Source: a virus (Duplodnaviria; Heunggongvirae; Uroviricota; Caudoviricetes). Taken from it: 40,859 bases of DNA. The position numbers were made by a program, and so were the translations under genes. Below the pieces are notes generated by a model, which saw nothing but the letters and a program-made list of their open reading frames with translations, searched no databases and was not told where the DNA came from. Positions 1 to 40,859 of the stretch are shown here, one piece after another (position 1 is the first letter of the stretch; every line of letters begins with the position of its first letter). The stretch lies in the IMG/VR virus record IMGVR_UViG_2597489870_000008. The stretch is one strand, 5' to 3'.

Positions 1-7
1 AAGAAAT

Positions 8-39
8 AGGGCTTCCACCTGGGAAGCCCTTTCTTTTTA
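8..39. terminator. Stem-loop (AGGGCTTCC / GGAAGCCCT, 4-nt loop) followed by a T-run; candidate intrinsic terminator downstream of pspG
   Basis: 9-bp GC-rich inverted repeat at 8-30 followed by TTTCTTTTT at 31-39, with an A-rich stretch on the other side. Confidence 0.4.
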
Positions 40-165
40 TAGTTCGGCTGTATGTAGGGTACAGCACAATGAATCTGTTAGAGGCGCAATAGTGACAGAT
101 TTGATTATCAATTCCTATTTTGTTCTAAGGATAAAACCTTAGGTTGTGATCATCCGCACAATCCC

Positions 166-408
166 TTAGTAACGCCAGCGGTCATAACGCTGATATTTCG
201 GCACTTTTGGTGCTTTAATCGCCTTAATAACCCACACCACCGCAATCGTCAGGAGTAACCACGGCAGCAACTTAATCATCAATGCCAGCATACCGCCGAG
301 GAACATAATGGCCGTCGCCACAACCAGCGCGGCGATAATGCCCAGCAACGAAACGCCGGTGACCATCAACATGACAAAAAAGCCAATCACAAAAAGTAGT
401 TCCAGCAT
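166..408 (-). CDS. pspG: Phage shock protein G (80 aa small membrane protein)
   Basis: The track ORF 166..618 contains an internal Met at 408 giving an 80-aa hydrophobic protein (MLELLFVIGFFVMLM...KYQRYDRWRY) that matches my recollection of E. coli PspG; the N-terminal extension in the track looks spurious. Confidence 0.7.
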   Translation of the reverse strand: MLELLFVIGFFVMLMVTGVSLLGIIAALVVATAIMFLGGMLALMIKLLPWLLLTIAVVWVIKAIKAPKVPKYQRYDRWRY

Positions 409-443
409 GATGCTCTCCCAAATATGAAATCTCTTGCAGGCAT

Positions 444-459
444 TACAAGAATCATGCCA
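444..459 (-). promoter_or_regulatory. Candidate sigma-54 (-24/-12) promoter for pspG
   Basis: Minus strand reads TGGCATGATTCTTGTA, close to the TGGCAC-N5-TTGCA consensus (GG present, -12 is GT instead of GC), about 40 nt upstream of the pspG start. Confidence 0.35.
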
Positions 460-541
460 AAAATAATCTATTGATTTAACAGCAAAACGCCCCGCGACGG
501 TGCGCAGGGCGTGGTGAATTTGACTACTTTTTGGTGAAAAG

Positions 542-1579
542 TTAACGCTTATCCGCCACCAGTTTGAGCGCGTGTTCCAGCACGTTAATGTCAGCACCCG
601 CTTTATGGGCATTTTCACTTAAATAACGCCGCCACTGCCGCGCGCCAGGAATACCCTGGAACAAGCCCAGCATATGCCGGGTAATATGGCCGAGATACGT
701 CCCCTGGCTGAGTTCACGCTCAATGTACGGATACATGGCGCGCACTACCGCCACCGGATCGGCATCGGTATCCGAGGAACCAAAGATCTCCCGGTCTACC
801 GCCGCCAGAATACCCGGATTCTGATACGCCTCGCGCCCGACCATCACGCCATCCATATGTTGCAAATGCGCTTTAGCTTCTTCCAGCGACTTGATGCCAC
901 CGTTAATCGACATCGTCAGATGCGGAAAGTCACGCTTCAGTTGATACACACGCGGATAATCGAGCGGCGGGATTTCACGGTTTTCTTTCGGGCTTAACCC
1001 CGAAAGCCAGGCTTTACGTGCGTGGATGATGAACATCTCACACTCGCCTTTGCCGGAAACGGTGTTGATGAAATTGCAGAGAAATTCATAGCTGTCCTGG
1101 TCATCGATGCCAATACGCGTTTTCACCGTCACCGGAATCGACACCACATCGCGCATCGCTTTCACGCAGTCGGCAACCAGCTGCGCATTACCCATCAGAC
1201 ACGCACCAAACATGCCGTTCTGCACCCGGTCAGACGGGCAGCCGACATTCAGGTTGATCTCATCATATCCGCGCGCTTCTGCCAGCTTCGCACACTGCGC
1301 CAGCGCCGCCGGATCGCTACCGCCGAGTTGCAACGCTACCGGATGTTCTTCTTCACTGTACGCCAGGTAATCACCTTTACCGTGAATAATCGCCCCTGTG
1401 GTCACCATTTCGGTATACAGCAGCGTATTGCGGGAAAGCAGACGCAAGAAATAGCGGCAATGTCTGTCCGTCCAGTCGAGCATAGGAGCAATGCTAAACC
1501 GAGAATTCCAGTAAACACCAGTTTTTTCAGGCATCACGCTGGTTTGATTAATTTTTTGTGTTTCATGATTATCGTGCAT
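542..1579 (-). CDS. dusA: tRNA-dihydrouridine synthase A
   Basis: 345-aa ORF with a full-length Dus/TIM-barrel flavoprotein sequence (…[21 protein letters not shown]…VKTRIGID…) matching E. coli DusA; lies next to pspG as in E. coli. Confidence 0.9.
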
Positions 1580-1611
1580 TTTTGAACATTTCAGGCTATT
1601 TTTCTCGCGTT

Positions 1612-1647
1612 AGGTTCCCGCACAGGTTCCCACGTTTTATGGGAACC
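1612..1647. promoter_or_regulatory. Cluster of AGGTTCCC motifs (two direct, one inverted) in the dusA-int intergenic region; candidate integrase or regulatory binding sites
   Basis: AGGTTCCC at 1612-1619 and 1624-1631, and inverted GGGAACC at 1641-1647 (7-bp stem with a 9-nt spacer), just upstream of the int start. Confidence 0.35.
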
Positions 1648-1667
1648 CGAAATAACGAGGTCGTGTA

Positions 1668-2765
1668 ATGGCGTACTATAACATAGAGAAACGACTAAAA
1701 TCCGATGGCACACCACGCTATCGCTGTAATGTGATTATCAAAGAAAAAGGTGTTATCACTTACAGGGAAAGCAAAACATTCCCTAAACATGCTCATGCCA
1801 AAACATGGGGCACACAGAAAGTGATGGAATTAGATCTATATGGCATTCCATCATCAAATGCAGTTGACGGACTTACAGTCCGTGACTTACTACACAAATA
1901 TTTAAATGACCCAAATGCCGGAGGTAAAGCAGGCCGTACTAAAAGATATGTGCTGGAACTGCTTATGGATAGTGACATCTCCGCGATCAAACTATCTGAA
2001 CTGACAGAAAATGACGTAATTGAACATTGCAGGCTAAGAAACAACGCTGGTGCAGGTCCAGCTACAGTTAGCCACGATGTTAGTTATCTTGGCAGTGTTC
2101 TGGATGCTGCCAAACCTGTATATGGAATTAATTACACATCAAACCCAGCAAAAGCCGCTCGTCCATATCTACTTAAACTTGGTTTAATTGGTAAATCAAA
2201 TCGTCGTAATCGTAGACCGGCATCTGATGAACTGGACATGCTCATTGAAGGTCTTCAACAACGATCTACACATAAATGCTCAAAAATTCCGTTCGTTGAT
2301 ATCCTCAAATTTTCTGTGTGGTCATGTATGCGAATCGGTGAAGTATGCCGATTACGATGGGAGGATCTCGATCAGGAACAAAAATCCATACTCGTAAGAG
2401 ACAGGAAAGATCCACGTAAAAAGGAAGGCAACCATATGAAAGTAGCCTTGCTTGGGGAAGCCTGGGATATCGTCCAACGACAACCCAAAAAATCAGAATT
2501 CATTTTTCCATATAACAGCACTTCTGTTACTGCGGGATTCCAGAGGGTAAGAAGCAAATTAGGTATTAAAGATCTGCGATACCATGATTTGCGTAGAGAA
2601 GGGGCAAGTCGCTTATTTGAGGCTGGTTTTAGTATTGAGGAAGTCGCCCAGGTTACAGGGCATCGTTCATTAAACGTGCTATGGCAGGTATATACCGAAC
2701 TGTATCCGAAATCTTTACATAATCGTTTTGAAGAGCTCCAAAGGAGCAGAAATAAGACCTCTTGA
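1668..2765 (+). CDS. int: Tyrosine-type phage integrase (dusA-associated integrase class)
   Basis: 365-aa ORF with GAGG 7 nt upstream of the ATG; C-terminal HDLRREGASRL…GHRS…YTELY region typical of tyrosine recombinases; sits immediately next to the 5' end of dusA. Confidence 0.85.
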   Translation: MAYYNIEKRLKSDGTPRYRCNVIIKEKGVITYRESKTFPKHAHAKTWGTQKVMELDLYGIPSSNAVDGLTVRDLLHKYLNDPNAGGKAGRTKRYVLELLMDSDISAIKLSELTENDVIEHCRLRNNAGAGPATVSHDVSYLGSVLDAAKPVYGINYTSNPAKAARPYLLKLGLIGKSNRRNRRPASDELDMLIEGLQQRSTHKCSKIPFVDILKFSVWSCMRIGEVCRLRWEDLDQEQKSILVRDRKDPRKKEGNHMKVALLGEAWDIVQRQPKKSEFIFPYNSTSVTAGFQRVRSKLGIKDLRYHDLRREGASRLFEAGFSIEEVAQVTGHRSLNVLWQVYTELYPKSLHNRFEELQRSRNKTS

Positions 2766-2793
2766 CACTGTTTATCCATACAGTTAAAAATAA

Positions 2794-2813
2794 TACTGTA
2801 TACAAACACAGTA
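2794..2813. promoter_or_regulatory. LexA (SOS) box TACTGTATACAAACACAGTA upstream of the dinI-like gene
   Basis: Perfect CTGT-N8-ACAG palindrome with TA-rich centre, 14 nt upstream of the dinI-like ATG; a possible -35 TTGACA lies at 2762-2767. Confidence 0.6.
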
Positions 2814-2826
2814 TAGAGGGACTTTT

Positions 2827-3075
2827 ATGCGTATTGAAATCTGCATAGCCAAAGAAAAAATGACTAAAATGCCAACCGGTGCTGTGGATGCGTTAAAGGA
2901 AGAATTAACCCGACGCATCAGTAAACGTTATGACGATGTAGAGGTGATCGTAAAAGCCACCAGCAACGATGGCCTTTCTGTTACACGCACCGCAGATAAG
3001 GATTCTGCAAAAACTTTTGTTCAGGAGACTCTGAAAGATACCTGGGAATCTGCTGACGAGTGGTTTGTTCACTAA
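2827..3075 (+). CDS. dinI: DinI-family DNA damage-inducible protein
   Basis: 82-aa ORF ([11 protein letters not shown]…[15 protein letters not shown]) with the overall pattern of E. coli DinI (MRIEV…ETWESADDWFV); GAGGG RBS; preceded by a LexA box. Confidence 0.8.
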
Positions 3076-3218
3076 TTAACACGTAAAATCGGTAACGGCT
3101 GGAAATCATTCAATACTCGCACTATCGAAAGTTCGCCAGCCAGCCGCAGCACGTTCTTGCATACGACGTGGCTGCGGCTTCCAACATTAGACAAATAACT
3201 CTTTAAATTGCTTTTAAA

Positions 3219-3782
3219 TTATTTCGTTTGAATGCCAGTAACAGGAAATCGTTTATATAGGGTTGATAGCCCAACGTTATAGATACGTGCAACATAACGC
3301 CGTGATTTCCCTGCCGCTATGAGCGCTCCCATCTGTTGCCACTGCTCGTCGCTAAACTTCGGTCTACGCCCACCAATCCGGCCTTTGGATCTGGCAATAG
3401 CCAAACCAGCTAAAGTTCGCTCGCTATTCAAATCAGATTCATACTGCGCAGCAGAAAGAATATTACGGAAATTATAGCGACCACTTGCTGTTTTCAGGTC
3501 TACGCCATCTGTAATACTCCGAAAATTAACACCTTTTTCGTGCAGATTTTGAAACATCAATAGCGCATGCAGCACATTTCTCCCTATCCGATCTAACTTC
3601 CAGACAATCAACTCATCTCCACTTTTCATCACCGTAATTAATTCCTTTAACACAGGGCGATTAGCTGTTCTGCCACTGGCATATTCTTCATAAATTCGCT
3701 CACAGCCAGCTGACTCAAGTGCAAGACGTTGCAACTCTGTATCCTGATGATTTGTTGATACACGAACATACCCGTAAATCAT
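3219..3782 (-). CDS. Serine recombinase, DNA invertase of the Gin/Pin/Cin/Hin family
   Basis: 187-aa ORF beginning MIYGYVRVSTNHQDTELQ with GRTANRPVL, resolvase/invertase catalytic domain plus C-terminal HTH; sits next to an invertible tail-fibre segment. Confidence 0.85.
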   Translation of the reverse strand: MIYGYVRVSTNHQDTELQRLALESAGCERIYEEYASGRTANRPVLKELITVMKSGDELIVWKLDRIGRNVLHALLMFQNLHEKGVNFRSITDGVDLKTASGRYNFRNILSAAQYESDLNSERTLAGLAIARSKGRIGGRRPKFSDEQWQQMGALIAAGKSRRYVARIYNVGLSTLYKRFPVTGIQTK

Positions 3783-3787
3783 GAGTG

Positions 3788-3814
3788 CTTCTCCTGTTGT
3801 AAAAACAGGAGAAG
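3788..3814 (-). promoter_or_regulatory. 27-bp perfect palindrome (CTTCTCCTGTT-gtaaa-AACAGGAGAAG) that contains the invertase Shine-Dalgarno sequence
   Basis: 11-bp perfect inverted repeat with a 5-nt spacer directly upstream of the invertase ATG; the AGGAG lies in one arm, so a hairpin would sequester the RBS. Confidence 0.4.
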
Positions 3815-3841
3815 AGGCGAAATATCACCTGATTCAGAAAA

Positions 3842-3867
3842 ATATTTGAAAGGTTGGTTTGGGAGAA
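3842..3867. promoter_or_regulatory. gix/hix-like invertase crossover site (invertase-proximal)
   Basis: Reverse complement reads TTCTCCCAAACC-AA-CCTTTCAAATAT; it shares its first 15 bp with the site at 5722-5747 and resembles Mu gix (TTCCTGTAAACC-GA-GGTTTTGGATAA). Confidence 0.6.
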
Positions 3868-4215
3868 GCGGCGAAAAGGGATGTGGGTACAGGAGAAAAT
3901 CAGATACCGGATATGTCAGCCTGGAAAAGAAATCCGAGTTCTAATCGCTGGAGAAAATTGCCTGATGGAACCATCATTCAAATGGGAATATCAGCATCAG
4001 GGCCATTAGGCTCACCTGTAAATATCACCCTGCCGATATCTTTCAGCAATACCAATTATTGTGTTGTTGCATCGTACGATAATGCACGGTCAGGTGTGTC
4101 AACAATGGTTAGTTTTGCAGCGTTACCTGTTTCACCATCGCAATTTTCCCTGATGTCATCAGTGACTGAGCAAGGAATAAATCCTTTTGCTTACTGGATT
4201 GCTTTTGGAGATTAA
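3859..4215 (+). CDS. Alternative tail-fibre C-terminal variable segment (no start of its own; becomes fused to the constant N-terminus after inversion)
   Basis: Open frame begins exactly at the crossover site on a TTG codon (GLGE junction shared with the fibre gene); an inversion would join it in frame to the constant part at 6024..5735. Confidence 0.65.
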   Translation: MGEAAKRDVGTGENQIPDMSAWKRNPSSNRWRKLPDGTIIQMGISASGPLGSPVNITLPISFSNTNYCVVASYDNARSGVSTMVSFAALPVSPSQFSLMSSVTEQGINPFAYWIAFGD

Positions 4216-4218
4216 TAA

Positions 4219-4638
4219 ATGGACAGATACTTCTATTCACAAAAAGAAAATGGTTTTTTTACCGATTTAAATAAAGCACCTTCAGATGCTGTTGAGATAA
4301 CCACGGATGAATGGCTGTCACTACTGGATGGTCAGGATAATGGCATGAAAATAGTCAGCAATCAGGAGGGATATCCGGTTTTGACAGAGCAACCACCTTT
4401 ATCAAAAGAAAACCTTATTGCATTGGCAGAGTTGAAAAAAGGAAAACTTATTAATGAAGCCAACGAGCACATGAACAACAGGCAATGGCCTGGTAAAGCG
4501 GCGATTGGTCGCCTGAAAGGTGAGGAACTGGTGCAATATAATTTGTGGCTGGATTATCTGGACGCACTGGAACTGGTCGATACTTCCGGTGCGCCAGATA
4601 TTGAATGGCCTACGCCTCCGGCAGTTCAGGCCAGATGA
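4219..4638 (+). CDS. Tail-fibre assembly protein (alternative orientation)
   Basis: 139-aa ORF; the C-terminal DTSGAPDIEWPTPP motif is typical of Tfa proteins; directly downstream of the alternative fibre segment. Confidence 0.75.
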   Translation: MDRYFYSQKENGFFTDLNKAPSDAVEITTDEWLSLLDGQDNGMKIVSNQEGYPVLTEQPPLSKENLIALAELKKGKLINEANEHMNNRQWPGKAAIGRLKGEELVQYNLWLDYLDALELVDTSGAPDIEWPTPPAVQAR

Positions 4639-5203
4639 CGTCCGGCGCTGTGCTGGTATCTGTTGCCGTCACCGCGTCAATATAATCCAGCACAGCGTTA
4701 AGTCGGGTGTTTTCTGGCTGCGTCAGCTTCCGCCCGGCCTGTAATTTCAGTTGAATCAGACTGATGGAAGCCATTGCAGCATCAATCAGCGACTGGCGCT
4801 GTGCTTCTGCCGCTTCTACTGCGGCACCGTGTTGTGCCTCAGTATCTGTCACCCATTTCTCACCATCCCATTTATCATATGGCGTTAACGGTGAAAGCGT
4901 GACATAACCGTTTTTGATGGCACCGATATAATCCACTGTAACAGCTGCGCCATTTTCTGTTGAGTAAACAGTCTCATTGCGATGGTCTTCTTCATGGCTC
5001 CATCCCTTACCCGTAAATATTGCCACTCTTCCCGGAATGTATTCGCCCGGGTCAATACCAGTGGAACAGGCGGGCATACTTACGCCAGTATTAATATATT
5101 CATCAGACCAGCCCGTATATTCAGACGTTACTGCATCATAATAATAACAACGCATATCACCCGGTACTGTAGCCAGCCCATTTTCATCAAAAACAGGTTT
5201 CAT
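4610..5203 (-). CDS. Tail-fibre assembly protein (currently expressed orientation)
   Basis: 197-aa ORF starting [10 protein letters not shown] with C-terminal DTSTAPDVIWPELP; follows the tail-fibre gene and converges on the other tfa. Confidence 0.8.
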   Translation of the reverse strand: MKPVFDENGLATVPGDMRCYYYDAVTSEYTGWSDEYINTGVSMPACSTGIDPGEYIPGRVAIFTGKGWSHEEDHRNETVYSTENGAAVTVDYIGAIKNGYVTLSPLTPYDKWDGEKWVTDTEAQHGAAVEAAEAQRQSLIDAAMASISLIQLKLQAGRKLTQPENTRLNAVLDYIDAVTATDTSTAPDVIWPELPEA

Positions 5204-6024
5204 TATTTAGCCCTCACCAGAAAGTTAAATGCAATATTTCGTGGACGGGTTTCTGTACCTACATTTCCACTAATTTCACCATAACGTTTAACACTACGAG
5301 AGCTAAGAGCTCGTAGTGAGGAAGGCACCTTAAGACCGGGTTCGTCCGTTTTAACTATTCCCCCGTCACCATATGTAGCCAGTATTCCTGGGTTTACTCC
5401 TTCCCGTGCACTTCCTGCGGCAAGCCCGTCCCCCGTCCACAATTCCATATTGTGTGCATGATCCATAATTGTGTGTGATTGCCCTGAAAGTAGGGTACGT
5501 CCGACATCAATCCCGCGCCCGTCATCCCAGATACGAATGAAATCACCGCGTGCGTCAGGTAATGCCAGCGCCGGAAACACTTTCGCCAGCACAGGGTAAT
5601 CAGTGGCAGAGAATTTCGCGCCGTTGAACTTCAAAAACACCATACTGGACCAGCTATCGATTACGGTATCTGGCATTGCTGCGGACGGCCAGAAGAACGG
5701 AACGCCAATAGCTGGAGCTCCTTCTCCCAAACCAAGGTTTTCGAGAGCCGTTTTCACCGTGCCATCCGATTTGATATCGCCAAACGGATTCTTGCGGCTT
5801 AACAGCAGCGCACGAAGCGCAGTAAGCAGCTGGTCATGCCGCCCCTTCTCCAGGCTGGCACCGGATGCCTCCACCACGCTGCAGAGTTCTTCCTGCAACA
5901 TGTCAAAGTAGTCATCATCCAGATCGGTGGCAGGTGTGCCGGTCTGGGGGTTACCACGGGTAAAACCGTTCTTACCCGCGCCGAACTTATCCTTCTGCGC
6001 GGTTTTCGTGTCTATACGATGCAT
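5203..6024 (-). CDS. Tail-fibre protein (constant N-terminus about 6024..5735 plus current variable C-terminus)
   Basis: 273-aa ORF beginning [21 protein letters not shown], a conserved prophage fibre N-terminus; a crossover site lies within the coding region. Confidence 0.8.
5722..5747. promoter_or_regulatory. gix/hix-like invertase crossover site inside the tail-fibre gene
   Basis: TTCTCCCAAACC-AA-GGTTTTCGAGAG, an imperfect palindrome with AAACC half-site ends; encodes the ALENLGLGE junction. Confidence 0.6.
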
Positions 6025-6027
6025 GGA

Positions 6028-6612
6028 TTACTCCGGATATTTAAAAATTACGTAGGTATGCGACGGGCAGAGTTTGTTAAGCACGCACTCGACAACGGTG
6101 TCGCCCCAGATACGCAGTGCGGAATCACAGGGATCGCCACATGTCATCCAGGTGGTGTTGGTAGCGGCTGGCATGTTGACCTGCCAGTAATACCGCCATT
6201 CCGGCGCATTCACCGCGTCAGTACAGGCCGATGAGCAGGTGAACGTGCTTTTATCGTATCGCGTGATGGTGGCGTCTGGTCTGCCCAGGGCAGCAAGCTG
6301 TGCAAGGTAAAAATCCTCATTGATGCCGCCCGCCAGATTAACCTTCGCATCCAGCCGTTGCTGACGCTGGCGAAGGGTCTGTGTCCCTGCGGGAATACAT
6401 TCATCCGGCAGACCGCACAGACGCTCCCAGCGGTTTATCAGTTCAGTGGTGGTGCGCGGATCCAGCTCCCGCATCAGGGCATCCGCACGCTGATGAACAC
6501 GGGTTAATGACGGTGCCGCACCTGCAATCGCCGGATCGCTGGCTGACCACGCCGGACCGGGCGGCAGCAGTGCCGACAACAGACGGATGTAATCATCGTT
6601 TGTCACGTCCAT
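6028..6612 (-). CDS. Mu gp48-like tail/baseplate protein
   Basis: 194-aa ORF in the position of Mu gp48 between the baseplate J-like gene and the tail fibre; coupled to its neighbours. Confidence 0.65.
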
Positions 6613-7661
6613 GAAATCGTCCCCAGAACCGCCAGTTCATTTTTTGCAATGGAGATATTGTCCGCCGGTGCAAGCAACTGATGGCTGTATTCCCCGTTCG
6701 CACCGGAAATCGCTTCACTGATACGTGACACCTTCAGTTCTCCCTGCGGATAACCATCACGCAGCAGGAACGAACGCAACTCGGCGGTGATGGCAGCCCG
6801 TATTTCCGGTGTGTCCGGCGTCACGCGGATATGAAAATCCACTTTATGCGCCACCGGCCTGAACACATACAAATCAGAGCCTGCCACCGGGGCCAGTGGC
6901 CCGATATGTTGTCTTGCCGCCGTTTCCGTTGATTCTTCCGGAATGGGATTAATCAGGTCACTGCTGGCAATCATCACACCGACAGTTCCCGTTCCCATCC
7001 AGTGACGGTATGTCCATGCGCGGGTAATGCCGGGCACTTCTTTAGCCCAGACGACATAGTCCCCGTCAGCCCCGCCCTGAGGCGTCCAGTAATACCGCTC
7101 AATGACGCGGGCGCGCCACGTTTCCAGATCTTCAGTATCGAATCCGCCAGTCAGGGTATCTGCAACACCGGAAGACGGCAGACCATTCACCGGCGTGACC
7201 AGGATTAATGCCGTACCGTCGTCAGCGTTACCGACCGCGCCTGTAGTTGAGCAAGTGATCGGCACACGCAGGACACCACCGGAGCTGGTTGCATCGGCAG
7301 TTGCCGTGTACTGAACCAGGTCATCGCGCTGAATCACGCTCCCGGCAGTCACCTTCAGGCCATCACTGACACCTTCCCAGCGCATATACCCGCTGGCAGC
7401 CGTGGCCCCCTTGCGCGGACACCGTTTCATCGCAGCATGTCGCGCCAGCCAGGACTCATCGCACAGGTCAGGCAGCATATTCATTGCCAGATAATCGATG
7501 TACCCGTAAACCGTATGCAGCGCCGCCGCATACACCTTTGCCCGCACGTCTTCATCCATGCGCCGGAGCGTGTCGCTGACGTCCAGCCTGGCGAATAAAT
7601 CGTTACGGAGCATACTGATATTTTCTGCCAGCGTCGGGCGCTGAAATTCACTGTCCGCCAT
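6603..7661 (-). CDS. Baseplate J-like protein (Mu gp47-like)
   Basis: 352-aa ORF in the conserved position and of the expected size; start overlaps the upstream gene. Confidence 0.75.
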
Positions 7662-8076
7662 GCGTTATCGCACTCCACAGATCATCAAAAGAAATCATTA
7701 CCGGTCCGTCACGACGCCAGAGAGTGATACTGTTACCCAGTTCATTAATCCCGGTGCGGCGGATATCCAGATCAATACGGGACACCACGCCGTCATCAAT
7801 CATCCATTGCAGGCATTCGCGGATATACCCCCTTACCGTCTGCACCAGCTGATTGGTCAGTTTGCTGCGCTGAAGCAGCCACAGTCGGGAGCCGTAACGG
7901 TCATTCTGTACCGCAGGCCAGGTATCCCCCCACCATCCCATCGGGACGTCGGCGTTGTCATCAGGCTCCGCCCGCCGCCAGGTAAACAGGGAAATCACCA
8001 CGGCGCGGGTCAGCGGATCCAGCGGTGCGCTGGCGCAGGTGCGTTTACCGTTCACCGTCAGCCACAGTTCCATCAT
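7648..8076 (-). CDS. Mu gp46-like baseplate protein
   Basis: 142-aa ORF in the conserved position within the Mu-like baseplate gene order; overlapping coupled start. Confidence 0.65.
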   Translation of the reverse strand: MMELWLTVNGKRTCASAPLDPLTRAVVISLFTWRRAEPDDNADVPMGWWGDTWPAVQNDRYGSRLWLLQRSKLTNQLVQTVRGYIRECLQWMIDDGVVSRIDLDIRRTGINELGNSITLWRRDGPVMISFDDLWSAITHGGQ

Positions 8077-8621
8077 GCCTCCATCGCTTTATCAGGTTTG
8101 TCGGTGTTACTGCCCTGACCGTTCTCTCTGTGACGATGCCCGTTATAGGCAAGCCGCATCGCTGACATGGTGGTGCCGCTGGAGTCGCACAGGTCTTTCA
8201 CCTGTCCTGTCACTTCCAGGTCCATTTCAAAACGTGCCTTAGGCGCATTGCGAAACGTGATCGTTTTACCTGCACCGTCCACCACGATCCCCTCCCGGGT
8301 CAGCGTCACGGACTGCCCCTGATCGTCATAGACAGCCACCTCCCCCGTCTGCAGCCCTTTCAGGCGGTAGCGACGGTCCGACACCGTAACAACCACCGCA
8401 TGAGAACGGTCGCCATCCGGAAACAACACCACCGCTTCCGCACCGCTGTTTGCCCTTGCGGTAAAACCGTAGGGTTCAAGATGTTCAACCCCGGCTTTGG
8501 GTTCACCGGCAATCAGGGACACATCCACGGTCTGACATTTCGTGGCGGCACTGATGCTTTTCACCACTGCCCGCCCAATCAGGCCGAGGAGTTGTCGCTG
8601 CATGGCTTCAATCGTCCTCAT
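8073..8621 (-). CDS. Baseplate assembly/spike protein (Mu gp45 / V-like)
   Basis: 182-aa ORF in the conserved position and of the expected size for a gpV-like spike protein. Confidence 0.7.
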   Translation of the reverse strand: MRTIEAMQRQLLGLIGRAVVKSISAATKCQTVDVSLIAGEPKAGVEHLEPYGFTARANSGAEAVVLFPDGDRSHAVVVTVSDRRYRLKGLQTGEVAVYDDQGQSVTLTREGIVVDGAGKTITFRNAPKARFEMDLEVTGQVKDLCDSSGTTMSAMRLAYNGHRHRENGQGSNTDKPDKAMEA

Positions 8622-17862: not shown

Positions 17863-19092
17863 TCAACCACCAACGCTACCTTTCCCCACCAGCGCTTTAA
17901 TGGCAGAGGTGTCTTCCAGGATACAGTCAAAACGATGAAAGGCCAGAAAACCGGTCTGATCATATTCCGCGTAACGCTCAACCAGACGTTTAAGAATCAT
18001 GTATCGCACACGACGGATAATGAAGCGATCAAAGTCACCACAGAACATGAATTTTTTACCCGCCCCGATATCATCAATTTCCTGATCAATGACATAAGGT
18101 ACATTCAACACTGAAGCAGGTGCCACACCAACAATATCCGGCAACCATAAAGGGCGTCCCTGACCGTCTTCCATCTCACTGATCAGTTTCAGCGTATTAT
18201 CGTTAAATGCCAGGCGGAATTTCGGTCCGCGACGATATACAGGATCAATGCTGTGTTTCAGAGCCAGAATTTCCTGCCACTTCACCGCATTTGCCGCGGC
18301 AGTCTGTGTTGTGCCGGTCACTGATGCTGCCAGCCCTTTGGGTTGTTTAGGCGTACCAGCACCAGTTCCCTGAATCAGATAACGGGCTTCACCACGACCA
18401 ATACGTTCAGCAATGCGACGGGCAAGATAAGCTTCCATATCGATCGCGCTGTCCTGCAGCAACTCATTAGACACACGAATGATTTTCGATGTCATTTTGA
18501 GCGCCCCAAGACTTCCCATACCGAAATCGGTGTCTTCTTCACCGGCTTCTTCATTTTCGCCCAGCAGAACACCAACTTCGGAAGTACCATCAGCTGTTGC
18601 CCACTCCATGGTGCGACCGTCAGAAGTGGTCAGAATCTGCGCCACACTGGCGATGCCACCGTAGGATTTCATCTTCTCAACAACTTTCGCCAGGAATGTT
18701 TCTGGTACGGTATATCCGCCCTTTTCATCCTGAGCTACACCCTGGGCACGAAGTTCACGCAACGCCTTTCGCTCTTCTGATGTCAGCTCACTGGCACCGT
18801 GACGCATCCACTTATCAAAAACCTGAGCTCGTTTCTCATCCTGTTGCGAATTGTTTTCCGGATCAAGATTCTGACGCTGCTCTTCCTCATTGCTTTCAAT
18901 GTACGCCTGATCCTGACGACGCAGTTCTTCTTCGCGTGCAATTCGTTCATCAAGCGCTTCCAGTTCGGATTTTGCTTTGTTCCACTCAGTGCGCTGCTCT
19001 TCCGTCCATGCGTTATCACCAATTTTTTCATTCAGGGCGCGCATGTCAGTTGCGATAGTATTACGTTTCTGTTTCAGTTCATGCAGTTTCAT
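17863..19092 (-). CDS. Major capsid protein, HK97 fold
   Basis: 409-aa ORF with a coiled-coil delta-like N-terminus (MKLHELKQKRNTIATDMRALNEKI…) followed by a capsid domain; follows the prohead protease. Confidence 0.85.
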   Translation of the reverse strand: MKLHELKQKRNTIATDMRALNEKIGDNAWTEEQRTEWNKAKSELEALDERIAREEELRRQDQAYIESNEEEQRQNLDPENNSQQDEKRAQVFDKWMRHGASELTSEERKALRELRAQGVAQDEKGGYTVPETFLAKVVEKMKSYGGIASVAQILTTSDGRTMEWATADGTSEVGVLLGENEEAGEEDTDFGMGSLGALKMTSKIIRVSNELLQDSAIDMEAYLARRIAERIGRGEARYLIQGTGAGTPKQPKGLAASVTGTTQTAAANAVKWQEILALKHSIDPVYRRGPKFRLAFNDNTLKLISEMEDGQGRPLWLPDIVGVAPASVLNVPYVIDQEIDDIGAGKKFMFCGDFDRFIIRRVRYMILKRLVERYAEYDQTGFLAFHRFDCILEDTSAIKALVGKGSVGG

Positions 19093-19102
19093 GATGTTTC
19101 CT

Positions 19103-19705
19103 TTACGCGTTAAGAAGGGTCAGGACGCGTTCACGCGCCATACGTTGATTAATGGCTTTCTGTAGCGCGCCGCTGTTGCGCGCCTCCTGCCATGCTTTCA
19201 TGGAGCGAACAGCCGAGTCAGCCTCCTGATAGGCAGGATATGTCACAGGACTGACATCCAGCAGACGGGAAAAGCGGGTTATCTCGCGAATAACAACCCC
19301 GTCCTCATCCTGATACCACTCCTCACCGTCACGGGCGACACGGAAAGCGAAAGATGACTGGTTAATATCTCCACGTTGCATCGGGGCCAGCACCAGATCA
19401 CGAATGGTCTGTGTCTCCGGAGCCTGGATGTCATAGCGTAATCCGCGCTCATCAACTGAAAGATTCAGCGTGCCTGCTGCACTACGCCCAAGAATAAAAT
19501 TAGGATCGTGGTTAAACAGTGCGCGTACATCATCACCAAGCACATCGTCAAAAGCGCCGGGCCGGATGATTTCGCGGAATGAACCGAATATCAGCTCAGA
19601 ACGACAGTCAAACACCGATCCATAACCGATAATGTGCGCCGGGTTATCGTCATGCCTCTCAGCACGCACCTCACCGCTGTAACAACGGATTTCACGGTCA
19701 TTCAT
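19103..19705 (-). CDS. Prohead protease (HK97 family)
   Basis: ORF starting MNDREIRCYSGEV… in the portal-protease-capsid order; Met at 19705 chosen over upstream Mets because of spacing to the portal stop. Confidence 0.75.
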   Translation of the reverse strand: MNDREIRCYSGEVRAERHDDNPAHIIGYGSVFDCRSELIFGSFREIIRPGAFDDVLGDDVRALFNHDPNFILGRSAAGTLNLSVDERGLRYDIQAPETQTIRDLVLAPMQRGDINQSSFAFRVARDGEEWYQDEDGVVIREITRFSRLLDVSPVTYPAYQEADSAVRSMKAWQEARNSGALQKAINQRMARERVLTLLNA

Positions 19706-20972
19706 TGGTTTTTCCCTCATCGTTTTTTGGGGGCTTAAAATCTCCTGCCGGGTTAGCAGCATTCACGCTTACCAGCATCTCGTCCAGCCCTTCAACCGGA
19801 TTCATATCCTCGAATGCGCGGGCCTCATTACGGCTCATCCATCCATCGGTAATAGCGAAGTGATAGAATTGCGCGCGCTCCTGCGGAGTTCCGCGTAAAA
19901 GCCCCGTCAGATTGAACCTGACGTAATACCCGGCGGCTAACTCAGCGCGGGTAAACAAGCGACGGTTAAGCTCCTGCTCCCAGTTCGTCACCCACGGCAT
20001 CATCGTGTAGCGGACAAACTGAATCGCCTGCGCAGAAATATTGGAGAAGGTGGCTTTTTCGAGGTCATTAATCATGTGCGCAGGAATATTGAAAATACCG
20101 GCGATCATTGAACGGTTCAGCTTCATCATGTCAATGATCTGAGCGTCAACTGGCGACACAGTCAGTGCCTTGTAATCCAGATCGGCTGGCAGCAGCATGG
20201 TTTTGTTTTCCTGGCGGCGTAACGCCTGCGATGCCTTCTGCCACTGATCTTTAAGCCAGCCCCAGCTTTCCTTATTGAGTCCGCTTTTAACGGATACTAT
20301 CCCCGCCGGACGGGCATTACCGCTGAAGAAGCTTTCTGTGTACTTCTGACCGCTCATCCCCATGCCTATTGTTTCGGCATGTTGCATAATCGGACTCAGC
20401 CCCATCTTCTGATTATTACCCAGCGCACGGATGTGGATCATATCGTCCGGACTGATCGCAAACGCCCCATATTCGTTGTACAAACCGTAGGTATATCGGC
20501 CACCAGTATTCATCAGCGTCGTTTCCCACGGCATACAGCAATCCAGGGATATAACTTCACCGCGACGATTACGTTTCACCCAGGTATACCCATTCCCCCA
20601 GCCAAGGATGTGACGTTGCTTCAGTTCGCGCCATTTGTAGCTGGTTTGCCAGGTATTGGGCTCATCATGAACCAGATAAAACGCCGGATGATCGCGTGCG
20701 GGTTCAACCTTCCCCTTGTGCCTGCGCATAACATGCAACGGCATCTGGGCAAGGCTGGAAGACAGGACATAGATACAGGAATACACCGCAGCCAGTTTCA
20801 TCGCAGTCTCAGGACTGACATAAACGTCTGCCCGGAACAGCCCATCAGTATCAACGGCATCACCGGTTATCGGGGTGGAAGGATTCTCCAGTGATTTACT
20901 TCTGAACAGAGCATCAAGCAGCACGCGTCCCCCTTCTGGCCATAGCCAGTGCGCCCACCAGCAGTAAAGCAC
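19698..20972 (-). CDS. Portal protein (HK97 family); start codon uncertain
   Basis: 424-aa track ORF following the large terminase; the true start may be an internal GTG or Met downstream of 20972. Confidence 0.8.
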   Translation of the reverse strand: MLYCWWAHWLWPEGGRVLLDALFRSKSLENPSTPITGDAVDTDGLFRADVYVSPETAMKLAAVYSCIYVLSSSLAQMPLHVMRRHKGKVEPARDHPAFYLVHDEPNTWQTSYKWRELKQRHILGWGNGYTWVKRNRRGEVISLDCCMPWETTLMNTGGRYTYGLYNEYGAFAISPDDMIHIRALGNNQKMGLSPIMQHAETIGMGMSGQKYTESFFSGNARPAGIVSVKSGLNKESWGWLKDQWQKASQALRRQENKTMLLPADLDYKALTVSPVDAQIIDMMKLNRSMIAGIFNIPAHMINDLEKATFSNISAQAIQFVRYTMMPWVTNWEQELNRRLFTRAELAAGYYVRFNLTGLLRGTPQERAQFYHFAITDGWMSRNEARAFEDMNPVEGLDEMLVSVNAANPAGDFKPPKNDEGKTNE

Positions 20973-21075
20973 CGGACAAAATTAGAGCCGGAGCCATACC
21001 AAACTGCAGGTAAACCCCGCACGTAAGCAGGCCAAAACCAGCCAGCCCGATAACATCAGCAATTAGTGATTTCAT
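20914..21075 (-). CDS. Small predicted 2-TM membrane protein (53 aa) between terminase and portal
   Basis: Hand-found [56 protein letters not shown]; its ATG overlaps the terminase stop. Confidence 0.3.
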
Positions 21076-22805
21076 AGAATTAAGAGATCATCGTCCGGAT
21101 CAAGAGATGAGAGGAAATCGTCAGGTTCTTTGAGCATTGCCCGACCGATCGTCATAATCAGTGCAACCGCACCATCGATTTTGTTTTCCGCCTGCTCCTT
21201 GACGGGCTTCACTAAATCATCGTTACCTGGCATGTTTTTGCCGACCACATTGCCGATACACCAGGTCATGATGGGATTGCCGTCATGATGAAAGCGTCCC
21301 GATTCAATCGCTGCTTCCAGCTCTTTCATCGGATCGGACATATTGGCGAAGTTCTGGACGATAGTGACGGGATTCAGATCTTCATCAGCAAGGTCATGTG
21401 ACAGCCCGGTCGCCCCGAAGGGGTCGATGGGTGACTCACTGACCGGGCTGATTTTGTTCGCCGCTTTGGCCTCCTCGAGGATGTAGCGATAATCCACCTC
21501 TGCACCATCGGTAACGGTCAGGACGCCCATTTCCACCCATTTCTGAAAGCGTTCGGCTGTCCGTCTATCTTCATTTTTCTCGACGCTGTACACCGTGTCA
21601 TACGGTACCCAGAAGCGCGGGGCCACACTGTAGTAATGCGTTTTACCGTCAATCTCGCGGGTATAAAGTCGCGCCATGCTGTTCATATCCAGCTTACGCG
21701 CCAGGTCAAAGGCCAGAATGCACGGCTGCCCCTCGAACTGCTCAAGGGTCAGTGATTTATCCTCGCAGCTCTGCCAGCTCACCAGGTTGAAATACGCCGA
21801 ACGTGCCGACACCCAGATATTGAGGTGTTTCGTTTTAAAGACGTTTGCCAGACGGGCGTTATTTTTCGCACGCTGCTGCTGACTTAACAAAAATTCGCGA
21901 TAAACCGACACGCCAATATTTGGATTGGCTTTTTCCAGCACCTGCGGGTCGGTCCAGTCGTCACCTTCATCAACGGTATAGATGATCCCGAACAGTTCAT
22001 CGTTAGGCACCGAGCCGTTGAGCATCTCGATGACTTCCCGCCGCTTGTCGTAGCACGGCCCCTCAATGTTGTACCCGGCGGTGGTGATGGCCCACATCAG
22101 TGGCTGACGTCGCGCCCCCATCCCGGTAAGCATTGTGGTATAAAGCGCATCGGTGGCATGCTCGTGATATTCATCAACCACGGCACAGTGGGGTGATGAA
22201 CCATCACCGGGGTTGCCGATCAGCGGTTCAAACCGCGCGCCATCCTCCGGACGGTTCATGTTTGAGGCGTTAACCTCAATCCCGAACGCTTCCGTCAGCA
22301 TGGGTGTGCGTTTACACATCAGTCGCGCCGGGCGAACGACTTCCCACGCCTGTTTCTCTGTCGTGGCACCGGAATACACTTCCGCGCCAAACTCGTTATC
22401 ACAGGCAAAACAATACAGGGCAACACCGGCAGAGATTGCTGATTTGCCGTTCTTACGGGGGATTTCGGTATACACCTCCCGGAAGCGGCGCAACCGGGTG
22501 CCTTTATTGACCCAGCCAAACGCACAGCAGATCACAAATAGCTGCCACGGCTCCAGCGTGATGGGCATCCGTTTGAATGCCCACTCACCCTTGGTGTGCG
22601 GCAACAGCTGAATAAATTTCGCGGCCCGTTCAGCCAGGTCCTTGTCGAAGCGGTAACGAAACGACTTACTTTTTTCCGCCATCAGGTCATCAAGATGGCG
22701 CTGGCAGGCCTGAATCACAAACTGGCAGGCAACAATCTTTCCGCGCACGACATCCCGGGCATACTGATTGGCAGCATTTACGTTGGGGTAAGATTTCCGG
22801 CTCAT
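21072..22805 (-). CDS. Terminase large subunit
   Basis: 577-aa ORF with an N-terminal ATPase region (…[18 protein letters not shown]…) and C-terminal nuclease region; overlaps the small subunit gene. Confidence 0.9.
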
Positions 22806-23296
22806 GACTCGATGATTTTCAGAAACGGGTTAGTGGCTTTCTTCTTCCCCGCCAGGCCAATCAGACGCTGGCGGCTGCTGGGGTCGAGTCCGAGCATTGC
22901 CCCCGTGCTGCTCATCTCGGACTCCTGTTCTTTCTTGGCGGTCAGCTCCGGGTTTTTGACCATACCGCCCATTGCACCGGTAATGGTGTTGCCCTGGCTG
23001 GCAATATTTTTCACGGCACGTCGCCAGAACTCATAGGCCACGCACCACCGCTCAAGCACCGCGAGGTCAGTCACGCACAGCAGGCCCTGACCGCAGAGTT
23101 CTTTGGTTGTCAGTTGCCACATGATCGTGGCGAGAGGGAGATCTTCTTCAGCGAACCACTCCGGTGGCTCAACACCTTTGATGGGCGTAAAAACAGGTTC
23201 ATCTTTATTCAGGGCTCGCTTGCCGGGGTTTCCGGCCAGCGCCTTGCGCGCCGTTGGCTTGGGGCGACGCCCGGAACGCCCCGCCGTTCCAGCCAT
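22802..23296 (-). CDS. Terminase small subunit (P27 family)
   Basis: ORF immediately upstream of the large terminase; AGGAG 8 nt before the Met at 23296; basic N-terminus. Confidence 0.75.
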
Positions 23297-23305
23297 ATGC
23301 GGCAC

Positions 23306-23421
23306 TCCTGGTTAAATTTCATTTTTCGCGGGTATAAAAAAACGATGGGGCGGGCAGTCCGGAAGACGTCAGGCTGCAGGGATTTGACCCGCCCCTCCCC
23401 TCAGGCAGTTGAGAATTATTA
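23306..23421. other. Candidate cos/packaging site region between the HNH endonuclease and the small terminase
   Basis: Non-coding gap containing an 8-bp GC inverted repeat (GGGGCGGG at 23347-23354, CCCGCCCC at 23388-23395); HK97-like phages place cos here. Confidence 0.3.
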
Positions 23422-23772
23422 TCACTTTAACCGTTCACGGGCCGTCTTCGCCTTATGACACGGCCAGCACAGACTCTGCAGATTACTGTCAGCATCAGTG
23501 CCGCCATGCGCTTTAGGGATGATGTGGTCAACAGTTTTCGCCTCACGCACCACACCAGCACGCAGACATAACTGACACAGGCCTTTGTCACGCTTCAGAA
23601 CACGCGCGCGGATACTGTCCCACTTCGAACCGTAGCCGCGCTGATGACGGGATTGTCCAGGTTTGTATTGCTTCCAGCCTTCGCTTTTGTGGCTTTCGCA
23701 GTAGCCTGAAGGGTCAGTAGTGGTATGGCGGCAGCCGCGAACACGGCAGGCTTTCGGGGTTCGTGGCGGCAT
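23422..23772 (-). CDS. HNH endonuclease (terminase-associated)
   Basis: 116-aa ORF with Cys pairs and a DHIIPKAHGG…N…LCWPCH motif typical of HNH nucleases; located just upstream of the terminase genes. Confidence 0.8.
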   Translation of the reverse strand: MPPRTPKACRVRGCRHTTTDPSGYCESHKSEGWKQYKPGQSRHQRGYGSKWDSIRARVLKRDKGLCQLCLRAGVVREAKTVDHIIPKAHGGTDADSNLQSLCWPCHKAKTARERLK

Positions 23773-23821
23773 TAATGCTTCCCTTTAAGTTATTACGATG
23801 GAACAGACCATAGAAATGGCA

Positions 23822-23843
23822 ATAAAAAACCGCCCGGAGGCGG
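23822..23843 (-). terminator. Intrinsic terminator (CCGCCTCCGGGCGG hairpin plus U-run on the minus strand) downstream of the GrlR-like gene
   Basis: 5-bp GC stem with a 4-nt loop followed by six T on the minus strand, 20 nt after the stop of the 23865..24185 ORF. Confidence 0.5.
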
Positions 23844-23864
23844 TTCAATTATCATCTCGATAAA

Positions 23865-24185
23865 CTAAATCAGATCACCAATGTATTTTGCACTAATTGA
23901 AATTTGCATCTGAGGCATTCCGACCACAGATCCATTTAACAGGTAATCACGTCCTCGTTCCTGCAAAGAAAGACTCAATTCAAAGTTCTTTACCCCAGGG
24001 AAAACCGAGGTGACATTTAAATCATGCTGCGATACGCGCAGAATAAGTTGGCTACCGTCAATTTTTCCCTGATACGTAAAACCAAAATCTCCGCCGTTTA
24101 CTGCATTGTTTTTGACAACTACGGTACCATTACCAAAATCACGTTGATTGCTTCTGAAAACAACAAAATAGATACCATCTTTCAT
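23865..24185 (-). CDS. GrlR-like protein (moron between the lysis and packaging modules)
   Basis: 106-aa AT-rich ORF; its N-terminus MKDGIYFVVFRSN…GTVVVKNN…GGDFGFTYQGKI parallels GrlR (MKDGIYSIIFISN…GILIKNG…GGD…YQG); identity rests on recalled sequence. Confidence 0.5.
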   Translation of the reverse strand: MKDGIYFVVFRSNQRDFGNGTVVVKNNAVNGGDFGFTYQGKIDGSQLILRVSQHDLNVTSVFPGVKNFELSLSLQERGRDYLLNGSVVGMPQMQISISAKYIGDLI

Positions 24186-24277
24186 GTGTAAAGCCCTTTA
24201 AAAGAGTCACCAAAATCAGGTGCTTTGTATCTATTGGGCCATCACATATCAAATCAAGGAACAAAACAAAGTTAACA

Positions 24278-24547
24278 TCATTTTTTTTGCATGATGTGAC
24301 CACGCTCAACTTCAATCCTTCTGATGTCAGCTTTATCGGTATTACACTGCGCCAATGCAGACAACAAGGCGACATTCAGATCTAAGCTCGAGCCCCACGT
24401 AAAATGATCAGGTAAATCAGGCTGAGGGGTTTCAGCCGTCAGGCTGGCTGGTAACGGAACTACCGGAACCTGGACGTAAACTGTTCGCGTACTTCCGCAA
24501 CCGGTCAGCAGCGGCAGCAGGCACAGGACGTGAAGCACAATCATCAT
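24278..24547 (-). CDS. o-spanin (Rz1/LysC-like outer-membrane lipoprotein)
   Basis: Internal start giving MMIVLHVLCLLPLLTGC (lipobox LLTGC) followed by a proline-rich segment; overlaps the i-spanin gene out of frame. Confidence 0.6.
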   Translation of the reverse strand: MMIVLHVLCLLPLLTGCGSTRTVYVQVPVVPLPASLTAETPQPDLPDHFTWGSSLDLNVALLSALAQCNTDKADIRRIEVERGHIMQKK

Positions 24548-24824
24548 CCGCAACAGCCACTTTGATATCTTCCTGGGTTCTCTGTGACTCCAGTGCGATC
24601 TGCTGTTTTGCATGTTGATTCGCCTCCTGAATGATGTTCGTTATTGCCATAGTACGCAGAACATTCGCGGTGATAGCCTCAGTAGAATCAGCTCGCTGTT
24701 CCGCAGCATCAGCACGCTTCTGCTCCTCCAGAAACTTTCCATGATAGTGATTCGCTGACCAGACAAGACCACCAGCGACACAAGCAATAAACGTTAAAAT
24801 GAGCGCCCAATAACTCATCTTCAT
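24432..24824 (-). CDS. i-spanin (Rz/LysB-like)
   Basis: 130-aa ORF with an N-terminal TM helix (MKMSYWALILTFIACVAGGLVW) and a charged periplasmic region; directly downstream of the endolysin. Confidence 0.65.
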   Translation of the reverse strand: MKMSYWALILTFIACVAGGLVWSANHYHGKFLEEQKRADAAEQRADSTEAITANVLRTMAITNIIQEANQHAKQQIALESQRTQEDIKVAVADDDCASRPVPAAAADRLRKYANSLRPGSGSSVTSQPDG

Positions 24825-25435
24825 ACCAGCAGCGCCGCCCGCGCCTTGTTGTATCGGACCTTACGATCCTCAATACCGTTCAAACCGCCGTTAATGATGC
24901 GCGTAACACGGTTAATATCGGCACCGTAGATCATGCAACCTTTAGAGGTGTAGAACCATGCAGCTGAGCGCGCAGCCTGTAGTTCCTGTTCCAGTTGTTC
25001 AGGTGAAGTCACCAGATCTAACTTCAGCGCCGCGCCACAGATGCGATAATTATGGAGGCCAGTGATTTGAATTAATCCTCTACCACGATATTTCCAGCCA
25101 TCACCTGGTGCTTTGTTACCCAGTCGGTTGCTATACACCAGATTGGCAATAGCATCCTGACGAGCTGCATGTCCGGATGTTCTGCCAAGGGCATCAGCCT
25201 GCTGCTGTGTGATCCTCTTTCCGAACGTCGCCACCAGCGCAGATGGTGTGTAGTTAAAATTTTCAACTACGGCGCTAAACCCCATCGACTCATGGCCTAC
25301 CTGAGCGATAAACATTGCCTGATCCGCTGGTGCTGTAATGCCGAATTCCTTCATCGCCGCATCAATGTGCGGAAACCAGCGCGCAGCCAGCCCGGCGCTA
25401 ATACCAGCCGACTTTTGAAATAATTGTTGGTTCAT
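24821..25435 (-). CDS. Endolysin, glycoside hydrolase family 19-like
   Basis: 204-aa ORF with a GH19-type catalytic region (…GDGWKYRGRGLIQITGLHNY…); sits between the holin and spanins. Confidence 0.75.
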   Translation of the reverse strand: MNQQLFQKSAGISAGLAARWFPHIDAAMKEFGITAPADQAMFIAQVGHESMGFSAVVENFNYTPSALVATFGKRITQQQADALGRTSGHAARQDAIANLVYSNRLGNKAPGDGWKYRGRGLIQITGLHNYRICGAALKLDLVTSPEQLEQELQAARSAAWFYTSKGCMIYGADINRVTRIINGGLNGIEDRKVRYNKARAALLV

Positions 25436-25716
25436 TAGTGCCTCAGATGATCAACCAGACGTGCAACGTTGCCTCTGACGGCCACCAGCACGGAAAGAAA
25501 AATAGTGTTCGCCACGATAATGGGCCATGAGGAATGGGGATAAATCCCACAGAGATAGGCCAACGGAACAGCACTGTATGTAACAGTAATCAGCCAGGCT
25601 AAACGTGAAACCCAAGGACGATGCCGCGAATCACCACGACGATAAAACATCAGAGTAATAACAACACAAGCACATAACAGCGCATTTATAGTTGCTGTCG
25701 GGTCATTTAGCTCCAC
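25435..25716 (-). CDS. Small membrane protein of the lysis cassette (holin/antiholin-like)
   Basis: 93-aa ORF with 2-3 hydrophobic helices between the holin and endolysin. Confidence 0.5.
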   Translation of the reverse strand: MELNDPTATINALLCACVVITLMFYRRGDSRHRPWVSRLAWLITVTYSAVPLAYLCGIYPHSSWPIIVANTIFLSVLVAVRGNVARLVDHLRH

Positions 25717-26089
25717 CTGAACCTCCCCGGCGCGTTATGAGCGCCACCAGCGAGCCGATATCCTGATTATTCAGGAACGTCAGGATTTTAACGGCTAAAG
25801 CAGAGACGATTACGGCACCAATAGCATCCAGAGGTTTATCACTGTATCCGGTCAAGTTCGCCAGCTTGGAGCCAACCAACCCAGAGCAAAGAATCCCGGC
25901 AATATATGACACGATAAAATATGCCAGTCGGCGCGATGCACTCAGATCTGCTGCTGTTGCTATGTAGAATACAGCCCCTGCAAATGCGCCAAATACAACG
26001 CCGTAATCAGTTCCGGTCAGCAGTCCATAAACACTGGCACCCGTCAGGGCACCACCAGCCAGCCCAGTACCGGAAATCGGATCGGACAT
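25703..26089 (-). CDS. Holin-like membrane protein
   Basis: 128-aa Gly/Ala-rich ORF with multiple TM segments; GAGGGGG RBS; first gene of the lysis cassette. Confidence 0.6.
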   Translation of the reverse strand: MSDPISGTGLAGGALTGASVYGLLTGTDYGVVFGAFAGAVFYIATAADLSASRRLAYFIVSYIAGILCSGLVGSKLANLTGYSDKPLDAIGAVIVSALAVKILTFLNNQDIGSLVALITRRGGSGGAK

Positions 26090-26168
26090 TTAGCCCCCTC
26101 TTAATTGCTGTTGGTCCTCTCAGATATGAGGGGAAGGGATCTTAATGACAGTCTGTTTATTATTTCAG

Positions 26169-26426
26169 TCAAATACTACCCTGTTGATGATTTCTCAGAA
26201 GCGAACTTGACTCCCAGGGGAAACTCAACTTTCCGTTAAAACCACCAGCAGACATTCGTTCAATTTCCACAGAAATATCACTGAGCCGTTCTTCAAGCTC
26301 TGCTTTTTCTTTTACCAGACGGTTATAGCGGCTTAGATGAAGCTTTTGCTGCTCCAGCCAGTCTTCAAGCTGTTCAACAGTCATACCAGGGTTAAAAAAA
26401 TATGGCTGCTGCTTTTCGCCCTGCAT
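26169..26426 (-). CDS. Hypothetical late protein (85 aa from the Met at 26426)
   Basis: GGAGG 7 nt upstream of the ATG at 26426; first ORF after the putative late terminator; predicted coiled-coil; no family recognised. Confidence 0.45.
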   Translation of the reverse strand: MQGEKQQPYFFNPGMTVEQLEDWLEQQKLHLSRYNRLVKEKAELEERLSDISVEIERMSAGGFNGKLSFPWESSSLLRNHQQGSI

Positions 26427-26440
26427 TATTGACCTCCAGA

Positions 26441-26469
26441 AAAGCAAAAACCCCGCCGAAGCGAGGTTT
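26441..26469 (-). terminator. tR'-like intrinsic terminator in the late leader (likely target of Q antitermination)
   Basis: Minus-strand RNA forms CCUCGC-UUCG-GCGGGG followed by UUUUUGCUUU, just downstream of the Q gene and a candidate promoter. Confidence 0.45.
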
Positions 26470-26516
26470 GTTATGATTTCGTTAACGGCAGACATACAAA
26501 GCCCATCGTTAGGAGA

Positions 26517-26545
26517 ATCCTAACCATATTTTTTGAAAAATGCAA
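26517..26545 (-). promoter_or_regulatory. Candidate late promoter (PR'-like): TTGCAT -35, 17-bp spacer, TAGGAT -10
   Basis: Sigma-70-like hexamers on the minus strand between the Q stop and the tR'-like terminator; would give a short leader RNA of about 50-60 nt. Confidence 0.3.
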
Positions 26546-26576
26546 GCATCATGTCGCCATCTTCGGCGAAAATCAT

Positions 26577-27329
26577 TTATCTTGTCACTTTTCTCAATTG
26601 TGTCTCTGCATATGCTTCTTCCTGCCAGCACTTTGTAACCAGTTTATCAATGACATCTGCATATCCTTTGTACCACTGATAATCCGTCAGGTCCGGTACC
26701 AGCTTCTGGACATGATGCCGCGCCAGTGTGGTTGGTAAACGGCTAAACCGGTTTCCATTGCAACGCCCACAAATCTTATAAACAGGCGCACCATGAAGCC
26801 GGGTTCTTTTTTCATCCAGTACAATACCTTTCCCCTTACACCCTCTACACGCTGTGCTGACTTCTCCCTTACCATGACAATGCTGACATAGTTCCTTCAC
26901 CCACTCTTCCTTGATAACAGATTCCCCGCTTCTGGAGTGTTTCACCACTTCGCGCAATACATTATGAAATCCAGTACCAGCACAATGCTCACAGCGAGCC
27001 TTACTTGCCGCAGACCTGGAATAATCAGCAAAGGCAAAATTCACAAGGTAAGGAATGATCTGTAGCCGGGTTTCTTCACTCAATTTATTCAATGTCGGGT
27101 TATCCAGTGCCATCGCGTAATTGAGCAGACCTTCAATCGCAAACTGAGGATCCTGAACACCAACTTTTGCCAGGAATAAGGCAAACCCAAGCGGTGCTTT
27201 CGACTGCACCATCCCCTGCGCAGCCATCACATCCGTAATTGTTAAACCACCAGAGCCTGTCGCCGGTGCGTCATCGCTCAGTTTTGGAGATTTCGGGGAG
27301 TAATATTTCGGTAAGGCTTCAAGGTTCAT
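26577..27329 (-). CDS. Late-gene antitermination protein Q (QuuQ/phage 82 Q-like)
   Basis: 250-aa ORF with a Cys-rich zinc-binding region (CEHCAGTG…CQHCHGKGE…CRGCKGKG…CGRCNG); located directly upstream of the lysis genes. Confidence 0.65.
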   Translation of the reverse strand: MNLEALPKYYSPKSPKLSDDAPATGSGGLTITDVMAAQGMVQSKAPLGFALFLAKVGVQDPQFAIEGLLNYAMALDNPTLNKLSEETRLQIIPYLVNFAFADYSRSAASKARCEHCAGTGFHNVLREVVKHSRSGESVIKEEWVKELCQHCHGKGEVSTACRGCKGKGIVLDEKRTRLHGAPVYKICGRCNGNRFSRLPTTLARHHVQKLVPDLTDYQWYKGYADVIDKLVTKCWQEEAYAETQLRKVTR

Positions 27330-27342
27330 GCTCGTTCTCCAC

Positions 27343-28338
27343 TTACGCCAGTACGCCTATTGCCAGCGCACGATCGATAAAACGAAATATCAGCTCCAAC
27401 TGGGAGCCATACTTCTCTTCAAATGCCACGGTATCCGCATGCAGCTCGTCGTGATGCTTTCTGCACAAAGGCAACACAAAGAGGTCATGCGCTTTTGTAC
27501 CCATTCCACCCTGACCGTGACCTATCAGGTGGTGGGGATCATCAGCAGGCTTTCCACAACATGCACACGGCTGCGTCTTAACCCAGCGCGTGTACTTTTC
27601 GTTAACCCAGCGGCGACGTTTAGGGCGTAACATAAAAGACTCCGGCGACTCCGGATCCACTTTCAGCGCCAGCACCTTTTTCGCTTTATCCTGGATAATG
27701 CTGGTGGCAGGAACCGAAGGAACAAGGTCACTCTCCCGGGTGACAGACGGCACAACAGGCTTTGGTAATCTCAGTGCCTTACGGGCTGCACTTTCCGGTA
27801 AGGCATCCGCCAGGTCATTACGAATCAGCCACCAGCACAGTTCCGGCATTGTCACAACGTGACTATCATCAAAACCGAGATCCCGACGCACAACAGACAA
27901 CACCCAGCGGGCACAGTTATCCGTTGCCATTGATTCCAGCCGCTCCGTGAACTGATCGCGCAGCTGGTTATCACAGTGCCAGCACAGACGGATTGCGCCC
28001 GGAGCGTGTCGCATTGTGGTCATGTTCTCGCTGTGCCAGTCGGAATGAGGCCACTGGCAGCCTTTTTCACGAAGTAACCAGCTTTCAAGACATTCCACGC
28101 CACCAGCACGACGGATCACTGCCTCATTGCGGAACACGGCCCGAACAGCAGGATCATCCGCCAGCGGTTGTGATGCCGCGGGAACGGCACCACTGGCAAA
28201 AGATGAATAACGTTCTGGCTCAGGCTCCAGCAGGACACGCCCCTGCATAAACAGGGGCATCAGCTCTGAACCGGGTCTGAACAATACGATCCCCATACGC
28301 GGGGCAATTTCAGGGGTCAGTAATGCTCTCACGGTCAC
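27343..28338 (-). CDS. DUF968-like phage protein with a C-terminal HNH-like motif
   Basis: 331-aa ORF; C-terminus CACCGKPADDPHHLIGHGQGGMGTKAHD…CRKHHDELH; nin-region position upstream of Q. Confidence 0.5.
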   Translation of the reverse strand: MTVRALLTPEIAPRMGIVLFRPGSELMPLFMQGRVLLEPEPERYSSFASGAVPAASQPLADDPAVRAVFRNEAVIRRAGGVECLESWLLREKGCQWPHSDWHSENMTTMRHAPGAIRLCWHCDNQLRDQFTERLESMATDNCARWVLSVVRRDLGFDDSHVVTMPELCWWLIRNDLADALPESAARKALRLPKPVVPSVTRESDLVPSVPATSIIQDKAKKVLALKVDPESPESFMLRPKRRRWVNEKYTRWVKTQPCACCGKPADDPHHLIGHGQGGMGTKAHDLFVLPLCRKHHDELHADTVAFEEKYGSQLELIFRFIDRALAIGVLA

Positions 28339-28339
28339 C

Positions 28340-29149
28340 TCAATGAACGGTATCGAGCAGCTTTAACAGCTCAGGGAATCGGGATTCGAAGAAATGCGGC
28401 TGCGTCTCGCGCGGATTTGCGGGACTGGTGATGTTCTTGCCGAACATGCAGCCTTTCGCTGTCAGCGACCAGAATTTTTTGATGTTGTTAATCGCGGTAC
28501 GGCTGTATCGTTCGCGCTGCTCGACGATCCCCAGCTTCACCATCTGGTGATATGCCTGATTAGCCGTCAGGCGGATACCATACTGCTTCAGCAGTGCACT
28601 CAGTGACAGCGTAGGGCGACTTGAGCCATCGGGTGCATCGGCAGGAGCATCAATTGCATAGCGCGGAGCCAGATTCGGTAAGCCAACAGCCTCCTGGAGT
28701 TTCTGACAAGCCCCAAGCACAGATGAGTTAGACAGGTTTAATTCCCGACGCATAAAGTCCAGCAGAATCACACCAGCCTGCATCTTGTCAGCAGCCTGCC
28801 CGGATAATTTTTCCGGTGCGCTGGTTACCATGTCGAAAGTACGGATCACCTTCAGATGGAATGACGGGCTGATCCACATTGCATAGGCATACACCAGTTC
28901 CTTGCAGACATAAGTTCCCCGTTCATTTCCCCCATGAATCACACTCACCGGGTCAACACCCAAATTCTGGGTGTTGGTCAATTCATGAACAAGTTCAACA
29001 GTTTGTTGGCTGGAAAGAAACTTTCCTGGCTCCTTGGTTCTGGCATTTGCACCAGATGCTACTGCTGCGCGATGCAGATCGTTCAGGCTGTAACGCCCAT
29101 AAGCATCACGACGAACTTCAATACCATCAATGACCATCAGATTATTCAT
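28340..29149 (-). CDS. KilA-N domain protein (antirepressor-like)
   Basis: Start at MNNLMVIDGIEVRRDAYGRYSLNDLHRAA, a typical KilA-N N-terminus; AGGAG RBS upstream. Confidence 0.6.
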   Translation of the reverse strand: MNNLMVIDGIEVRRDAYGRYSLNDLHRAAVASGANARTKEPGKFLSSQQTVELVHELTNTQNLGVDPVSVIHGGNERGTYVCKELVYAYAMWISPSFHLKVIRTFDMVTSAPEKLSGQAADKMQAGVILLDFMRRELNLSNSSVLGACQKLQEAVGLPNLAPRYAIDAPADAPDGSSRPTLSLSALLKQYGIRLTANQAYHQMVKLGIVEQRERYSRTAINNIKKFWSLTAKGCMFGKNITSPANPRETQPHFFESRFPELLKLLDTVH

Positions 29150-29168
29150 ACTTCGTTTCTCCTCTTGA

Positions 29169-29558
29169 TCAGGCGGCTGCACCCGCCGTTTTCTCGTACT
29201 TACTGATAGTGATCTCGACCTTCCCTTCCGGGATAACCGGTCCCCACTCCACCAGCATTCTTTTCACCTGGCTGTCGTCTTCCCACACACCCGCGTGGGT
29301 CAGGGCGTCAAACAGCGCCTTGTTATAGTTGTCCAGATCGCGGATCCGGTTATCCGGAGGAAACAACACGATCTCCACTGAAGCAGGTGCCGACGTTGGT
29401 TTTGGCAGACGACGTAACTGCTCAACTATTGCTGCACACGCCGCGCTCTGGAATTTGCGCCCCGCCGCGCTTATCAGGCTCTTACCTGCAAACGCCCCTT
29501 TGTTGGGGTGTCGCCAGTACGTGTTCACGCTGGGCGGAAAAGGCAGTATTAGCTTCAT
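29169..29558 (-). CDS. rusA: Holliday junction resolvase RusA
   Basis: 129-aa ORF starting MKLILPFPPSVNTYW… with the acidic catalytic region DLDNYNKALFDAL. Confidence 0.85.
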   Translation of the reverse strand: MKLILPFPPSVNTYWRHPNKGAFAGKSLISAAGRKFQSAACAAIVEQLRRLPKPTSAPASVEIVLFPPDNRIRDLDNYNKALFDALTHAGVWEDDSQVKRMLVEWGPVIPEGKVEITISKYEKTAGAAA

Positions 29559-29881
29559 ACTTTCAGCTCCCTCTCATGTAACCAGTGGGCTGCACGCAGC
29601 CTGGCGTTTTCCTCACCGGCAAGCAGTGAGCGGATAATCCCGACCGCCTCGCTGTCGTCGTCCTTCACCGCGGTATGAAGCGTGATGCCCCGGGCCACGC
29701 CACGCTTTATCGTGATGACGCCTTTTTTCTCCAGTGCGCGAAGATGCTCCACCGCTGCATTCACTGAACGGTATCCCAGCATGGTTGCCACCTCCTGATT
29801 GGTTGGCGGGAAACCACGTTCTTTCTGATAAGAAATCAGCATATCCAGCACCTGCTGCTGGCATTGAGTTAACGTCGTCAT
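29555..29881 (-). CDS. LexA N-terminal DNA-binding-domain protein (no peptidase domain)
   Basis: 108-aa ORF; MTTLTQCQQQVLDMLISYQKERGFPPTNQEVATMLGYRSVNAAVEHLRALEKKGVITI aligns by eye with the LexA N-terminal domain ([58 protein letters not shown]). Confidence 0.65.
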   Translation of the reverse strand: MTTLTQCQQQVLDMLISYQKERGFPPTNQEVATMLGYRSVNAAVEHLRALEKKGVITIKRGVARGITLHTAVKDDDSEAVGIIRSLLAGEENARLRAAHWLHERELKV

Positions 29882-30531
29882 GCCGCCATCTCCCTGACCA
29901 GTTTTTCCGCCTGCTGGCGAACCTGCGCCAGAAACGCCTCACCACATGCCTCAAGTTCATCGCGCCCGATGTAGCTGATTGCCGGTCCCTTCCAGGTCTT
30001 GTCAAAAACAGCAATAGCACCAGCGAAAAAAGCTCCTGTCGGTACCTGCTTCTCGTCTTTCGGGATAAACCAGACAGGCAGTTCAAAACCAATACGCCCG
30101 CGAATAAAAGCAATATGATCTGCATCTTCCGGCCACCACACTTCGCTGGTGGCAGCTTTGATCAGGAAAACATAGCGCCCGCCCTTATCACGCATGGCAC
30201 TGGCATGTTTCATGATGTAACGCATGCCGGTGATGTATTGCCCCTCATGCTGACTGGCGCGGCTGTATGGGGGATTACCAAAGGCAGCACCTTTAAGCTC
30301 CGCAAGACGTTCTGACCAGTCATGCGCCAGCGCGTTGTCTTCCGCCGTGTAATACGCGGCACATTTGGCGTTATCACCGTCAGTGAACAGATCCAGAACA
30401 AACGGGCCAAACAGGGTGTTAATTCCCCAGAAAATGTTGTCCGGCGTGCGCCACTGATCGCCCACTTCCTTCAGTTCATGGGCTGGTTTGTTCCGCAGTT
30501 CCACCAGCGCCTGGCAATATTTATTACTCAT
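29878..30531 (-). CDS. Phage N6-adenine DNA methyltransferase (Dam-like)
   Basis: ORF with the NPPY motif (AFGNPPYSRA) characteristic of amino-methyltransferases; start at the Met at 30531 overlapping the upstream stop. Confidence 0.75.
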   Translation of the reverse strand: MSNKYCQALVELRNKPAHELKEVGDQWRTPDNIFWGINTLFGPFVLDLFTDGDNAKCAAYYTAEDNALAHDWSERLAELKGAAFGNPPYSRASQHEGQYITGMRYIMKHASAMRDKGGRYVFLIKAATSEVWWPEDADHIAFIRGRIGFELPVWFIPKDEKQVPTGAFFAGAIAVFDKTWKGPAISYIGRDELEACGEAFLAQVRQQAEKLVREMAA

Positions 30532-31025
30532 TAAGCCCCCACGTAATTCCCTGACAGATACCACTCTTCACCCGATGCAGCGCGCTTGCTGCTTTTCCGT
30601 AAGCACCGCTCACGACGCGCCAGAAAATTGTTTCGTTCTGGCTGGGAGTGGCTTTCACGGAATGCCGCCATCCACACGGTTGCAGCACGACGGTATAAGC
30701 CCCTGGACTCCAGTTCTTCCGCCTGGCGGGTCAGGCACAAAATCACACGGGGATCGTTAGTGCCGACATAGAAATTGCGCACAGATCTGGTTTCACGAAC
30801 TGGTTGTGGTTCCGGTTCCTGCGCTCTCTCAGTCAGGCGCGGGAAATGTCTGCGTGTATCTCCTTCACAACGGTGAGCCACACGCCCACTCTGACGTAAC
30901 TTGCTTGCTGACTGCAGAACGCGCTGCCGTGAGTAACCGGCAAAAGCATCCGCAATATCTCCGGAAGTACAGCCCGGATGGGCTTCAATGAATTTCTGAA
31001 CGTCATTCAAAAGACTCATGCTCAC
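30531..31025 (-). CDS. Regulatory protein with a PerC/Pch-like C-terminal region
   Basis: 164-aa ORF; C-terminal AEELESRGLYRRAATVWMAAF…RRERCLRKS matches the PerC-family signature as I recall it. Confidence 0.45.
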   Translation of the reverse strand: MSMSLLNDVQKFIEAHPGCTSGDIADAFAGYSRQRVLQSASKLRQSGRVAHRCEGDTRRHFPRLTERAQEPEPQPVRETRSVRNFYVGTNDPRVILCLTRQAEELESRGLYRRAATVWMAAFRESHSQPERNNFLARRERCLRKSSKRAASGEEWYLSGNYVGA

Positions 31026-31963
31026 CCCCTGAATCCTGCCGGGATCTGGCTGTAGTCCACGTTGTCGTAACTGGCTTTGAAGTACGGGTCTTCGCGTTTT
31101 TCGGTGTACGTGCTGACGGACGGCGATAAGCGCAGGGAAAGCTCATCCCATTTTTCCCGCAGCTTCGACGGGCTGAGCACGTTACGGCACCAGAACGGAT
31201 CGCGACTGACGCGGCTGTACATCTCGCAGATTTGTTTATGAGTACGACCATCCTGCACACACATCAGGCGAATTTCGTTTGCCCAGGCTGTCCAGTTCGG
31301 TTCTTTGGGACGAACCACCTCGCCGTCACATTCGGCGGCCTGCTCGTACAGGGCGATGATTTTTTTCCAGAGCCACTGTGCGCAGGTCAAATTATCCTGC
31401 GTTCCCCACTGGCGCTTTTTAGGGCTGAATACAACCGCATCAGGATGGCGAGTTAAAAACTCCTGTTCAGCCGTCTGCGTGTCCGGTTGCGAAGCGTCCG
31501 GACGAGAAGTTTTTTTATCTGACGGATCATGTTTTGATTTTACTGACGGATCCCCGCCAGATTCTGACGGGTGAAAACCCGCTTTTTTGCCAGATTTCGA
31601 CGCATCAAATTTTGACGGGTCAGATTTTGATGCGTCAGATTTTGACGGGTCAGAATCTGACAGTTGAGAAAATGCCGCTGCCTGAAGCTTCGCAACGTTA
31701 AGCTGATAAACATTCGACGCATTGCGGTTACCCTGGCGACGCGCCTTACGCGTTAACCAGCCTTCTGCTTCCAGCCGTGCGATAGCCGTTCTGACGGTAC
31801 TCATTCCCGCGCTAATCTGGCGGGCAATGGTTTCAATTGATGGCCAACACACACCTTCGTCATTACTGAAATCAGCCAGGCGGGCCATAATTGCCACGCT
31901 GGATAACTTCATGCCTGACGCAGCGCAACCATCCCATACATAGCCGGTTAATTTAGTGCTCAT
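31022..31963 (-). CDS. Replication initiation protein (O-like replisome organiser) with an internal iteron-encoded repeat
   Basis: 313-aa ORF with an N-terminal winged-helix region (…ETIARQISAGMSTVRTAIARLEAEGWL…) and a central SDSDPSKSDASKSDPSKFDASKSG repeat encoded by DNA iterons; GAGG RBS. Confidence 0.75.
   Translation of the reverse strand: MSTKLTGYVWDGCAASGMKLSSVAIMARLADFSNDEGVCWPSIETIARQISAGMSTVRTAIARLEAEGWLTRKARRQGNRNASNVYQLNVAKLQAAAFSQLSDSDPSKSDASKSDPSKFDASKSGKKAGFHPSESGGDPSVKSKHDPSDKKTSRPDASQPDTQTAEQEFLTRHPDAVVFSPKKRQWGTQDNLTCAQWLWKKIIALYEQAAECDGEVVRPKEPNWTAWANEIRLMCVQDGRTHKQICEMYSRVSRDPFWCRNVLSPSKLREKWDELSLRLSPSVSTYTEKREDPYFKASYDNVDYSQIPAGFRG
31516..31663. repeat. Iteron array (about 8 copies of a roughly 15-bp CAGATTTTGACGGGT-like motif); candidate replication origin within the initiator gene
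   Basis: Tandem degenerate direct repeats visible in the DNA (…cagattctgacgggtg…caaattttgacgggtcagattttgatgcgtcagattttgacgggtcagaatctgacag). Confidence 0.55.
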
Positions 31964-31972
31964 GACCGACCT

Positions 31973-32311
31973 CTATTTCCCTGAATTTACGACGAAACTG
32001 TTCGAGCGGGCTGAAGCACTCATGCTCATAGCCTTCGCGGAGGTAGATAACCCGTTGTGTTTCCGGTTCCCAACGAATGACTCTGACGGGCACTCCGTAG
32101 TGATCTTTGAACCAGCGGTTAACTTGTTGCAAAGGACTGTCTCCTTCTGCCGGTTGAAATCACCCACAGCCCACTCTGCAAATCTGTGGGTTACAATTTC
32201 CCTGTCACCTGGTACATTCACTGCATAGCAATACTCCACCTTCGCTTTTCCACCCGGTACAGGAAGCGCAATCAGTTGCGAGCGACGGTAGTGTGTTGTT
32301 AAACTGTTCAT
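31973..32311 (-). CDS. Hypothetical early protein (CII position, function unknown)
   Basis: 112-aa ORF whose ATG overlaps the stop of the upstream gene; ends 10 nt before the initiator gene. Confidence 0.5.
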
Positions 32312-32892
32312 GCGTTAGTTTCTCCACAACCAGAAGCAATCGACGCCACGACGCCCGGAGCTGCACACTCGCGGGCGTTACTCTTTTCCGGCGCACAAAA
32401 AACACGAAATAACAGTGTTAAATGCTCCTGCCACTTCGCCATTACTTGGTAGCTGTTCTCTTCGATTTGCTCACGCTCAGCCTGGTCAATAACTCCATCA
32501 GCAGTTGCCTTGCGTAAGTACTGGGAATGCTTGCCAATCCATTCTATTGACTCCATCAGCCGCTGATTAATGTCACCATTGTCAATGTCATCAATGACCA
32601 CCAGCGGCACAAACACCCCATTACTACGACGGGCTATTGCATCTGTTACATGCCTGGTACCACTGGCATCCTGTAAAACCATGGCCCACTCAAGTGGAAA
32701 AATTTGATCCCCACCGCTACGCAGTCTGTTATGCAATTGATCTTTTGCTGGGGTGATATCATCAGATTTATACAAACCAAGAATTTTTGCTGCTTCCTCA
32801 TAGCCATGAGGTAAATCAGCAATCGTTCTTCGTATTGCTGCCACCAGCCATGCTGGTTGTTTATCAACTTTCCATTCAGGTTCTTTACCCAC
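32308..32892 (-). CDS. Hypothetical early protein (194 aa; probable GTG start)
   Basis: ORF following the cro-like gene with GAGGA 8 nt upstream of the GTG at 32892; possibly YdaT-like, unverified. Confidence 0.5.
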
Positions 32893-32919
32893 GGTTAATT
32901 CCTCATTTCTGTGGTGTTT

Positions 32920-33117
32920 TTATGCCGCAGCACTGTTAGTCTTTTGATATAAAGACACGTCAACTTTCAGTTTCCCGTTAGTAATTTTTTCTAACTGGTA
33001 CGCTCGGCCTTCAGGAATAATCTCAGGCCACTCTGAAACAGACGGATGCTTAATACCTAGGGCTTCGGCGGTTTTACAAACTCCGCCGAAATAATTAATC
33101 ACGTCGGATTTCCGCAT
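32920..33117 (-). CDS. Cro-like repressor (YdaS/Cro family HTH)
   Basis: 65-aa ORF (MRKSDVINYFGGVCKTAEALGIKHPSVSEW…) divergent from the cI-like gene; GGGAGA RBS. Confidence 0.7.
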   Translation of the reverse strand: MRKSDVINYFGGVCKTAEALGIKHPSVSEWPEIIPEGRAYQLEKITNGKLKVDVSLYQKTNSAAA

Positions 33118-33148
33118 TTCTGTCTCCCGTTAAATTACGTTAAGCAGA

Positions 33149-33178
33149 AATGTAGGATATCCAACATGTCAATGTCAA
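33149..33178 (-). promoter_or_regulatory. PR-like promoter (TTGACA-N18-TACATT on the minus strand) overlapping an 18-bp operator ATGTAGGATATCCAACAT
   Basis: The -35 and -10 hexamers lie on the minus strand with the palindromic operator at 33150-33167 across the -10; the same module recurs inverted downstream of cI. Confidence 0.5.
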
Positions 33179-33212
33179 GAATCCTACATTGGCATGTGGT
33201 AGGATTGCCTAC

Positions 33213-33866
33213 ATGATGAACATGAGTGATCGTATTCGCCAAAGGCGAAAAGAACTGAACCTGACACAACAAGCACTGGCTGATTTGACTGGTGTGAACC
33301 GTGTCACGGTTACTGGATGGGAAAAGGACGACTACCAACCAAATGGAGCCAACCTTCAAGCCCTAGCCAACGCACTTAAATGCGATCCTCTGTGGCTTGT
33401 TAGCGGAAAAGGCTCGCCTGAACCAAAGATAAATCTAAAACCTGAAATATTCGCAGTTAAAAAAGTCCCCCTCATCTCGTGGGTTCAGGCGGGTTCATGG
33501 ACAATGACGGAGCCTGGTGTCAGGAAAGAAGATGCTGAAGAGTGGGTTTATACTACCGCCCTTGTATCAGAAATGGCATTTGCACTACGGGTCCGTGGTG
33601 ATTCAATGACCAATCCCCTCGGCTCACCATCGATACCAGAAGGTTCTATCGTTATCGTAGAGCCAGATATTATTGATACAGAGTGTATTAACGGAAAAAT
33701 CGTTGTTGCCCATATCAATGGTGGGCAAGAAGCGACACTCAAAAAATTTGTTGAGGACTGGCCGAACAGGTATCTCGTCCCACTAAATCCTAACTATAAA
33801 ACTATTGAATGCGGTGAGAACTGCAGAATAGTTGGTCTTGTCAAACAAGTAATAATGGATTTTTGA
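33213..33866 (+). CDS. CI-like prophage repressor (HTH plus LexA-like S24 peptidase domain)
   Basis: ORF with an N-terminal HTH (…LNLTQQALADLTGVNRVTVTGWEKDD…) and C-terminal S24 autocleavage region (…LRVRGDSMTNPLGSPSIPEGSIVIVEP…); no SD, so possibly leaderless. Confidence 0.85.
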   Translation: MMNMSDRIRQRRKELNLTQQALADLTGVNRVTVTGWEKDDYQPNGANLQALANALKCDPLWLVSGKGSPEPKINLKPEIFAVKKVPLISWVQAGSWTMTEPGVRKEDAEEWVYTTALVSEMAFALRVRGDSMTNPLGSPSIPEGSIVIVEPDIIDTECINGKIVVAHINGGQEATLKKFVEDWPNRYLVPLNPNYKTIECGENCRIVGLVKQVIMDF

Positions 33867-33886
33867 CACATCTTCCTCACTATCGC

Positions 33887-33912
33887 AAAACCGGGGTATC
33901 CCCGGTTTTTTT
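33887..33912 (+). terminator. Intrinsic terminator downstream of cI (CCGGGG-tat-CCCCGG plus T7)
   Basis: Perfect 6-bp GC stem followed by seven T, 25 nt after the cI stop. Confidence 0.6.
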
Positions 33913-33928
33913 ATGAGCCTATCTTTTT

Positions 33929-33982
33929 ATGTAGGATAACCAACATAAACTCTTGACACTCACATGTTGGATATCCTACATT
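33929..33982 (+). promoter_or_regulatory. PL-like rightward promoter (TTGACA 33953-33958, TACATT 33977-33982) flanked by two operator copies
   Basis: Operators ATGTAGGATAACCAACAT (33929-33946) and ATGTTGGATATCCTACAT (33964-33981) bracket a consensus -35 and overlap the -10. Confidence 0.5.
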
Positions 33983-34140
33983 TGTTTTTAGAGTTGTGGT
34001 GAAGGCGCAGGCTGATGCGCGAAAGACATTGCAGCTATTGCGGAAAAGAGCTGTTCGGCGGGGCAATTAAACGCCCGTGAGAGTCTGAAATAACCGCAAG
34101 CCGGAGATCAGCACCGGTCACCACAACAGCCACTGCTTTG

Positions 34141-34187
34141 GCGGTACCAGTTTGTACACTTGCTTCCGGCTGGTACCGCTCTTTTTA
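34141..34187 (+). terminator. Leader terminator or attenuator in the early-right operon (10-bp stem plus UCUUUUU)
   Basis: GCGGTACCAG…CTGGTACCGC perfect 10-bp stem with a 19-nt loop followed by TCTTTTTAC, about 170 nt downstream of the PL-like promoter and before the first gene. Confidence 0.45.
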
Positions 34188-34323
34188 CAAAACAGAGAAG
34201 AGCATCACCGGACGACGGGCTCATAACCCAATCCATCCGGGCGGCTGCCACCGCAGGTGTTCTTCTCTGTTTTGTGGAGAAACCAACCGACCTTGCAGGG
34301 TCGATATGATGAGGAGCAGCAAA

Positions 34324-34686
34324 ATGGCTAGCGAACGCAGTACTGATGTGCAGGCATTTATCGGGGAGCTGGACGGCGGCGTATTTGAAACCAAAATCGG
34401 CGCAGTTCTCAGTGAAGTCGCTTCAGGTGTGATGAACACGAAAACCAAAGGTAAGGTCTCACTCAACCTGGAAATCGAACCATTTGATGAGATCCGTGTA
34501 AAAATCAAACACAAACTCTCATATGTTCGCCCGACTAACCGCGGGAAAATTTCCGAAGAAGACACCACCGAAACGCCGATGTATGTCAATCGCGGTGGTC
34601 GCCTGACTATTCTGCAGGAAGACCAGGGACAATTACTGACTCTTGCCGGTGAACCTGACGGAAAACTCCGCGCAGCAGGTCATTAA
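34324..34686 (+). CDS. Hypothetical early protein (120 aa; possibly YfdP-like)
   Basis: GAGGAG 7 nt upstream of the ATG at 34324; first gene of the rightward early operon; no family recognised with confidence. Confidence 0.55.
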   Translation: MASERSTDVQAFIGELDGGVFETKIGAVLSEVASGVMNTKTKGKVSLNLEIEPFDEIRVKIKHKLSYVRPTNRGKISEEDTTETPMYVNRGGRLTILQEDQGQLLTLAGEPDGKLRAAGH

Positions 34687-34751
34687 TATCGTTCTTAATT
34701 AACCGATTATTTATCTCATCACTGAATATCTTTATATAGTGAGGACTTATT

Positions 34752-35576
34752 ATGTCTCAGAACTTAGACGCAACCGCAATTAATCAAATCCATGCCCTTA
34801 TTTCTGCTCAGGGTGTTAATGAAATTATCAGTAAGATTGGTGCCGACGCAGTGGCATTACCTGAAAATTTCCGCATTCATGATCTGGAAAAATTTAATTT
34901 AAATCGCTTCCGTTTCCGTGGTGCGCTTTCCACTGCCAGCATCGATGACTTTACCCGTTATTCTAAAGATCTTGCAGATGAAGGCACCCGCTGCTTTATC
35001 GATGCCGATAATATGCGAGCCGTCAGTGTGCTTAACCTGGGTACTATTGATGAACCAGGTCACGCAGATAACACCGCCACTCTCAAACTGAAAAAGACAG
35101 CACCGTTCTCTGCTCTGTTGTCTGTTAATGGCGAGCGTAACTCCCAGAAGTCACTGGCAGAATGGATTGAAGACTGGGCCGACTACCTTGTGGGCTTTGA
35201 TGCGAATGGTGACGCCATTCAGGCAACAAAAGCGGCTGCGGCAGTCCGTAAAATCACGATTGAAGCAAACCAGACCGCTGATTTTGAAGATAATGACTTC
35301 AGCGGCAAACGCTCCCTGATGGAGTCTGTCGAAGCGAAGACCAAAGACATTATGCCAGTGGCATTTGAATTTAAATGCGTTCCGTTTGAAGGCCTTAAAG
35401 AACGTCCGTTTAAATTACGCCTCAGCATTATCACTGGCGATCGTCCTGTACTGGTTCTGCGCATTATTCAGCTGGAAGCGGTGCAGGAAGAAATGGCTAA
35501 CGAATTTCGTGATCTGCTTGTTGAGAAATTTAAAGACAGCAAAGTAGAAACCTTTATTGGTACTTTCACCGCCTGA
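34752..35576 (+). CDS. YfdQ-like (DUF2303-type) phage protein
   Basis: 274-aa ORF with a GAGGA RBS; size and position match CPS-53 YfdQ as I recall it. Confidence 0.55.
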
Positions 35577-35703
35577 TTTCATTACTGCAAATGCCCCTGC
35601 GGGGGCATTTATGGAAACATAATTTACTCAATAATCGCCGGATAGTGAGGGCTTCCTTTTACCAGAATTCAGCGCGGTGCAGCGCATATACGTGGAGAAC
35701 AAA

Positions 35704-36240
35704 ATGTCATTTATTAAAACTTTTTCCGGGAAGCATTTTTATTATGACAGGATAAATAAAGACGACATCGTTATTAACGATATCGCGGTTTCCCTTTCAA
35801 ATATCTGTCGCTTTGCAGGACATCTTTCACACTTCTACAGCGTCGCCCAACATGCGGTGCTTTGCAGCCAGCTGGTACCGCAGGAATTTGCTTTTGAAGC
35901 GTTAATGCATGATGCAACAGAAGCATATTGCCAGGACATCCCCGCACCACTGAAACGCCTTCTTCCTGACTATAAACGGATGGAAGAAAAAATAGACGCC
36001 GTAATCCGTGAGAAATACGGGTTACCTCCTGTTATGAGCACGCCAGTGAAATATGCCGATCTCATTATGCTGGCAACCGAACGCCGCGATCTCGGGCTTG
36101 ATGATGGCTCTTTCTGGCCTGTACTGGAAGGTATCCCGGCGACAGAGATGTTCAAAGTTATTCCACTGTCACCAGGCCATGCCTACGGGATGTTTATGGA
36201 ACGTTTTAACGAGTTATCGGAGTTACGCAAATGCGCATGA
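35704..36240 (+). CDS. HD-domain phosphohydrolase (YfdR-like)
   Basis: HD motif region (…HLSHFYSVAQHAVLCSQL…ALMHDATEAYCQDIPAPLK…); start taken at MSFIKTF giving 178 aa. Confidence 0.7.
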   Translation: MSFIKTFSGKHFYYDRINKDDIVINDIAVSLSNICRFAGHLSHFYSVAQHAVLCSQLVPQEFAFEALMHDATEAYCQDIPAPLKRLLPDYKRMEEKIDAVIREKYGLPPVMSTPVKYADLIMLATERRDLGLDDGSFWPVLEGIPATEMFKVIPLSPGHAYGMFMERFNELSELRKCA

Positions 36241-36593
36241 ATGTTTTCGAAATGGAAGGGTTTCTTCGCGGGAAATGTGTACCACGAGATCTGAAAGTGA
36301 ACGAAACAAATGCTGAGTACCTGGTACGTAAATTCGATGCGCTTGAAGCTAAATGTACGGCACTGGAAAACAAAATAATACCAGTGTCAGCTGAACTGCC
36401 ACCAGCAAATGAAAGTGTTCTGTTATTTGATGCTAACGGAGAAGGCTGGCTGATTGGCTGGCGTTCTCTCTGGTATACATGGGGGCAAAAAGAAACCGGA
36501 GAATGGCAGTGGACATTTCAGGTCGGGGACCTTGAAAACGTCAATATCACTCACTGGGCAGTAATGCCAAAAGCACCGGAGGCTGGAGCATAA
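36231..36593 (+). CDS. DUF551-like phage protein (YfdS-like)
   Basis: 120-aa ORF with C-terminal WLIGW…THWAVMPKAP reminiscent of DUF551; overlaps its neighbours. Confidence 0.55.
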   Translation: MRMNVFEMEGFLRGKCVPRDLKVNETNAEYLVRKFDALEAKCTALENKIIPVSAELPPANESVLLFDANGEGWLIGWRSLWYTWGQKETGEWQWTFQVGDLENVNITHWAVMPKAPEAGA

Positions 36594-37402
36594 TGACCAC
36601 ATTTACCGATAAAGAACTGATTAAAGAAATCAAAGAACGAATCAGCAGCATGGACGTGCGAGACAATGTTGAGCGCCGTGCTTATGAAATTGCTCTGGCA
36701 TCGCTGGAAGAGGATCCGGTGGCATGGCTGCATTCAGACAATGGCTTAGGTATTCCGGCAATAACCAGGAGTAAAAACATTGCTGACAGTTGGTTATCAA
36801 AGGGCTGGTATGTTCAGCCGCTATATATAGCCAAGCCAGTGTCGGTGGTGCCAGATGCTCGTCCATCTTTAAATAATGGCATAGTCGGTTTTGATGAAGG
36901 CTGGAACGCCTGCCGAGCTGCCATGCTCTATGGTGCCGTACCTGCAAGCCAGGCTTACAAGTTGCCACAAACGCAGTTTAAACAGGTTGCTGACCTCTAC
37001 GAAATGCAATTTGATGACGGTCGCACTTGTACCTTTCACACTGATGCGCAAAAGGCTGTGCAATGGCTTCAGGCATGCGACGGAAACAGGGTTCAGGAAT
37101 ACGTTAAGCTGGAACGATTGCAGAACGCACTGTCTGGCAACTCTCCGGTAACTCCGGATGGTTGGGTTATGGTGCCGAAGAGACTAACAGCCGAGAACGG
37201 CGCTAAGGGGGCGCTATCCGGTGAATTTTCAGAAACTACGTTTATAAGCTGCCTGGAATGCTTTGGCGATGATGATTGCGATACCTGTGACGGGAGCGGA
37301 CGTATTGAAATTAAAGTGCCAGTCACGTGGTCGACCATAAAATCTATCTGGGATAAAGGTATCGAGTATTTTGCAGCAAAACCATCACAAGAGGTGAAGT
37401 GA
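36593..37402 (+). CDS. Hypothetical phage early protein (possibly Ead/Ea22-like)
   Basis: 269-aa ORF with a GGAG RBS and a C-terminal Cys/Asp cluster (CLECFGDDDCDTCDGSG); family assignment uncertain. Confidence 0.55.
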   Translation: MTTFTDKELIKEIKERISSMDVRDNVERRAYEIALASLEEDPVAWLHSDNGLGIPAITRSKNIADSWLSKGWYVQPLYIAKPVSVVPDARPSLNNGIVGFDEGWNACRAAMLYGAVPASQAYKLPQTQFKQVADLYEMQFDDGRTCTFHTDAQKAVQWLQACDGNRVQEYVKLERLQNALSGNSPVTPDGWVMVPKRLTAENGAKGALSGEFSETTFISCLECFGDDDCDTCDGSGRIEIKVPVTWSTIKSIWDKGIEYFAAKPSQEVK

Positions 37403-37974
37403 TGAACAACTTAATGATCGACCTTGAGACGATGGGGAAAAATAAGGATGCACCGATCGTTTCCATTGGCGCGGTGTTCTTCACCCCAGAAACAGGAGAC
37501 ATCGGACAAGAATTCTATACGGTTGTCAGCCTAGGCAGTGCTATGAAGCAAGGAGCTACACCTGACGGCGATACCATCCTGTGGTGGTTGAAACAGAGCT
37601 CTGAAGCACGAGCTGCAATCTGTATTGATGATACTTTGTCGATCAGCGATGCTCTCTCAGAACTAAATCATTTCATTAACCGGCACGCAGCCAATACGAA
37701 ATATTTAAAAGTCTGGGGTAACGGGGCCACCTTCGACAACGTAATTTTACGTGGAGCTTATGAGCGAGCAGGGCAAATCTGCCCGTGGGCATACTGGAAT
37801 GACCACGATGTACACACGATCGTTACGCTTGGGCGTTCCATCGGATTCGACCCCAAAATGGACATGCCTTTCGATGGCGAACGGCACAACGCCCTGGCCG
37901 ATGCCCGTCATCAGGCAAAATATGTTTCCGCTATCTGGCAGAAATTAATTCCTGCCACCAGTACAGAATTATGA
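37402..37974 (+). CDS. 3'-5' exonuclease (DnaQ-like DEDD family)
   Basis: MNNLMIDLETMG… (Exo I motif D-x-E) with later …HNALADARHQAKY… (Exo III motif); GAGG RBS. Confidence 0.7.
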   Translation: MNNLMIDLETMGKNKDAPIVSIGAVFFTPETGDIGQEFYTVVSLGSAMKQGATPDGDTILWWLKQSSEARAAICIDDTLSISDALSELNHFINRHAANTKYLKVWGNGATFDNVILRGAYERAGQICPWAYWNDHDVHTIVTLGRSIGFDPKMDMPFDGERHNALADARHQAKYVSAIWQKLIPATSTEL

Positions 37975-38000
37975 TTTTCCCGGGTGCAGCCGGTTTTGAT

Positions 38001-38292
38001 GGAGAAAATTATGAACACCTTGTTTTTACTGATGGCTGAATTCAATACCTCAAACATTGAACTCTCAGCAGTTAGCCAAAAGTACTTTGGTATGAGTCCA
38101 GCCACAGCAGAAGCAAAAGCAAACGCTTGTAAGTTGCCTGTTCCTACATATCGCATTGGCACATCACAAAAAGCAAAACGTTGCATCAATATTCAGGATC
38201 TTGCGGAATACATAGATAAAAGACGAGAAGAAGGACGTATCGAGTGGGAACGGGTCAGAACAGACAAACAGAAGAGCAAAGAACATCACTAA
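38001..38292 (+). CDS. PrtN/AlpA-like small DNA-binding regulator (excisionase-like)
   Basis: MNTLFLLMAEFNTSNIELSAVSQKYFGMSPATAEAKANACKLPVPTYRIG…NIQDLAEYIDKRREEGRIEW resembles pyocin-activator PrtN-type proteins; GGAG RBS. Confidence 0.55.
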
Positions 38293-38346
38293 AGAAAAAA
38301 AACGCATAAAGGCCAATGCCGTTCACTTAAGATGAGCTGCTCTGTA

Positions 38347-38387
38347 TTTCACCAGATAATGTTATTTTGATATCTTAATTTCCCTCG
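38347..38387. repeat. Left 41-bp terminal inverted repeat flanking the CoiA-like gene
   Basis: TTTCACCAGATAATGTTATTTTGATATCTTAATTTCCCTCG matches the reverse complement of 39547-39587 at 39 of 41 positions. Confidence 0.6.
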
Positions 38388-38484
38388 GCTCTGATAGTTG
38401 GGGGCATTTTGTTATGAACACAATACCCAGAACATCCCCCAGATGTTCCTGTCATTTCGGGATGGCAACGAGGATAAGACAGCA

Positions 38485-39519
38485 TCAGAAAAATATTTCA
38501 GCTTTTTTACCATCAAATACCCACTCGCTGGATAAGATTTTCATATTGCTAGCATAATTAAAAGTAAATTCTATCATTATCTTTTGTTTATCATTCGGAT
38601 AGTCGAAAACCTCTAATAAAAAGAAATCTCCTATAATCGAATAACAATGTATGCAACAGTTAGATAAATAACAATCACTGTCTCTGTCCTTAACAGTACC
38701 AATTCCAGCCGCCCAGAGTTTTTTGTTATCCACGTGAGTGGCTATTAGTTCTTTGACATCAGAATCACGAAAAGATAAAAACTTGACGAATACGGACTTA
38801 CTGTAAACAGAAATACCTCTGATAATTCCAGTTCGTTTCTTACATCTCCAGCATTTTGTAACTCGCGATTCTATTTTTGCAGTCAGCACATCCCCAACCT
38901 TTGGGAACCATAATAGCTTTCTGGCAAAAACACCCGCGATAAACTCCCTGACACTAATCCCAAACTGTGGTAGATACAAGTCCCCATTTTCATTCTGACG
39001 CACACCAAAAACAGGTAAATCGTAGCTATGGTATATATTCCCACCATGCTCTTTACTTCCTTTACGTAACTTTCGCAACCACAGTGCACGGACTCCTGAT
39101 GCGATATATCGTTTTTGACGTTCTTTAAATTCATCGTCTTTTTGCGGTGATAACTGTACTTCGAAAACCAGTTTCGCGTTATTTCTGGTACAAAACACAT
39201 CGGCAATCCATTGTTCTCCTGCTGGGGTCGCCCCTTGTTTTTCGGTAGTAACTGACCAGCCAGCATCACTGGCTAATTTTGCGATTAAGAATTTGAGATA
39301 TAAATGTTCTGCGCTTTCTTTCGCATACAGGCAATCGCTTTTGGATTTATGTGCAAAGTAATAGTTATTAAGTTTGCTTGTTTTAGGTATACCAGGCTGA
39401 CCACAGCACGACATAAACAAAGACTGGCTTTTATATGTCTGTTTAAGATATTCCCATTCCTGAGAGTTAAATTCAAAAGAATGAATTTCTTTTCCGTTAA
39501 GTGACGCTTTTAGTGGCAT
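38485..39519 (-). CDS. CoiA-like (competence protein CoiA family) putative nuclease
   Basis: 344-aa AT-rich ORF; N-terminal CCGQPGI…NYYFAHKSKSDCLYAKESAEHLYLKF fits the CoiA signature (Cys pair, FAH, ESxEH) as I recall it. Confidence 0.55.
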   Translation of the reverse strand: MPLKASLNGKEIHSFEFNSQEWEYLKQTYKSQSLFMSCCGQPGIPKTSKLNNYYFAHKSKSDCLYAKESAEHLYLKFLIAKLASDAGWSVTTEKQGATPAGEQWIADVFCTRNNAKLVFEVQLSPQKDDEFKERQKRYIASGVRALWLRKLRKGSKEHGGNIYHSYDLPVFGVRQNENGDLYLPQFGISVREFIAGVFARKLLWFPKVGDVLTAKIESRVTKCWRCKKRTGIIRGISVYSKSVFVKFLSFRDSDVKELIATHVDNKKLWAAGIGTVKDRDSDCYLSNCCIHCYSIIGDFFLLEVFDYPNDKQKIMIEFTFNYASNMKILSSEWVFDGKKAEIFF

Positions 39520-39546
39520 TCATGCTACCTGTATTTACCCTCCCAG

Positions 39547-39587
39547 CGAGGGAAATTAAGATATCAAAAAACCATTATCTGGTGAAA
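39547..39587. repeat. Right 41-bp terminal inverted repeat flanking the CoiA-like gene
   Basis: Reverse complement TTTCACCAGATAATGGTTTTTTGATATCTTAATTTCCCTCG; lies 28 nt upstream of the CoiA-like start codon. Confidence 0.6.
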
Positions 39588-39657
39588 CGCAGTACCATCA
39601 CACTTAAGTGAACGACATTATGTCTAAAGACATTTTAAAAAAATCACCACCTATGAA

Positions 39658-39831
39658 TCATACTGCTTTGCGACGACGAAGCTTACCCTGCTGCTCTTTA
39701 CCAGAGACAGTAACGTGAGTGAACGCATTAGGAGCAGCCTTCATCAGAACTTCAACAGCAGCACCCATACCTGCGAATGCTTTCATTGTGTCGAACTTAA
39801 GCTGTGGCTTGGTTGCTTTTTGATCTTCCAT
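39658..39831 (-). CDS. Small hypothetical protein (57 aa) downstream of the candidate toxin gene
   Basis: Hand-found ORF below the track cutoff: MEDQKATKPQLKFDTMKAFAGMGAAVEVLMKAAPNAFTHVTVSGKEQQGKLRRRKAV, with GGAG 8 nt upstream. Confidence 0.4.
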   Translation of the reverse strand: MEDQKATKPQLKFDTMKAFAGMGAAVEVLMKAAPNAFTHVTVSGKEQQGKLRRRKAV

Positions 39832-39870
39832 AGAAAACTCCAGAAGCTATACCGAAACAATTCCTGTTGT

Positions 39871-40290
39871 TTACTCATCATCAATAGATGATACGCAATA
39901 TTTATTTTTAAATTTAAGGTTCTTTGGCGTAACTTCATCAGATATATCAAAACCGTCCAGAATTCTATTGAATGTAGCTTCTGGCATATCATCATGAACA
40001 GAAATCTCACCCGATCGCTGCTTTCTAACCATGTTATCCACTCGCCAAATTATAGCTTCAGCGTAAACAACATAACTTGGATGCTTGATAAAGCGATGAT
40101 CACCGGAATTCAAAACGCAAGACGGATCGTGGGGGACACCATCCTTGATACTAGAAATATTAACAACTAAAACACAATAACAATCGTTAACGGGGTAATA
40201 AACAGGATCATTACAAATCACATGAAGATGATTGCATGGTCCAGTTGGGGCAAGCACAGTTCCTTTCCTGTATGGCTGATAATCCGTCAT
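39871..40290 (-). CDS. Uncharacterised 139-aa protein translationally coupled to a Panacea-domain gene; candidate PanT-type toxin or defence effector
   Basis: ATG overlaps the stop of the upstream DUF4065 gene (ATGA); AT-rich; Cys/His-rich (…GPCNHLHVICNDP…DPSCVLNSGDHRFIKHPSYV…); no known family recognised. Confidence 0.55.
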   Translation of the reverse strand: MTDYQPYRKGTVLAPTGPCNHLHVICNDPVYYPVNDCYCVLVVNISSIKDGVPHDPSCVLNSGDHRFIKHPSYVVYAEAIIWRVDNMVRKQRSGEISVHDDMPEATFNRILDGFDISDEVTPKNLKFKNKYCVSSIDDE

Positions 40291-40859
40291 GATAATTGCA
40301 AAGAAAATTCCTTAAGTTTCTGAGATTCTTCCATTTTGCCAATTATACGATTAGCCTCATCCTCGCTTTTACCCTCACTGATCAACATTTCTTTCAGGTC
40401 TATAGGCTTACGAGAATTGCCAGGATCGTGCCACTCTGGACAAACGCTTTCTAAATGCGTCATATTTGCGAGATCAAATCGGTTCATATGCCCATACCGA
40501 GAATAGATTTCATCTAAAATCCGGATATCTGCACGACTCAATTCATCAAAGACCTCGTCTGCATCCATTTCCCTCGGATCTGAACGCAACGATACATTAT
40601 GCCCGTTCGTCTCTATCAAGTTGTACCAGTAGTCACCAATGCCTTCAGCCTTACCGCGAATCAAGTTCAGCGTATTCGACATGACTGGTCCAAATTTCAT
40701 AGAGTAAAGGCTATCTTCGCCGATCATCCTGCCATGCTTCAAAATCGACTGGCGGTTAGACAGATAGAGCAGCTTCATCAATTTCAGATATGCCATGCGC
40801 CCACCTCTCTTAAGAAGTAGGTATGCAGCCATTTGAGCTACTTTTTCTTCGCAAAACAT
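40287..40859 (-). CDS. Panacea-domain (DUF4065, SocA/GepA-like) protein; candidate antitoxin (the N-terminus may lie at or beyond the window edge)
   Basis: …MAAYLLLKRGGRMAYLKLMKLLYLSNRQSILKHGRMIGEDSLYSMKFGPVMSNTLNLI… matches the DUF4065 pattern as I recall it; the ORF reaches the last base of the window. Confidence 0.6.
   Translation of the reverse strand: MFCEEKVAQMAAYLLLKRGGRMAYLKLMKLLYLSNRQSILKHGRMIGEDSLYSMKFGPVMSNTLNLIRGKAEGIGDYWYNLIETNGHNVSLRSDPREMDADEVFDELSRADIRILDEIYSRYGHMNRFDLANMTHLESVCPEWHDPGNSRKPIDLKEMLISEGKSEDEANRIIGKMEESQKLKEFSLQLS

Follow-up and report, generated by a model that had tools for sequence, protein, structure and literature searches.

The locus considered here places the gene of a tyrosine integrase back to back with the tRNA-modification gene dusA, with short repeated motifs in the spacer between them, and it raises the question of which part of this dusA belongs to the host, which part came with a prophage, and which protein the repeats serve. 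The window, that is, the whole stretch of 40,859 nucleotides that was analysed, is 100% identical over its bases 1-1700 to Escherichia coli SEC470 (NZ_CP007594.1). A sequence-only reading had proposed that the dusA 5' end was probably supplied by the prophage and that the repeats were candidate integrase or regulatory binding sites; the DusA N-terminus that it quoted is correct as read from the sequence, and the repeated motifs are present where it had placed them. We consider it probable, at about 0.82, that the locus is a prophage attL in dusA whose motifs on the P' and P arms act as arm sites for the N-terminal domain of the integrase.

The junction in dusA and the source of the dusA 5' end

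The integrase gene (int) lies beside the 5' end of dusA, the two genes being divergently transcribed (Table 1). It is followed by a DinI-like gene, a Pin-type invertase and tail genes, and the invertase adjoins tail-fibre genes; no stx gene was found in the examined part of the window prophage. Near the far (attR) end of the prophage, and thus across attP from int, lies a homologue of rdfN, annotated in SEC470 as a PrtN family protein.

Table 1. Positions of genes, junction segments and candidate arm-type sites in the window
Feature	Position	Strand	Remarks
pspG	166-408	minus	
dusA (hybrid)	542-1579	minus	
Host-derived dusA body, about codon 35 to stop	542-1475	minus	98.2% identity to MG1655; Pfam Dus, E = 9e-105
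attL core TCGAGCAT, 8 bp, crossover/overlap region	1476-1483		from comparison of window, MG1655 and SEC470 attR
Phage-supplied dusA 5' end, codons 1-32	1484-1579	minus	81% identity to K-12; contiguous with int in mEp460
Phage DNA upstream of hybrid dusA	1580-1611		without similarity to the K-12 upstream region
P'1, candidate arm-type site AGGTTCCC	1612-1619	plus	
P'2, candidate arm-type site AGGTTCCC	1624-1631	plus	12 bp start to start from P'1
P'3, inverted candidate arm-type site	1641-1648	minus	GGGAACCC on plus strand, GGGTTCCC on minus strand
Tyrosine integrase, 365 residues	1668-2765	plus	start codon at 1668, divergent from dusA
rdfN homologue (PrtN family)	38011-38292	plus	Pfam PF11112, E = 1e-22
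P-arm fragment bearing the candidate site pair			AACAGGTTCCCAATAGGCTCCCAC

When the window was aligned without gaps to the prophage-free strain MG1655, identity was 99.1% over bases 1-541, 98.2% over 542-1475 (17 mismatches in 934 bases), complete over 1476-1483 (8/8), 81% over 1484-1579 (18 mismatches in 96) and 25% over 1580-1667. Similarity falls off exactly after the core, at base 1483, which is the point of divergence that the sequence-only reading had proposed to locate by such an alignment. In the translated protein, residues 1-32 include 9 differences from MG1655 DusA, and the 313 residues thereafter only 1.

The native 5' end is retained at the other junction. In SEC470 a truncated tRNA-dihydrouridine synthase is annotated beside the far prophage end, and this attR remnant shows, from TCGAGCAT on, 0 mismatches in 104 bases to the MG1655 dusA 5' end. 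The attR core falls at the window-equivalent position 41114. A direct-repeat search for attR within the window found none, because this core lies about 255 bp past the window end. The matching core that had been predicted for the other prophage end is therefore present in SEC470, just beyond the window, and the outcome that would have spoken against the prediction, namely a dusA 5' end as in prophage-free strains and no second core, was not what we found.

The three sites read CCGTCCAGTCGAGCATAGGAGC for attL, ACATCCTATCGAGCATTGGTGC for attR (in SEC470, outside the window) and CCGTCCAGTCGAGCATTGGTGC for attB. Around the core, attB has the context CCGTCCAG-TCGAGCAT-TGGTGC, attL has CCGTCCAG-TCGAGCAT-AGGAGC and attR has ACATCCTA-TCGAGCAT-TGGTGC, so that the element is flanked by semi-conserved direct repeats sharing a short core with attB. 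The block TCGAGCAT is the only one perfectly common to attL, attR, attB and attP, and the same core is found in the free-phage attP of mEp460 and YeP2. Since the attB, attL and attR sequences share TCGAGCAT, strand exchange occurred within it, at window positions 1476-1483. An inverted repeat, TCCTA/TAGGA, borders the core on its two sides in attP, and its halves are likely to be core-type sites, judging from the sequence. Bases 1476-1667 of the window are the integrase-proximal junction (attL) of a prophage in the 5' end of E. coli dusA.

The origin of the replacement 5' end can be followed in other genomes. The integrase of the free phage mEp460 is 98.4% identical to that of the window, and in this phage the P arm, core, dusA 5' fragment, P' arm and int lie in one unbroken attP. 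In the plasmid pEND_Eco 18005 a copy of the prophage has inserted and its dusA 5' fragment, annotated as such, has come along with it, and it now adjoins a truncated ParB-family gene, at a site resembling the one in dusA (GTCCGGTGCCGCAT, against GTCCAGTCGAGCAT in dusA). A comparison of the P arm with the plasmid collection, seeking the far junction of this insertion, yielded no more than three circular records (37-44 kb), probably genomes of phages. Of 5,426 complete E. coli genomes, 742 (14%) carry the junction 1484-1700, O157:H7 among them, and no prophage-free strain was found whose native dusA 5' end has the sequence of 1484-1579. Divergence directly after the core, the native end at attR and the fragment carried in both the mEp460 attP and the plasmid copy bear out the proposal that the dusA 5' end is phage-supplied.

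Repeated motifs on the two arms of attP

In the window element the P'2 and P'3 motifs form an 8-bp inverted repeat, and on the other arm a pair composed of AGGTTCCC and AGGCTCCC starts 62 bp from the core, on its outer side. Repeated sequences distinct from the core are found in this way on both attP arms, and the five candidate sites together with the core span about 235 bp. The only further exact copy of AGGTTCCC in the 40.8-kb window is at 14321. Allowing at most one mismatch, AGGTTCCC occurs 23 times across the window against 26 expected, which is the chance level. The arrangement of a direct pair plus an inverted copy is unique within the window; it arises in 69 of 200 dinucleotide-shuffled versions of the whole window (about 0.5 per window) and is not significant window-wide, and scaled to the 88-bp spacer the chance expectation for such a triple is roughly 0.001. 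Among divergent E. coli copies of the element the substitutions were too few to show selection on the motif. The evidence within the window is modest, and it is only the comparison with relatives that carries weight, and decisively so.

The attP sites of ten elements were reconstructed, their integrases being 52-100% identical to that of the window; in free phages the site was read directly, and in prophage-derived records the two record ends were joined. A common plan was observed in 10/10 of them, with a motif that differs by lineage: AGGTTCCC / AGGCTCCC in the E. coli window element and mEp460, CAGCACCCC in Yersinia phage YeP2, AGTACACC in phage EKP1, AGGACACC in Morganella phage IME1369_02, AGTCACCC in Pseudoalteromonas phage C5a, AGTACCCC in Vibrio element 1F53 and AGTACG-N-A in Vibrio element D07. 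In six of the ten attP sites the distance from the core to the start of the P-arm pair is 61-62 bp and the spacing within the pair 11 bp; in eight, 192-194 bp separate the core from the int ATG downstream; and the P' pair has a spacing of 11-12 bp among the reconstructed sites. In the enterobacterial elements, among them YeP2, EKP1 and IME1369_02, the P' pair is followed by an inverted third P' copy, in each case of the element's own motif.

The two arms of an element agree with each other. A P' motif shows on average 0.22 mismatches to the P arm of its own element, against 2.14 to the P arms of other elements (permutation p = 1e-5), and 15 sites with at most one mismatch were observed where 0.36 would be expected from shuffled arms. 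The repeat also recurs in a larger sample of eighty further loci from different species, 78 integrase-upstream regions of which were scored. A repeat matching in at least 9 of 10 positions at 11-12 bp spacing was found in 43 of these 78 regions, while the same criterion picked out 0.26 on average and at most 3 in shuffles, and 0/74 in control regions 500-600 bp upstream; under the criteria used, a clean P' pair was absent from about a third of the related loci.

The integrase N-terminal domain and the assignment of the motifs

The window integrase is 100% identical to Int of the Stx phage 1720a-02. Pfam recognises its catalytic domain (PF00589, E = 1e-20; residues 189-346) and, below threshold, its core-binding domain (PF24624; residues 72-165). 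R222, H332 and Y342 show no variation in a 62-sequence alignment, and H306 and R309 hardly any; by their position these residues would provide the R-H-R-H tetrad and the nucleophilic tyrosine of a tyrosine recombinase. When residues 1-185 were searched alone, Pfam again returned only the sub-threshold core-binding domain, with no match in residues 1-70.

It is in this N-terminal part that an arm-binding domain (residues 1-58) is predicted. The AlphaFold model of the integrase has a mean pLDDT of 86, and the N-terminal 66 residues modelled alone reach 89. The modelled N-domain has strands at residues 2-10, 16-26 and 29-38 and a helix at 41-58, with pLDDT of about 90, which predicts an extra domain of three strands and one helix before the core-binding domain. 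The strand-strand-strand-helix order is the classical arm-binding topology (Smyshlyaev et al. 2021, PMC8138268). Neither sequence nor profile similarity of the N-domain to that of lambda Int or to any solved chain was detected (hhalign against lambda Int residues 1-64 gave a probability of 3.7%), and Foldseek with the N-domain alone returned nothing significant, fold searches with so small a domain not being specific. With the full-length model, Foldseek aligned 357-376 columns to full-length lambda Int against 289-298 to lambda Int 75-356, which suggests that the N-domains of the two integrases also align.

The class of the motif tracks the sequence of this domain in its predicted second and third strands. 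Integrases with the N-terminal sequence KEKGVIT go with AGGTTCCC / AGGCTCCC, those with GGKYIY with CAGCACCCC, those with GGKHLH with AGTACACC and those with GKRI with AGGACACC. The match holds within a genus, as Rosenbergiella gaditana differs from R. nectarea, and even within a genome, as Xenorhabdus hominickii has two loci of different classes. In partial Mantel tests over 42 loci, motif distance was correlated with distance in Int residues 1-60 when the rest of the protein was controlled for (r = 0.52, p <= 0.0005), and the reverse test with the rest of Int gave r = -0.17.

The Vibrio elements are of two types, A with the motif AGTACCCC and B with the motif AGTACG[C/T]A. The Vibrio cyclitrophicus elements 1F53 and 52F6 have RdfN proteins that are 100% identical, and their integrases share 62% identity in the N-domain and 87% in the rest; their motifs differ on both arms, AGTACCCC in the one and AGTACG[C/T]A in the other. 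As RdfN is identical while motifs and N-domains differ, the motif therefore follows the integrase. One exception was observed, Vibrio 55A5, which has a type-A N-domain and a type-A P' arm, yet a type-B P arm, and has the appearance of a hybrid that arose through exchange at the core. This covariation, with its single hybrid exception, supports the view that the sequence of the arm sites would be specified by the N-domain of Int.

The comparison of 1F53 and 52F6 also bears on the alternative that the AGGTTCCC-type repeats are binding sites of the excisionase RdfN, of the PrtN family, and not of the integrase. Excision of dusA-specific elements requires RdfN, which is conserved among them (PMC8409611). 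Its gene is present in the window, and in YeP2, EKP1 and Kp4882 the P-arm pair follows shortly after the end of this gene; moreover, tandem direct repeats are often bound by directionality factors. However, identical RdfN proteins in the two Vibrio elements go with different motifs on both arms, and the motif tracks Int residues 1-60. The motif is also found on both arms, at the outer edges of attP. In lambda and P2, directionality-factor sites usually lie on one arm only, between the core and the arm sites. Furthermore, in the absence of rdfN, a construct limited to attP, int and a resistance marker is found integrated at dusA (PMC8409611). We regard RdfN sites as a quite improbable explanation of the repeats.

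It could also be that the P'2/P'3 inverted repeat, GGTTCCCA-N7-TGGGAACC, is a transcriptional operator for a dimeric regulator, or an RNA or DNA hairpin, controlling int or the hybrid dusA, with no role in recombination. It does lie 20 bp upstream of the int start, in the sole spacer that can hold the int and dusA promoters, and its stem covaries among E. coli, YeP2, EKP1 and the Morganella phage, as that of a conserved hairpin would. However, the predicted RNA fold of 1600-1680 is no more stable than shuffled sequence (z = -0.30), and on this ground a structural RNA was rejected as the main explanation; a terminator scan of 1400-1800 likewise found no terminator-like site. Nor would an operator or hairpin account for the extra direct copy P'1 or for the P-arm pair at its fixed distance, and the Vibrio elements keep the direct pair without the inverted copy. 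As a full account of the motifs this has little chance of being correct; it is possible that occupancy of the same sites by the integrase regulates int as a second function.

That the divergent dusA 5' end is an ordinary host allelic variant and the repeats a chance cluster is practically out of the question: other dusA 5' variants do exist in E. coli, for example in BH100N-type strains, and a comparable motif triple appears somewhere in 35% of whole-window shuffles, but the same 5' fragment lies within free phage genomes, the native 5' end is kept at attR and dozens of related elements show such repeats in a conserved geometry, so that the attR remnant, the free-phage attP and the comparative repeat data refute it.

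The three AGGTTCCC-type motifs upstream of int are most likely arm-type sites that the integrase would bind, and in naming them candidate integrase sites the sequence-only reading agrees with their conserved geometry, their presence on both arms and their covariation with the Int N-domain and not with RdfN. A broader proposal is that dusA-associated integrases (DAIs) carry a modular and fast-evolving code in which the beta2-beta3 region of the N-domain is paired with an 8-bp arm motif, AGnnnCCC, within a fixed layout, with diverging specificity classes and a tie between dusA and prophage expression; this we put forward tentatively, considering it rather unlikely to hold as a whole. If it were true, the layout would be fixed at two P-arm sites and two or three P'-arm sites, lineages could split into mutually incompatible specificity classes that all keep the same dusA core target, and occupancy of the P' sites by the integrase could couple the expression of host dusA to the state of the prophage.

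Proposed mechanism and relation to known systems

In the mechanism that we propose, site-specific recombination placed the prophage in the dusA 5' end, with strand exchange inside TCGAGCAT. Host dusA lies to the left of the core and phage-derived codons 1-32 to its right, so that an intact hybrid dusA is kept, and the displaced native 5' end is the 104-bp attR remnant, which excision would rejoin to dusA. Residues 1-58 of Int would recognise the P' motifs and the matching P-arm pair, while the core-binding and catalytic domains would contact the inverted TCCTA/TAGGA around the overlap. By bridging arm and core sites, Int would build an attP intasome of about 235 bp for integration; for excision, Int and the PrtN-type RdfN would assemble a complex on attL and attR and restore the native dusA, as in the lambda model. 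The replacement dusA promoter is presumably within the phage DNA at 1580-1611, by analogy with the related element IMEVchUSA3; a consensus promoter scan of 1400-1800 found no promoter-like site for int or the hybrid dusA. As the P' sites fill the spacer that must hold both promoters, occupancy by Int may, speculatively, regulate both genes.

The replacement of the dusA 5' end seen in the window is already known, at the level of the family since 2015 and also from a phage with an identical integrase. Arm or accessory sites are undescribed in the three reports closest to this locus (PMC4482086, PMC6328086 and PMC8409611), where the word "arm" is absent, and a full-text literature search for dusA together with arm sites returned nothing relevant, its coverage being incomplete, so that an earlier description elsewhere is possible. 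The assignment of arm sites is the sole increment over published knowledge, and it is useful and not surprising. Exact annotation of the junction becomes possible in the 14% of complete E. coli genomes that have it. Should the arm sites be confirmed, they would fix the real size of attP at about 235 bp, which matters for dusA-targeting integration vectors, would account for the faster divergence of the N-domain relative to the remainder of Int, and would offer natural pairs of motif and N-domain for the study or re-engineering of arm specificity.

The DAI elements were defined by Farrugia et al. (2015) as having int adjoining the dusA 5' end and excising as circles; they have semi-conserved flanking repeats of about 21 bp and supply a new dusA 5' end that includes the first beta strand of the TIM barrel (PMC4482086). 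The window element resembles them in the position of int, in its flanking repeats and in its new dusA 5' end, with the native 5' end left at the other junction. In that work only the core repeats were defined, and the integrase was given as the sole common feature (PMC4482086). For one related dusA-specific element, IMEVchUSA3, in which attP separates int from rdfN, it was shown experimentally that a new working dusA promoter is supplied along with a new DusA N-terminus, and a PrtN-family RdfN was identified as the directionality factor (Durand et al. 2021, PMC8409611). IMEVchUSA3 is a mobilisable island under AcaCD control, whereas the window element is a phage.

The closest phage is 1720a-02 (Phi-stx2dact, KF030445.1), which inserts about 100 bp into dusA, with a 7-base core and a phage-borne dusA 5' open reading frame, and whose Int is needed for excision; its attB in C. 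rodentium is TCCAGTCGAGCATGGGAGC (PMC6328086). It shares the core of the window prophage besides its identical Int, and the published qPCR primers for its attP (PMC6328086) fall on the candidate arm motifs. However, 1720a-02 is a lambdoid Stx2 phage, and its structural genes are unlike those of the window prophage.

The shufflon recombinase Rci of R64 has been reported as the closest characterised relative of the DAI integrases (PMC4482086), and the mEp460 record annotates its integrase as INT_Rci (cd00796). Rci, a two-domain recombinase, is without an arm-binding domain (PMC8138268). The catalytic domains of Rci and the window Int are related, but Rci inverts DNA between inverted sfx repeats whereas the window Int integrates into dusA and would also act in excision. 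Moreover, the window Int has an additional, confidently predicted N-terminal domain, unlike Rci, and does not belong to the Rci type.

Lambda Int has three domains, the N-terminal one being composed of three strands followed by a helix, and acts on an attP of about 240 bp. The arm sites of lambda are P1 and P2 on one arm and the int-proximal P'1 to P'3 on the other, their sequence is unrelated to that of the core, and excision needs a small directionality factor. The window element is like lambda in its three-domain Int, its two plus three candidate arm sites and its attP of about 235 bp. However, in the window element the third P' site is inverted, the gene for the directionality factor lies across attP from int and not beside it, and integration is targeted to the interior of a protein-coding gene, attP carrying the 5' end of that gene between the core and the P' arm.

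Variant dusA 5' ends and copies of the prophage on plasmids

E. coli A39 (NZ_CP028737.1, locus L020), when aligned to window 1484-1540, carries a hybrid dusA 5' end that is K-12-like to about position 1538 and phage-like only past it (window numbering). The two dusA 5' copies, one in attL and one in attR, are 81% identical, and the pattern looks as if they had undergone homologous recombination or gene conversion; it is proposed that such an event would have shifted the apparent dusA boundary in this strain.

A fairly large set of E. coli strains that are free of the prophage share a third type of dusA 5' end. Its divergence from K-12 begins directly after the att core, which in these strains is TCAAGCAT; zur directly adjoins dusA, and the DUF2713 gene is absent. 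The third type of end may be a fossil junction, left behind by a dusA-targeting element that was subsequently lost.

The same prophage is also present in the 205-kb plasmid pEND_Eco 18005 (NZ_CP126947.1; locus L003, 3900-4221), where the insertion point lies inside a gene of the ParB/RepB/Spo0J family and the dusA 5' fragment was carried along with the prophage. Ten of 14 positions agree between the insertion site in the plasmid, GTCCGGTGCCGCAT, and the target in dusA, GTCCAGTCGAGCAT. Among complete E. coli genomes, 7 or 8 copies of the junction are on plasmids. Moreover, the P-arm pair and core were matched at 97-99% identity by three PLSDB records (NZ_CP081794.1, NZ_CP081704.1 and NZ_CP081716.1), listed as circular, non-mobilisable 'plasmids' of 37-44 kb. 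These are probably circular phage genomes with an integrase of the same family as that of the window, deposited as plasmids.

Edge genes, repeats and LexA-box-like sites

Additional genes are found between rdfN, the directionality factor gene, and attR, occupying window 38485-40859 and continuing past the window end; the relatives lack them and have rdfN directly against the P arm. Lying at the edge of the element, they resemble cargo of an accessory or toxin-antitoxin type. Within the early region, window 31591-31665 holds a 30-nt repeat that the repeat finder listed as four overlapping copies, each shifted by 15 bp from the one before; this amounts to about five 15-bp units in tandem, of the form CAGATTTTGACGNGT. 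The units are iteron-like and may mark a replication origin.

Features located in the window and in a prophage-free strain
Feature	Location	Remarks
Third-type dusA 5' end	L104 3940-4200	E. coli BH100N locus, NZ_CP025703.1; this type of end also in hits H33-H39
LexA-box-like palindrome, CTGT-N8-ACAG	window 2766-2785	between int stop codon and DinI-like gene
LexA-box-like palindrome, CTGT-N8-ACAG	window 2794-2813	between int stop codon and DinI-like gene
DinI-like gene	window 2827-3075	
CoiA-like protein	window 38485-39519	minus strand
Small hypothetical genes	between rdfN and attR	
Panacea-domain protein	window 40287 to window end	

Four strand matches to the LexA-box-like palindrome were counted, against 0.32 expected. 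The DinI-like gene is probably under the control of the SOS response. In Vibrio cyclitrophicus elements (L012, L015-L019), the DNA upstream of int contains a LexA-box-like palindrome, for example TACTGTATATATATACAGC or TACTGTACAAACATACAGT, at a distance of about 60-90 bp; the P' sites lie on one side of it and the dusA 5' fragment carried by the phage on the other. The E. coli window has no LexA-box-like counterpart at this position.

Arm layout and possible arm exchange in relatives

Klebsiella phage Kp4882-1 (OK490460.1, L011), whose integrase shares 52% identity with that of the window, has the same arm layout, with two copies of CAGCACCCC in the P' arm and AGGACCCC together with AGAACCCC in the P arm. 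Upstream of its int there is neither a TCGAGCAT-like core nor a dusA-like fragment, and its target gene may differ from dusA. In Vibrio phage 10N.286.55.A5_PE002 (L017), the arms of which were read after joining both ends of the record, the Int N-domain and the P' arm belong to the AGTACCCC type, while the P arm carries AGTACGTA and AGTACGGA instead. Judging from its sequence, this phage is a hybrid element, which suggests that arms could be exchanged between elements at the common core.

Follow-up and report, generated by a model that had tools for sequence, protein, structure and literature searches.

Does the dinI-like gene at the edge of this prophage answer to the SOS response of its host, and what would its product do there? 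The DNA analysed (40,859 nt, hereafter the window) comes from E. coli ETEC H10407 and covers its pspG-dusA region, in which a prophage of ~39.6 kb interrupts dusA. A preliminary description had proposed an SOS-regulated dinI-like gene next to the integrase gene, preceded by a perfect LexA box, and had suggested that the phage may use it to tune RecA-dependent cleavage of its own repressor. The location is correct: the tyrosine integrase gene occupies positions 1668-2765 and the dinI-like ORF begins 61 nt downstream on the same strand (Table 1), with the int TGA stop codon (2763-2765) falling inside the -35 hexamer of the dinI-like gene.

The dinI-like gene encodes a DinI paralogue

The predicted product is a full-length member of the DinI family, as had been proposed. 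The match to Pfam PF06183 (DinI) covers profile positions 1-63 of 63 and, at 70.9 bits, exceeds the cut-off of 24.2 (E 1.1e-19). Further matches are phrog_189 (E 5.7e-31; "RecA filament binding protein DinI") and, over the full length, 1GHH/7YWA (E 3.7e-13). The NCBIfam DinI equivalog NF007893, by which chromosomal orthologues are recognized, scored 73 bits vs a cut-off of 111. By these profile scores the gene, located in a prophage, is a paralogue of chromosomal dinI and not its orthologue. The AlphaFold2 model (mean pLDDT 75) has the element order E-H-H-E-E-H, the DinI alpha/beta fold of a single ~80-aa domain with a long C-terminal helix. Foldseek aligned it to 1GHH (TM 0.76) and 7YWA (TM 0.75/0.79), and no other hits were obtained with E < 0.01.

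E. coli DinI contacts the RecA groove through a hydrophobic pocket (L13, L21, W71, W77, F78) and an acidic patch (E24, E69, D76) (Gao et al., 2023). The corresponding residues here are M15, L23, W73, W79, F80 and E26, D71, E78, respectively; all eight positions are kept, five identical and three with conservative replacements (L13M, E69D, D76E). Across 31 homologues, E26 and W79 never vary and L23, W73, and F80 hardly do, and the gene is under purifying selection (dN/dS 0.09-0.23). The conserved contact residues and the modelled fold suggest that the protein binds RecA filaments. Its affinity for the filaments and its effect on them may differ from those of DinI, because of the sub-cut-off NCBIfam score and the three replacements.

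Two predicted LexA operators lie on the promoter

LexA sites were scored by heterology index (HI). The E. coli matrix was recovered by regression from 123 sequences of PSOSP Table S1 and their HI values, with an exact and strand-symmetric fit (rms 2e-5, held-out rms 4e-5). Scoring was restricted to sites with intact CTG...CAG triplets. In the PSOSP table for E. coli K-12 the LexA-binding sites peak at an HI of ~7.3 and the low-HI class extends to ~13.6. The box quoted in the preliminary description (box 2) scored 5.22, the best LexA site of the window, and a second box absent from that description (box 1) scored 7.20; low HI and resemblance to TACTG(TA)5CAGTA mark both as putative operators of the E. 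coli LexA regulon. The window has no other CTGT-N8-ACAG site; among CTG-N10-CAG sites the next in rank has an HI of 16.3, and sites with HI <= 7.21 were found in 0 of 300 shuffles. The box 2 sequence occurs once in the window and in 0 of 100 shuffles. It had been called perfect, which overstates the case: it scores as a strong operator with every invariant arm position intact, but it matches the consensus at 17 of 20 positions.

Both boxes lie within one 61-nt spacer, exactly on the promoter (Table 1). The -10 element of this promoter is weak (4/6); the mEp460 record also has an annotation for this promoter. The core of box 1 (CTGT-N8-ACAG, 2768-2783) occupies the spacer between TTGACA and the -10 element. 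Box 2 begins 3 nt past the -10 element and spans the transcription start, predicted near 2797-2799, together with the first part of the 5'UTR; 13 nt separate its end from the ATG. The earlier statement that box 2 overlaps the likely promoter therefore holds for the predicted start that it covers but not for the promoter hexamers, neither of which it touches. The placement of the pair is that of promoter-occluding operators. We found no basis for same-face cooperative binding of LexA at the two boxes, whose centres are 28 bp (~2.7 helical turns) apart; the operators of lexA itself, unlike these, are ~21 bp apart.

Table 1. Features of the dinI-like locus (window coordinates).
Feature	Position	Strand	Basis
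-35 hexamer TTGACA	2762..2767	+	Promoter scan, TTGACA-18-AAAAAT, 10/12 matches
LexA box 1 (predicted, promoter-proximal operator) CACTGTTTATCCATACAGTT	2766..2785		Pattern match, HI 7.20
-10 region TAAAAAT	2785..2791	+	TAAAAA with 17-nt spacer or AAAAAT with 18-nt spacer
LexA box 2 (predicted; quoted in the preliminary description) TACTGTATACAAACACAGTA	2794..2813		Exact match, HI 5.22
Shine-Dalgarno AGAGGG	2815..2820	+	Read from sequence, 6 nt before ATG
dinI-like CDS, 82 aa	2827..3075	+	Pfam PF06183, phrog_189, 1GHH/7YWA, AlphaFold2 fold
Conserved 3'UTR	3076..3141	+	Predicted stem GGCUGG/CCAGCC, 3097-3102 with 3136-3141
14-pair hairpin, probable intrinsic terminator	3142..3179	+	RNAalifold covariation

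Wherever upstream sequence is available among closely related loci (57 cases), both boxes are kept. Among 19 distinct promoters, none of the 16 box-core positions varies, while 15 of the 49 other positions between the -35 hexamer and the ATG do. More divergent homologues were gathered by tblastn against phage records (a single-protein scan of genome contigs yielded only four near-identical loci and was uninformative on divergence), and a low-HI box was present 33-62 nt upstream in 11 of 13 phage dinI-like genes of 37-95% identity. Weaker boxes also occur: those of phage VT1-Sakai score 11.4 and 9.5, and box 1 of BP-4795 is decayed. Together with the LexA control demonstrated by experiment for the Gifsy homologues (see below), the recurrent box and the two low-HI predicted operators on promoter core and start give good in silico support to the proposal that the gene is SOS-regulated.

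The gene is part of a self-contained cassette

The CDS is followed by a conserved 3'UTR (fold z = -3.2), which is ~90% identical to the 3' flank of dinL in phage phi80 although the CDS is only 29% identical. The predicted GGCUGG/CCAGCC stem of this region has no covariation. In the adjoining hairpin, four pairs show compensatory changes across 11 variants (RNAalifold). Its U-tract is weak in the H10407 copy (UUCC) and better in relatives, and a simple terminator scan did not call it; the transcript would end near 3180-3185. Rfam reported no family at gathering threshold anywhere in the window; we disregarded a weak sub-threshold match to CssrB on the minus strand of the hairpin (22 bits vs 76). 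A literature search for the conserved 3'UTR as an sRNA found nothing relevant.

Comparison of several unrelated contexts placed the left border of the conserved unit at the -35 hexamer and the right border directly past the hairpin, where sequences diverge in every context; the flanks differ. Here the convergent pin gene lies beyond the hairpin. Promoter, boxes, gene, 3'UTR, and probable hairpin terminator are a self-contained cassette, with the sharp boundaries and varied contexts of a moron, its own promoter and its own terminator, the latter with a weak U-tract in this copy. The cassette is present in 1832 of 5426 complete E. coli genomes, in up to seven copies per genome, and is carried on myovirus, siphovirus, and Stx phage backbones as well as by mEp460 and SKA5.

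Comparison with known SOS-controlled phage genes

The protein is 95% identical to H0001 of Stx1 phage VT1-Sakai (GenBank AP000400), and 95-100% identical proteins are encoded in the same layout by VT1-Sakai, mEp460, SKA5, and many Stx1/Stx2 phages: a TTGACA promoter with two box positions separated by 28-29 bp, followed after the gene by this 3'UTR and hairpin. In the VT1-Sakai record a "putative promoter" and a "putative SOS box" are entered, the latter for the downstream box only. Both VT1-Sakai boxes are weaker than those of the H10407 copy (7.2 and 5.2). The VT1-Sakai cassette abuts the yehV attachment site without an intervening integrase gene, whereas a dusA-type integrase gene lies upstream here, and its promoter note adds a small downstream gene, H0002, whereas the unit here is monocistronic. 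In phi80/Lula (JX871397) the DinI-family gene dinL lies near pin and tail-fibre genes behind a TTGACA promoter, with a LexA box right after the -35 hexamer (a "predicted LexA binding site" in the record) and a nearly identical 3'UTR and terminator; dinL differs in having a single box (HI 4.68) and in its protein sequence.

The experimental precedent comes from Salmonella. The dinI homologues of prophages Gifsy-1, -2, and -3 likewise encode DinI paralogues and follow a LexA box; their expression depends on this box, responds to mitomycin, and rises 4.6- to 23-fold with nalidixic acid, and non-polar dinI deletions in Gifsy-1 and Gifsy-3 left prophage induction unchanged (Lemire et al., 2011, PMC3121763; Merida-Floriano et al., 2021, PMC8072944). 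In Gifsy, dinI heads a dinI-antirepressor-irsA operon, which is required for the induction of phages with non-cleavable repressors, and its one box lies ~19 nt from the ATG. In contrast, the gene studied here stands alone behind two boxes in a prophage with a cleavable CI-type repressor. E. coli DinI (PDB 1GHH; RecA complex 7YWA) is also LexA-regulated and has the same length and fold, with ~39% identity, but the protein here is encoded on a mobile cassette with two operators. Tum of coliphage 186, another product of a LexA-controlled phage gene, is DinI-like in its C-terminal half; it has 146 aa, and the N-terminal half in which its antirepressor activity resides is missing from the 82-aa protein.

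Proposed mechanism

We concluded that the dusA-integrated H10407 prophage in all likelihood carries, at its attL edge, a DinI-paralogue cassette that is autonomous and SOS-inducible (a "moron"). In an undamaged lysogen, host LexA would sit on both operators of the sigma-70-type promoter, blocking RNA polymerase binding from box 1 in the -35/-10 spacer and covering the transcription start from box 2. DNA damage would generate active RecA filaments and thereby LexA self-cleavage, so that the cassette would be transcribed from an otherwise silent prophage independently of the phage CI/Cro switch. Operator scores, operator placement, and the experiments on homologues all point to this LexA binding and damage induction. 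The 82-aa product would then bind in the groove of active RecA filaments in the manner of E. coli DinI, with its hydrophobic pocket receiving the L2 residue F203 and its acidic patch adding to the contact. It would raise the DinI dose of the cell, stabilizing RecA filaments and competing with UmuD, lambda-CI-type repressors, and other clients of the groove that are cleaved slowly. The physiological role of DinI itself is described as concentration-dependent and elusive (review; Lemire et al., 2011, PMC3121763).

Which consequence of such expression has been selected for can be answered in several ways. One possibility, which we hold tentatively, is that the cassette is cargo of benefit to the host (lysogenic conversion): the extra DinI made in the SOS response would mainly help the damaged lysogen, stabilizing RecA filaments and restraining UmuD processing and mutagenesis, and would not meaningfully affect induction of the carrier prophage. 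The moron architecture, the edge position, the presence in a third of E. coli genomes in up to seven copies, and the unchanged induction of the Gifsy deletion mutants argue for this role. Control by LexA rather than CI argues in the same direction, since it would allow expression in non-induced lysogens, and the phi80 record ties the family to msgA, a macrophage survival gene. On the other hand, such cargo would be redundant with chromosomal dinI, and conservation in functional inducible phages fits a phage-side role equally well.

The phage-side role put forward in the preliminary description is tuning of the RecA-stimulated self-cleavage of the prophage's own repressor. In this way it would determine when, or at what threshold, induction occurs, most probably with a delay caused by competition for the RecA groove. 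The S24-type CI repressor that this role presupposes is indeed encoded in the prophage: the product of window positions 33213-33866 can be aligned with lambda CI from end to end and shows the VQAG cleavage site and both residues of the Ser/Lys dyad (serine of GDSM, lysine of LKK). Tuning of its cleavage by the phage DinI is structurally plausible because DinI and lambda CI bind the same elements of the RecA groove, F203 of the L2 loop and K232/R243/K245. Phages such as VT1-Sakai, mEp460, and phi80, which show classical RecA-dependent induction, carry the cassette in stand-alone form, with two boxes (a single one in phi80). Tuning of this kind has already been suggested in the literature for Stx2a phages. 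Nevertheless, we give this role a slightly lower probability than the host-benefit cargo. Exchange of the cassette does not follow that of the immunity regions, and it recurs in unrelated backbones with a cargo-like edge position; related dinI genes also occur in phages with uncleaved repressors (Gifsy), where the two non-polar deletions were without effect on induction; DinI is already made by the host; and stoichiometric DinI stabilizes RecA filaments, which could favour cleavage rather than hinder it.

The window also encodes a LexA-domain protein. Located in the early-right operon (29555-29881, minus strand), it has 108 aa, consists of a LexA DNA-binding domain without the S24 cleavage domain, and retains four of five LexA DNA-contact residues; a literature search for a phage protein with only a LexA domain found nothing relevant. 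The gene for this protein and the dinI-like gene are not strictly linked: the LexA-domain gene also occurs in Shigella phages SfV, SfII, and SfIV, and the main organism groups with DinI-like matches included no Shigella phage. Going by sequence similarity, the dual-operator DinI-like cassette and the 108-aa protein might form a two-part SOS-takeover circuit, an idea to which we assign a low probability. If it were true, the DinI-like protein, made once LexA falls, would set the amount of damage needed for CI cleavage by occupying RecA-filament grooves; once the lytic genes are on, the 108-aa protein would re-occupy SOS boxes, including both boxes of the dinI-like promoter, and would shut the host SOS regulon regardless of RecA activity.

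Two further readings are very improbable. The 82-aa protein could be a LexA-controlled antirepressor that binds the phage repressor, like 186 Tum or Gifsy GfoA/GftA, as LexA-controlled antirepressor loci are linked to dinI homologues in 186, PSP3, Fels-2, and Gifsy and the PHROG profile that it hits is Tum-sized (151 positions). We rejected this reading on anatomy, because no fused or co-transcribed antirepressor is present: only profile positions 71-149 (the DinI half) are covered, the N-terminal part is missing, and there is no plus-strand ORF of at least 30 aa in 3076-3218, before the hairpin and the convergent pin gene. The cleavable lambda-CI-type repressor of this prophage would need no antirepressor in any case. 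Lastly, it is hardly credible that the boxes arose by chance or are relics and that the gene is silent or constitutively expressed, for despite the weaker boxes of VT1-Sakai and the decayed one of BP-4795, shuffling never produced comparable scores, both sites fall exactly on the promoter in one short spacer, their cores are invariant across relatives, boxes recur across divergent homologues, and homologues of the gene are proven SOS genes.

Biological meaning of the cassette

The SOS-controlled DinI-like cassette, our preferred reading of the locus, is real but ordinary: it is common in E. coli prophages and already known. Annotations of DinI paralogues under SOS-box control at the edges of prophages date from 2000 (VT1-Sakai) and 2012 (phi80), and experiments on the Salmonella Gifsy prophages have demonstrated such genes. 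The two good putative operators of this widespread allele predict tighter repression and later firing than for host dinI. Since about one in three complete E. coli genomes has the cassette, and some have more than one copy, the SOS dosage of DinI would vary by strain, and such differences could affect prophage and Shiga-toxin induction as well as SOS mutagenesis under quinolones. The cassette would also be a clean system for asking whether phage DinI alters the cleavage of CI-type repressors.

Genomic setting of the dinI-like gene

The window is 100% identical to the chromosome of E. coli ETEC H10407 (NC_017633.1) and spans pspG and dusA, followed by a prophage of ~39.6 kb that has integrated into dusA at its 5' end. 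The dusA gene is full-length despite the insertion, its 5' end presumably being supplied by the phage, and a dusA 5' remnant is annotated at the opposite prophage end, just beyond the window (6174-6278 of L004, an H10407 chromosomal locus). The host lexA-dinF operon is found ~4 kb beyond the attR end (L004 1615-3621), most likely as a mere consequence of the dusA/lexA chromosomal neighbourhood.

Features of the prophage and of related loci (window positions unless a locus is named)
Feature	Coordinates	Strand	Remark
dusA	542-1579	-	full-length
Tyrosine integrase gene (int)	1668-2765	+	first gene inward from attL; dusA-associated
-35 hexamer, TTGACA	2762-2767		
LexA box 1	2766-2785		
-10 element	2785-2791		
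LexA box 2	2794-2813		
dinI-like gene	2827-3075	+	second gene inward from attL
Conserved 3'UTR	3076-3141		
Hairpin	3142-3179		
Pin-type invertase gene	3219-3782	-	third gene inward from attL
gp53-like tail-fibre C-terminal fragment	3859-4215	+	
Tail-fibre-assembly gene	4219-4638	+	
Tail-fibre-assembly gene	4610-5203	-	opposite orientation to the preceding
Tail-fibre, Mu/SfV-type contractile-tail, HK97-type head, lysis and late-regulation genes		-	single orientation throughout
GrlR-family regulator gene	23865-24185	-	between lysis and terminase genes
108-aa ORF	29555-29881	-	early-right operon, between Dam-like methyltransferase gene and rusA
PerC-family regulator gene	30531-31025	-	early-right operon
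lambda-CI-like repressor gene	33213-33866	+	immunity region, with a P22-Cro-like gene
Early-left operon			directed toward attR
CoiA-like nuclease-domain gene	38485-39519	-	attR-end cargo
Panacea-domain gene	40287-40859	-	attR-end cargo
ATGCCCCA motifs, phi80 locus (L002)	3590-3640		upstream of dinI-like promoter
ATGCCCCA motifs, another cassette-carrying locus (L099)	390-430		upstream of dinI-like promoter
ATGCCCCA motifs, another cassette-carrying locus (L049)			upstream of dinI-like promoter

The Pin-type invertase gene stands beside tail-fibre genes, and 3219-5203 has the appearance of an invertible segment for host range, as in the Mu Gin, P1 Cin and e14 Pin systems. In its GrlR- and PerC-family genes (RefSeq annotation), this ETEC prophage carries two homologues of regulators that control virulence in attaching-effacing E. 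coli. The CoiA-like (Pfam CoiA_nuc, 7.4e-10) and Panacea-domain (RefSeq annotation) genes, which run opposite to the early-left operon, may have a defence or toxin-antitoxin function.

Two LexA boxes in the dinI-like promoter

The preliminary description reported an SOS-regulated dinI-like gene beside the integrase gene, with a "perfect" LexA box overlapping its promoter. The gene does lie 61 nt past int, whose TGA stop falls inside the -35 hexamer of a promoter scoring 10/12. The 20-mer in question (box 2) occurs once in the window and in 0 of 100 shuffles. It is not perfect, matching TACTG(TA)5CAGTA at 17 of 20 positions with all arm positions intact and three central positions different; it starts 3 nt past the -10 element, so that it covers the predicted transcription start but is clear of the promoter hexamers. 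When the whole 40.9 kb was searched for CTGT-N8-ACAG, only two sites were found (2768-2783 and 2796-2811), both in the int/dinI-like spacer. The former belongs to a box missed earlier, box 1 (CACTGTTTATCCATACAGTT), which occupies the spacer between the -35 and -10 elements.

Matrix scoring of the boxes, the check proposed at that time, was carried out with the heterology index (HI). The PSOSP paper tabulates HI values for candidate SOS boxes of E. coli K-12 (Supplementary Table S1); a position-additive model, trained on 123 of these boxes, reproduced their values exactly (rms 2e-5, held-out rms 4e-5) and was strand-symmetric. The recovered matrix, which covers sites with intact CTG/CAG triplets, gives HI 5.22 for box 2 and 7.20 for box 1. 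Operators in the same table that we take to be those of umuDC, recA, sulA, uvrB and uvrA have HI values of 2.77, 4.31, 4.65, 6.11 and 6.98, respectively. According to the PSOSP paper, HI peaks near 7.3 for LexA-binding and near 22 for non-binding sites, and in the best clustering the two classes part between 13.6 and 13.9. Third among the window's CTG-N10-CAG sites is one with HI 16.3, and no site with HI <= 7.21 appeared in 300 shuffles. Because of these HI values, the next-best site and the shuffle result, both boxes are predicted to be strong-to-average LexA operators; among sites with intact CTG/CAG triplets, the prophage has no predicted LexA target other than the dinI-like promoter. The observation holds, at a level far above chance expectation.

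Regulation of the gene by the SOS response is very probable, and such control is already known for the cassette and its relatives. The VT1-Sakai record (AP000400) marks a "putative promoter" and a "putative SOS box" at H0001, which encodes a 95% identical protein; a "predicted LexA binding site" is marked upstream of dinL in the phi80 record, and the mEp460 record annotates the same promoter as here. Damage-dependent activation of Gifsy dinI homologues needs the upstream LexA-box region, and a Gifsy DinI homologue accumulates after mitomycin C (Lemire et al., 2011; PMC3121763), while a Salmonella SOS-regulon study found three Gifsy dinI genes induced 4.6- to 23-fold. New from our analysis are the second operator, the limits of the cassette and its frequency among E. 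coli genomes.

Distribution and boundaries of the cassette

The 341-bp cassette is present in 1832 of 5426 complete E. coli genomes, at up to 7 places per genome, and DinI-like genes occur in 133 phage records. Both boxes are kept in 57/57 near-identical loci with upstream sequence, where box substitutions are confined to outer positions 1, 2, 19 and 20 or give a better match. In a set of 19 distinct close promoter variants, the CTGT/ACAG cores vary at 0 of 16 positions and the remaining positions from -35 to ATG at 15 of 49 (hypergeometric estimate, p about 0.008); since these variants are related, the conservation suggests only a mild footprint. A low-HI box (HI 1.5-11) is located 33-62 nt upstream in 11 of 13 divergent dinI-like genes (37-95% protein identity; E. 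coli, Klebsiella, Salmonella and Aeromonas phages), the two exceptions being a gene second in its operon and a copy rearranged beside IS629. The two-box layout is limited to the subfamily of this gene (PhiR12_5, VT1-Sakai), with box 1 decayed in BP-4795. The Gifsy-like subfamily carries one strong box and a small ORF after the gene, in line with the described Gifsy dinI-antirepressor operons.

The stop codon is followed by a conserved 3'UTR of ~65 nt and a hairpin (fold z = -3.2) with compensatory changes at four pairs among 11 sequence variants; a U-rich run comes next in most variants, but the window copy has just UUCC there. Similarity ends directly past the hairpin in every context examined and begins at the -35 hexamer in loci with an upstream gene other than this integrase. 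Downstream of the dinI-like gene, no + strand ORF of at least 30 aa was found between 3076 and 3218. Given its own promoter and hairpin, the sharp boundaries and the lack of a following + strand ORF, this unit of promoter, two operators, one gene and probable terminator is a classic moron.

The 3'UTR and the 3' flank of phi80 dinL (L002 3990-4060) share ~90% identity, the proteins being only 29% identical. Within the 3'UTR, an invariant stem GGCUGG/CCAGCC precedes the terminator hairpin. The 3'UTR could serve as a linker for recombination or give rise to a small RNA; it had no Rfam match, and a literature search on it gave nothing. Where the cassette directly abuts the attachment site (phi80, VT1-Sakai and others), repeated ATGCCCCA motifs just upstream of the -35 hexamer are possible arm-type sites for integrase binding; the window, where int is upstream, lacks them.

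The DinI-like protein

Assignment of the 82-aa product to the DinI family is secure, as first described: it matches Pfam DinI at 70.9 bits (threshold 24.2) and PHROG 189 ("RecA filament binding protein DinI"), and over its whole length aligns with E. coli DinI (PDB 1GHH and RecA complex 7YWA, E 3.7e-13). An AlphaFold2 model from 22 homologues (mean pLDDT 75) has DinI as its sole significant structural match, with TM of 0.76 to 1GHH and 0.75/0.79 to 7YWA. The RecA-DinI cryo-EM study describes L13, L21, W71, W77 and F78 as the pocket for RecA F203, and E24, E69 and D76 as lying opposite RecA K232, R243 and K245. These residues align to M15, L23, W73, W79 and F80 and to E26, D71 and E78 here, at positions invariant or nearly so among 31 homologues. 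Pairwise dN/dS is 0.09-0.23 against alleles at 60-95% amino-acid identity. With 73 bits, the protein does not reach the cut-off of 111 of the NCBIfam equivalog for chromosomal DinI and is a paralogue of it, not the orthologue.

Proposed mode of action

LexA on box 1 would keep RNA polymerase off the spacer, and LexA on box 2 would block the start site. Binding at the two boxes is assumed to be independent, not cooperative, because their centres are 28 bp (about 2.7 helical turns) apart. The E. coli host dinI promoter has a single operator; compared with it, a promoter at which both operators must empty would have a lower basal level and a later and steeper switch-on. LexA cleavage would allow expression while the prophage is still repressed, and the product should, like DinI, occupy the groove of the RecA filament. 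At stoichiometric levels DinI stabilises the filament and at high levels it inhibits coprotease functions, and extra DinI could compete with slowly cleaved clients.

It had been proposed that the phage may tune RecA-dependent cleavage of its own S24-type CI. Such a target exists, since the prophage repressor is a full-length lambda-CI homologue (E 7e-25 to 3BDN) with a VQAG cleavage site, a GDSM catalytic serine and an LKK lysine. The net effect may be on the phage induction threshold or, about equally likely, on host survival and mutagenesis. [quoted passage not shown] A Tum- or Gifsy-type antirepressor role is disfavoured, as the N-terminal half of Tum-sized relatives is missing and nothing is co-transcribed.

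A LexA-domain-only protein in the same prophage

The 108-aa ORF of the early-right operon encodes a LexA DNA-binding domain (Pfam LexA_DNA_bind, E 2.9e-19; gapless alignment to LexA residues 2-69) with a C-terminal tail of ~40 aa and without the S24 cleavage domain. Four of five LexA DNA-contact residues are kept (S39, N41, A42 and E45), E44 being replaced by V. This family (phrog_362) is common in enterobacterial prophages and phages (SfV orf42, SfII, SfIV, mEp460, cdtI and Stx2c phages), and our literature search found no functional study of it. The protein may be a LexA mimic that resists cleavage and has SOS boxes as its sites of action; if it does bind them, then, speculatively, the phage would offer it a single target, the dinI-like promoter.

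Follow-up and report, generated by a model that had tools for sequence, protein, structure and literature searches.

In E. coli ETEC H10407, the prophage at dusA has a gene for a serine DNA invertase close to its tail-fibre gene, and this arrangement raises the question of whether the tip of the fibre is exchanged by DNA inversion, and how such an exchange would be controlled. We analyzed the locus within a stretch of 40.9 kb (hereafter the window), in which the prophage appears complete from repressor to tail and has 0 pseudogenes. Very probably, the locus is a site-specific inversion switch of the Din family (Gin/Cin/Pin/Hin-type) that acts on the tail-fibre gene of a temperate myovirus prophage, itself apparently complete. 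All structural features of a Din-type switch are present: an intact invertase at one site, an inverted site in the fibre gene, matching cores, an in-frame alternative C-terminus and paired chaperones (Table 1).

Table 1. Features of the invertible locus, in window positions.
Feature	Position	Strand	Description
Serine DNA invertase, 187 aa, WP_000639149.1	3219..3782	-	Pfam Resolvase E=3e-36, and HTH_7
Equivalent of the gin/pinE Fis-dependent recombinational enhancer	3698..3760	-	15-mers at 3746-3760 (proximal) and 3698-3712 (distal); function uncertain
Hairpin with the invertase AGGAG ribosome-binding site	3788..3814	-	perfect 11-bp stem, 5-nt loop
Invertase-proximal crossover site	3842..3867		26 bp, ATATTTGAAAGG TT GGTTTGGGAGAA, core TT at 3854-3855
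Invertible segment	3855..5734		1,880 bp from one core dinucleotide to the other; both sites are retained on in-silico inversion
Silent alternative C-terminus Sv', gp53-like	3856..4215	+	Pfam Gp53-like_C E=1e-13
Chaperone Tfa' (139 aa), partner of Sv'	4219..4638	+	Pfam Caudo_TAP E=9e-25; PHROG 188 E=1e-51
Chaperone Tfa (197 aa), partner of expressed Sv	4610..5203	-	Pfam Caudo_TAP E=5e-27; PHROG 105 E=2e-83
Expressed variable C-terminus Sv, tail-collar type	5203..5733	-	PHROG 523 'tail collar fiber' E=3e-50
Tail-fibre ORF (273 aa), holds the in-gene site	5203-6024	-	from the ORF list
In-gene crossover site	5722..5747		26 bp, TTCTCCCAAACC AA GGTTTTCGAGAG, core AA at 5734-5735
Constant fibre N-terminus Sc (about 97 aa)	5734..6024	-	PHROG 1858/1396 tail fibre N-terminus

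Results

Two inverted crossover sites bound the segment

The initial annotation had set the limits of the feature at 3842-5747 and had described two inverted sites with a common 15-bp arm, one inside the tail-fibre gene and the other next to the invertase. These limits proved exact, as the two 26-bp sites end there, and the description of the sites was confirmed: the common arm is an exact 15 bp (TTGGTTTGGGAGAAG at 3854-3868 and CTTCTCCCAAACCAA at 5721-5735), the AA and TT cores match, and one site is in the fibre ORF and the other beside the invertase. Compared over 3849-3868 and 5721-5740, the arms form an inverted repeat with 18 of 20 positions complementary, and the 14-mer TTCTCCCAAACCAA occurs at these two places only within the window. 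The inner halves of both sites are identical. In the invertase-proximal site the inner half is consensus and the outer half, ATATTTGAAAGG, is weak, matching the inner half at 5 of 12 positions.

An inverted repeat of this kind might have arisen by chance between unrelated genes and have no function in recombination. To estimate how often this happens, we made dinucleotide shuffles of positions 3100-6200 (n=300) and searched them for exact inverted repeats of 15 bp or more whose arms lay 100 bp or more from each other. Three of the 300 shuffles reached an exact 15-bp repeat, so that the length of the repeat is only moderately unlikely by itself; a search with the site arm that allowed up to two mismatches, which is a weak test, gave at least two matches in 7 of 100 shuffles. 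Decisive for the identity of the sites is their match to e14: the in-gene site, TTCTCCCAAACCAAGGTTTTCGAGAG, is the reverse complement of the in-gene site of e14, a proven recombination site, at 26 of 26 positions, and the 15-bp arm is the one described as inverted repeat of the e14 P segment, whose inversion was observed by experiment (PMC12529663). Furthermore, the repeats lie exactly at the Sc/Sv boundary and beside the invertase, the alternative tip is in frame, and the breakpoints of a natural inversion (isolates CX07/CX15, below) fall inside these sites. Site identity, placement, frame and natural breakpoints together refute a chance repeat, to which we attach a negligible probability.

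The sites had been called gix-like. They are indeed 26-bp sites of the invertase type, but their closest relative is e14 pix and not gix: in the site alignment the Mu core is TC/GA, whereas the sites in the window have AA/TT, and given the complete match of the in-gene site to that of the e14 P segment, "pix-like" is the more exact term. A shufflon with more than two sites, of the type of the p15B Min or the P2-like EPEC locus, was rejected, as only two arm matches with up to two mismatches occur in the whole window.

Inversion would exchange the fibre tip together with its chaperone

Sc is the last gene part of a Mu-like baseplate operon, and its region is 96% identical in DNA to e14 stfP-ymfQ-jayE, with the identity ending at the crossover site. 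In the current orientation the constant part is fused to the variable part already proposed to be expressed, Sv, which shares 42% identity with e14 StfE over the C-terminal part of the latter. The alternative part, Sv', is in frame from the GLGE junction, as had been predicted: the in-silico flip yields a 216-aa Sc+Sv' protein, and public E. coli data contain exactly this flipped fibre, on at least 1000 contigs. Each orientation also has its own chaperone with a Caudo_TAP domain, in agreement with the earlier claim, and the two chaperone genes are convergent with a 29-bp overlap. The tips belong to different domain families, collar and gp53-like_C, and by analogy we infer that they would confer different receptor specificities. 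In RefSeq, the fibre goes under "hypothetical protein" here and under "integrase" in relatives, and the invertase under "recombinase family protein"; NCBIfam offers no equivalog for either the invertase or the parts of the fibre.

Following the established serine-invertase mechanism, invertase dimers would bind both 26-bp sites and then synapse, Ser9 would cut each strand at the central AA/TT dinucleotide, and one subunit pair would rotate by 180 degrees before the DNA is religated with 3855-5734 inverted. In the present state, Sc and the collar-type tip form the 273-aa fibre, followed by the chaperone Tfa; in the flipped state, Sc and the gp53-like tip would form the 216-aa fibre, followed by Tfa'. 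Because the invertase-side cassette has neither Sc nor an evident promoter, a single lysogen population would release virions of either of two receptor specificities, a form of host-range bet-hedging. By analogy to Mu and P1, the tip swap probably changes the host range.

The switch might instead mainly serve the host, for example if a truncated or chimeric tip protein made from the invertase-proximal cassette blocked the adsorption of other phages, as is reported for e14 StfE2 with T2. Inversion of the homologous e14 P segment has been reported to block T2 adsorption (PMC12529663), a separate gp53-like ORF of 100 aa is annotated in the invertase-proximal cassette (WP_071594060.1), and a weak promoter-like site on the + strand (3755-3782) is directed into the segment. 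However, the promoter-like matches are within chance (3 found versus 5.2 expected), and e14 is a defective remnant but the prophage in the window looks complete, which argues that its fibre is part of the virion. A bacterial and a phage role are, moreover, not mutually exclusive. We regard a mainly host-serving role as improbable, and exchange of the virion's fibre tip as the preferred reading.

Relatives carry the segment in both orientations

Evidence for inversion in nature came from related genomes. In dusA prophages with an identical invertase protein the cassettes are oppositely oriented, and the predicted 216-aa fibre is annotated. Among the related loci, L003, L004 and L010 have the opposite orientation to the window and to L007, L008 and L009; their flanks agree, and their invertases are identical or nearly so. 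A megablast search with the whole in-silico flipped 3-kb locus returned no record that covered at least 80% of it; because the cassettes are mosaic between strains, we replaced this search by junction queries of 590-600 bp against complete E. coli genomes, counting records that covered at least 80% of the query. In this census the fibre junction was Sc+Sv in 72 cases and Sc+Sv' in 16, and the invertase junction lay beside Sv' in 3 and beside Sv in 7. Among viral contigs of the invertase clade, the collar-type cassette is the expressed one in 25 and the gp53-type in 10. Finally, the one difference between the clonal isolates CX07 and CX15 is the inversion of a 1,885-bp segment exactly between the homologous sites, with flanks that are 100% identical; their locus has a PinE-type enzyme and not one of the PinL-like clade described below. 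Together, the relatives in both orientations, the flipped fibre in public data and the CX07/CX15 pair support natural inversion by evidence beyond the sequence of the window. In principle, the orientation differences among relatives could stem from other Pin-type invertases acting in trans.

H10407 itself has a second copy of the segment in a different prophage (NC_017633.1, 2,954,4xx-2,956,3xx). The two copies are 100% identical and their identity ends at the crossover sites, so that the cassette may have moved between the H10407 prophages by site-specific exchange. The invertase adjoining the second copy is frameshifted, and the invertase in the window might also serve this cassette in trans. 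An identical, site-bounded cassette in two prophages of one genome provides a concrete case in which to ask whether invertases transfer fibre cassettes between phages.

The invertase belongs to a PinL-like clade with altered Fis/enhancer determinants

The invertase gene lies just outside the segment, with its ATG at 3782 and 73 bp between the ATG and the core of the nearer site. The protein matches PHROG 125 'DNA invertase' (E=1e-72), its best solved structure is Gin (3uj3, E=1e-56, residues 1-181 aligned), and R7, S9, R42, D64, R65, R68, E121 and R122 are invariant among the window invertase, Gin and PinE. It is 50% identical to Gin and 55% to PinE; with this identity, a distinct helix E and a clade in common with phi80 PinL, it is not orthologous to PinE, and by sequence it is assigned to the phi80 PinL-like clade, separate from PinE. 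In most of 80 viral loci of the clade the invertase-proximal site, with an outer half beginning CCTTT, keeps a constant distance of 73 +/- 1 bp to the ATG.

Several of the residues through which Fis acts on related enzymes are altered in this clade. In Hin, F105, F106 and M109 in helix E hold the dimer inactive until Fis acts (PMC4513852). Helix E reads Y103-N104-F105-R106-N107-I108 in the window invertase and in 24 of 24 clade members examined, so that of this phenylalanine switch only the equivalent of the essential F106 is kept in the clade; Hin F105N is reported to be Fis-independent, and the window invertase has N at the same position. Similarly, K47, R/K48, R/K51, Q151, R154 and L155 of Hin contact Fis or the enhancer and are said to be conserved in 15 invertases (PMC3798978). 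The corresponding set in the window is K46, E47, T50, Q150, A153 and L154, with three of the six kept. Among clade members, no basic residue occurs at position 50, R is the usual residue at position 47, and position 153 varies.

We also examined the equivalent of the enhancer, with the Fis 15-mers in the +30/+78 register of the gene, which gives a 48-bp spacing. Both gin and pinE have consensus-like 15-mers at these positions, 48 bp apart, scoring 6/7 and 7/7. Scored by the same crude 7-position consensus, Fis sites being degenerate, the proximal 15-mer in the window (TATCAACAAATCATC) reaches 5/7 and the distal one (CAGCTGGCTGTGAGC) 4/7. The distal 15-mer lacks the G at -7, as it does in 80 of 80 viral loci of the clade. 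The missing Fis/enhancer residues and the poor distal 15-mer suggest that canonical activation may not apply. The regulation of flipping is less certain than the switch itself, with the canonical Fis/enhancer determinants only partly present.

A hairpin covers the invertase ribosome-binding site

The RNA fold of the hairpin upstream of the invertase has an energy of -23.5 kcal/mol (z=-4.8), and 0 of 200 shuffles were as stable. The same hairpin repeat is annotated as 'IR3' beside pinL in phi80. We rejected its reading as a terminator because no T-run follows it on either strand; the hairpin likely acts as a translational restraint on the invertase.

These features bear on whether the switch is frozen, that is, whether its architecture comes from an invertible ancestor and there is no meaningful flipping in the H10407 prophage, with the weak outer half-site, the sequestered ribosome-binding site or the loss of Fis/enhancer determinants as possible causes. 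The H10407 deposits NC_017633.1 and CP007594.1, which are identical in sequence, show a single orientation, and the weak outer half-site, the stable hairpin over the SD, the degraded distal Fis 15-mer and E47, T50 and A153 at enhancer/Fis-contact positions would all fit a frozen state. However, many genomes combine the same invertase protein, site and hairpin with cassettes in one or the other orientation, and the catalytic residues are intact. The invertase gene is also conserved across Enterobacteriaceae, at 77-99% identity, and this conservation speaks for selection on its function. Furthermore, hixR of Salmonella likewise has one poor half-site. A frozen switch is in our judgment distinctly improbable, and the working switch favored here is probably active in H10407 itself.

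Discussion

Our analysis identifies the tail-fibre locus of the H10407 dusA prophage as a probable inversion switch, and its practical value lies in the annotation of the fibre and the invertase. A broader proposal, which we put forward tentatively and consider possible but rather doubtful, is that PinL-like enzymes are a widespread, uncharacterised enterobacterial clade in which the classical Fis/enhancer control module has been lost or rewired. It draws on the Asn at the position of Hin F105, the loss of the helix-B basic residues and of R154, the lack of a consensus distal Fis site, and a spacer between site and gene that exceeds the one in gin and pinE by 5 bp. The 11-bp hairpin that buries the invertase ribosome-binding site may have taken over control. 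The action in trans on the second H10407 cassette and the exchange of that cassette between prophages belong to the same tentative proposal. A literature search on pinL and phi80 returned no report on function, and one for natural Fis-independent fibre invertases returned Hin mutant papers only. If the proposal is true, a PinL-like clade without Fis/enhancer control would be a naturally occurring equivalent of the hyperactive Hin and Gin mutants obtained by engineering, and the regulation of a DNA-breaking enzyme would be movable from topology sensing to expression control.

As a tail-fibre inversion switch, the locus is conceptually nothing new and is ordinary apart from its invertase, which is of a little-studied branch. 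The Mu G, P1 C and e14 P segments have been textbook cases of fibre inversion since the 1980s. Genome-wide screens now list loci of this kind (PMC4272514, PMC9881135), and inversion of e14 P has been shown by PCR, qPCR and sequencing (PMC4272514, PMC12529663).

The e14 P segment of E. coli K-12 (ymfQ-stfP-tfaP-tfaE-stfE-pinE) has a gene order identical to that in the window. The two loci share the in-gene site at all 26 positions, the 15-bp inverted repeat and the AA/TT core, 96% DNA identity over Sc, YmfQ and baseplate J up to the site, and a pair of tips, one of collar type and the other of gp53 type, that each come with a Tfa; the tfa genes converge with the same 29-bp overlap. In contrast, PinE is only 55% identical and belongs to another clade, the outer halves of the invertase-proximal sites differ (CCTTTCAAATAT versus CGTTTATGAAAA), the distance from core to ATG is 73 bp in the window and 68 bp in e14, and the cassette proteins are only 30-42% identical. 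Furthermore, e14 is a defective remnant at icd, whereas the window holds a complete prophage at dusA.

Mu resembles the window in its baseplate genes (gp45-48 homologues) followed by a fibre gene S split into Sc and Sv, in Sv'/U' cassettes on the opposite strand, in an invertase just outside the segment and in 26-bp sites. It differs in its TC/GA cores, in gix half-sites that deviate at several positions, in a G segment of about 3 kb with longer fibres, and in Gin, which is 50% identical and whose gene carries Fis 15-mers of the consensus type at +30 and +78. The pinL locus of phi80 has an invertase of the same clade with the same helix E sequence, a DinI gene nearby, and an identical upstream region that includes the site TTCTCCCAAACCAACCTTTCAAATAT and the 11-bp hairpin 'IR3'. 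However, one site and a fragment of a collar-domain pseudogene are all that is left there, without an invertible segment, and phi80 PinL is C-terminally truncated (172 aa versus 187 aa in the window).

Salmonella Hin, also a small serine invertase, has its enhancer-equivalent about 100 bp from the site and inside the 5' end of the gene, as in the window, and the hix core dinucleotide is AA, as in the window sites. Hin flips a promoter, whereas the enzyme in the window flips a fibre tip. Compared with Hin, the window enzyme has N at F105, R at H107 and I at M109, E and T at R/K48 and K51, and A at R154, and it is these Hin positions that control Fis dependence (PMC3798978, PMC4513852).

The tail-fibre locus and its crossover sites

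The window matches E. coli ETEC H10407 (NC_017633.1) at 100% identity, and its positions 3100-6100 correspond to 4,719,290-4,722,290 on the complementary strand. According to the RefSeq annotation of the whole window, the prophage is ~38 kb long, apparently complete and has zero pseudogenes. It encodes a CI/Cro module, replication and lysis functions, terminase, portal, capsid and HK97-type protease, tail sheath, tail tube, tape measure and a Mu-like baseplate with homologues of gp45, gp46, gp47 and gp48/YmfQ. At its end, the tail-fibre gene is followed by the invertase and a DinI-like gene, and lastly by a tyrosine integrase abutting dusA; the locus examined here comprises the last structural genes.

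Features of the prophage end and of the invertible segment
Feature	Position	Strand	Remarks
Tyrosine integrase	1579-2765		start 89 bp from dusA 5' end, divergent
Invertase ORF, 187 aa	3219-3782	-	Resolvase + HTH_7; left site 73 bp upstream
Hairpin	3788-3814	-	perfect 11-bp stem, 5-nt loop (minus-strand RNA)
26-bp crossover site, invertase-proximal	3842-3867		ATATTTGAAAGG-TT-GGTTTGGGAGAA
gp53-like C-terminal cassette	3856-4215	+	between sites
Caudo_TAP chaperone gene, 139-aa product	4219-4638	+	between sites
Caudo_TAP chaperone gene	4610-5203	-	between sites
26-bp crossover site, in-gene	5722-5747		TTCTCCCAAACC-AA-GGTTTTCGAGAG
Tail-fibre ORF, 273 aa	5203-6024	-	PHROG tail-fibre families; holds right site
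Panacea domain protein and CoiA-like competence protein genes (annotated)	38485-40859	-	end opposite dusA

The integrase-dusA arrangement is that of the dusA-specific integrase family, and the junction recurs in four of the comparison loci (L004, L007, L008 and L010). The Panacea and CoiA-like genes at the far end may be either prophage cargo or flanking island genes. Another comparison locus, L003 (NZ_CP126947.1, 189090-197078), lies on a 204-kb record labelled plasmid and has the same prophage end as the window, with identical invertase, DinI and YmfQ and a 120-bp dusA fragment, and adjoins a truncated ParB gene; this reflects either plasmid integration or an assembly issue.

The top pair in a repeat search consisted of the arms 3849-3868 and 5721-5740, which are complementary at 18 of 20 positions and include an exact common arm of 15 bp, thus bearing out the inverted sites proposed in the initial annotation. 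As also proposed, one site lies within the fibre gene and the other beside the invertase. The TT and AA cores are complementary, as the inverted orientation of the sites requires. Dinucleotide shuffling of the region produced an exact inverted repeat of 15 bp or longer, with its arms apart, in 3 of 300 trials, and no further copy of the 14-mer arm was found anywhere in the window beyond the two sites. Mu and K-12 e14 sites were extracted with the same pattern. The in-gene site and its e14 counterpart are exact reverse complements of each other (26/26), and the 15-bp arm is the inverted repeat given for the 1,797-bp e14 P segment, the inversion of which by PinE and PinQ has been measured by qPCR and sequencing (PMC12529663); Goldberg et al. 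(PMC4272514) likewise detected it, as reproducible phase variation. Mu gix sites have the same AAACC-NN-GGTTT core architecture; however, they differ in their TC/GA cores and outer positions. Thus, "pix-like", rather than the earlier "gix-like", is the precise label.

The fibre ORF matches separate PHROG families over its N-terminal 100 residues and its C-terminal collar-type part, here termed Sc (constant) and Sv (expressed tip). When 3855-5734 was inverted in silico, the constant part (...ENLGLGE) ran on into AAKRDVGTGENQIP..., yielding a 216-aa fibre with the otherwise silent gp53-like tip (Sv'), followed by the 139-aa chaperone. An in-frame alternative C-terminus across the GLGE junction was therefore recovered as predicted, each orientation has its own chaperone in one of the two Caudo_TAP genes between the sites, and the currently expressed orientation had been described correctly. 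The two chaperone (tfa) genes are convergent with a 29-bp overlap, and the e14 tfa genes have the same 29-bp 3' overlap. The DNA of e14 and the window is 96% identical across baseplate J, ymfQ and the N-terminal part of the fibre, ending at the site. The cassettes are mosaic, with 42% identity between the collar-type tip and StfE of e14 and ~30% between the gp53-type tip and that of StfP.

Inverted repeats inside the segment (4548-4565/4674-4691 and 4646-4668/4675-4697, 78-89% complementary) reflect the conserved C-terminal coding of the convergent tfa genes (LDYLDAL/LDYIDAV). RefSeq names the Sc+Sv fibre "hypothetical protein" in H10407 and "integrase" in L007 (4582-5328) and L008 (4638-5384; strains E423 and CM2010-0578/1); for the silent cassette, the annotation gives a separate 100-aa "gp53-like domain-containing protein".

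Orientation of the segment in related genomes

We judged flipping from natural variation in genomes and contigs of relatives, along five lines. Among dusA prophages that have the flanking proteins in common (identical invertase WP_000639149.1, DinI and YmfQ), L003, L004 and L010 carry the gp53-type cassette joined to Sc and a collar-type cassette beside the invertase, whereas L007, L008 and L009 are arranged like the window; in pairwise blastn, inter-site segments of the former gave long minus-strand matches to those of the window-type group at 93-97% identity. When 5,426 complete E. coli genomes were searched with junction queries (at least 80% coverage), both fibre-side junctions (Sc+Sv in 72 records, Sc+Sv' in 16) and both invertase-side junctions (beside Sv' in 3, beside Sv in 7) were retrieved. 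The collar-type tip was expressed and the gp53-type tip silent in 25 of the 52 IMG/VR contigs of the invertase clade with both sites, and the reverse was true of 10. Furthermore, the exact 216-aa protein predicted for the flipped state exists in public protein data, where it occurs on at least 1000 contigs. Finally, the clonal isolates CX07 and CX15 have chromosomes of equal length and 100% identical flanks of 5 kb and 3 kb, and their sole difference is the inversion of 1,885 bp between the two sites, of which the in-gene one is identical to that of the window. Because the invertase at that locus is PinE-type, this inversion proves the sites and not the window enzyme. Together, the five lines favour an active switch over any other reading by a wide margin, and for H10407 itself activity is inferred; this variation in orientation and the site match to e14 support the original interpretation of an invertible tail-fibre segment.

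A second copy of the segment in H10407

The flipped query also matched H10407 at 2,954,453-2,956,339, within a locus designated L002 (NC_017633.1 2950453-2960339, reverse complement; segment at about 3989-5895). L002 forms the fibre end of another prophage, of the DUF2612/baseplate J type and adjoining yfhH-tadA; it has an Sc of its own, and its invertase is annotated as frameshifted. Global alignment to window 3853-5753 gave zero differences over 1,901 bp. On the left, the last difference is at 3852, two bases from the core, and identity just left of 3853 is ~70%; on the right, identity extends 6 bp beyond the 26-bp site, 19 bp past the core, with the first differences at 5754 and 5758 and similarity gone past 5798. 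The two crossover sites thus delimit the identical block. Left of the core, homology is virtually absent, so that exchange at the site explains this boundary more economically than ordinary gene conversion, although the data cannot decide between these two explanations; the identity may also stem from repeat collapse during assembly. Both copies are oriented to express the collar-type tip, and only the window's invertase is intact. The comparison suggests a recent cassette transfer between the prophages, possibly by exchange at the crossover sites, and that the window invertase may act in trans on the L002 segment.

The invertase and its control

The invertase aligns end to end with Gin (structure 3uj3, E=1e-56) and retains the catalytic set R7, S9, R42, D64, R65, R68, E121 and R122; its chemistry is that of the family. 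However, it shares only 55% identity with PinE and 50% with Gin, and a database search returned a clade of relatives with 77-99% identity in Escherichia, Salmonella, Citrobacter, Klebsiella, Enterobacter, Serratia and others, of which phi80 PinL is a member. Helix E is GRYNFRNILSAAQYESDLNSERT in the window and the 24 homologues read, except that A112 is replaced by V in one and T123 by A in one, in contrast to GRFFFHVMGALAEMERELIVERT in Gin and Pin. This almost invariant helix is unusual (YNFRNI...AQYESDLNSERT).

Hin residues and their equivalents in the window invertase (window numbering is Hin minus 1)
Hin	Window	Remarks
F105	N104	
F106	F105	kept
H107	R106	
M109	I108	
K47	K46	kept
R/K48	E47	R in most of clade
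R/K51	T50	never basic in clade
Q151	Q150	kept
R154	A153	variable in clade
L155	L154	kept

In Hin, F105 and M109 lock the inactive dimer and F106 is essential, and the F105N substitution speeds up inversion, makes it independent of Fis in vivo and strongly induces the SOS response (PMC4513852). By two defining residue tests, the window invertase would fall outside the Fis/enhancer-dependent subclass. The pocket receiving F105 differs as well, with L76 and V77 in Gin and M76 and F77 in the window.

The Fis sites of the enhancer are spaced 48 bp apart, and the Fis consensus is GNNYRNNWNNYRNNC. Consensus-like Fis 15-mers are centred at +30 and +78 of gin and pinE, 48 bp apart, whereas the window 15-mers at equivalent positions (3698-3760) are TATCAACAAATCATC (5/7) and CAGCTGGCTGTGAGC (4/7, with no G at -7). 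G at -7 of the distal 15-mer was present in 0 of 80 viral loci of the clade, and C at +7 was also missing in most. Between the core and the ATG lie 73 bp in the window clade compared to 68 bp in Mu and e14, and the extra 5 bp are accounted for by the hairpin, which contains the AGGAG ribosome-binding site of the invertase (fold energy -23.5 kcal/mol, z=-4.8). The same hairpin is conserved in phi80, where it is annotated IR3. A terminator was ruled out, as no T-run lies behind the stem. Given the missing equivalents of F105, H107, M109, K51 and R154 and the missing consensus distal Fis 15-mer, the clade invertase may be naturally independent of Fis and the enhancer, which we offer as a hypothesis on regulation.

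Function and relation to known switches

The Mu G(+)/G(-) switch alternates receptor specificity. Two tip families with dedicated chaperones in a complete myovirus prophage point to a similar alternation, by which each orientation would confer its own specificity. By analogy, e14 offers a host-serving role, alternative or additional to receptor switching, as its inversion is claimed to yield a product blocking T2 adsorption (PMC12529663); in the window, its support consists of a 100-aa ORF annotated in the cassette next to the invertase and of a promoter-like match that does not exceed chance. The tail-fibre inversion system described here belongs to a well-known kind; what it may modestly add concerns how the PinL-like clade is regulated and the duplicate cassette bounded by the sites. 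It is closest to e14 P/Pin in its sites and fibre, and to phi80 PinL in its enzyme.

What the first reader, a model, noticed from the sequence alone, without database searches (positions are those of the whole stretch)
29555..29881. Phage-encoded LexA DNA-binding domain lacking the autocleavage domain
The 108-aa product aligns along its length with the N-terminal DNA-binding domain of LexA, including the recognition-helix region, but has no S24 peptidase domain. Such a protein could occupy SOS boxes without being cleavable and so decouple some genes from SOS induction. A canonical LexA box is present in the same prophage upstream of the dinI-like gene at 2794-2813.
Basis: partly seen in the sequence, partly recalled or inferred. 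Interest (0 to 1): 0.6.

Follow-up and report, generated by a model that had tools for sequence, protein, structure and literature searches.

The report
Phage LexA-like DNA-binding protein, uncleavable
A common E. coli prophage gene encodes a copy of the DNA-binding head of the SOS repressor LexA, with a small helical tail in place of the self-cleaving domain; databases already annotate it, but its DNA targets and role are untested.

Summary
ORF 29555-29881 (-) encodes a 108-aa protein whose residues 1-69 are a LexA winged-helix domain (Pfam E=3e-19; 43% identity to E. coli LexA; model fits the LexA-DNA crystal structure at 0.8-0.9 Å). It has no S24 peptidase. Two strong SOS boxes, not one, lie upstream of the dinI-like gene.

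The gene is real (pN/pS 0.08). It is translationally coupled between dam and rusA in the early-right operon of an SfV-like prophage of ETEC H10407. It is not new: near-identical copies occur in 2233 of 5426 complete E. coli genomes and in SfV, SfII, mEp460 and Stx2 phages, annotated "LexA family transcriptional regulator".

I found three further things:
- A conserved C-terminal helical hairpin replaces S24.
- Gene order is conserved down to 38% identity.
- A sister clade lies behind canonical SOS boxes in Gifsy-like dinI-antirepressor operons.

The SOS-box idea is only partly supported. Four of five published LexA contact residues are kept. Glu44 is never kept, and positions 44 and 45 vary across the family. 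No function has been published; the closest studied analogue, GIL01 gp6, evolved its own site and activates transcription.

The parts
29555..29881 (-). CDS of the 108-aa LexA-like protein (RefSeq WP_000210163.1, 'LexA family transcriptional regulator')
   Evidence: pN/pS is 0.077 over 52 distinct alleles.
29675..29881 (-). Residues 1-69: LexA-type winged helix-turn-helix (H6-22, H28-35, H40-52, strands 56-58 and 66-68)
   Evidence: Pfam PF01726. AF2 model. Foldseek to 3jso, 1jhh and 1lea at rmsd 0.8-1.1 Å.
29723..29767 (-). Residues 39-53, recognition helix SVNAAVEHLRALEKK (LexA: [15 protein letters not shown])
   Evidence: Ungapped alignment to LexA. Contact residues S39, N41, A42, E44 and E45 are taken from PMC3091678.
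29573..29665 (-). Residues 73-103: C-terminal two-helix hairpin that replaces the S24 domain; inferred dimerisation element
   Evidence: AF2 helices H73-88 and H93-103, pLDDT about 90. The hydrophobic pattern A79, V80, L82/83, L86/87, A93, A97, W/F100, L101 is conserved down to 38% identity.
29888..29893 (-). Shine-Dalgarno-like GGGAGA, 6 nt upstream of the ATG and inside the 3' end of dam
   Evidence: Read directly from the sequence.
29878..30531 (-). Phage N-6-adenine methyltransferase (dam); its stop overlaps the lexA-like start (ATGA)
29169..29558 (-). rusA Holliday-junction resolvase; its start overlaps the lexA-like stop (ATGA). It is the conserved downstream neighbour in every family context examined.
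33149..33178 (-). pR-like promoter (TTGACA-18-TACATT) between the CI operators. It is the presumed source of the transcript that carries the gene.
   Evidence: The link to the gene's transcript is an inference.
2766..2785 (.). SOS box 1 (CACTGTTTATCCATACAGTT), in the spacer of the dinI-like promoter (TTGACA at 2762-2767)
2794..2813 (.).
2827..3075 (+). dinI-like gene, the only gene in this window preceded by strong SOS boxes

Best explanation
[quoted passage not shown] An ancestral lambdoid phage of Enterobacteriaceae captured the N-terminal winged-helix domain of a proteobacterial LexA. The S24 protease/dimerisation domain was replaced by a ~35-residue helical hairpin, which I infer provides dimerisation.

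In this SfV-like prophage the gene is a delayed-early gene. It is translationally coupled between dam and rusA and lies upstream of Q. It is therefore probably made only after CI is inactivated or after infection, which is when host LexA has been or is being destroyed.

My preferred mechanism is that the dimer binds LexA-type dyads with CTGT-like half-sites. The targets would be the phage-borne SOS boxes at the dinI-like promoter and probably at least a subset of host SOS boxes. This would restore repression in a form that RecA* cannot remove. Specificity is likely relaxed or shifted, because Glu44 is lost.

Shown: domain identity, absence of S24, gene order, purifying selection, and presence of SOS boxes. 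Inferred: dimerisation, timing of expression, and the DNA targets.
For: - Domain identity.
- Four of the five LexA contact residues listed in PMC3091678 are retained. S39, N41, H46, K53 and R64-G65-I66 are (near-)invariant across the family down to 38% identity.
- The recognition helix differs from host LexA at only 2 of 9 positions (SVNAAVEHL against SPNAAEEHL). GIL01 gp6, which has its own operator, differs from Bacillus LexA at about 5 of 8.
- A LexA DNA-binding domain fused to a foreign dimeriser works as a repressor at LexA-type operators (PMC7102963).
- Apart from the CI operators, the only exact inverted repeats or CTNT-N6-10-ANAG dyads with operator-like features in non-coding prophage DNA are the two SOS boxes. 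No other multi-copy dyad was found.
- In the sister clade, 45 of 47 distinct variants lie downstream of a canonical SOS box in a dinI / antirepressor-like / lexA-like unit. This mirrors the way lexA sits behind its own boxes.
- Strong purifying selection: pN/pS 0.077.
Against: - Glu44 is Val here and is never Glu in 24 non-redundant family members (A, V, F, L, T or Y). It is Glu in 8 of 9 full-length LexAs recovered in the same search.
- Position 45 is also variable (E, L, G, D, I, T), while the SOS boxes in those same prophages stay canonical. The boxes therefore look like host-LexA sites, not sites co-evolving with the phage protein.
- The position equivalent to LexA Arg28 is the most variable in the domain.
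- The dimerisation module differs from LexA's, so half-site spacing may differ.
- GIL01 gp6 shows that a truncated LexA homologue with similar identity to its host LexA (44%) can acquire a new site and become an activator.
- No binding or expression data exist for this protein.
- From general knowledge: 41% of sequenced E. coli carry the gene, including SOS-inducible Stx lysogens, so it cannot be a strong constitutive SOS repressor in lysogens.
Confidence: 0.4

Rival explanations
1. A phage-specific transcription factor with its own operator, like gp6. The LexA-derived domain has drifted to a different sequence. The protein would activate or repress a phage promoter (for example in the Q / late region) or a particular host gene, independently of the SOS regulon.
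For: GIL01 gp6 sets the precedent. Glu44 is lost family-wide, and positions 40, 44 and 45 are hypervariable while backbone-type contact residues are conserved. That is the pattern expected of diversifying specificity. The gene holds a conserved position just upstream of rusA-DUF968-Q in all contexts examined. The full-length LexA-type protein P0190, with V44/T45, suggests such substitutions accompany paralogue divergence.
Against: No candidate operator was found: there is no conserved or multi-copy dyad other than the CI operators and SOS boxes in the window. The window protein's helix 3 stays much closer to LexA than gp6's helix does to its host LexA. My searches would miss single, imperfect or non-palindromic sites.
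Confidence: 0.35
2. An accessory DNA-binding subunit of the recombination/replication module (Dam, RusA, DUF968) rather than a transcription factor. It might target or modulate the resolvase or bind structured DNA.
For: The gene is adjacent to rusA, often with overlapping start and stop codons, in every lineage examined from 38% to 100% identity.
Against: In some prophages the pair is separated by a small ORF or an opposite-strand insert (L003, L007, L012, L013), and the Klebsiella-type locus L153 appears to lack rusA. Conservation of the LexA-specific recognition residues S39, N41 and A42 argues for sequence-specific major-groove reading. Gene order in nin-type regions is often conserved without any physical interaction (general knowledge).
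Confidence: 0.1
3. A substrate or decoy of the SOS proteolytic machinery. The 'LAG' at residues 87-89, aligned with LexA Ala84-Gly85, would be cleaved in trans by LexA or CI C-terminal domains, or the protein would titrate RecA*.
For: BLASTP extends the alignment through the hinge, pairing SLLAGE with RVAAGE.
Against: Close relatives have LLANEE and LLVGEE. Family-wide, position 88 is A in 13 of 24 and position 89 is G in 6 of 24. The segment is predicted to be helical with pLDDT about 90, not the strand-loop that LexA presents to its active site.
Confidence: 0.03

Closest known systems
Host LexA repressor (E. coli; TIGR00498; PDB 1jhh, 3jso)
   Same: The N-terminal winged-helix domain is homologous: 43-50% identity, rmsd 0.8-0.9 Å. 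The contact residues S39, N41, A42 and E45 and the wing R64-G65-I66 are the same.
   Different: There is no S24 Ser/Lys protease or dimerisation domain, and no conserved Ala-Gly cleavage site. Glu44 is replaced by Val and Arg28 by Asn. A family-specific C-terminal helical hairpin is present. The protein scores below the TIGR00498 cut-off (70.8 against 110.95). It is encoded in a phage lytic operon and has no boxes of its own.
GIL01 (Bacillus thuringiensis tectivirus) gp6, a truncated LexA homologue that activates late promoter P3 (Fornelos et al. 2018, PMC6182141)
   Same: It is a phage-encoded LexA DNA-binding domain without a cleavage domain, about 44% identical to its own host's LexA. It is encoded among early genes upstream of the late genes, in a phage that also carries SOS boxes.
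   Different: It shows no detectable sequence similarity to the window protein, which indicates independent capture from a Firmicute LexA. At 66 aa it has no C-terminal hairpin. Its recognition helix has diverged strongly and it binds GaCACAnnTGTGaC. The function of the E. coli family is untested.
[quoted passage not shown] PMC7102963)
   Same: The architecture matches: a LexA DNA-binding domain, a short linker and a heterologous dimerisation module. These fusions repress LexA-type operators only when dimerised.
   Different: They are artificial and keep the authentic or deliberately mutated (LexA408) recognition helix. The dimerisation modules are unrelated to the phage hairpin.
Other S24-less LexA-domain proteins of phages (BFVD hits; PHROG 362, 24920, 3502)
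   Same: These are small (65-150 aa) viral proteins with the LexA winged-helix fold. PHROG 362 covers the whole protein.
   Different: Most are uncharacterised and come from unrelated phage groups (Mycobacterium, Tectiviridae, uncultured). Few seem to share the C-terminal hairpin.

Membership tests
LexA repressor (TIGR00498 equivalog) | N-terminal LexA-type winged helix-turn-helix (PF01726) | tested here: met
   PF01726 E=2.9e-19 over the full profile. Foldseek to 3jso and 1lea at rmsd 0.8-1.1 Å.
LexA repressor (TIGR00498 equivalog) | C-terminal S24 peptidase/dimerisation domain with the Ser119-Lys156 dyad | tested here: not met
   The protein ends at residue 108 and has no PF00717 hit. TIGR00498 matches only positions 1-91 of 203 and scores 70.8, below the 110.95 cut-off. 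The next gene is rusA, overlapping by 4 bp.
LexA repressor (TIGR00498 equivalog) | Conserved Ala84-Gly85 self-cleavage site in a strand-loop region | tested here: not met
   A88-G89 is present in the window protein but replaced by A-N or V-G in close relatives. It varies across the family and the region is predicted to be helical.
LexA repressor (TIGR00498 equivalog) | Base-contacting residues of helix 3 (S39, N41, A42, E44, E45) | tested here: inconclusive
   Four of five are retained, with E44 changed to V. E44 is never retained in the family but is kept in 8 of 9 full-length LexAs.
LexA repressor (TIGR00498 equivalog) | Binds CTGT-N8-ACAG SOS boxes and is inactivated by RecA* | not testable with these tools
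   This needs EMSA, ChIP or reporter assays. Boxes do exist in the prophage.
PHROG 362 ('transcriptional repressor') | Full-length match to the family profile | tested here: met
   E=6e-59, residues 1-108 against profile positions 1-106 of 106. The family name comes from annotation, not from a tested function.
gp6-type truncated LexA homologue of tectiviruses (GIL01) | Sequence homology to gp6 | tested here: not met
   BLASTP finds no alignment with E<=100. The two align only through their shared LexA fold.
gp6-type truncated LexA homologue of tectiviruses (GIL01) | LexA DNA-binding domain without a cleavage domain, encoded in an early phage operon | tested here: met
gp6-type truncated LexA homologue of tectiviruses (GIL01) | Own palindromic operator at the late promoter; activates transcription | tested here: inconclusive
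   No candidate dyad was found near Q or the late region, except a weak SOS-like box at 26151-26170. Activity cannot be tested here.
Gifsy prophage irsA (the gene after the antirepressor in the LexA-controlled dinI operon, PMC3121763) | Sequence identity with irsA of Gifsy-1 | tested here: not met
   irsA was located using the deletion primers from that paper. It encodes an unrelated 200-aa protein (L186 4397-4999). Only the position and the leader sequence are shared with sister-clade lexA-like genes.

The most novel reading that the evidence does not exclude
A RecA-proof LexA surrogate, carried by about 40% of sequenced E. coli (including Stx2 phages) and by Gifsy-like prophages of Klebsiella, Enterobacter and Salmonella, re-closes SOS-box promoters once its phage has committed to lytic growth. 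It would silence host SOS functions and LexA-controlled rivals, such as colicin lysis genes and the 186- or Gifsy-type antirepressor operons of co-resident prophages. In the sister clade it would turn its own dinI-antirepressor operon into a self-limiting pulse.
Probability: 0.25. Interest if true: 0.7.

Novelty: new member of a known kind. Interest (0 to 1): 0.4.

Why it matters
If the protein binds SOS boxes, a very common prophage gene would be a natural, uncleavable LexA. It could reshape the SOS response, mutagenesis, colicin release, and the induction of co-resident prophages, including Shiga-toxin phages, during lytic growth. If instead it has its own operator, it is a second, independently evolved case, after GIL01 gp6, of a phage turning the host's SOS repressor into a private regulator. 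Comparing the two would show how LexA specificity drifts. Either way the question is cheap to settle experimentally, and the family is widespread, conserved and under strong selection, yet I found no functional study of it.

Tried and rejected
1. Trans-cleavage or decoy idea, based on 'LAG' aligning with LexA A84-G85. Rejected: the motif is not conserved and the region is predicted helical.

2. Equating the sister-clade gene with Gifsy 'irsA', for which deletion data exist. Rejected: irsA was located through the published primers and is an unrelated 200-aa protein.

3. Search for an alternative operator, using inverted repeats in the early and late regions, exact 5-6-mer dyads in all intergenic DNA, CTNT-N6-10-ANAG dyads and multi-copy dyads across the prophage. 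Only CI operators, replication-origin iterons, terminators and the two SOS boxes turned up.

4. Own promoter. No consensus-like promoter lies directly upstream. The 'dam promoter' annotated by the SfV authors is weak, and its -35 is altered here.

5. PADLOC gave only a marginal CARF hit (E=3.6e-4, 18 bits), which I regard as noise.

6. Whole-protein fold analogues. MarR/MepR, BlaI/MecI and Rv1846c matched only at rmsd 8-12 Å, so they are not informative.

7. Ten full-text literature searches found no functional study of this protein. It appears only in catalogue mentions, for example pham 237 in Stx phages (PMC8136144). The Zhang et al. 2010 LexA-DNA paper was not available. Contact residues therefore come from PMC3091678, and the roles of individual residues come partly from memory.

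8. The first IMG/VR scan returned only 97-100% identical copies, so a second scan seeded with the sister clade was needed.

Full report
**1. What is there**

The ORF at 29555-29881 (minus strand) exists as described: ATG start, 108 codons. It has a GGGAGA Shine-Dalgarno 6 nt upstream. Its start overlaps the stop of a phage dam gene (ATGA), and its stop overlaps the start of rusA (ATGA).

Domain evidence:
- Pfam places a complete LexA_DNA_bind domain on residues 1-65 (E=2.9e-19) and finds no S24 peptidase.
- NCBIfam's LexA equivalog matches only its first 91 of 203 positions and scores below cut-off (70.8 against 110.95).
- BLASTP against E. coli LexA gives 43% identity over residues 1-90.
- phmmer against PDB LexA chains gives an ungapped match over residues 2-69.
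- An AlphaFold2 model (pLDDT 84) has the LexA topology H6-22, H28-35, H40-52 and a two-strand wing. It superposes on LexA in its DNA complex (3jso) at 0.8-0.9 Å over 67-68 residues with 50% identity.
- The last ~35 residues form two confident helices (H73-88 and H93-103, pLDDT about 90) that have no counterpart in LexA.

**2. Where it is**

The window is identical to E. coli ETEC H10407 (NC_017633.1, 4725389-4684531, reversed). It covers an SfV-like prophage inserted in dusA. Read along the early-right operon, the gene order is:

cI (with S24), cro, YmfL/CP76, DUF4222, O-like, PerC-like, dam, lexA-like, rusA, KilA-N, DUF968, Q, lysis genes.

The gene is thus a delayed-early gene of the lytic programme. 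No consensus-like promoter lies directly upstream. Timing of expression is an inference.

**3. Is it a real, functional gene**

Yes.
- Near-identical copies occur in 2233 of 5426 complete E. coli genomes. They also occur in 50 deposited phage genomes, including SfV orf42, SfII, SfIV, mEp460, cdtI and Stx2a/Stx2c phages.
- Across 52 distinct alleles, pN/pS is 0.077.
- RefSeq already names it 'LexA family transcriptional regulator'. Phage records call it 'LexA DNA binding domain protein' or 'LexA-like protein'. PHROG 362 covers it end to end.

The observation itself is therefore not new. Ten full-text searches found no functional study, only catalogue mentions such as pham 237 in Stx phages (PMC8136144).

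**4. The family**

An exhaustive HMMER search found relatives of 105-135 aa at 38-52% identity that share both the winged helix and the C-terminal hairpin. All named members come from Enterobacteriaceae prophages: Cronobacter, Enterobacter, Cedecea, Klebsiella, Salmonella and Citrobacter.

In all nine contexts inspected, the gene sits directly upstream of rusA. Sometimes one tiny ORF or an opposite-strand insert intervenes. DUF968 and Q follow, and a DNA methyltransferase is often upstream.

The tail keeps a conserved amphipathic pattern: A79, V80, L82/83, L86/87, A93, A97, W/F100 and L101. Replacement of LexA's dimerising S24 domain by this hairpin suggests a dimerisation module, but that is an inference. 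BFVD shows that S24-less LexA-fold proteins of 65-150 aa recur in many unrelated phages.

**5. SOS boxes**

They are the only CTGT-N8-ACAG matches in the window. They straddle the dinI-like promoter: box 1 lies in the spacer after TTGACA at 2762-2767. Nothing else in the window exceeds a score of 9.

**6. A sister clade behind SOS boxes**

In relatives with an N-terminal extension (the P0137, P0171, P0219 and P0240 types), a canonical SOS box precedes the transcription unit that holds the gene. A scan of IMG/VR gave 47 distinct variants. Of these, 45 have a box scoring 17-30 between 440 and 2800 bp upstream, most at -620 to -700. The two exceptions lack upstream sequence.

The unit reads: terminator, promoter with box, dinI-like gene, small ORF (phrog_1813), lexA-like gene, phrog_1212, rusA, DUF968, Q. 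The repressors of the three prophages whose immunity region was inspected (L007/L008, L012) lack S24.

This is the architecture of the LexA-controlled dinI-antirepressor operon of Gifsy prophages (PMC3121763). I tested whether the Gifsy gene after the antirepressor, irsA, is this family. It is not. When located with the paper's primers, irsA encodes an unrelated 200-aa protein. The published 'no phenotype' for irsA deletions therefore does not apply here.

**7. Does it read SOS boxes?**

For:
- The published LexA contact residues are S39, N41, A42, E44 and E45 (PMC3091678). The window protein keeps S39, N41, A42 and E45, and also H46, K53 and R64-G65-I66.
- Its helix 3 differs from LexA at 2 of 9 positions. 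GIL01 gp6, which binds its own site, differs from Bacillus LexA at about 5 of 8.
- Engineered proteins made of a LexA DNA-binding domain and a foreign dimeriser repress LexA-type operators (PMC7102963).
- Apart from CI operators, origin iterons and terminators, the only dyads in non-coding prophage DNA are the two SOS boxes.

Against:
- Position 44 is Val here and is A, V, F, L, T or Y in 24 non-redundant family members. It is never Glu. By contrast, 8 of 9 full-length LexAs recovered in the same search have Glu44.
- Position 45 is also variable (E15, L5, G, D, I, T), and the Arg28 position is the most variable in the domain.
- In the sister clade the upstream boxes remain canonical while helix 3 changes (AAE, VAL, VLL, ALT). 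The boxes are therefore best read as host-LexA sites.
- GIL01 gp6, 44% identical to its host LexA, binds GaCACAnnTGTGaC and activates the late promoter.

**8. Verdict on mechanism**

I commit, at 0.4, to a RecA-proof LexA surrogate. It would be made during lytic development, dimerise through its hairpin and bind LexA-type dyads with relaxed or shifted specificity. Its first targets would be phage-borne SOS-box promoters.

The main rival, at 0.35, is a gp6-like private regulator with its own, still unidentified operator. Minor rivals are an accessory of the RusA module (0.1) and a cleavage substrate or decoy (0.03). The decoy idea is rejected because the 'LAG' motif is not conserved and is predicted helical.

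The gene is common in SOS-inducible lysogens, so it cannot be a strong constitutive SOS repressor. This point rests on general knowledge and was not tested here.

**9. Novelty and score**

The annotation is already known. Phage-encoded truncated LexA homologues are a known kind, and one of them, gp6, has been characterised. This enterobacterial family is an independent capture: it has no detectable similarity to gp6, it carries a distinctive C-terminal hairpin, and I found no functional data for it. I rate it a new member of a known kind, interest 0.4. It is not surprising to a specialist, but it is widespread, under strong selection and directly testable.

Noticed in passing
window 26151-26170 (with promoter-like element 26159-26187, minus strand): A weak SOS-like box, GACTGAAATAATAAACAGAC (score about 9), overlaps the -10 of a promoter-like TCAACA-17-AATAAT just upstream of the holin gene. 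It resembles the strong box TACTGTAAAAATAAACAGTG at the start of the late-region DNA methyltransferase in SfV (L015 34170), mEp460 (L016 41021) and L012 (10739). It may be a degenerate remnant.
   Followed up: partly
L016 (mEp460) 31970-31989; L009 836-855: Very strong canonical SOS boxes (scores 25-27) lie inside the coding sequence of cI-like S24 repressor genes. I have no explanation.
   Followed up: no
L007 5960-6000; L012 7955-8000; L013 5622-5665; Gifsy-1 primers in PMC3121763: A conserved leader (CTGGCCTGAACAACCAGC.ACCTGCTGCGCCACGGAGA..ACC-ATGGCGCA) lies between the antirepressor-like ORF and the next gene in Gifsy-like prophages. It is shared whether the next gene is lexA-like or irsA. 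It could be a recombination junction or an RNA element.
   Followed up: partly
L013 4975-5262: A 95-aa ORF with a Pfam RecA_C hit sits directly behind two overlapping SOS boxes (4907 and 4923), in the position where other prophages have dinI. It could be a RecA C-terminal-domain mimic.
   Followed up: no
P0129, P0131, P0156: Some proteins carry two tandem LexA DNA-binding domains and no S24, so they may act as single-chain pseudo-dimers.
   Followed up: no
L012 11794-13390: The late region of a Salmonella prophage carries a Cas1-like gene next to an AcrVA2-like gene.
   Followed up: no
window 23865-24185, 30531-31025, 38485-40859: The prophage carries GrlR-family and PerC-family regulator homologues. 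At its far end it has CoiA-like and Panacea-domain genes, which are possible virulence-regulation and defence cargo.
   Followed up: no
window 3790-3812: A perfect 8-bp inverted repeat, TCTCCTGTTGTAAAAACAGGAGA, lies between the invertase-type recombinase (3219-3782) and the tail-fibre segment. It contains CTGT-N7-ACAG. It is probably a terminator or an inversion site rather than a LexA site.
   Followed up: no
P0190: A full-length, S24-bearing LexA-type protein has V44/T45 in helix 3, like the phage family. It is probably a LexA paralogue with a different operator and would make a useful comparator for the effect of losing Glu44.
   Followed up: no

Follow-up and report, generated by a model that had tools for sequence, protein, structure and literature searches.

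We identify a candidate replication origin in a 40,859-nucleotide stretch of viral DNA (the window), and its sequence features lead us to propose, with a probability of roughly 70%, that positions 31505-31661 are the replication origin of an SfII/SfIV-like lambdoid phage. The candidate is built on the lambda plan and lies entirely inside the initiator gene, 31022-31963. It combines an array of palindromic sites, an adjoining A-rich stretch and a surrounding gene whose product joins a winged-helix N-terminal domain to a C-terminal domain homologous to that of lambda O.

A palindromic repeat array inside the initiator gene

Eight cores of the type TGACGG(G/A)TCA lie within 31518-31661, in agreement with the about eight copies counted in the first-pass annotation, although one of them is weaker. 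With at most one mismatch to TGACGSRTCA, the + strand starts are 31520, 31544, 31565, 31598, 31613, 31628 and 31643, with the weaker core at 31658. The same search on both strands returned 22 matches window-wide, half of them (11/22) inside a single span of ~130 bp, against a chance expectation of 10.4 +/- 3.3 for the whole window; 22 was reached in 0/100 shuffles. Successive starts are 24, 21, 33, 15, 15, 15 and 15 bp apart, all multiples of 3. Tandem Repeats Finder likewise bore out the predicted repeat, calling 31591-31654 with period 15 (4.3 copies, 81% matches, score 86) or, alternatively, period 30 (2.1 copies, 88%, score 100), the top-scoring tandem repeat of the 40.9-kb window. The earlier description as a tandem motif of about 15 bp holds for the five copies at exact 15-bp spacing but not for the remaining three, which are irregular at 33, 21 and 24 bp. 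Rather than a simple 15-mer in direct repetition, the functional unit is a palindrome of 13-17 bp (GTCA-N5-TGAC) that recurs at a 15-bp phase.

Six palindromic units and two half-sites (Table 1) occupy gene nt 303-446, corresponding to aa 101-149, inside a linker predicted to be disordered in the AF2 model (aa 102-161). Placement of the repeats within the initiator gene, where they encode a linker, was correctly read at the outset; on the minus-strand ORF 31022-31963 the encoded peptide runs ...SDSDPSKSDASKSDPSKFDASKSGKKAGFHPSESGGDPSVKSKHDPSDKK... The palindromic core extends to CCGYCAGAWTCTGRCGG, and the best copy, CCGCCAGATTCTGACGG, is also the best conserved unit across the family (gene-strand form CCCGTCAGAATCTGGCGGG; CCCGCCAGAATCTGGGGG or CCTCCAGAATCTGGAGG at this position in relatives). 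For half-site 7, GGGGATCCGTCAGT recurs in 47/79 relatives. Five GTCA-N5-TGAC sites (at most one mismatch) were observed, compared with a mean of 0.42 when the peptide was synonymously recoded 20,000 times, and only one recoding reached five. The array is the sole local direct-repeat family with at least three copies in the window, and tandem- and local-repeat scans of the window found no second repeat cluster or other candidate origin. DnaA boxes and IHF sites were also sought by eye near the array; the nearest sequences were 3-4 mismatches from consensus.

Table 1. Features of the candidate origin, its host gene and the nearby methyltransferase gene (window positions).
Feature	Positions	Strand	Description and basis
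Phage Dam methyltransferase	29878..30564	-	Pfam Dam 1e-45; same direction, two genes downstream of initiator
Initiator gene, 313 aa	31022..31963	-	ORF list; PHROG 391 'replication initiation O-like', E 1e-133
C-terminal nonapeptide SQIPAGFRG	31025..31051	-	8/9 identical to E. coli DnaT C-terminus SQIPPGFRG
C-terminal helical domain, aa 162-278	31130..31480	-	Homologous to lambda O C-terminal domain
A-rich least stable 40-mer, candidate unwinding element	31505..31544	.	72% A+T; gene nt 420-459
Half-site 8	31520..31528	.	TGACGGATC; overlaps GATC 31525-31528
Half-site 7	31544..31552	.	TGACGGATC; overlaps GATC 31549-31552
Iteron 6	31554..31570	.	17-bp palindrome CCGCCAGATTCTGACGG; encodes PSESGG
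Iteron 5, degenerate	31589..31601	.	GCCAGATTTCGAC; tandem and inverted repeat calls
Iteron 4	31604..31616	.	ATCAAATTTTGAC; tandem and inverted repeat calls
Iteron 3	31619..31631	.	GTCAGATTTTGAT; tandem and inverted repeat calls
Iteron 2	31634..31646	.	GTCAGATTTTGAC; 15 bp from iteron 1; tandem and inverted repeat calls
Iteron 1 (first in gene direction)	31649..31661	.	GTCAGAATCTGAC; perfect GTCA-N5-TGAC palindrome; inverted repeats and family consensus
N-terminal winged-helix DNA-binding domain, aa 1-98	31670..31963	-	Pfam HTH_36 2e-10, DnaD_N 4e-4

On the downstream side of the array in gene direction lies a stretch that is A-rich on the coding strand. A nearest-neighbour scan ranks it as the least stable 40-mer of the gene and within the top 2.2% least stable in the window, and the patch is conserved in 71 relatives. 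Applied to lambda O, the same scan selects nt 437, where the AT-rich ori tract is known to lie (PMC7466680). The lambda tract is longer and 78% AT, whereas the 40-bp stretch here overlaps the last two half-sites and forms no separate tract.

The surrounding gene is 98-99.5% identical in DNA to replication genes of SfIV, SfII, vB_EcoS-569R4 and PhiR29. Its earlier designation as an O-like gene applies to the C-terminal half of the product and to its PHROG 391 membership, but not to the N-domain. By BLASTP the protein is 30% identical to lambda O over aa 70-277 (E 6e-25), with no alignment of the N-domain; tblastn matches the C-domain at 1e-17 to the O genes of lambda, 434, DE3 and Stx phages. 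PHROGs 277 and 9773 ('replication initiation O-like') also match the C-domain, and DnaD-like or replisome-organizer proteins (PHROGs 2514, 4880) do so weakly. Lambda O matches Phage_rep_O (PF04492) at 5.7e-36, whereas the window protein has no match to this family at E up to 0.01 and instead matches HTH_36 at 2e-10. No Rep_3-type domain was found by Pfam in the window protein, which has a single wHTH followed by the disordered linker. The AF2 model places helices and a beta-hairpin wing (residues 70-88) in the N-domain (pLDDT 65-87), for which Foldseek returned generic MarR/ArsR-type wHTH folds, weakly, at E about 2e-3. The C-domain was modelled at pLDDT 61-90, and the fold search gave no confident match for it and none to plasmid Rep proteins. 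Against solved structures, sequence searches gave a weak MarR-type match for the whole protein (E 0.006) and nothing for the tail alone.

Distribution and DNA-level constraint among relatives

Absence of the repeats from homologous functional phages had been named as grounds for doubt. Instead, the array is full length in 14/14 sequenced phage isolates with this gene, and it is likewise full length in the more distant phages 1 LV-2017, phiNP, YeP2 and phiP27. The repeat region occurs in 2103/5426 complete E. coli genomes, the K-12 CPS-53 remnant included, and nearly all of the 2103 carry the array at full length; the module is also found in the serotype-converting Shigella phages SfII and SfIV and in prophages across Enterobacterales. 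Rare natural variants (P0017, P0031, P0069) lack the whole 15-bp array, with SESGGDPSV...DPSD alone retained; such prophages may be defective, or else the tandem array can be dispensed with. Among close relatives the copy number ranges from 0 to at least 10 units and varies by multiples of 5 aa, with variable spacing, and just past the array lie the mosaic junctions at which N- and C-modules meet. E. coli 'plasmid' records that are circular and 37-44 kb long contain the initiator gene and no typed replicon, a faint hint of autonomous replication, but these may simply be excised phage; among plasmid records with the gene we found only phage-sized or very large ones and no mini-replicon. Our literature search found no paper on this replicon, and an earlier in-silico mention is possible; the SfIV and SfI genome papers mention neither an origin nor the repeats. 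A review by Weigel and Seitz (2006) is said to catalogue such replication modules.

Constraint on the DNA was assessed in 79 non-identical related genes from more than 25 genera of Enterobacterales. Codon choice in the repeats is nearly fixed, although shared descent and concerted evolution of the repeats could partly inflate this: serine in the linker D-x-S tripeptides is TCA in 397/432 cases (92%) compared with 240/1496 (16%) elsewhere in the same genes, lysine in the repeats is AAA in 212/212 (100%) compared with 627/1018 (62%), and serine preceding aspartate is TCT in 202/227 compared with 131/1496. Aspartate is encoded by GAC in 241/291 array-A units and by GAT in 72/72 G-D-P units. Within the N-domain, codons are fully mixed at invariant Ser, Pro, Lys and Asp columns. 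In phiP27 and locus L075, one motif copy each lies in another reading frame and encodes VLTLQNLDP or VFTRQNLTP, with the DNA motif YCARAWTYTG retained; this motif has 605 matches in linkers compared with 17 in 372 kb of flanking DNA.

The palindrome arms change together, from GTCA..TGAC to GTCCA..TGGAC in locus L078 and CCTCCAGA.TCTGGAGG in L082 and L084. A tally of arm pairs over 206 distinct sites includes T/A (135), C/G (19), C/A (16) and T/G (11). Repeat type also follows the N-domain. Phage Edno5 joins an unrelated N-domain to the same C-domain and has different palindromes (ATCCCAAAATTGGGAT, three copies) at the same place, SfV orf39 has yet another N-domain with yet other repeats, and the N-domain and repeats seen here are fused to three C-domain types (Phg_2220_C at 60 loci, lambda-O-like at 16, P27-type at 2). 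Together, these sequence comparisons demonstrate selection on the repeats as DNA, not as protein, and show that they travel with the N-domain. Conservation at the DNA level makes it most likely that the repeats serve as binding sites within a lambda-style origin.

Proposed initiation and rival explanations

We propose a layout in which six palindromic sites, five of them at 15-bp phase, would be followed by two GATC half-sites in the A-rich 40-bp stretch. The protein's own N-terminal winged-helix domain would bind the sites as dimers and so build an O-some-like complex; the adjacent A-rich stretch would then open, aided by early-promoter transcription through the gene, and the C-terminal half of the protein would bring in the host helicase. 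The N-domain is probably the binder of the repeats: repeat type changes along with N-domain type, and the arms change symmetrically. That the site fires as an origin is suggested by analogy and by its position.

The palindromes could instead serve as sites at which the initiator or another protein acts in autoregulation, copy control or exclusion of related phages, with opening and loading elsewhere. DNA-level selection and symmetry imply binding here but do not by themselves place a replication start at this site, the A-rich patch is modest, and PMC3349717 and PMC4488673 describe cloned lambda iterons that titrate O and inhibit related phages. We nevertheless consider this reading unlikely: the window contains no other repeat cluster or candidate origin, the array and the adjoining least stable 40-mer sit at nearly the same nucleotides of the gene as the mapped origin of lambda, and 71 genes conserve the AT-rich patch together with the array. 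Both roles are, moreover, compatible in known iteron systems.

Codon fixation could also arise if the repeats acted as RNA or single-strand structure, with mRNA hairpins tuning translation or stability of the initiator. Gene-strand RNA from 31500-31675 does fold at -53.2 kcal/mol compared with -33.3 +/- 3.9 kcal/mol for shuffles (z = -5.1), and symmetric arm changes would preserve hairpins too, yet any palindrome array folds in this way, as noted for the lambda iterons (PMC7466680). Each stem spans only 4-7 bp, the sequence of the repeats follows the N-domain type and not the message, and no fixed long-range fold is conserved, since unit number and spacing vary among close relatives; an RNA role is therefore very improbable. 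Least credible of all is that the array has no DNA-level function, its repeats having arisen by slippage to encode a flexible linker, conserved through recent duplication and affecting only homology for C-domain shuffling. The predicted disorder, the variation by multiples of 5 aa and the mosaic junctions just after the array would fit, but this reading is already contradicted by the codon, frame and recoding data. Codons are frozen across genera in which invariant residues nearby have saturated synonymous sites, copies in another frame preserve the DNA and not the peptide, the palindromes almost never arise on recoding the same peptide, and slippage leaves the inverted symmetry unexplained.

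For an origin on the lambda plan, one key step of the mechanism is without an identified player, because no P-like, DnaC loader or helicase gene lies beside the initiator in the window or in most relatives; among fetched loci a P homologue occurs in only 3 and a DnaC-like gene in 8. The lambda-like arrangement put forward at first pass, with the origin inside the initiator gene, is supported by the sequence comparisons; the parallel with lambda does not extend to a P-like partner. On its strand the initiator gene is preceded by cro and a cII-like gene; the genes that follow encode a PerC-like regulator, Dam, a LexA-DNA-binding-domain protein and RusA.

The DnaT-like end of the initiator is a possible host-factor docking tail. 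SQIPxGFRG-type tails also end Rac YdaU, SfV orf39 and P0101 (a Rac-like initiator encoded by a different E. coli prophage), and the last 76 nt of the gene are 97-99% identical in many phage replication genes that otherwise differ. O-like proteins with a downstream P gene (lambda, Edno5, L076) have ...NTDW... tails, TNTDWIYGV in lambda and Edno5, whereas several P-less relatives have GFR-type tails (GFRG in the window, GFRS in L013 and phiNP, GFRT in Klebsiella phage 1 LV-2017). Homology of the whole C-terminal region to the DnaT C-domain was rejected (profile comparison probability 0.4%), as the last 9 residues alone match; it is because of this tail match that the SfII and SfIV records carry the label 'primosomal protein I'. 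The literature search returned nothing relevant on the GFRG motif. Work on Rac oriJ is not transferable, because K-12 YdaU is a DUF1376 protein unrelated to the initiator except for the tail; the Rac-like prophage in other E. coli strains has a 62%-identical N-domain.

Of the fetched loci, 39 have a Dam-type gene no more than 2.5 kb downstream, and GATC density is 10.9/kb in linkers compared with 2.9/kb in the rest of the genes; the phage Dam possibly acts on the conserved GATC sites of the candidate origin. We conjecture that no phage loader is needed to recruit the helicase and that the DnaT-like tail may take part. A fuller and distinctly speculative version, which we hold to be doubtful, is a loader-less 'initiator-solo' lambda replicon in which SQIPxGFRG docks to the host DnaB-DnaC or primosome, replacing P, and in which the two conserved GATC sites in the A-rich end, together with Dam, make origin firing or sequestration depend on methylation driven by the phage, as happens at oriC and P1 oriR.

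Identification of the origin would give a testable map of post-induction prophage replication and a defined cis element, useful in constructing compatible vectors or in titration-based blocking of replication. Although the module is very widespread, databases label the gene only generically, as 'helix-turn-helix domain-containing protein'. The array may be a natural example of two codes in one DNA stretch, a peptide linker and putative protein-binding palindromes, and the dual-code constraint is visible through codon choice and the frame-shifted copy. The missing helicase loader and the DnaT-like tail hint at the route by which 'initiator-only' phage replicons acquire the host helicase.

Comparison with known replicons

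Iteron plasmids (pSC101 RepA, R6K pi, RK2 TrfA, P1 RepA/oriR) offer an analogy, with a winged-helix initiator and repeats beside an AT-rich element, and neither they nor this phage encode a dedicated helicase loader. Their initiators themselves recruit host DnaB-DnaC, and P1 oriR has clustered GATC sites and is Dam-dependent. Plasmid iterons are direct repeats of ~17-22 bp outside the rep gene, whereas here palindromes lie within coding sequence, and the Rep_3-type domain of plasmid Rep proteins was not detected. [quoted passage not shown] This system, whose G38P and oriL are named in PMC3485210, and the DnaD-like replisome organizers of Firmicutes phages resemble the present case in having the origin in the initiator gene; they encode their own helicase loader and helicase, however, and their repeat sequences are unrelated to those here.

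Lambda has four 19-bp sites ~21-24 bp apart, and in both systems the sites are imperfect inverted repeats with an A/T-rich centre (tCCCTCAAAACGAGGGa in lambda, CCGTCAGAATCTGRCGG here). The 13-17 bp units at exact 15-bp phase differ in that neighbouring units overlap or abut and, unlike at lambda spacing, lie on opposite helix faces. The N-domain belongs to Phage_rep_O in lambda and to HTH_36 here, a P gene is present only in lambda, the tail is ...TNTDWIYGVDL in lambda and DnaT-like ...IPAGFRG here, and the conserved GATC in the A-rich end and the downstream phage Dam gene set the present locus apart. As in lambda and the Stx phages 933W and P27, the latter two with six-iteron origins, the candidate origin lies mid-initiator gene in a linker-coding stretch. 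It resembles lambda in the A-rich stretch downstream, here a candidate for easy melting (starting at gene nt 437 in lambda, nt 420 here), and shares with it homologous C-terminal domains, a position downstream of cro and a cII-like gene, and an iteron number that varies between relatives, with residues gained or lost in frame (PMC7466680 and the relatives compared here). Collectively, these sequence likenesses suggest that the array is most likely a new example of the textbook lambda arrangement.

Palindromic repeats within the initiator gene

We propose, with a probability of about 0.7, that the repeat array is an origin on the lambda plan lying inside the initiator gene, because its position and neighbours match those of lambda, its A-rich patch is conserved, and the array is retained. 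The window comes from a lambdoid temperate phage. In Shigella phages SfIV and SfII, and in several phages of E. coli, the replication gene matches that of the window at 98-99.5% identity. The minus strand carries, in order, P22-Cro-like and cII-like genes, two small ORFs, the initiator, and genes for PerC-like, Dam, LexA-DNA-binding-domain and RusA proteins, with an S24-peptidase repressor gene divergent from the cro-like gene. The lambda-like placement put forward by the first-pass annotation is supported by this match in array position and neighbours and by a C-domain homologous to that of lambda O. Directly after the initiator, a 164-aa ORF (30531-31025, minus strand) is PerC/ANR-like in its last 60 residues only and has a weak MarR-like match in its N-half; it was found beside the initiator in 17 fetched loci.

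The repeat stretch reads tctgacggatcatgttttgattttactgacggatccccgccagattctgacgggtgaaaacccgcttttttgccagatttcgacgcatcaaattttgacgggtcagattttgatgcgtcagattttgacgggtcagaatctgacag on the plus strand. Tandem Repeats Finder returned 31591-31654 as the top tandem repeat of the window, with periods of 15 (4.3 copies) and 30 (2.1 copies, score 100). A 10-nt core, TGACGSRTCA, occurs at 31520, 31544, 31565, 31598, 31613, 31628 and 31643, with a weaker copy at 31658, in agreement with the roughly eight copies first noted; shuffles never gave comparable clustering, and no other local repeat family with at least three copies occurs anywhere in the window. The description as a tandem of about 15 bp holds for five copies, which are exactly 15 bp apart, but not for the other three, at 33, 21 and 24 bp; every value is a multiple of three. 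The sequence also bears out that the repeats encode an SDPSKSD-type peptide inside the initiator ORF. On both strands the array is an alternation of GTCA and TGAC with 5-bp A/T-rich centres, so that the repeat unit is a palindrome, and its 15-bp phasing makes each unit five codons.

Features of the initiator gene, its repeat array and the downstream methylase gene
Feature	Coordinates	Strand	Remark
Initiator ORF holding the repeats	31022-31963	-	313 aa
Palindromic unit GTCAGAATCTGAC	31649-31661		
Palindromic unit GTCAGATTTTGAC	31634-31646		
17-mer unit CCGCCAGATTCTGACGG	31554-31570		unit best conserved among relatives
Half-site overlapping GATC	31544-31552		within most A-rich part
Half-site overlapping GATC	31520-31528		within most A-rich part
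GATC site	31549-31552		in A-rich end of array
GATC site	31525-31528		in A-rich end of array
C-terminal tail SQIPAGFRG	31025-31051	-	last 9 codons of initiator; DnaT match
Dam gene	29878-30564	-	downstream of initiator

Constraint on the DNA and competing explanations

Five phage relatives and 80 prophage loci (one-genome-per-species contigs) yielded 79 distinct usable genes from Escherichia, Citrobacter, Kluyvera, Enterobacter, Yersinia, Pantoea, Providencia, Proteus, Rahnella and other genera. In the D-x-S tripeptides of the linker, Ser is TCA in 397/432 cases, compared with 240/1496 elsewhere in the same genes, and the Lys that follows is AAA in 212/212, compared with 627/1018. The Ser before Asp in the repeats is TCT in 202/227 (131/1496 elsewhere), and the variable codon has a third-position purine in 381/432. 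Shared descent was controlled for within these 79 genes: wherever the neighbouring N-domain has an invariant Ser, Pro, Lys or Asp, codon use is thoroughly mixed (six codons at Ser33, four at Pro41, Asp about 50:50). The Asp codon depends on position: GAC in 241/291 within the 15-bp array and GAT in 72/72 within G-D-P units, where it creates GATC. Random recoding of the window's peptide gave a mean of 0.42 palindromes against the 5 observed, a number reached in 1 of 20,000 recodings. The motif YCARAWTYTG matches 605 times in linkers and 17 times in 372 kb of flanks. Phage phiP27 (locus L004, gene nt 453) and locus L075 (gene nt 450) each carry one out-of-frame copy adjoining an in-frame one; these encode VLTLQNLDP or VFTRQNLTP rather than F(D/H)PSxSG while retaining YCARAWTYTG, direct evidence that what is kept is DNA and not peptide.

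A peptide-only explanation of the repeats is thereby excluded, and an origin by pure slippage, or a linker with no role for its DNA, is contradicted by the codon bias, the out-of-frame copies and the recoding result. Action through RNA structure is very improbable: the repeat strand does fold with z = -5.1, but any palindrome array shows such folding, and neither copy number nor spacing is conserved. That the repeats are binding sites serving autoregulation or exclusion while replication starts elsewhere is unlikely, although less so; against it, the window holds no alternative repeat cluster.

The lambda-plan origin reading draws further on the unstable tract and on retention. A nearest-neighbour scan for the least stable 40-mer of a gene, run on lambda O, returned the known AT-rich tract (gene nt 437; 78% A+T, 60% A on the coding strand); in the window's initiator it returned gene nt 420 (31505-31544; 72% A+T, 50% A), right at the distal end of the array. 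This patch is conserved, at 64-72% A+T in 71 relatives compared with a gene mean of 48%. The first reading had held that absence of the repeats from homologous functional phages would count against an origin; the full array is present in 14/14 sequenced phage isolates carrying the gene, and in nearly all of 2103 complete E. coli genomes with the region.

Among protein clusters the 313-aa form is overwhelmingly commonest, and variants with extra units or in-frame array deletions are rare, a situation resembling the ori deletions of lambda and the 4-versus-6 iteron difference seen with Stx phages. In one alignment (A3), near-identical proteins P0006, P0008, P0015, P0017, P0029, P0031, P0047, P0064 and P0069 have gained or lost whole SDxSK units, always in frame, from none (P0017, P0031, P0069) to ten or more (P0047). 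The few prophage variants without units retain only the distal array part, SESGGDPSV...DPSD, which fits the origin reading poorly; such rare short forms may mark replication-dead prophages.

Fragments of the initiator gene occur in E. coli chromosomes (loci L059 and L083; database matches H121-H126). One joins the N-terminal 79 aa in frame to another sequence, presumably terminase-like in an e14 ymfN-type fusion. The K-12 copy at about 2.47 Mb, which we take to be the CPS-53/KpLE1 remnant (yfdO), lacks the last 30 of 361 query bases, at the N-domain-proximal end, with the iteron array still complete. The initiator is also found in circular, phage-sized E. coli "plasmid" records (NZ_CP081716.1, 37.7 kb, locus L093; CP085522.1; NZ_CP081704.1; NZ_CP081794.1), which were probably assembled from phage genomes that had been excised or were replicating; for NZ_CP081716.1, the one record of the four looked up, PLSDB lists no typed replicon.

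Presumed reader domain and possible helicase recruitment

The initiator combines an N-terminal winged helix (Pfam HTH_36, 2e-10; weak DnaD_N, GntR and MarR matches), a linker at aa 102-161 that is disordered in the AlphaFold2 model, and a helical C-domain homologous to its lambda O counterpart (E 6e-25 by BLASTP; 1e-17 by tblastn against lambda, 434 and Stx phages). Its PHROGs family, 391, is named "replication initiation O-like". The earlier "O-like" label is apt for the C-half and the architecture but not for the DNA-binding domain, because the lambda O N-domain belongs to another Pfam family, Phage_rep_O.

It is the N-domain, rather than the C-domain, that the array accompanies: the C-domain attached to the same N-domain and repeats is of Phg_2220_C type in 60 loci, lambda-O-like in 16 and of P27 type in 2, with mosaic breakpoints just past the array. 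Where N-domains have diverged, sites are altered in both arms jointly. At 51-57% N-domain identity, the units are CCTCCAGAATCTGGAGG (L082 and L084) and GTCCAAAATCTGGAC (L078), and units of CCCTCAAATTTTGATGG type occur in a Rac-like E. coli prophage whose N-domain is 62% identical; among 206 distinct sites, the flanking arm-base pairs are T/A (135), C/G (19), C/A (16) and T/G (11). Edwardsiella phage Edno5, with an unrelated N-domain, the same C-domain and a P gene, carries ATCCCAAAATTGGGAT three times at the same place, and SfV orf39 pairs another N-domain with other repeats. Such co-variation is the pattern expected if an N-domain dimer reads the repeats, and we infer that this dimer is the presumed reader; the modelled N-domain weakly resembles dimeric wHTH proteins of MarR/ArsR type. 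SfV orf39 (L088:3001-3819, minus strand), a different wHTH initiator, occupies the same genomic slot and is followed by the same genes. Its linker GDSLGGSANNSLSGAANSPGSAGVAPGGSAGDSP is likewise made of DNA repeats, GGTAGTGCA and GGAGATTCAC, which suggests that linker-embedded origins are a general feature of these modules.

No P, DnaC or DnaB gene was found in the window. The last nine residues of the initiator, SQIPAGFRG, match the very end of E. coli DnaT (SQIPPGFRG) at 8/9 positions, which accounts for "primosomal protein I" labels. We rejected the initiator as a DnaT homologue, the remainder of DnaT being non-homologous. Otherwise unrelated proteins bear the same tail (K-12 Rac YdaU, a DUF1376 protein; SfV orf39; the Rac-like initiator P0101), the genes for YdaU and DnaT are each followed closely by one of DnaC type, and over its final 76 nt the initiator gene is 97-99% identical to many unrelated phage replication genes. 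Of the O-like C-domains in the comparison, the three that have a downstream P gene (lambda, L087:1087-1986; Edno5, L005:2441-3283; L076) carry ...NTDW... tails, TNTDWIYGV in lambda and Edno5, and several P-less O-like proteins with the same C-domain have GFR-type tails (GFRG in the window, GFRS in L013, GFRT in L001); Providencia and Proteus members have a third, longer extension. The tail may serve to dock the initiator on host proteins that load the helicase, and these patterns suggest a DnaT-tail route to the host helicase. The literature searched contained nothing relevant on the motif.

Comparison with known origins

GATC is 3.7-fold enriched in the linker across relatives (10.9/kb; remainder of the gene, 2.9/kb), GGGGATCCGTCAGT is conserved in 47/79 genes, and in 39 fetched loci the initiator is followed within 2.5 kb by a gene for a Dam-type methylase. 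These features suggest methylation-linked control of the origin, and the GATC sites and Dam gene are reminiscent of oriC and P1 oriR.

Lambda L087:1561-1580, immediately to the right of ori's AT-rich tract, reads TCGTCAGAGAATTCTGGCGA and includes the EcoRI site inside ori; it resembles the window family's best iteron, CCGTCAGAATCTGGCGG, plus 3 central bases. From subfamily to subfamily the left arms form a series: CCCTCAAA in lambda, CCCTCAAA and CCGTCAAA in Rac-like members, CCGTCAGA in the window and CCTCCAGA in L082. Either shared ancestry of the origins or chance could lie behind these similarities.

Origins of the iteron-plus-AT-rich kind are known, and the arrangement here is textbook lambdoid. 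The literature that could be searched, which did not extend to the 2006 review likeliest to mention it, gave no earlier account of this origin. New in this family are the HTH_36-type reader, a cassette common to three C-domain types, GTCA-N5-TGAC palindromes phased at 15 bp, and the lack of a loader gene. The lambda origin lies mid-O and is made up of imperfect inverted repeats of 19 bp with, after them, an AT-rich tract that unwinding requires (PMC7466680). Three further features sit badly with a lambda-plan origin: the window's A-rich tract is short and overlapped by two half-sites, the 15-bp phasing is unlike that of lambda, and the phage encodes no helicase loader.

Follow-up and report, generated by a model that had tools for sequence, protein, structure and literature searches.

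An 18-bp operator in the very probable lambda-type immunity switch of an SfV/mEp460-like Escherichia coli prophage

The window analyzed here is a 40,859-nt stretch of viral DNA, and its positions 33118-33982 very likely form the immunity (lysis-lysogeny) switch of a lambdoid, SfV/mEp460-like E. coli prophage that works in the manner of lambda. An 18-bp sequence on both sides of the cI-like gene very probably serves as the operator for this immunity specificity, because its layout is kept in eight diverged loci and the recognition helix of the repressor is invariant. The switch model is based on the sequence elements and how far they exceed chance, on how well they are conserved, on the protein families, and on the fact that helix and operator are conserved together. 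From these, we infer repressor binding, the order of operator occupancy, cooperativity, the position and start site of PRM, and SOS inducibility. The switch is ordinary for the lambda type and makes no mechanistic addition to the lambda paradigm; its operator sequence is now defined.

Operator sites in the two intergenic regions flanking cI

A pattern search of the whole window with ATGTWGGATAWCCWACAT, allowing up to three mismatches, found matches only at 33150-33167, 33929-33946, and 33964-33981. Six strand-hits were observed versus 0.19 expected by chance, and six were reached in none of 100 shuffles. The operator is built from two 7-bp half-sites (ATGTWGG) around a 4-bp center, and G3, T4, and G7 of the half-site are invariant. 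An operator weight matrix was trained solely on other loci, with the window left out, and was scored at 40,842 window positions. The top five scores of the 40.8 kb all fell in the two intergenic regions flanking cI: OL1 and OR1 with 31.5 bits each, OL2 with 28.5, OR3 with 17.0, and OR2 with 12.4.

The strong site OR1 (33150..33167, no strand assigned; ATGTAGGATATCCAACAT, 0 mismatches) covers the spacer and the -10 of PR, and OL1 (33964..33981, ATGTTGGATATCCTACAT) lies in the same way over the spacer and the -10 of PL. OL2 (33929..33946, ATGTAGGATAACCAACAT) is located upstream of the PL -35; it is the third operator that a sequence-only reading of this DNA had placed upstream of the rightward -35, and both the pattern match and the score verify it. 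That reading had also proposed a motif search for more copies, which added two degenerate sites between cro and cI. OR3 (33197..33214, TGGTAGGATTGCCTACAT) overlaps the cI start codon and a candidate PRM extended -10. In the probable, weak OR2 (33172..33189, ATGTCAAGAATCCTACAT), the left half is the PR -35 and the right half is a consensus half-site. Since the matrix from other loci picked both, OR contains three sites and OL two, which replaces the single operator previously assumed on the cro side. The maximum score in 30 shuffles was 13.2 bits; OR3 lies above it, and OR2, inside the shuffle range, is backed by its position and conservation only. No additional window site above 12 bits that could serve as a third OL operator was found in the matrix scan; in the Proteus loci, a possible third OL operator is present 30 bp downstream of OL1.

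Promoters and terminator around cI

Two promoters scoring 10/12 with identical geometry (TTGACA-18-TACATT) were found by the consensus scan, both pointing away from the cI-like gene. PR (33149..33178, minus strand) has its -35 at 33178..33173, its -10 at 33154..33149, and a predicted start at about 33142; PL (33953..33982, plus strand) has its -35 at 33953-58, its -10 at 33977-82, and a predicted start at about 33989. The cro and cI genes are divergent, OR1 to OR3 fit in the 95-bp intergenic region between them, and OR1 and OR2 lie across the PR hexamers. A 40-nt inverted repeat (33141-33180 and 33951-33990, 88% complementary) spans both promoter-operator modules. The claim that one module occurs twice in inverted orientation, leftward to cro and rightward past the cI terminator, is therefore confirmed by the identical geometry and the repeat. 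The duplication around cI is real, but it is no special feature, corresponding to the arrangement of PR/OR1 versus PL/OL1 in lambda.

The leftward side carries two overlapping TTGACA hexamers, 33172..33167 and 33178..33173. The 18-mer does overlap TACATT as originally described, but the hexamer that abuts the operator, with which the spacer would be 12 nt long, occurs in this window alone; the one kept in all related loci is 33178..33173 with its 18-nt spacer. The cI terminator (33887..33912, plus strand; AAAACCGGGG-TAT-CCCCGGTTTT) is a perfect 10-bp inverted repeat at 33887-33909 followed by a T-run. With its A-tract and T-tract it is potentially bidirectional, and a hairpin with a T-run was found at this position in all loci compared.

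Proteins and gene order

The cI-like repressor (33213..33866, plus strand) has 217 aa when read from ATG 33213 and contains an HTH_3 domain (PF01381, 1e-15) and a Peptidase_S24 domain (PF00717, 4e-25). Its best solved relative is lambda cI (3bdn, 7e-25), and its N-terminal domain is closest to P22 C2 (4e-14). The WVQAG/QAG cleavage site, the GDSM serine, and the LKKF lysine are conserved in the alignment, and the S24 domain is a predicted autocleavage domain with an Ala-Gly site and a Ser/Lys dyad. The cro-like gene (32920..33117, minus strand, 65 aa; P22_Cro PF14549, 7.6e-22) is conserved in all diverged loci. It is followed in the PR operon by a CII-like activator of the CP76 family (32308..32892, minus strand; PF06892 1.2e-6, phrog_101 9e-62) and then by an O-like replication initiator. 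The order cro-cII-O thus stands on one side of cI, and the early "left-arm" genes stand on the other. The first gene of the PL operon (34324..34686, plus strand) is YfdP-like, belongs to phrog_204 with function unassigned, and has a GAGGAG Shine-Dalgarno sequence 7 nt upstream; DUF2303/YfdQ and a dNMP phosphatase lie downstream of it.

Conservation of the operator layout and of the recognition helix

Eight diverged loci from six other genera (Trabulsiella, Enterobacter, Pantoea, Erwinia, Proteus, and Morganella) were compared, with repressors 49-90% identical to that of the window. OR1, OR3, OL2, and OL1 were located at unchanged offsets in all eight, while the neighboring bases were randomized. 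OR1 lies at about -72 and OR3 at about -25 from cI in all loci, and the right half of OR2, TCYTACMT, is likewise kept in all of them. The OL1-OL2 distance is 35 bp from center to center in seven loci and 33 bp in Morganella. Both PR hexamers are invariant in the eight loci, as are CTTGACAC and TACATT of PL. All loci share one recognition helix, GVNRVTVTGWE, even those whose C-terminal domains are only about 44% identical, and it is co-conserved with the operators across seven genera. The proposal that the 18-mer is a concrete operator for the immunity specificity is supported by the excess over chance, the conservation, and the co-conserved helix.

The same data bear on a different reading of the 40-nt inverted copies, as recombination sites of an invertible, phase-variable cI segment and not as independent promoter/operator modules. 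The 88% complementary repeat does bracket 770 bp holding exactly one gene. However, the identity is limited to the -35, the operator, and the -10; the 5 bp between the -35 and the operator differ (ttgac versus ctcac), and the same elements are individually conserved across genera with operator-like variation. A single orientation relative to cro and the terminator was found in 142/142 E. coli records and 8/8 diverged loci, and no invertase is adjacent. Furthermore, PL/OL1 and PR/OR1 of lambda resemble each other in the same way. With identity confined to the promoter/operator elements, a constant orientation, and no invertase, the invertible segment was rejected as extremely improbable.

Of 5,426 complete E. 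coli genomes, 140 (about 2.6%) carry the region at 99% identity or more, and Stx phages carry it at this level too. Carriers of this immunity type include ETEC H10407 and several Stx1/Stx2c-converting phages. For one of these phages, Lys8385Vzw, the published description gives CI, Cro, and CII as missing (PMC7946995); all three are present, under the annotations "LexA family repressor", "hypothetical protein", and "DNA-binding protein". The defined operator and the invariant helix together offer a way to predict superinfection immunity groups, as well as SOS-dependent induction of toxin phages, across Enterobacterales.

Start of the cI transcript

ATG 33213, inside OR3, is the sole start codon conserved in 8/8 loci. 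An extended -10 of the form TGnTAGGAT, also inside OR3 (TGgTAGGAT, 33197-33205), precedes it by 7 nt and is kept in 7/8 loci. A leaderless cI mRNA, which the sequence-only reading had suggested, is plausible. In lambda, repressor bound at OR2, with its center at about -42, activates PRM; the TGnTAGGAT/ATG 33213 candidate would put OR2 at about -32.5, which is not the activating position of lambda. A second candidate does have the lambda geometry (TTGGCA 33189-94, 17-nt spacer, CATGAT 33212-17, leaderless ATG 33222). It was demoted and the TGnTAGGAT/ATG 33213 pair preferred, because neither its -35 nor its ATG is conserved; the Morganella locus has ATA in place of ATG 33222, and a 3-bp deletion is present there in two loci.

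It is also quite conceivable, although we would put it at somewhat below an even chance, that cI is not leaderless. AGGA at 33201-33204 within OR3 would then be a Shine-Dalgarno sequence 8 nt before ATG 33213, and the transcripts would come from a PRM upstream of OR3 or from a CII-dependent establishment promoter reading cro antisense. AGGA-N8-ATG is kept in 6/8 loci, with AGGC in the Proteus loci, and the presence of a CII-like activator leads one to expect an establishment transcript. Conservation also extends to a plus-strand TACATT at 33185-33190, although this doubles as the OR2 half-site. A promoter using this TACATT would have its -35 in OR1 and its -10 in OR2 and would thus be shut off in the lysogen. 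Moreover, the left end of OR3 deviates from ATGT to TGGT in a conserved manner that creates the TGn extended -10 7 nt before the ATG, which favors a maintenance transcript starting at the AUG. The leadered and the leaderless readings could coexist, and the Shine-Dalgarno reading of AGGA-N8-ATG is equally possible for transcripts that begin further upstream; in lambda, the PRE mRNA has a leader and the PRM mRNA is leaderless.

Proposed working of the switch and comparison with lambda and P22

In the lysogen, dimers of the CI-like repressor would bind the 18-bp operators. Occupancy of OR1 and OR2 over the -10 and -35 of PR would silence cro together with the CII-like activator and the replication genes, and OL1 and OL2, which bracket the PL -35 and cover its -10, would similarly turn off the early operon beyond cI. 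At high levels the repressor should lower expression of its own gene, since OR3 extends over the likely maintenance promoter as well as the cI start codon. Upon SOS induction, activated RecA would promote self-cleavage of the S24 domain and free PR and PL, and Cro would occupy the same operators after the loss of the repressor.

The topology cro <- PR/OR/PRM -> cI -> terminator -> OL/PL -> early operon is shared with lambda. So are the three-operator OR between divergent cro and cI, the OL/PL pointing away from cI, the HTH + LexA-type S24 repressor, the likeness of PR/OR1 to PL/OL1, and a CII-type activator and O-type initiator downstream of cro. In contrast, the operators are 18 bp (7+4+7) instead of 17 bp, the CII belongs to the CP76 (phage 186) family and not to that of lambda CII, and the PRM geometry is not demonstrably that of lambda. 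OL and OR are about 0.8 kb apart without rexAB, compared with 2.3 kb in lambda. Where lambda has three closely spaced OL operators, the window has two, separated by 35 bp or about 3.3 helical turns, so pairwise cooperativity of the lambda style cannot be assumed at OL. The window also differs in lacking both an N gene and nutL after PL: its first PL ORF is phrog_204, Pfam and PHROGs show no N-like family, and a Rfam search of the leader came up empty. With no N/nut or put after PL, the antitermination arm of the lambda scheme does not apply.

P22 C2 and the cI of phage 21 (imm21, as in lambda DE3) are, by sequence comparison, the closest characterized full-length relatives of the repressor, with 44-45% identity over 97% of its length. 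P22 also shares the P22_Cro-family Cro and the match of the repressor N-terminal domain to P22 C2 structures. The P22 operators are 18-bp pseudo-palindromes with a 4-bp non-contacted center. However, the P22 half-site is of the ATTTAAG type, compared with ATGTWGG in the window, and the helix VNRVTVTGWE is specific to the window group. This different half-site and group-specific helix indicate an immunity specificity distinct from that of P22.

A structured element in the PL leader

Outside 33118-33982, the first thing that PL transcribes is a 135-nt leader element ("module A", 33993..34127, plus strand), with the predicted PL start about 4 nt before it. It is closed by GTTGTGGTGA/TCACCACAAC and belongs to an unannotated family with tRNA-like geometry that occurs in early-left leaders and phage tRNA operons. 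The family was found in 845/5,426 E. coli genomes, with 1-3 copies per genome, all in prophages, phage DNA, or P1-like plasmids; the window has a single copy. In common with tRNA it has a 7-bp acceptor-like stem and a 2-nt spacer, together with a hairpin resembling a D-arm and, abutting the 3' strand, one resembling a T-arm; the family members in phage tRNA operons lie on the tRNA strand. Unlike tRNA, the element has neither an anticodon arm nor a 3' CCA, and the helix runs 2 bp beyond the acceptor. ARAGORN called no gene in the window and no family member, and the Rfam tRNA, c4, and YrlA models left the family unmatched; RF00005 matched only the neighboring true tRNAs. At the gathering threshold, Rfam gave 0 matches in the window and none in nine loci with other sub-types, and at E<=10 the segment 33860-34420 gave only noise (E about 0.03 or weaker, far below the gathering score). 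Neither the element nor the operator sequence, searched as a text string, returned anything relevant in the literature searched. P4 CI RNA and P1/P7 c4 RNA are tRNA-like phage regulatory RNAs that are processed by RNase P.

A tentative interpretation, which we hold at a little under an even chance, is that the element represents an undescribed family of tRNA-shaped phage non-coding RNAs acting in cis or in trans. Such an RNA would pair UGUGGUG with CACCACA in an acceptor-like stem, carry D-like and T-like hairpins, and have a core of 60-90 nt that can be swapped. It would head the early-left transcripts of lambdoid phages that lack N and put, and would also lie within the tRNA operons of P1-like and other phages. 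It might be excised by tRNA-processing enzymes and then act in trans, or it might in cis carry RNA polymerase past the terminator 14 nt downstream. No complementary target was identified. If real, it would be a widespread unannotated phage RNA at the place where N-less phages must pass early terminators.

The other interpretation, possible although rather doubtful, is that the element spreads passively as a DNA cassette (a recombination scar, for example, or a MITE-like unit with 10-bp terminal inverted repeats) and has no function as RNA. The sharp ends at the inverted repeat and the unrelated backbones (lambdoid prophages and P1-like plasmids) agree with this. The folding also does so, being only marginally better than that of shuffles (z of -1.4 for element plus terminator and -2.1 for the element alone), as does the weak covariation by RNAalifold within subtypes, with one compensated pair per alignment; MAFFT alignment did not keep the variable cores in register. 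Against a cassette, the copy number is low and always in phage DNA, on which grounds a dispersed repeat or MITE was rejected. The orientation to PL is constant, and 7/7 tRNA-linked copies are on the tRNA strand. About 15 different cores share the same helix geometry with differing stem sequences, one type having a canonical T-arm with a GGUUCGACUCC T-loop, and in RCS47 a G-C pair of the closing stem is replaced by A-T, a compensatory change.

Two further candidates in the element were discarded. A 21-aa mini-ORF with a CxxC motif (34015-34080) is interrupted by a TAT to TAA nonsense change in five copies, with one frameshift and several non-synonymous changes among the copies. The loop AAAAGAGCTGT (34044-54) is complementary to the terminator 3' half at 34175-85, as an attenuator would require; this complementarity is missing in the cdtI and SfV variants with the same terminator and is therefore probably due to chance.

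HK022 put is an RNA-only processive antitermination element just downstream of PL. Its roughly 70 nt form a V of two stem-loops, and it comes as a pair, putL and putR (PMC9378689). The window shares with it a structured RNA right after PL and ahead of a terminator in an N-less phage, but the window element has 135 nt, a closed multi-branch fold, and one copy, and blastn of the leader against the HK022 early region gave no significant similarity. An Enterobacter soli prophage (L004) with the immunity type of the window has a genuine putL homologue in the same slot (85% over 60 nt). The rest of the leader contains a terminator-like hairpin (34141..34186, plus strand; GCGGTACCAG...CTGGTACCGC followed by TCTTTTT) with a 13-bp stem in the MFE fold and an A-U to G-C compensatory change in one related locus (L219). 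A long hairpin follows in the 5' UTR of the first PL gene (34187..34275, plus strand), with 25-nt arms that are 84% complementary; it is 85% conserved in ST64B and Klebsiella phages. The fold of the whole PL leader has a z-score of -5.9.

Operators and promoters flanking cI

The 18-mer ATGTWGGATAWCCWACAT was searched across the whole window with up to 3 mismatches, and it matched solely at 33150-33167, 33929-33946, and 33964-33981. Six strand-hits were observed against 0.19 expected, and none of the shuffles attained six. A consensus promoter scan returned two 10/12 matches with the same geometry, TTGACA-18 nt-TACATT: the leftward promoter PR on the cro side (33178..33149, minus strand) and the rightward early promoter PL (33953..33982, plus strand). 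The two modules build a 40-nt inverted repeat (33141-33180/33951-33990) with 88% complementarity. Between them lie a single ORF (33213-33866) and the cI terminator hairpin, a perfect 10-bp stem with a T-run (33887-33912). These data confirm the sequence-only reading that a promoter-operator module occurs twice, inverted, on either side of cI, with an extra operator copy upstream of the rightward -35 (33929-33946). For the leftward promoter this reading needs one amendment: its TTGACA is one of an overlapping pair. The hexamer abutting the operator (33172..33167) would leave a 12-nt spacer and is window-specific, whereas an 18-nt spacer results from the one at 33178..33173, which is kept in other loci.

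The central ORF contains HTH_3 (1e-15) and Peptidase_S24 (4e-25) domains. Among solved structures, intact lambda cI (3bdn, 7e-25) is its best relative, and its N-terminal domain is nearest to P22 C2 (4e-14). The nearest characterised full-length relatives, P22-type C2 and the imm21 repressor of lambda DE3, are 44-45% identical. The divergent 65-aa gene belongs to the P22_Cro family (7.6e-22) and is followed by a CP76/CII-like activator, a function-unknown protein, and an O-like replication initiator. The PL side encodes a YfdP-like protein, DUF2303/YfdQ, a dNMP phosphatase, and more early genes. This map, cro <- PR/OR/PRM -> cI -> terminator -> OL/PL ->, is the same as that of lambda, in which PR/OR1 normally resembles PL/OL1. 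Because the maps agree, the duplicated inverted module is read as this usual likeness; by analogy with lambda it is no special feature, and the finding is correct but ordinary.

Two further observations concern the PR operon. Four 15-bp direct repeats, CAGATTTTGACGGGT, within the O-like gene (31591-31654) are probably origin iterons, by comparison with lambda ori. Downstream of that gene, a homologue of PerC-family transcriptional activators is encoded (30531-31025, minus strand; PF06069, 7.8e-9). PerC-like prophage proteins influence virulence regulation in EPEC/EHEC.

Conservation of the operators in related loci

The comparison loci, with repressors 49-90% identical, come from Trabulsiella, Enterobacter soli, Pantoea brenneri, Erwinia tracheiphila, three Proteus species, and Morganella. 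Every locus has a strong operator ~72 bp and a weaker one ~25 bp ahead of cI, then a terminator, and then two operators spaced by 35 bp (by 33 bp in Morganella). The invariant blocks of the alignment on the OR side are OR1, the PR -35 and -10, the right half of the site intermediate between OR1 and OR3, and OR3. On the OL side they are OL2, the PL -35, and OL1 together with the PL -10. Outside these blocks, the intervening bases are scrambled among loci.

A half-site weight matrix was trained on non-window operators only, and 40,842 window positions were scored. The top five were OL1 (31.5 bits), OR1 (31.5), OL2 (28.5), OR3 (17.0; 33197-33214), and OR2 (12.4; 33172-33189). The predicted operator OR3 is significant on its own because the best of 30 shuffles reached 13.2 bits; support for the predicted OR2 comes only from its rank, its position, and its conservation. 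The three strong operators noted earlier hold, but the two weaker ones had been missed. The half-site consensus is A-T-G-T-W-G-G-A-T, with G3, T4, and G7 invariant over 34 half-sites. The sole operator-like 18-mer beyond the immunity region, ATGGAGAATACCCCACAT (11691-11708, 11.9 bits), scores inside the shuffle range and is probably a chance match. In the Proteus loci, OL1 is followed 30 bp downstream, past the PL -10, by a third operator-like site, GTGTAGGATGAGTTACAT (L007 2266-2283, L008 2266-2283, L009 1910-1927), which is not present in the window.

The HTH segment of the repressor, including GVNRVTVTGWE, has no change in any locus. In Proteus and Morganella the C-terminal domain falls to 44-45% identity, with the N-terminal domain at 64-74%. 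Cro is likewise conserved across loci. The best in-silico evidence available for the repressor reading the 18-mer is that recognition helix and operators are conserved together in seven genera. In the Erwinia tracheiphila locus (L006 1501-2141), the N-terminal domain is 98.5% identical and the C-terminal domain is apparently truncated or frameshifted, which suggests a decaying prophage with its operators retained.

The start of cI

ATG 33213 is the sole start codon found in 8/8 loci, and its first two bases are the final two of OR3. TAGGAT (TAGGCT in Proteus) ends 7 nt upstream and is preceded by TG-n in seven of the eight. OR3 departs from the operator consensus in a conserved way, TGGT replacing ATGT, and it is this deviation that creates the extended -10, TGgTAGGAT. 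The pattern supports a leaderless cI transcript starting at A33213 from a predicted promoter buried in OR3. If so, negative autoregulation would follow directly. OR2 would then be set at -32.5, so lambda-type activation is not to be assumed. The scan also gave a lambda-like candidate for the maintenance promoter PRM, TTGGCA (33189-94), 17 nt, CATGAT (33212-17), with a predicted start near ATG 33222; OR2 would then lie at about -42, its position in lambda. Among the comparison loci, however, the -35 of this candidate is unconserved, and ATG 33222 is ATA in Morganella and is affected by a 3-bp deletion in two loci. On balance, the odds slightly favor a leaderless maintenance mRNA. The same bases at OR3 can also be read as AGGA-N8-ATG, which could be a Shine-Dalgarno for an upstream CII-dependent transcript.

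Distribution of the immunity type

The 891-bp region was found with at least 99% identity in 140 of 5,426 complete E. coli genomes and is 100% identical in ETEC H10407. Further carriers are Stx2c phages, the Stx1 phage Lys8385Vzw, vB_EcoM-720R4, and SKA5. In a literature search, the operators of this immunity type were apparently undescribed. The genome paper of Lys8385Vzw gives CI, Cro, CII, CIII, and N all as absent (PMC7946995). The cro/cI/CII-like switch of the window is present in that phage (MT225100; L001 4021-4967, 99.5% identity), where the genes are labeled 'hypothetical protein', 'LexA family transcriptional repressor', and 'DNA-binding protein'. N and CIII indeed seem to be missing.

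The PL leader and its bracketed element

The untranslated leader of 340 nt (33989-34323) is modular, and its predicted fold is far more stable than those of shuffled sequences (z = -5.9). A 135-nt unit (33993-34127, plus strand), closed by GTTGTGGTGA/TCACCACAAC, begins ~4 nt past the predicted PL start. It is followed by a terminator-like hairpin with TCTTTTT (34141-34186, plus strand) and, directly after the U-tract, by a long 89-nt hairpin (34187-34275, plus strand) in the 5' UTR of the YfdP-like gene. A compensatory change from A-U to G-C is seen in the terminator stem of locus L219. The block 34141-34275 is 95-99% identical in SfV, SfII, SfIV, cdtI, and Stx2c phages, and part of it is 85% identical in ST64B and Klebsiella phages.

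Copies at least 95% identical to the 135-nt unit occur in 845 of the 5,426 E. coli genomes (715 chromosomal and 237 plasmid-borne places), at 1-3 per genome, and none is annotated. All plasmids inspected were P1-like (RCS47/JL22-type). In cdtI, SfV, ST64B, and the Erwinia prophage, the slot holds other cores with identical ends. Two viral-contig scans gave a family of 214 copies, 52 unique sequences, and ~15 core types. Members are 115-135 nt, bracketed by GTTGTGGT(G)A...CACCACAAC, with interchangeable cores. They occur at the early-left transcript start of SfV/mEp460-like phages and in tRNA operons of P1-like and other phages. Copies include L012 (RCS47) 2501-2635, L134 1395-1509, L011 2358-2481, L013 2296-2418, L006 2752-2866, L017 957-1087 and 1215-1343 (minus strand), and L208 5113-5242 (minus strand).

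All members have a terminal stem of 7-9 bp; after 2-3 nt comes a short hairpin whose loop is 5-6 nt long, next the variable core of 60-90 nt, and finally a hairpin abutting the 3' strand. These three end helices are spaced as the acceptor, D, and T arms of tRNA, and one element type has a canonical T-arm, GGUGG-UUCGACU-CCACU. The stems differ by type in the 5' hairpin (GCGCA/UGCGC, GCGUA/UACGU, CCGCG/CGCGG, GCUC/GAGC) and the 3' hairpin (GCCGG/CCGGC, CCGGG/CCCGG, GGUGG/CCACC), and the closing stem in RCS47 has a G-C to A-T compensatory change. tRNA genes lie less than 600 nt from seven copies, 7/7 on the same strand, and some copies are 6-10 nt upstream of a tRNA operon. No match to the family was found in Rfam, with ARAGORN, or in the literature. 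Covariation within subtypes is weak, with one compensated pair per alignment, and single-sequence fold z-scores are modest (-1.1 to -2.9); the unit is therefore regarded as a candidate, not a demonstrated, structured RNA. A 21-codon ORF inside it is unconserved and was ruled out as a peptide gene.

No N-like first gene of the PL operon was found by protein family assignments, and no put-like sequence was found in the window phage. The Enterobacter soli prophage of the same immunity type has an HK022 putL homologue (L004 2319-2376, 85% over 60 nt) ~70 nt downstream of PL. Phages of the same immunity thus bear differing RNA elements in the PL-proximal slot. HK022 put is ~70 nt with two stem-loops and occurs as an L/R pair (PMC9378689), whereas the window element has another size and another fold and is single copy. 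In the majority of lambdoid copies, the element lies 14-30 nt ahead of a hairpin and U-tract; in ST64B and the Erwinia locus, a gene start follows instead. The element may aid polymerase past the terminator, may be freed as a small RNA, or may be neutral. SfV and the Erwinia locus have another PL-proximal conserved stretch in common, ACAGGCAGGACGCC...GGATGATTCG.

In RCS47, a 72-nt unit (L012 2429-2500) lies between tRNA-Thr and the bracketed element. Its terminal stem, GGTAAGGGTA/TACCCTTACC, is 10 bp long and its T-loop is GGTTCGAATCC; it is without an anticodon arm and receives no ARAGORN call. The junction CACAAC-A-GGTAAGGG was found again in other tRNA-linked loci.

Follow-up and report, generated by a model that had tools for sequence, protein, structure and literature searches.

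The PL leader of a lambdoid prophage read as a composite of mobile, tRNA-like RNA modules

The stretch between a PL-like promoter and the first early-left gene, yfdP, is filled with conserved, covarying RNA structure, and homology to different phages begins and ends exactly at the boundaries of the structured parts. We propose, from sequence comparison and with moderate confidence, that this leader is a composite of independently folding RNA modules that are exchanged horizontally among phages. The modules appear to derive from tRNA genes. Because the same modules lie inside the tRNA clusters of unrelated phages, the leader is better read as a launch pad for small RNAs than as a peptide-dependent or N-type control device; their presence at other sites away from PL (tRNA clusters, positions 3′ of Q and, for a relative of STnc100, 3′ of stx2B) argues against a device specific to PL leaders. 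In N-less lambdoid prophages, the leaders of early operons are usually taken for blank spacer or labelled "structured leaders" and left unexplained. Portable RNA parts of this kind would tie together two poorly understood features of phages, namely, structured leaders of great length and the part of tRNA arrays that is not tRNA.

Anatomy of the leader

The window, the whole 40,859-nt stretch of Caudoviricetes DNA that was analysed (IMG/VR record IMGVR_UViG_2597489870_000008), carries these features in and around the leader:

33887..33912, + strand: intrinsic terminator of the cI-like repressor gene, AAACCGGGG-UAU-CCCCGGUUU followed by Us, read from the sequence
33929..33981, no strand assigned: OL operators, 18-bp palindromes at 33929-33946 and 33964-33981 that flank or overlap PL
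33953..33982, + strand: PL-like sigma-70 promoter, TTGACA/18-nt spacer/TACATT, 10/12 consensus matches
33993..34127, + strand: type A, a cloverleaf-like RNA assigned to a putative STnc100 superfamily from its mosaic boundaries, covariation, a pseudoknot swap and its relationship to STnc100
33993-34002 with 34118-34127, + strand: closing stem (stem P1) of type A
34005-34008 with 34017-34020, + strand: stem P2 of type A, with loop L2 at 34009-34016
34015..34080, + strand: 21-codon micro-ORF from the ORF list, judged non-functional
34021-34099, + strand: variable domain of type A
34100-34104 with 34114-34118, + strand: stem P4 of type A, with loop L4 at 34105-34113
34140..34186, + strand: hairpin 1, a 13-bp stem with a 15-nt loop and then a U-run; terminator-like, possibly where the type A RNA ends
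34182..34280, + strand: type B, defined by a 25-bp closing stem, covariation, an independent consensus fold and identity to tRNA-fMet
34182-34206 with 34256-34280, + strand: closing stem of type B
34208-34240, + strand: hairpin a of type B, carrying GGG-CUCAUAA-CCC at 34217-34229
34241-34254, + strand: hairpin b of type B
34288..34303, + strand: hairpin 3, CGACCU-UGCA-GGGUCG, GC-rich and lacking a U-run, 5′ of the first ribosome-binding site
34311..34686, + strand: yfdP, with ribosome-binding site GAGGAG at 34311-34316, ATG at 34324 and stop at 34686 (RefSeq annotation, Pfam)

A preliminary description of this DNA had put about 340 nt between promoter and gene, and the distance from the –10 element to the yfdP ATG is 342 nt; the other features that it listed were likewise all found at or close to where it had placed them. 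The operator palindrome recurs at the divergent PR region (33150-33167), and a palindrome search returned 6 matches against 0.19 expected, which marks 33953-33982 as what we take to be a genuine repressor-controlled PL. The cI-like repressor gene (33213-33866) encodes Peptidase_S24 and HTH_3 domains. By spacing alone, transcription from PL is predicted to start at about 33989-33990. The first seven early-left genes contain no N-type Pfam family, in agreement with the earlier remark that no N-like gene is evident.

The leader as a whole folds with z = –6.2 and its 3′ half with z = –6.4, with 0 shuffles as good in either case. The 5′ half alone is thermodynamically ordinary (z = –1.7), yet its structure has strong covariation support. 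Covariation among homologues, a check that the preliminary description had recommended for related prophages, is found in the stems of type A, hairpin 1 and type B alike. Its idea of a single RNA device thus survives in part: the RNA is structured and conserved, but it is a mosaic of separately mobile modules and not one attenuator.

The type A module

Type A combines a covarying 9-bp closing stem, two kissing loops, L2 (AGGCUGAU) and L4 (AGAUCAGCA), and a hypervariable middle that in one copy (L224) contains a whole tRNA. Its mosaic edges coincide exactly with the ends of stem P1. The module is 97.8% identical to a unit in the tRNA cluster of phage P1, in which the flanks are unrelated, and the ends of type A are >90% identical among unrelated phages. 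IMG/VR holds 119 unique copies with covarying closing stems, and carriers of the module, both phages and prophages, span many Proteobacteria (Alpha-, Beta- and Gammaproteobacteria). The invariance of L2, and that of the anticodon-like loop of type B, is partly ascertainment, as homologues were gathered with patterns that fix these parts. Of 120 hits in a scan of a genome collection, about two-thirds are chance matches in coding sequence (LKAQAD-type); a filter passed 37, four of them lacking the 3′ block, which leaves about 33 real hits. Those with a listed organism are all from Proteobacteria except one Flavobacterium-labelled MAG.

Across 65 distinct cores and 24 pairs, 92% of cells are paired, and 13 pairs are changed on both sides (141 cells); slid partners pair only 28-50% of the time, and 0/500 shuffles, a control that ignores phylogeny, score as high. 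The kissing loops have undergone a double compensatory swap in one relative (L329), from GCUGA/UCAGC to GUCGA/UCGAC. This is the one real variant from a loop-independent scan for such covariation, in which the other 119 of 120 hits are chance matches in GC-rich genes.

All but one of 52 neighbouring tRNAs lie on the same strand as the module, and in phage tRNA clusters (P1, Klebsiella phages) both type A and type B occupy the tRNA strand. The tRNA detectors called a tRNA-Met with an intron in the type A slot of a relative (L125, a sister unit), and T arms and CAU anticodon arms are evident as tRNA fragments in sister units. A hairpin and U-run follow type A in 28/101 copies, and in several relatives the module sits between a Q-like gene and a terminator. 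No conserved protein neighbour (best cluster, 11/101 loci) and no associated recombinase were found among 101 loci, and a literature search for the exact core sequences gave no match.

Hairpin 1 and the type B module

The strands of hairpin 1 (34140-34152 and 34168-34180; –20.7 kcal/mol) are followed by a C and UUUUU at 34182-34186. The intrinsic terminator proposed at 34141-34187 is thus borne out as a GC-rich stem directly followed by a U-tract and conserved with covariation. RNAalifold finds 5 covarying pairs in the stem, and related leaders have compensatory stem variants; a T-run is present in 58/78 unique type B contexts, and its distance is fixed in the 21 copies with a confirmed stem. 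Efficient terminators have short loops (3-8 nt); the loop here is 15 nt, and those of leader relatives are 13-19 nt or more. Because its loop exceeds the limit of 8, hairpin 1 was not listed by a consensus terminator scan. We regard hairpin 1 as terminator-like but probably leaky. The conservation of its position, with compensatory stems, makes some attenuation of PL at this point plausible, so that the attenuation suggested earlier may hold locally, although not as a single attenuator governing the leader. In the mosaic, hairpin 1 moves together with type B and not with type A. It lies directly 5′ of type B in lambdoid leader copies, and hairpin 1, type B and the GGAGAAAC motif keep a fixed arrangement among relatives. 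Hairpin 1 may not terminate at all and could instead be one domain in the fold of the type B RNA.

The perfect 15-bp long-range stem noticed earlier is real but forms only the core of the 25-bp helix that closes type B and that includes the U-run of hairpin 1. With 25 consecutive pairs, G-U included, the helix exceeds the length of at least about 20 bp expected of RNase III stems and is a candidate RNase III processing stem. Among type B copies, 95.7% of cells are paired, 11/18 pairs show compensatory change, and 0/500 shuffles, again drawn without regard to phylogeny, score as high; the RNAalifold consensus recovers the fold independently. Within hairpin a, 34217-34229 reads GGGCUCAUAACCC, three G-C pairs closing a CUCAUAA loop, and a 14-nt string, CGGGCUCAUAACCC, occurs unchanged in the initiator tRNA of E. 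coli, the gene for which was found in 5426/5426 genomes. Hairpin a thus resembles the tRNA-fMet anticodon stem-loop closely enough to be a candidate mimic of it, and each of the four loop subtypes seen retains U33-CAU-A37. Of 89 type B copies, 19 have a nearby tRNA; all of these tRNAs are on the same strand, and most end about 20 nt upstream of the motif. Type B is seen mainly in enterobacterial phages. In its Klebsiella version, a 6-7-bp acceptor-like stem with (A/G)CCA (NCCA) after it stands in for the long stem. The type B copy in e14 has a mutated loop. An ORF of the ymfH type over type B was rejected as coding: hairpin b, 15-40 nt long, breaks any reading frame. Some annotated "proteins", such as YmfH of e14, are probably RNA. 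A type B family with an exact initiator-tRNA anticodon arm is new and suggests binding partners to test.

Known relatives, rival readings and a possible course of expression

The closest known relative of type A may be STnc100 (RF02076)/PasD, likewise a prophage-borne RNA of roughly 130-200 nt. STnc100 shares with type A a multi-branch fold closed by N-UGGUG/CACCA-N and followed by AAU and a 5′ hairpin, together with a 3′ hairpin, CCGG...CCGG, that stacks on the closing stem ahead of an intrinsic terminator. In cmscan, the STnc100 model aligns the common UGGUG-AAU...CACCA frame with type A, and a leader variant (L007) and unit A4 of phage P1 carry, nearly unchanged, the STnc100 3′ hairpin CCGGG-AGGCA-CCCGG (AGGAA in P1). 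The link to a superfamily rests on these junction motifs, at scores below the RF02076 threshold: the type A of L171 reaches 20.1 bits against a gathering threshold of 47 and 153.8 bits for a bona fide STnc100, and in the window the leader is not matched by the STnc100 model at all, even with E ≤ 10 allowed. Type A differs from STnc100 in its own invariant L2 and L4 kissing loops, its far wider host range across Proteobacteria, its hypervariable middle and, here, its location at PL rather than in the late region. One Stx2a phage carries both STnc100 and this leader. A preprint on Pas sRNAs places PasA-D in late or structural regions, and they are distinct from the modules described here. If the link holds, STnc100/PasD, studied in Salmonella, EPEC and EHEC, would sit in a larger tRNA-like superfamily with a swappable middle, which would give a rationale for their rapid diversification.

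Other parallels are architectural. As with lambda 6S RNA (PR′-tR′) and StxS, well established in lambda and Stx phages, a small RNA would be delimited by a phage promoter and a terminator close to it, and read-through would express the operon; the type A copies of several relatives, between a Q-like gene and a terminator, occupy just this niche. Here, in contrast, the promoter is a repressed PL with no Q- or N-type factor evident, and the RNA is not a phage-specific leader sequence but a member of a structured family that is widely mobile. Like the RNase III site of the lambda N leader and the stems of rRNA and tRNA precursors (processing stems flank 16S and 23S rRNA), type B has a near-perfect 25-bp helix enclosing a structured domain upstream of the first gene, but the enclosed domain is itself conserved and the Klebsiella version has its short stem and NCCA instead. 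With tRNAs and tRNA-like RNAs (the tmRNA domain, YrlA, and the P4 CI and P1 C4 RNAs, which are processed by RNase P) the modules share the helix order acceptor-like, D-like, variable, T-like, a loop-loop "elbow", a CAU anticodon-like loop and location in tRNA operons. They differ in that type B lacks a D arm, type A has a 9-nt "T loop" and a 9-bp "acceptor", and the window copies lack a CCA end. ARAGORN (standard, intron, mitochondrial and tmRNA modes) calls nothing for the window modules, nor do the Rfam models for tRNA (RF00005), tmRNA, YrlA and C4 recognise them; Rfam searches of the window at gathering threshold, of the leader at permissive settings and of 13+4 related loci returned only tRNAs and sub-threshold STnc100. 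The tRNA detectors called only the L125 sister unit and the tRNA embedded in L224.

We posit the following for the composite leader, where we infer the steps from transcription start through termination or read-through and processing to any action in trans. Transcription from PL would begin about 3 nt upstream of type A. Part of the transcripts would then acquire a terminator-type 3′ end at hairpin 1 and its U-run, yielding a small RNA of about 195 nt resembling STnc100; the large conserved loop of hairpin 1 suggests that this terminator is leaky. Transcripts that read through would cross type B, an RNase III-type 25-bp stem around a three-way junction that bears the copy of the initiator-tRNA anticodon stem-loop, and then hairpin 3, before continuing into yfdP and the rest of the early-left operon. 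PL output would thus be split passively between an abundant short structured RNA and a scarcer mRNA, and the embedded RNAs would probably be freed by host tRNA- and rRNA-processing RNases.

An improbable alternative is that type A is a cis-acting RNA antiterminator that, like put of HK022, would bind the transcribing polymerase as the first RNA to emerge from PL, let it read through hairpin 1 and terminators further on, and so replace N. Both phages would be N-less lambdoids with a structured RNA at the start of an early operon, 5′ of terminators; type A begins at about +4 of PL with a conserved terminator-like hairpin downstream, its core is extremely conserved, as expected of contact with a conserved machine, no N-like gene was found among the early-left genes, and in some phages type A has a Q-like gene immediately upstream and a terminator downstream. 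Yet in neither sequence nor architecture does type A resemble putL or putR, and no HK022 record is among the listed leader hits. The put RNAs, of about 70 nt, consist of two stem-loops; type A has a four-way junction, a pseudoknot and a variable domain. Hairpin 1 and type B persist in related PL leaders that lack type A (L039) or have other units in its place, and type A, unlike put, occurs in non-leader contexts, including tRNA clusters, as does its relative STnc100 at the 3′ end of the stx2 operon. Often it directly precedes a canonical terminator, as a small-RNA gene would. The string at 34177-34186 (CGCUCUUUUU) resembles boxA but varies, relatives having GCCCUUU, GUCCUUU or GCAUUUU. The dedicated antiterminator entertained in the preliminary description thus loses ground. 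Slightly less probable still is a leader that is a non-functional graveyard of decayed tRNA genes, whose hairpins are harmless and shield untranslated RNA from Rho. The tRNA fragments in sister units, the altered e14 loop and the shuffling, gain and loss of modules between relatives would all fit decay, but not the invariant loops and junctions amid massive compensatory stem change in phages of three proteobacterial classes, nor the >90% identity of module ends in unrelated phages or the fixed arrangement of hairpin 1, type B and the GGAGAAAC motif.

We consider it very unlikely that the leader is a MITE- or attC-like DNA element: discrete units with inverted repeats, precise edges and a variable interior would suit one, but the terminal repeats of type A are not conserved and covary, the given strand has more G-U than A-C pairs, orientation is tied to downstream terminators as well as to tRNAs (51/52 for type A, all for type B), no target-site duplication was noted and no associated recombinase was found. 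Attenuation through the 21-codon micro-ORF has hardly any credibility. The ORF exists, exactly as first described, and lies upstream of hairpin 1, but its ATG falls within the invariant CUGAUGCGC core of the RNA family (the P2/L2 motif), it has no properly spaced Shine-Dalgarno sequence, and its stop codon is 60 nt before hairpin 1, with no alternative antiterminator pairing found in the leader. Nor is the peptide conserved: the ORF ranges from 2 to 138 codons in 101 copies, and near-identical copies differ by seven substitutions and one frame-shifting replacement, all peptide-altering (one silent GAA>GAG is untabulated), two of these differences being compensatory for an RNA hairpin. The micro-ORF is a non-coding by-product of the RNA motif, and the proposed peptide-dependent control falls with it.

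Compatible with the anatomy of the composite leader is a bolder idea, possible but on balance doubtful, that types A and B are immediate-early tRNA mimics acting in trans, A mimicking the elbow and acceptor and B the initiator anticodon arm. They would titrate or divert a factor that recognises tRNA, for example a nuclease of a defence system or toxin that cleaves tRNA (the anticodon loop of initiator tRNA is cut by VapC-type enzymes), or else the 30S P site and initiation factors. The 14-nt identity and constant U33-CAU-A37, the cloverleaf helix order and elbow, the Klebsiella stem with (A/G)CCA, the overt tRNA-Met-like gene in the type A slot of a relative, the position on the tRNA strand of tRNA clusters and early expression from PL all favour such mimicry. 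Against it, the argument is inferential, no protein neighbour is conserved among the 101 type A loci, tRNA detectors, mitochondrial and intron modes included, call neither module, a literature search found no precedent for a phage tRNA-fragment decoy, and the STnc100/PasD relatives are reported to be Hfq-associated base-pairing small RNAs. Equally tentative, and judged from sequence, is the wider claim that A and B are two unrecognised phage RNA families that arose from a tRNA-Met-like gene and function as tRNA mimics, with STnc100/PasD as one small enterobacterial branch of A. If true, phages would express A and B at once from PL, PR′ or tRNA operons to manipulate a host process that recognises tRNA.

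In the minimum-free-energy fold, 34129-34139 pairs over a long distance with the ribosome-binding site of yfdP, but this pairing is not conserved and was dropped. An identical locus with yfdP, the first early-left gene, is annotated in E. coli SEC470 (RefSeq), and relatives have hairpins of other sequence at the position of hairpin 3, often with a UGCAG-type loop.

The PL promoter and a mosaic leader

The prophage in the window is a lambdoid element of the CPS-53/mEp460/SfV type, present as an identical copy in E. coli SEC470. Its early-left control region contains the following features:

33213-33866: S24/HTH repressor gene, with its own terminator at 33887-33912
33953-33982: PL, a sigma-70 promoter (TTGACA-18-TACATT) downstream of the repressor gene terminator
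33150-33167, 33929-33946 and 33964-33981: copies of the 18-bp palindrome ATGTWGGATAWCCWACAT, operators of PR/PRM and PL

Two palindrome copies bracket and overlap PL, the third lies at the divergent Cro promoter, and matches number 6 against 0.19 expected; the promoter at 33953-33982 is therefore the repressor-controlled PL. The PR/PRM-side promoter has identical TTGACA-18-TACATT hexamers. Early-left coding begins with yfdP at 34324, 342 nt past the -10 element, and the intervening leader contains each feature that a preliminary description had listed: the promoter-to-gene gap, a hairpin, a long-range stem and a micro-ORF whose 21-codon reading frame is indeed open. Pfam assigns the first seven early-left genes to YfdP, DUF2303, a YfbR-like HD protein, DUF551, an unknown protein, an Rv2179c-like exoribonuclease and a PrtN-like protein; no N-type family was found among them, in agreement with the same description. 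The exoribonuclease (37399-37971, + strand; 3'-5', RNase T superfamily, E = 6.6e-75) could conceivably be linked to leader RNA maturation.

The whole leader folds far more stably than shuffled controls (z = -6.2), as does its 3' half (z = -6.4); the 5' half alone does not stand out in this way (z = -1.7). BLAST searches of phages and of 5,426 E. coli genomes reveal homology that begins and stops at sharp points, as in a mosaic. The stretch 33993-34128 recurs in mEp460-type phages with unrelated flanks and, at 97.8% identity, within the tRNA cluster of phage P1 and of P1-like plasmids, between tRNA-Thr and tRNA-Ser. From 34139 on, the sequence is shared with SfV, with cdtI and, at 83.5%, with the K-12 e14 prophage; the e14 copy sits immediately 5' of xisE and carries the annotation of the 3' part of 'ymfH'. 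Copies of the 3'-half core occur in ST64B and, right after a tRNA, in Klebsiella phages. We describe the leader content as a composite of mobile, apparently tRNA-derived structured RNAs: type A, a cloverleaf-like module (33993-34127) that would form a new branch of the STnc100 kind; the terminator-like hairpin 1; type B, a long stem enclosing hairpins a and b (34182-34280), which is absent from Rfam and from the literature searched. Hairpin 3 (34288-34303) follows type B.

Related leaders carry other units in the type A slot, such as long-stem units with T-arm-like cargo, and one (L039) has an empty slot. On the reverse strand of L125 the slot holds a tRNA-Met(CAU)-like gene, about 180-50 nt upstream of that leader's hairpin 1, with a 46-nt insertion and the acceptor stem GUUGUGG/CCACAAC, as in type A. 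In phage P1, some 900 nt of 'empty' sequence from tRNA-Thr to tciA (L005 1419-2330; also L003) is an alternating array of long-stem units, whose hairpins are T-arm-like or CAU anticodon-like, and GUUGUGRUGA...UCAYCACAAC units, one of the latter being 97.8% identical to 33993-34128. The tRNA-like units in the slot, the T-arm-like cargo and the P1 array together suggest that the modules descend from tRNA genes and were then selected as new structured RNAs.

Type A and the STnc100 frame

Both 30-nt ends of type A are more than 90% identical across phages of Klebsiella (T1-like and 157-kb), Escherichia, Erwinia, Aeromonas and Pseudomonas, with an unrelated middle. A pattern scan of IMG/VR returned at least 119 unique copies and the consensus 5'-N7-UG-AAU-GCGC-AGGCUGAU-GCGC-(30-300 nt)-AA-GCCGG-AGAUCAGCA-CCGGC-CA-N7'-3', in which loop L2 is partly fixed by the retrieval pattern. 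The N7/N7' segments vary among copies yet remain complementary (GUUGUGG/CCACAAC, GAUUGGA/UCCAAUC, AUGCAGA/UCUGCAC, AGCGGUC/GACCGCU). Among 65 distinct cores, counted after removal of the variable middle, the 24 proposed pairs are 92% paired, with two-sided changes in 13 pairs (141 cells); none of 500 shuffles, which ignore relatedness, equalled the observed pairing or covariation, and sliding the partners lowers pairing to 28-50%. Four positions of the closing helix P1 show 19-32 compensatory sequences and zero broken pairs, and on the given strand G-U pairs outnumber A-C pairs (29 vs 12). The two loops are mutually complementary (GCUGAU with AUCAGC), and one copy from a loop-independent scan has GUCGA with UCGAC, two simultaneous compensatory changes.

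At gathering thresholds Rfam has no family for type A; in a permissive search one copy aligns to STnc100 (RF02076) at 20 bits, against a gathering value of 47. STnc100 shares with type A the closing helix (...UGGUG/CACCA...), the AAU junction and a 5' hairpin, and its 3' hairpin, CCGGG-AGGCA-CCCGG, is identical or nearly so in the type A variants of phage P1 and a related PL leader (L007). Phage Stx2a_1447 carries both this PL leader and a bona fide STnc100 (L474 1501-1716, 153.8 bits), 75 nt downstream of stx2B. Given the shared frame and the bridging 3' hairpin, type A, whose match stays below the threshold of the Rfam model, is best placed in an STnc100-like superfamily, as a large and very broad branch not captured before.

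Within 1.5 kb of type A copies, 51 of 52 tRNAs are on the same strand; in the L224 copy (type A element at about 7013-7210), the variable region harbors a whole tRNA-Ser(gct) that ARAGORN and Rfam each detect. A hairpin and U-run follow some 30-110 nt 3' of type A in 28 of 101 copies, many being canonical short-loop terminators (one called by a consensus scan), and several copies occupy the PR'-tR' niche, directly 3' of Q-like genes and 5' of lysis genes. No consistent protein-family neighbor of type A was found. In a scan of one genome per species 37 matches passed the filter, four without the 3' block; real copies number about 33, the rest of the scan's matches being chance hits in coding sequence, and the real copies with an organism listed come from Alpha-, Beta- and Gammaproteobacteria, save one Flavobacterium-labelled MAG. 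In the window, the linker AGCCACUGCUU (34129-34139) pairs with the yfdP Shine-Dalgarno/start region (34316-34330) in the minimum-free-energy fold. Hairpin 1, type B and hairpin 3 would all lie inside this pairing, which is not conserved among SfV-type relatives.

Hairpin 1 and type B

The hairpin proposed as an intrinsic terminator is present at 34140-34180: a 13-bp stem around a 15-nt loop (-20.7 kcal/mol), then C and UUUUU. Its stem base, GGCGG/CCGCC, is kept while the upper stem covaries (GGUACC, GGCGUC/GACGCC, GGCAUCC/GGAUGCC, GGUAAC/GUUACC), and its loop is large and pyrimidine-rich in every copy, unlike those of the short-loop terminators that follow type A elsewhere. Of 78 unique type B contexts, 58 have a T-run 5' of the long stem, and these take in essentially every lambdoid PL-leader copy; the spacing is fixed in the 21 with a confirmed hairpin 1 stem. 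The U-run doubles as the outer 5' strand of the type B helix, opposite an invariant GGAGA(AA); the 15-bp long-range stem noted earlier exists as the core of this 25-bp helix (34182-34206 with 34256-34280). Immediately 3' of the stem, the nearly invariant GGAGAAAC (34277-34284 and all lambdoid copies) pairs with the U-run, with no start codon at Shine-Dalgarno distance from it.

A second IMG/VR scan yielded 89 unique type B copies. All have the closing stem, whose length is 25 bp in lambdoid leaders and 14-18 bp in P1, whereas Klebsiella phages have 6-7 bp plus (A/G)CCA; all also have hairpin a, in which a 7-bp stem leads through an asymmetric internal loop to GGG-NUCAUAW-YCC, and a variable hairpin b of 15-40 nt, whose loop is at times a T-loop-like UUCCUAA. 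In 22 distinct sequences 95.7% of cells are paired, with two-sided change in 11 of 18 pairs; none of 500 shuffles (relatedness ignored) reached this level, and slid partners gave 34-50%. Independently of these counts, RNAalifold on 12 leader copies, e14 included, recovers hairpin 1, the 25-bp stem and both type B hairpins, a (including the three G-C pairs) and b, and counts 12 pairs as compensatory; it and the slid-partner controls agree with the shuffles. Covariation in relatives, the check originally suggested, was seen for stems of type A, type B and hairpin 1.

Part of hairpin a, CGGGCUCAUAACCC (34216-34229), exactly matches the anticodon stem-loop of the E. coli initiator tRNA, whose gene sequence was found in every one of the 5,426 genomes. 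The loop has four subtypes (CUCAUAA, UUCAUAA, UUCAUAU, GUCAUAU), sharing a U-CAU-A that is mostly imposed by the retrieval pattern, which partly fixes this loop. A tRNA lies near type B in 19 of 89 contexts, always on the same strand and mostly ending about 20 nt 5' of the motif. The e14 'ymfH' CDS (L002 2863-3174) overlaps hairpin 1 and type B, and is therefore probably RNA, not protein; its anticodon-like loop is mutated to UUAAUAA.

Peptide, antitermination and a proposed passive partitioning

The structures seen in the leader are real, and their reading as an attenuator or antiterminator is only partly supported. A peptide-dependent device finds no support: the micro-ORF ATG is the AUG of the invariant CUGAUGCGC (L2/P2), inside the RNA motif, and the frame from it runs 2-138 codons (median 14) in 101 type A copies. 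Among nine copies sharing the window's middle, all tabulated differences alter the peptide (seven amino-acid substitutions and one frame-shifted, hairpin-replaced copy, in which an untabulated silent GAA to GAG was seen by eye), and GGG>AGG with CCG>CUG is compensatory for the RNA hairpin. HK022 putL and putR resemble the leader neither in sequence nor in topology, and the boxA-like CGCUCUUUUU is not conserved in relatives. Type A as a put-like antiterminator fits poorly: it occurs in tRNA clusters and before canonical terminators and is missing from some sister leaders. No upstream sequence competing with hairpin 1 was found.

Passive attenuation at hairpin 1 is what we propose instead, within a scheme to which we give about an even chance. 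Upon induction or infection, PL would fire and type A would be made first, as an STnc100-like scaffold whose middle can be exchanged. Some transcripts would stop at hairpin 1 and its U-run, leaving a small RNA about 195 nt long; large loops are atypical of efficient terminators, hence the proposed leakiness. Read-through RNA would fold type B, with a 25-bp stem of the RNase III substrate type, followed by hairpin 3 just ahead of the ribosome-binding site of yfdP; host RNases would probably release the modules, by analogy with tRNAs in clusters housing the same modules. The net effect would be passive partitioning plus attenuation rather than a switch. The prophage small RNAs STnc100 and PasD are expressed and associate with Hfq, and Hfq-dependent base pairing via the variable domain is, by analogy, one lead on a role in trans; tRNA mimicry is another, with type B offering the initiator anticodon arm and type A the elbow-like kissing loops. 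Separately, a 15-nt single-stranded linker, GCUGUGUGUAGUCUU, absent from the window, is conserved just 5' of hairpin 1 in six leaders with differing upstream units (L007, L034, L040, L104, L021, L012) and could be a seed-like segment.
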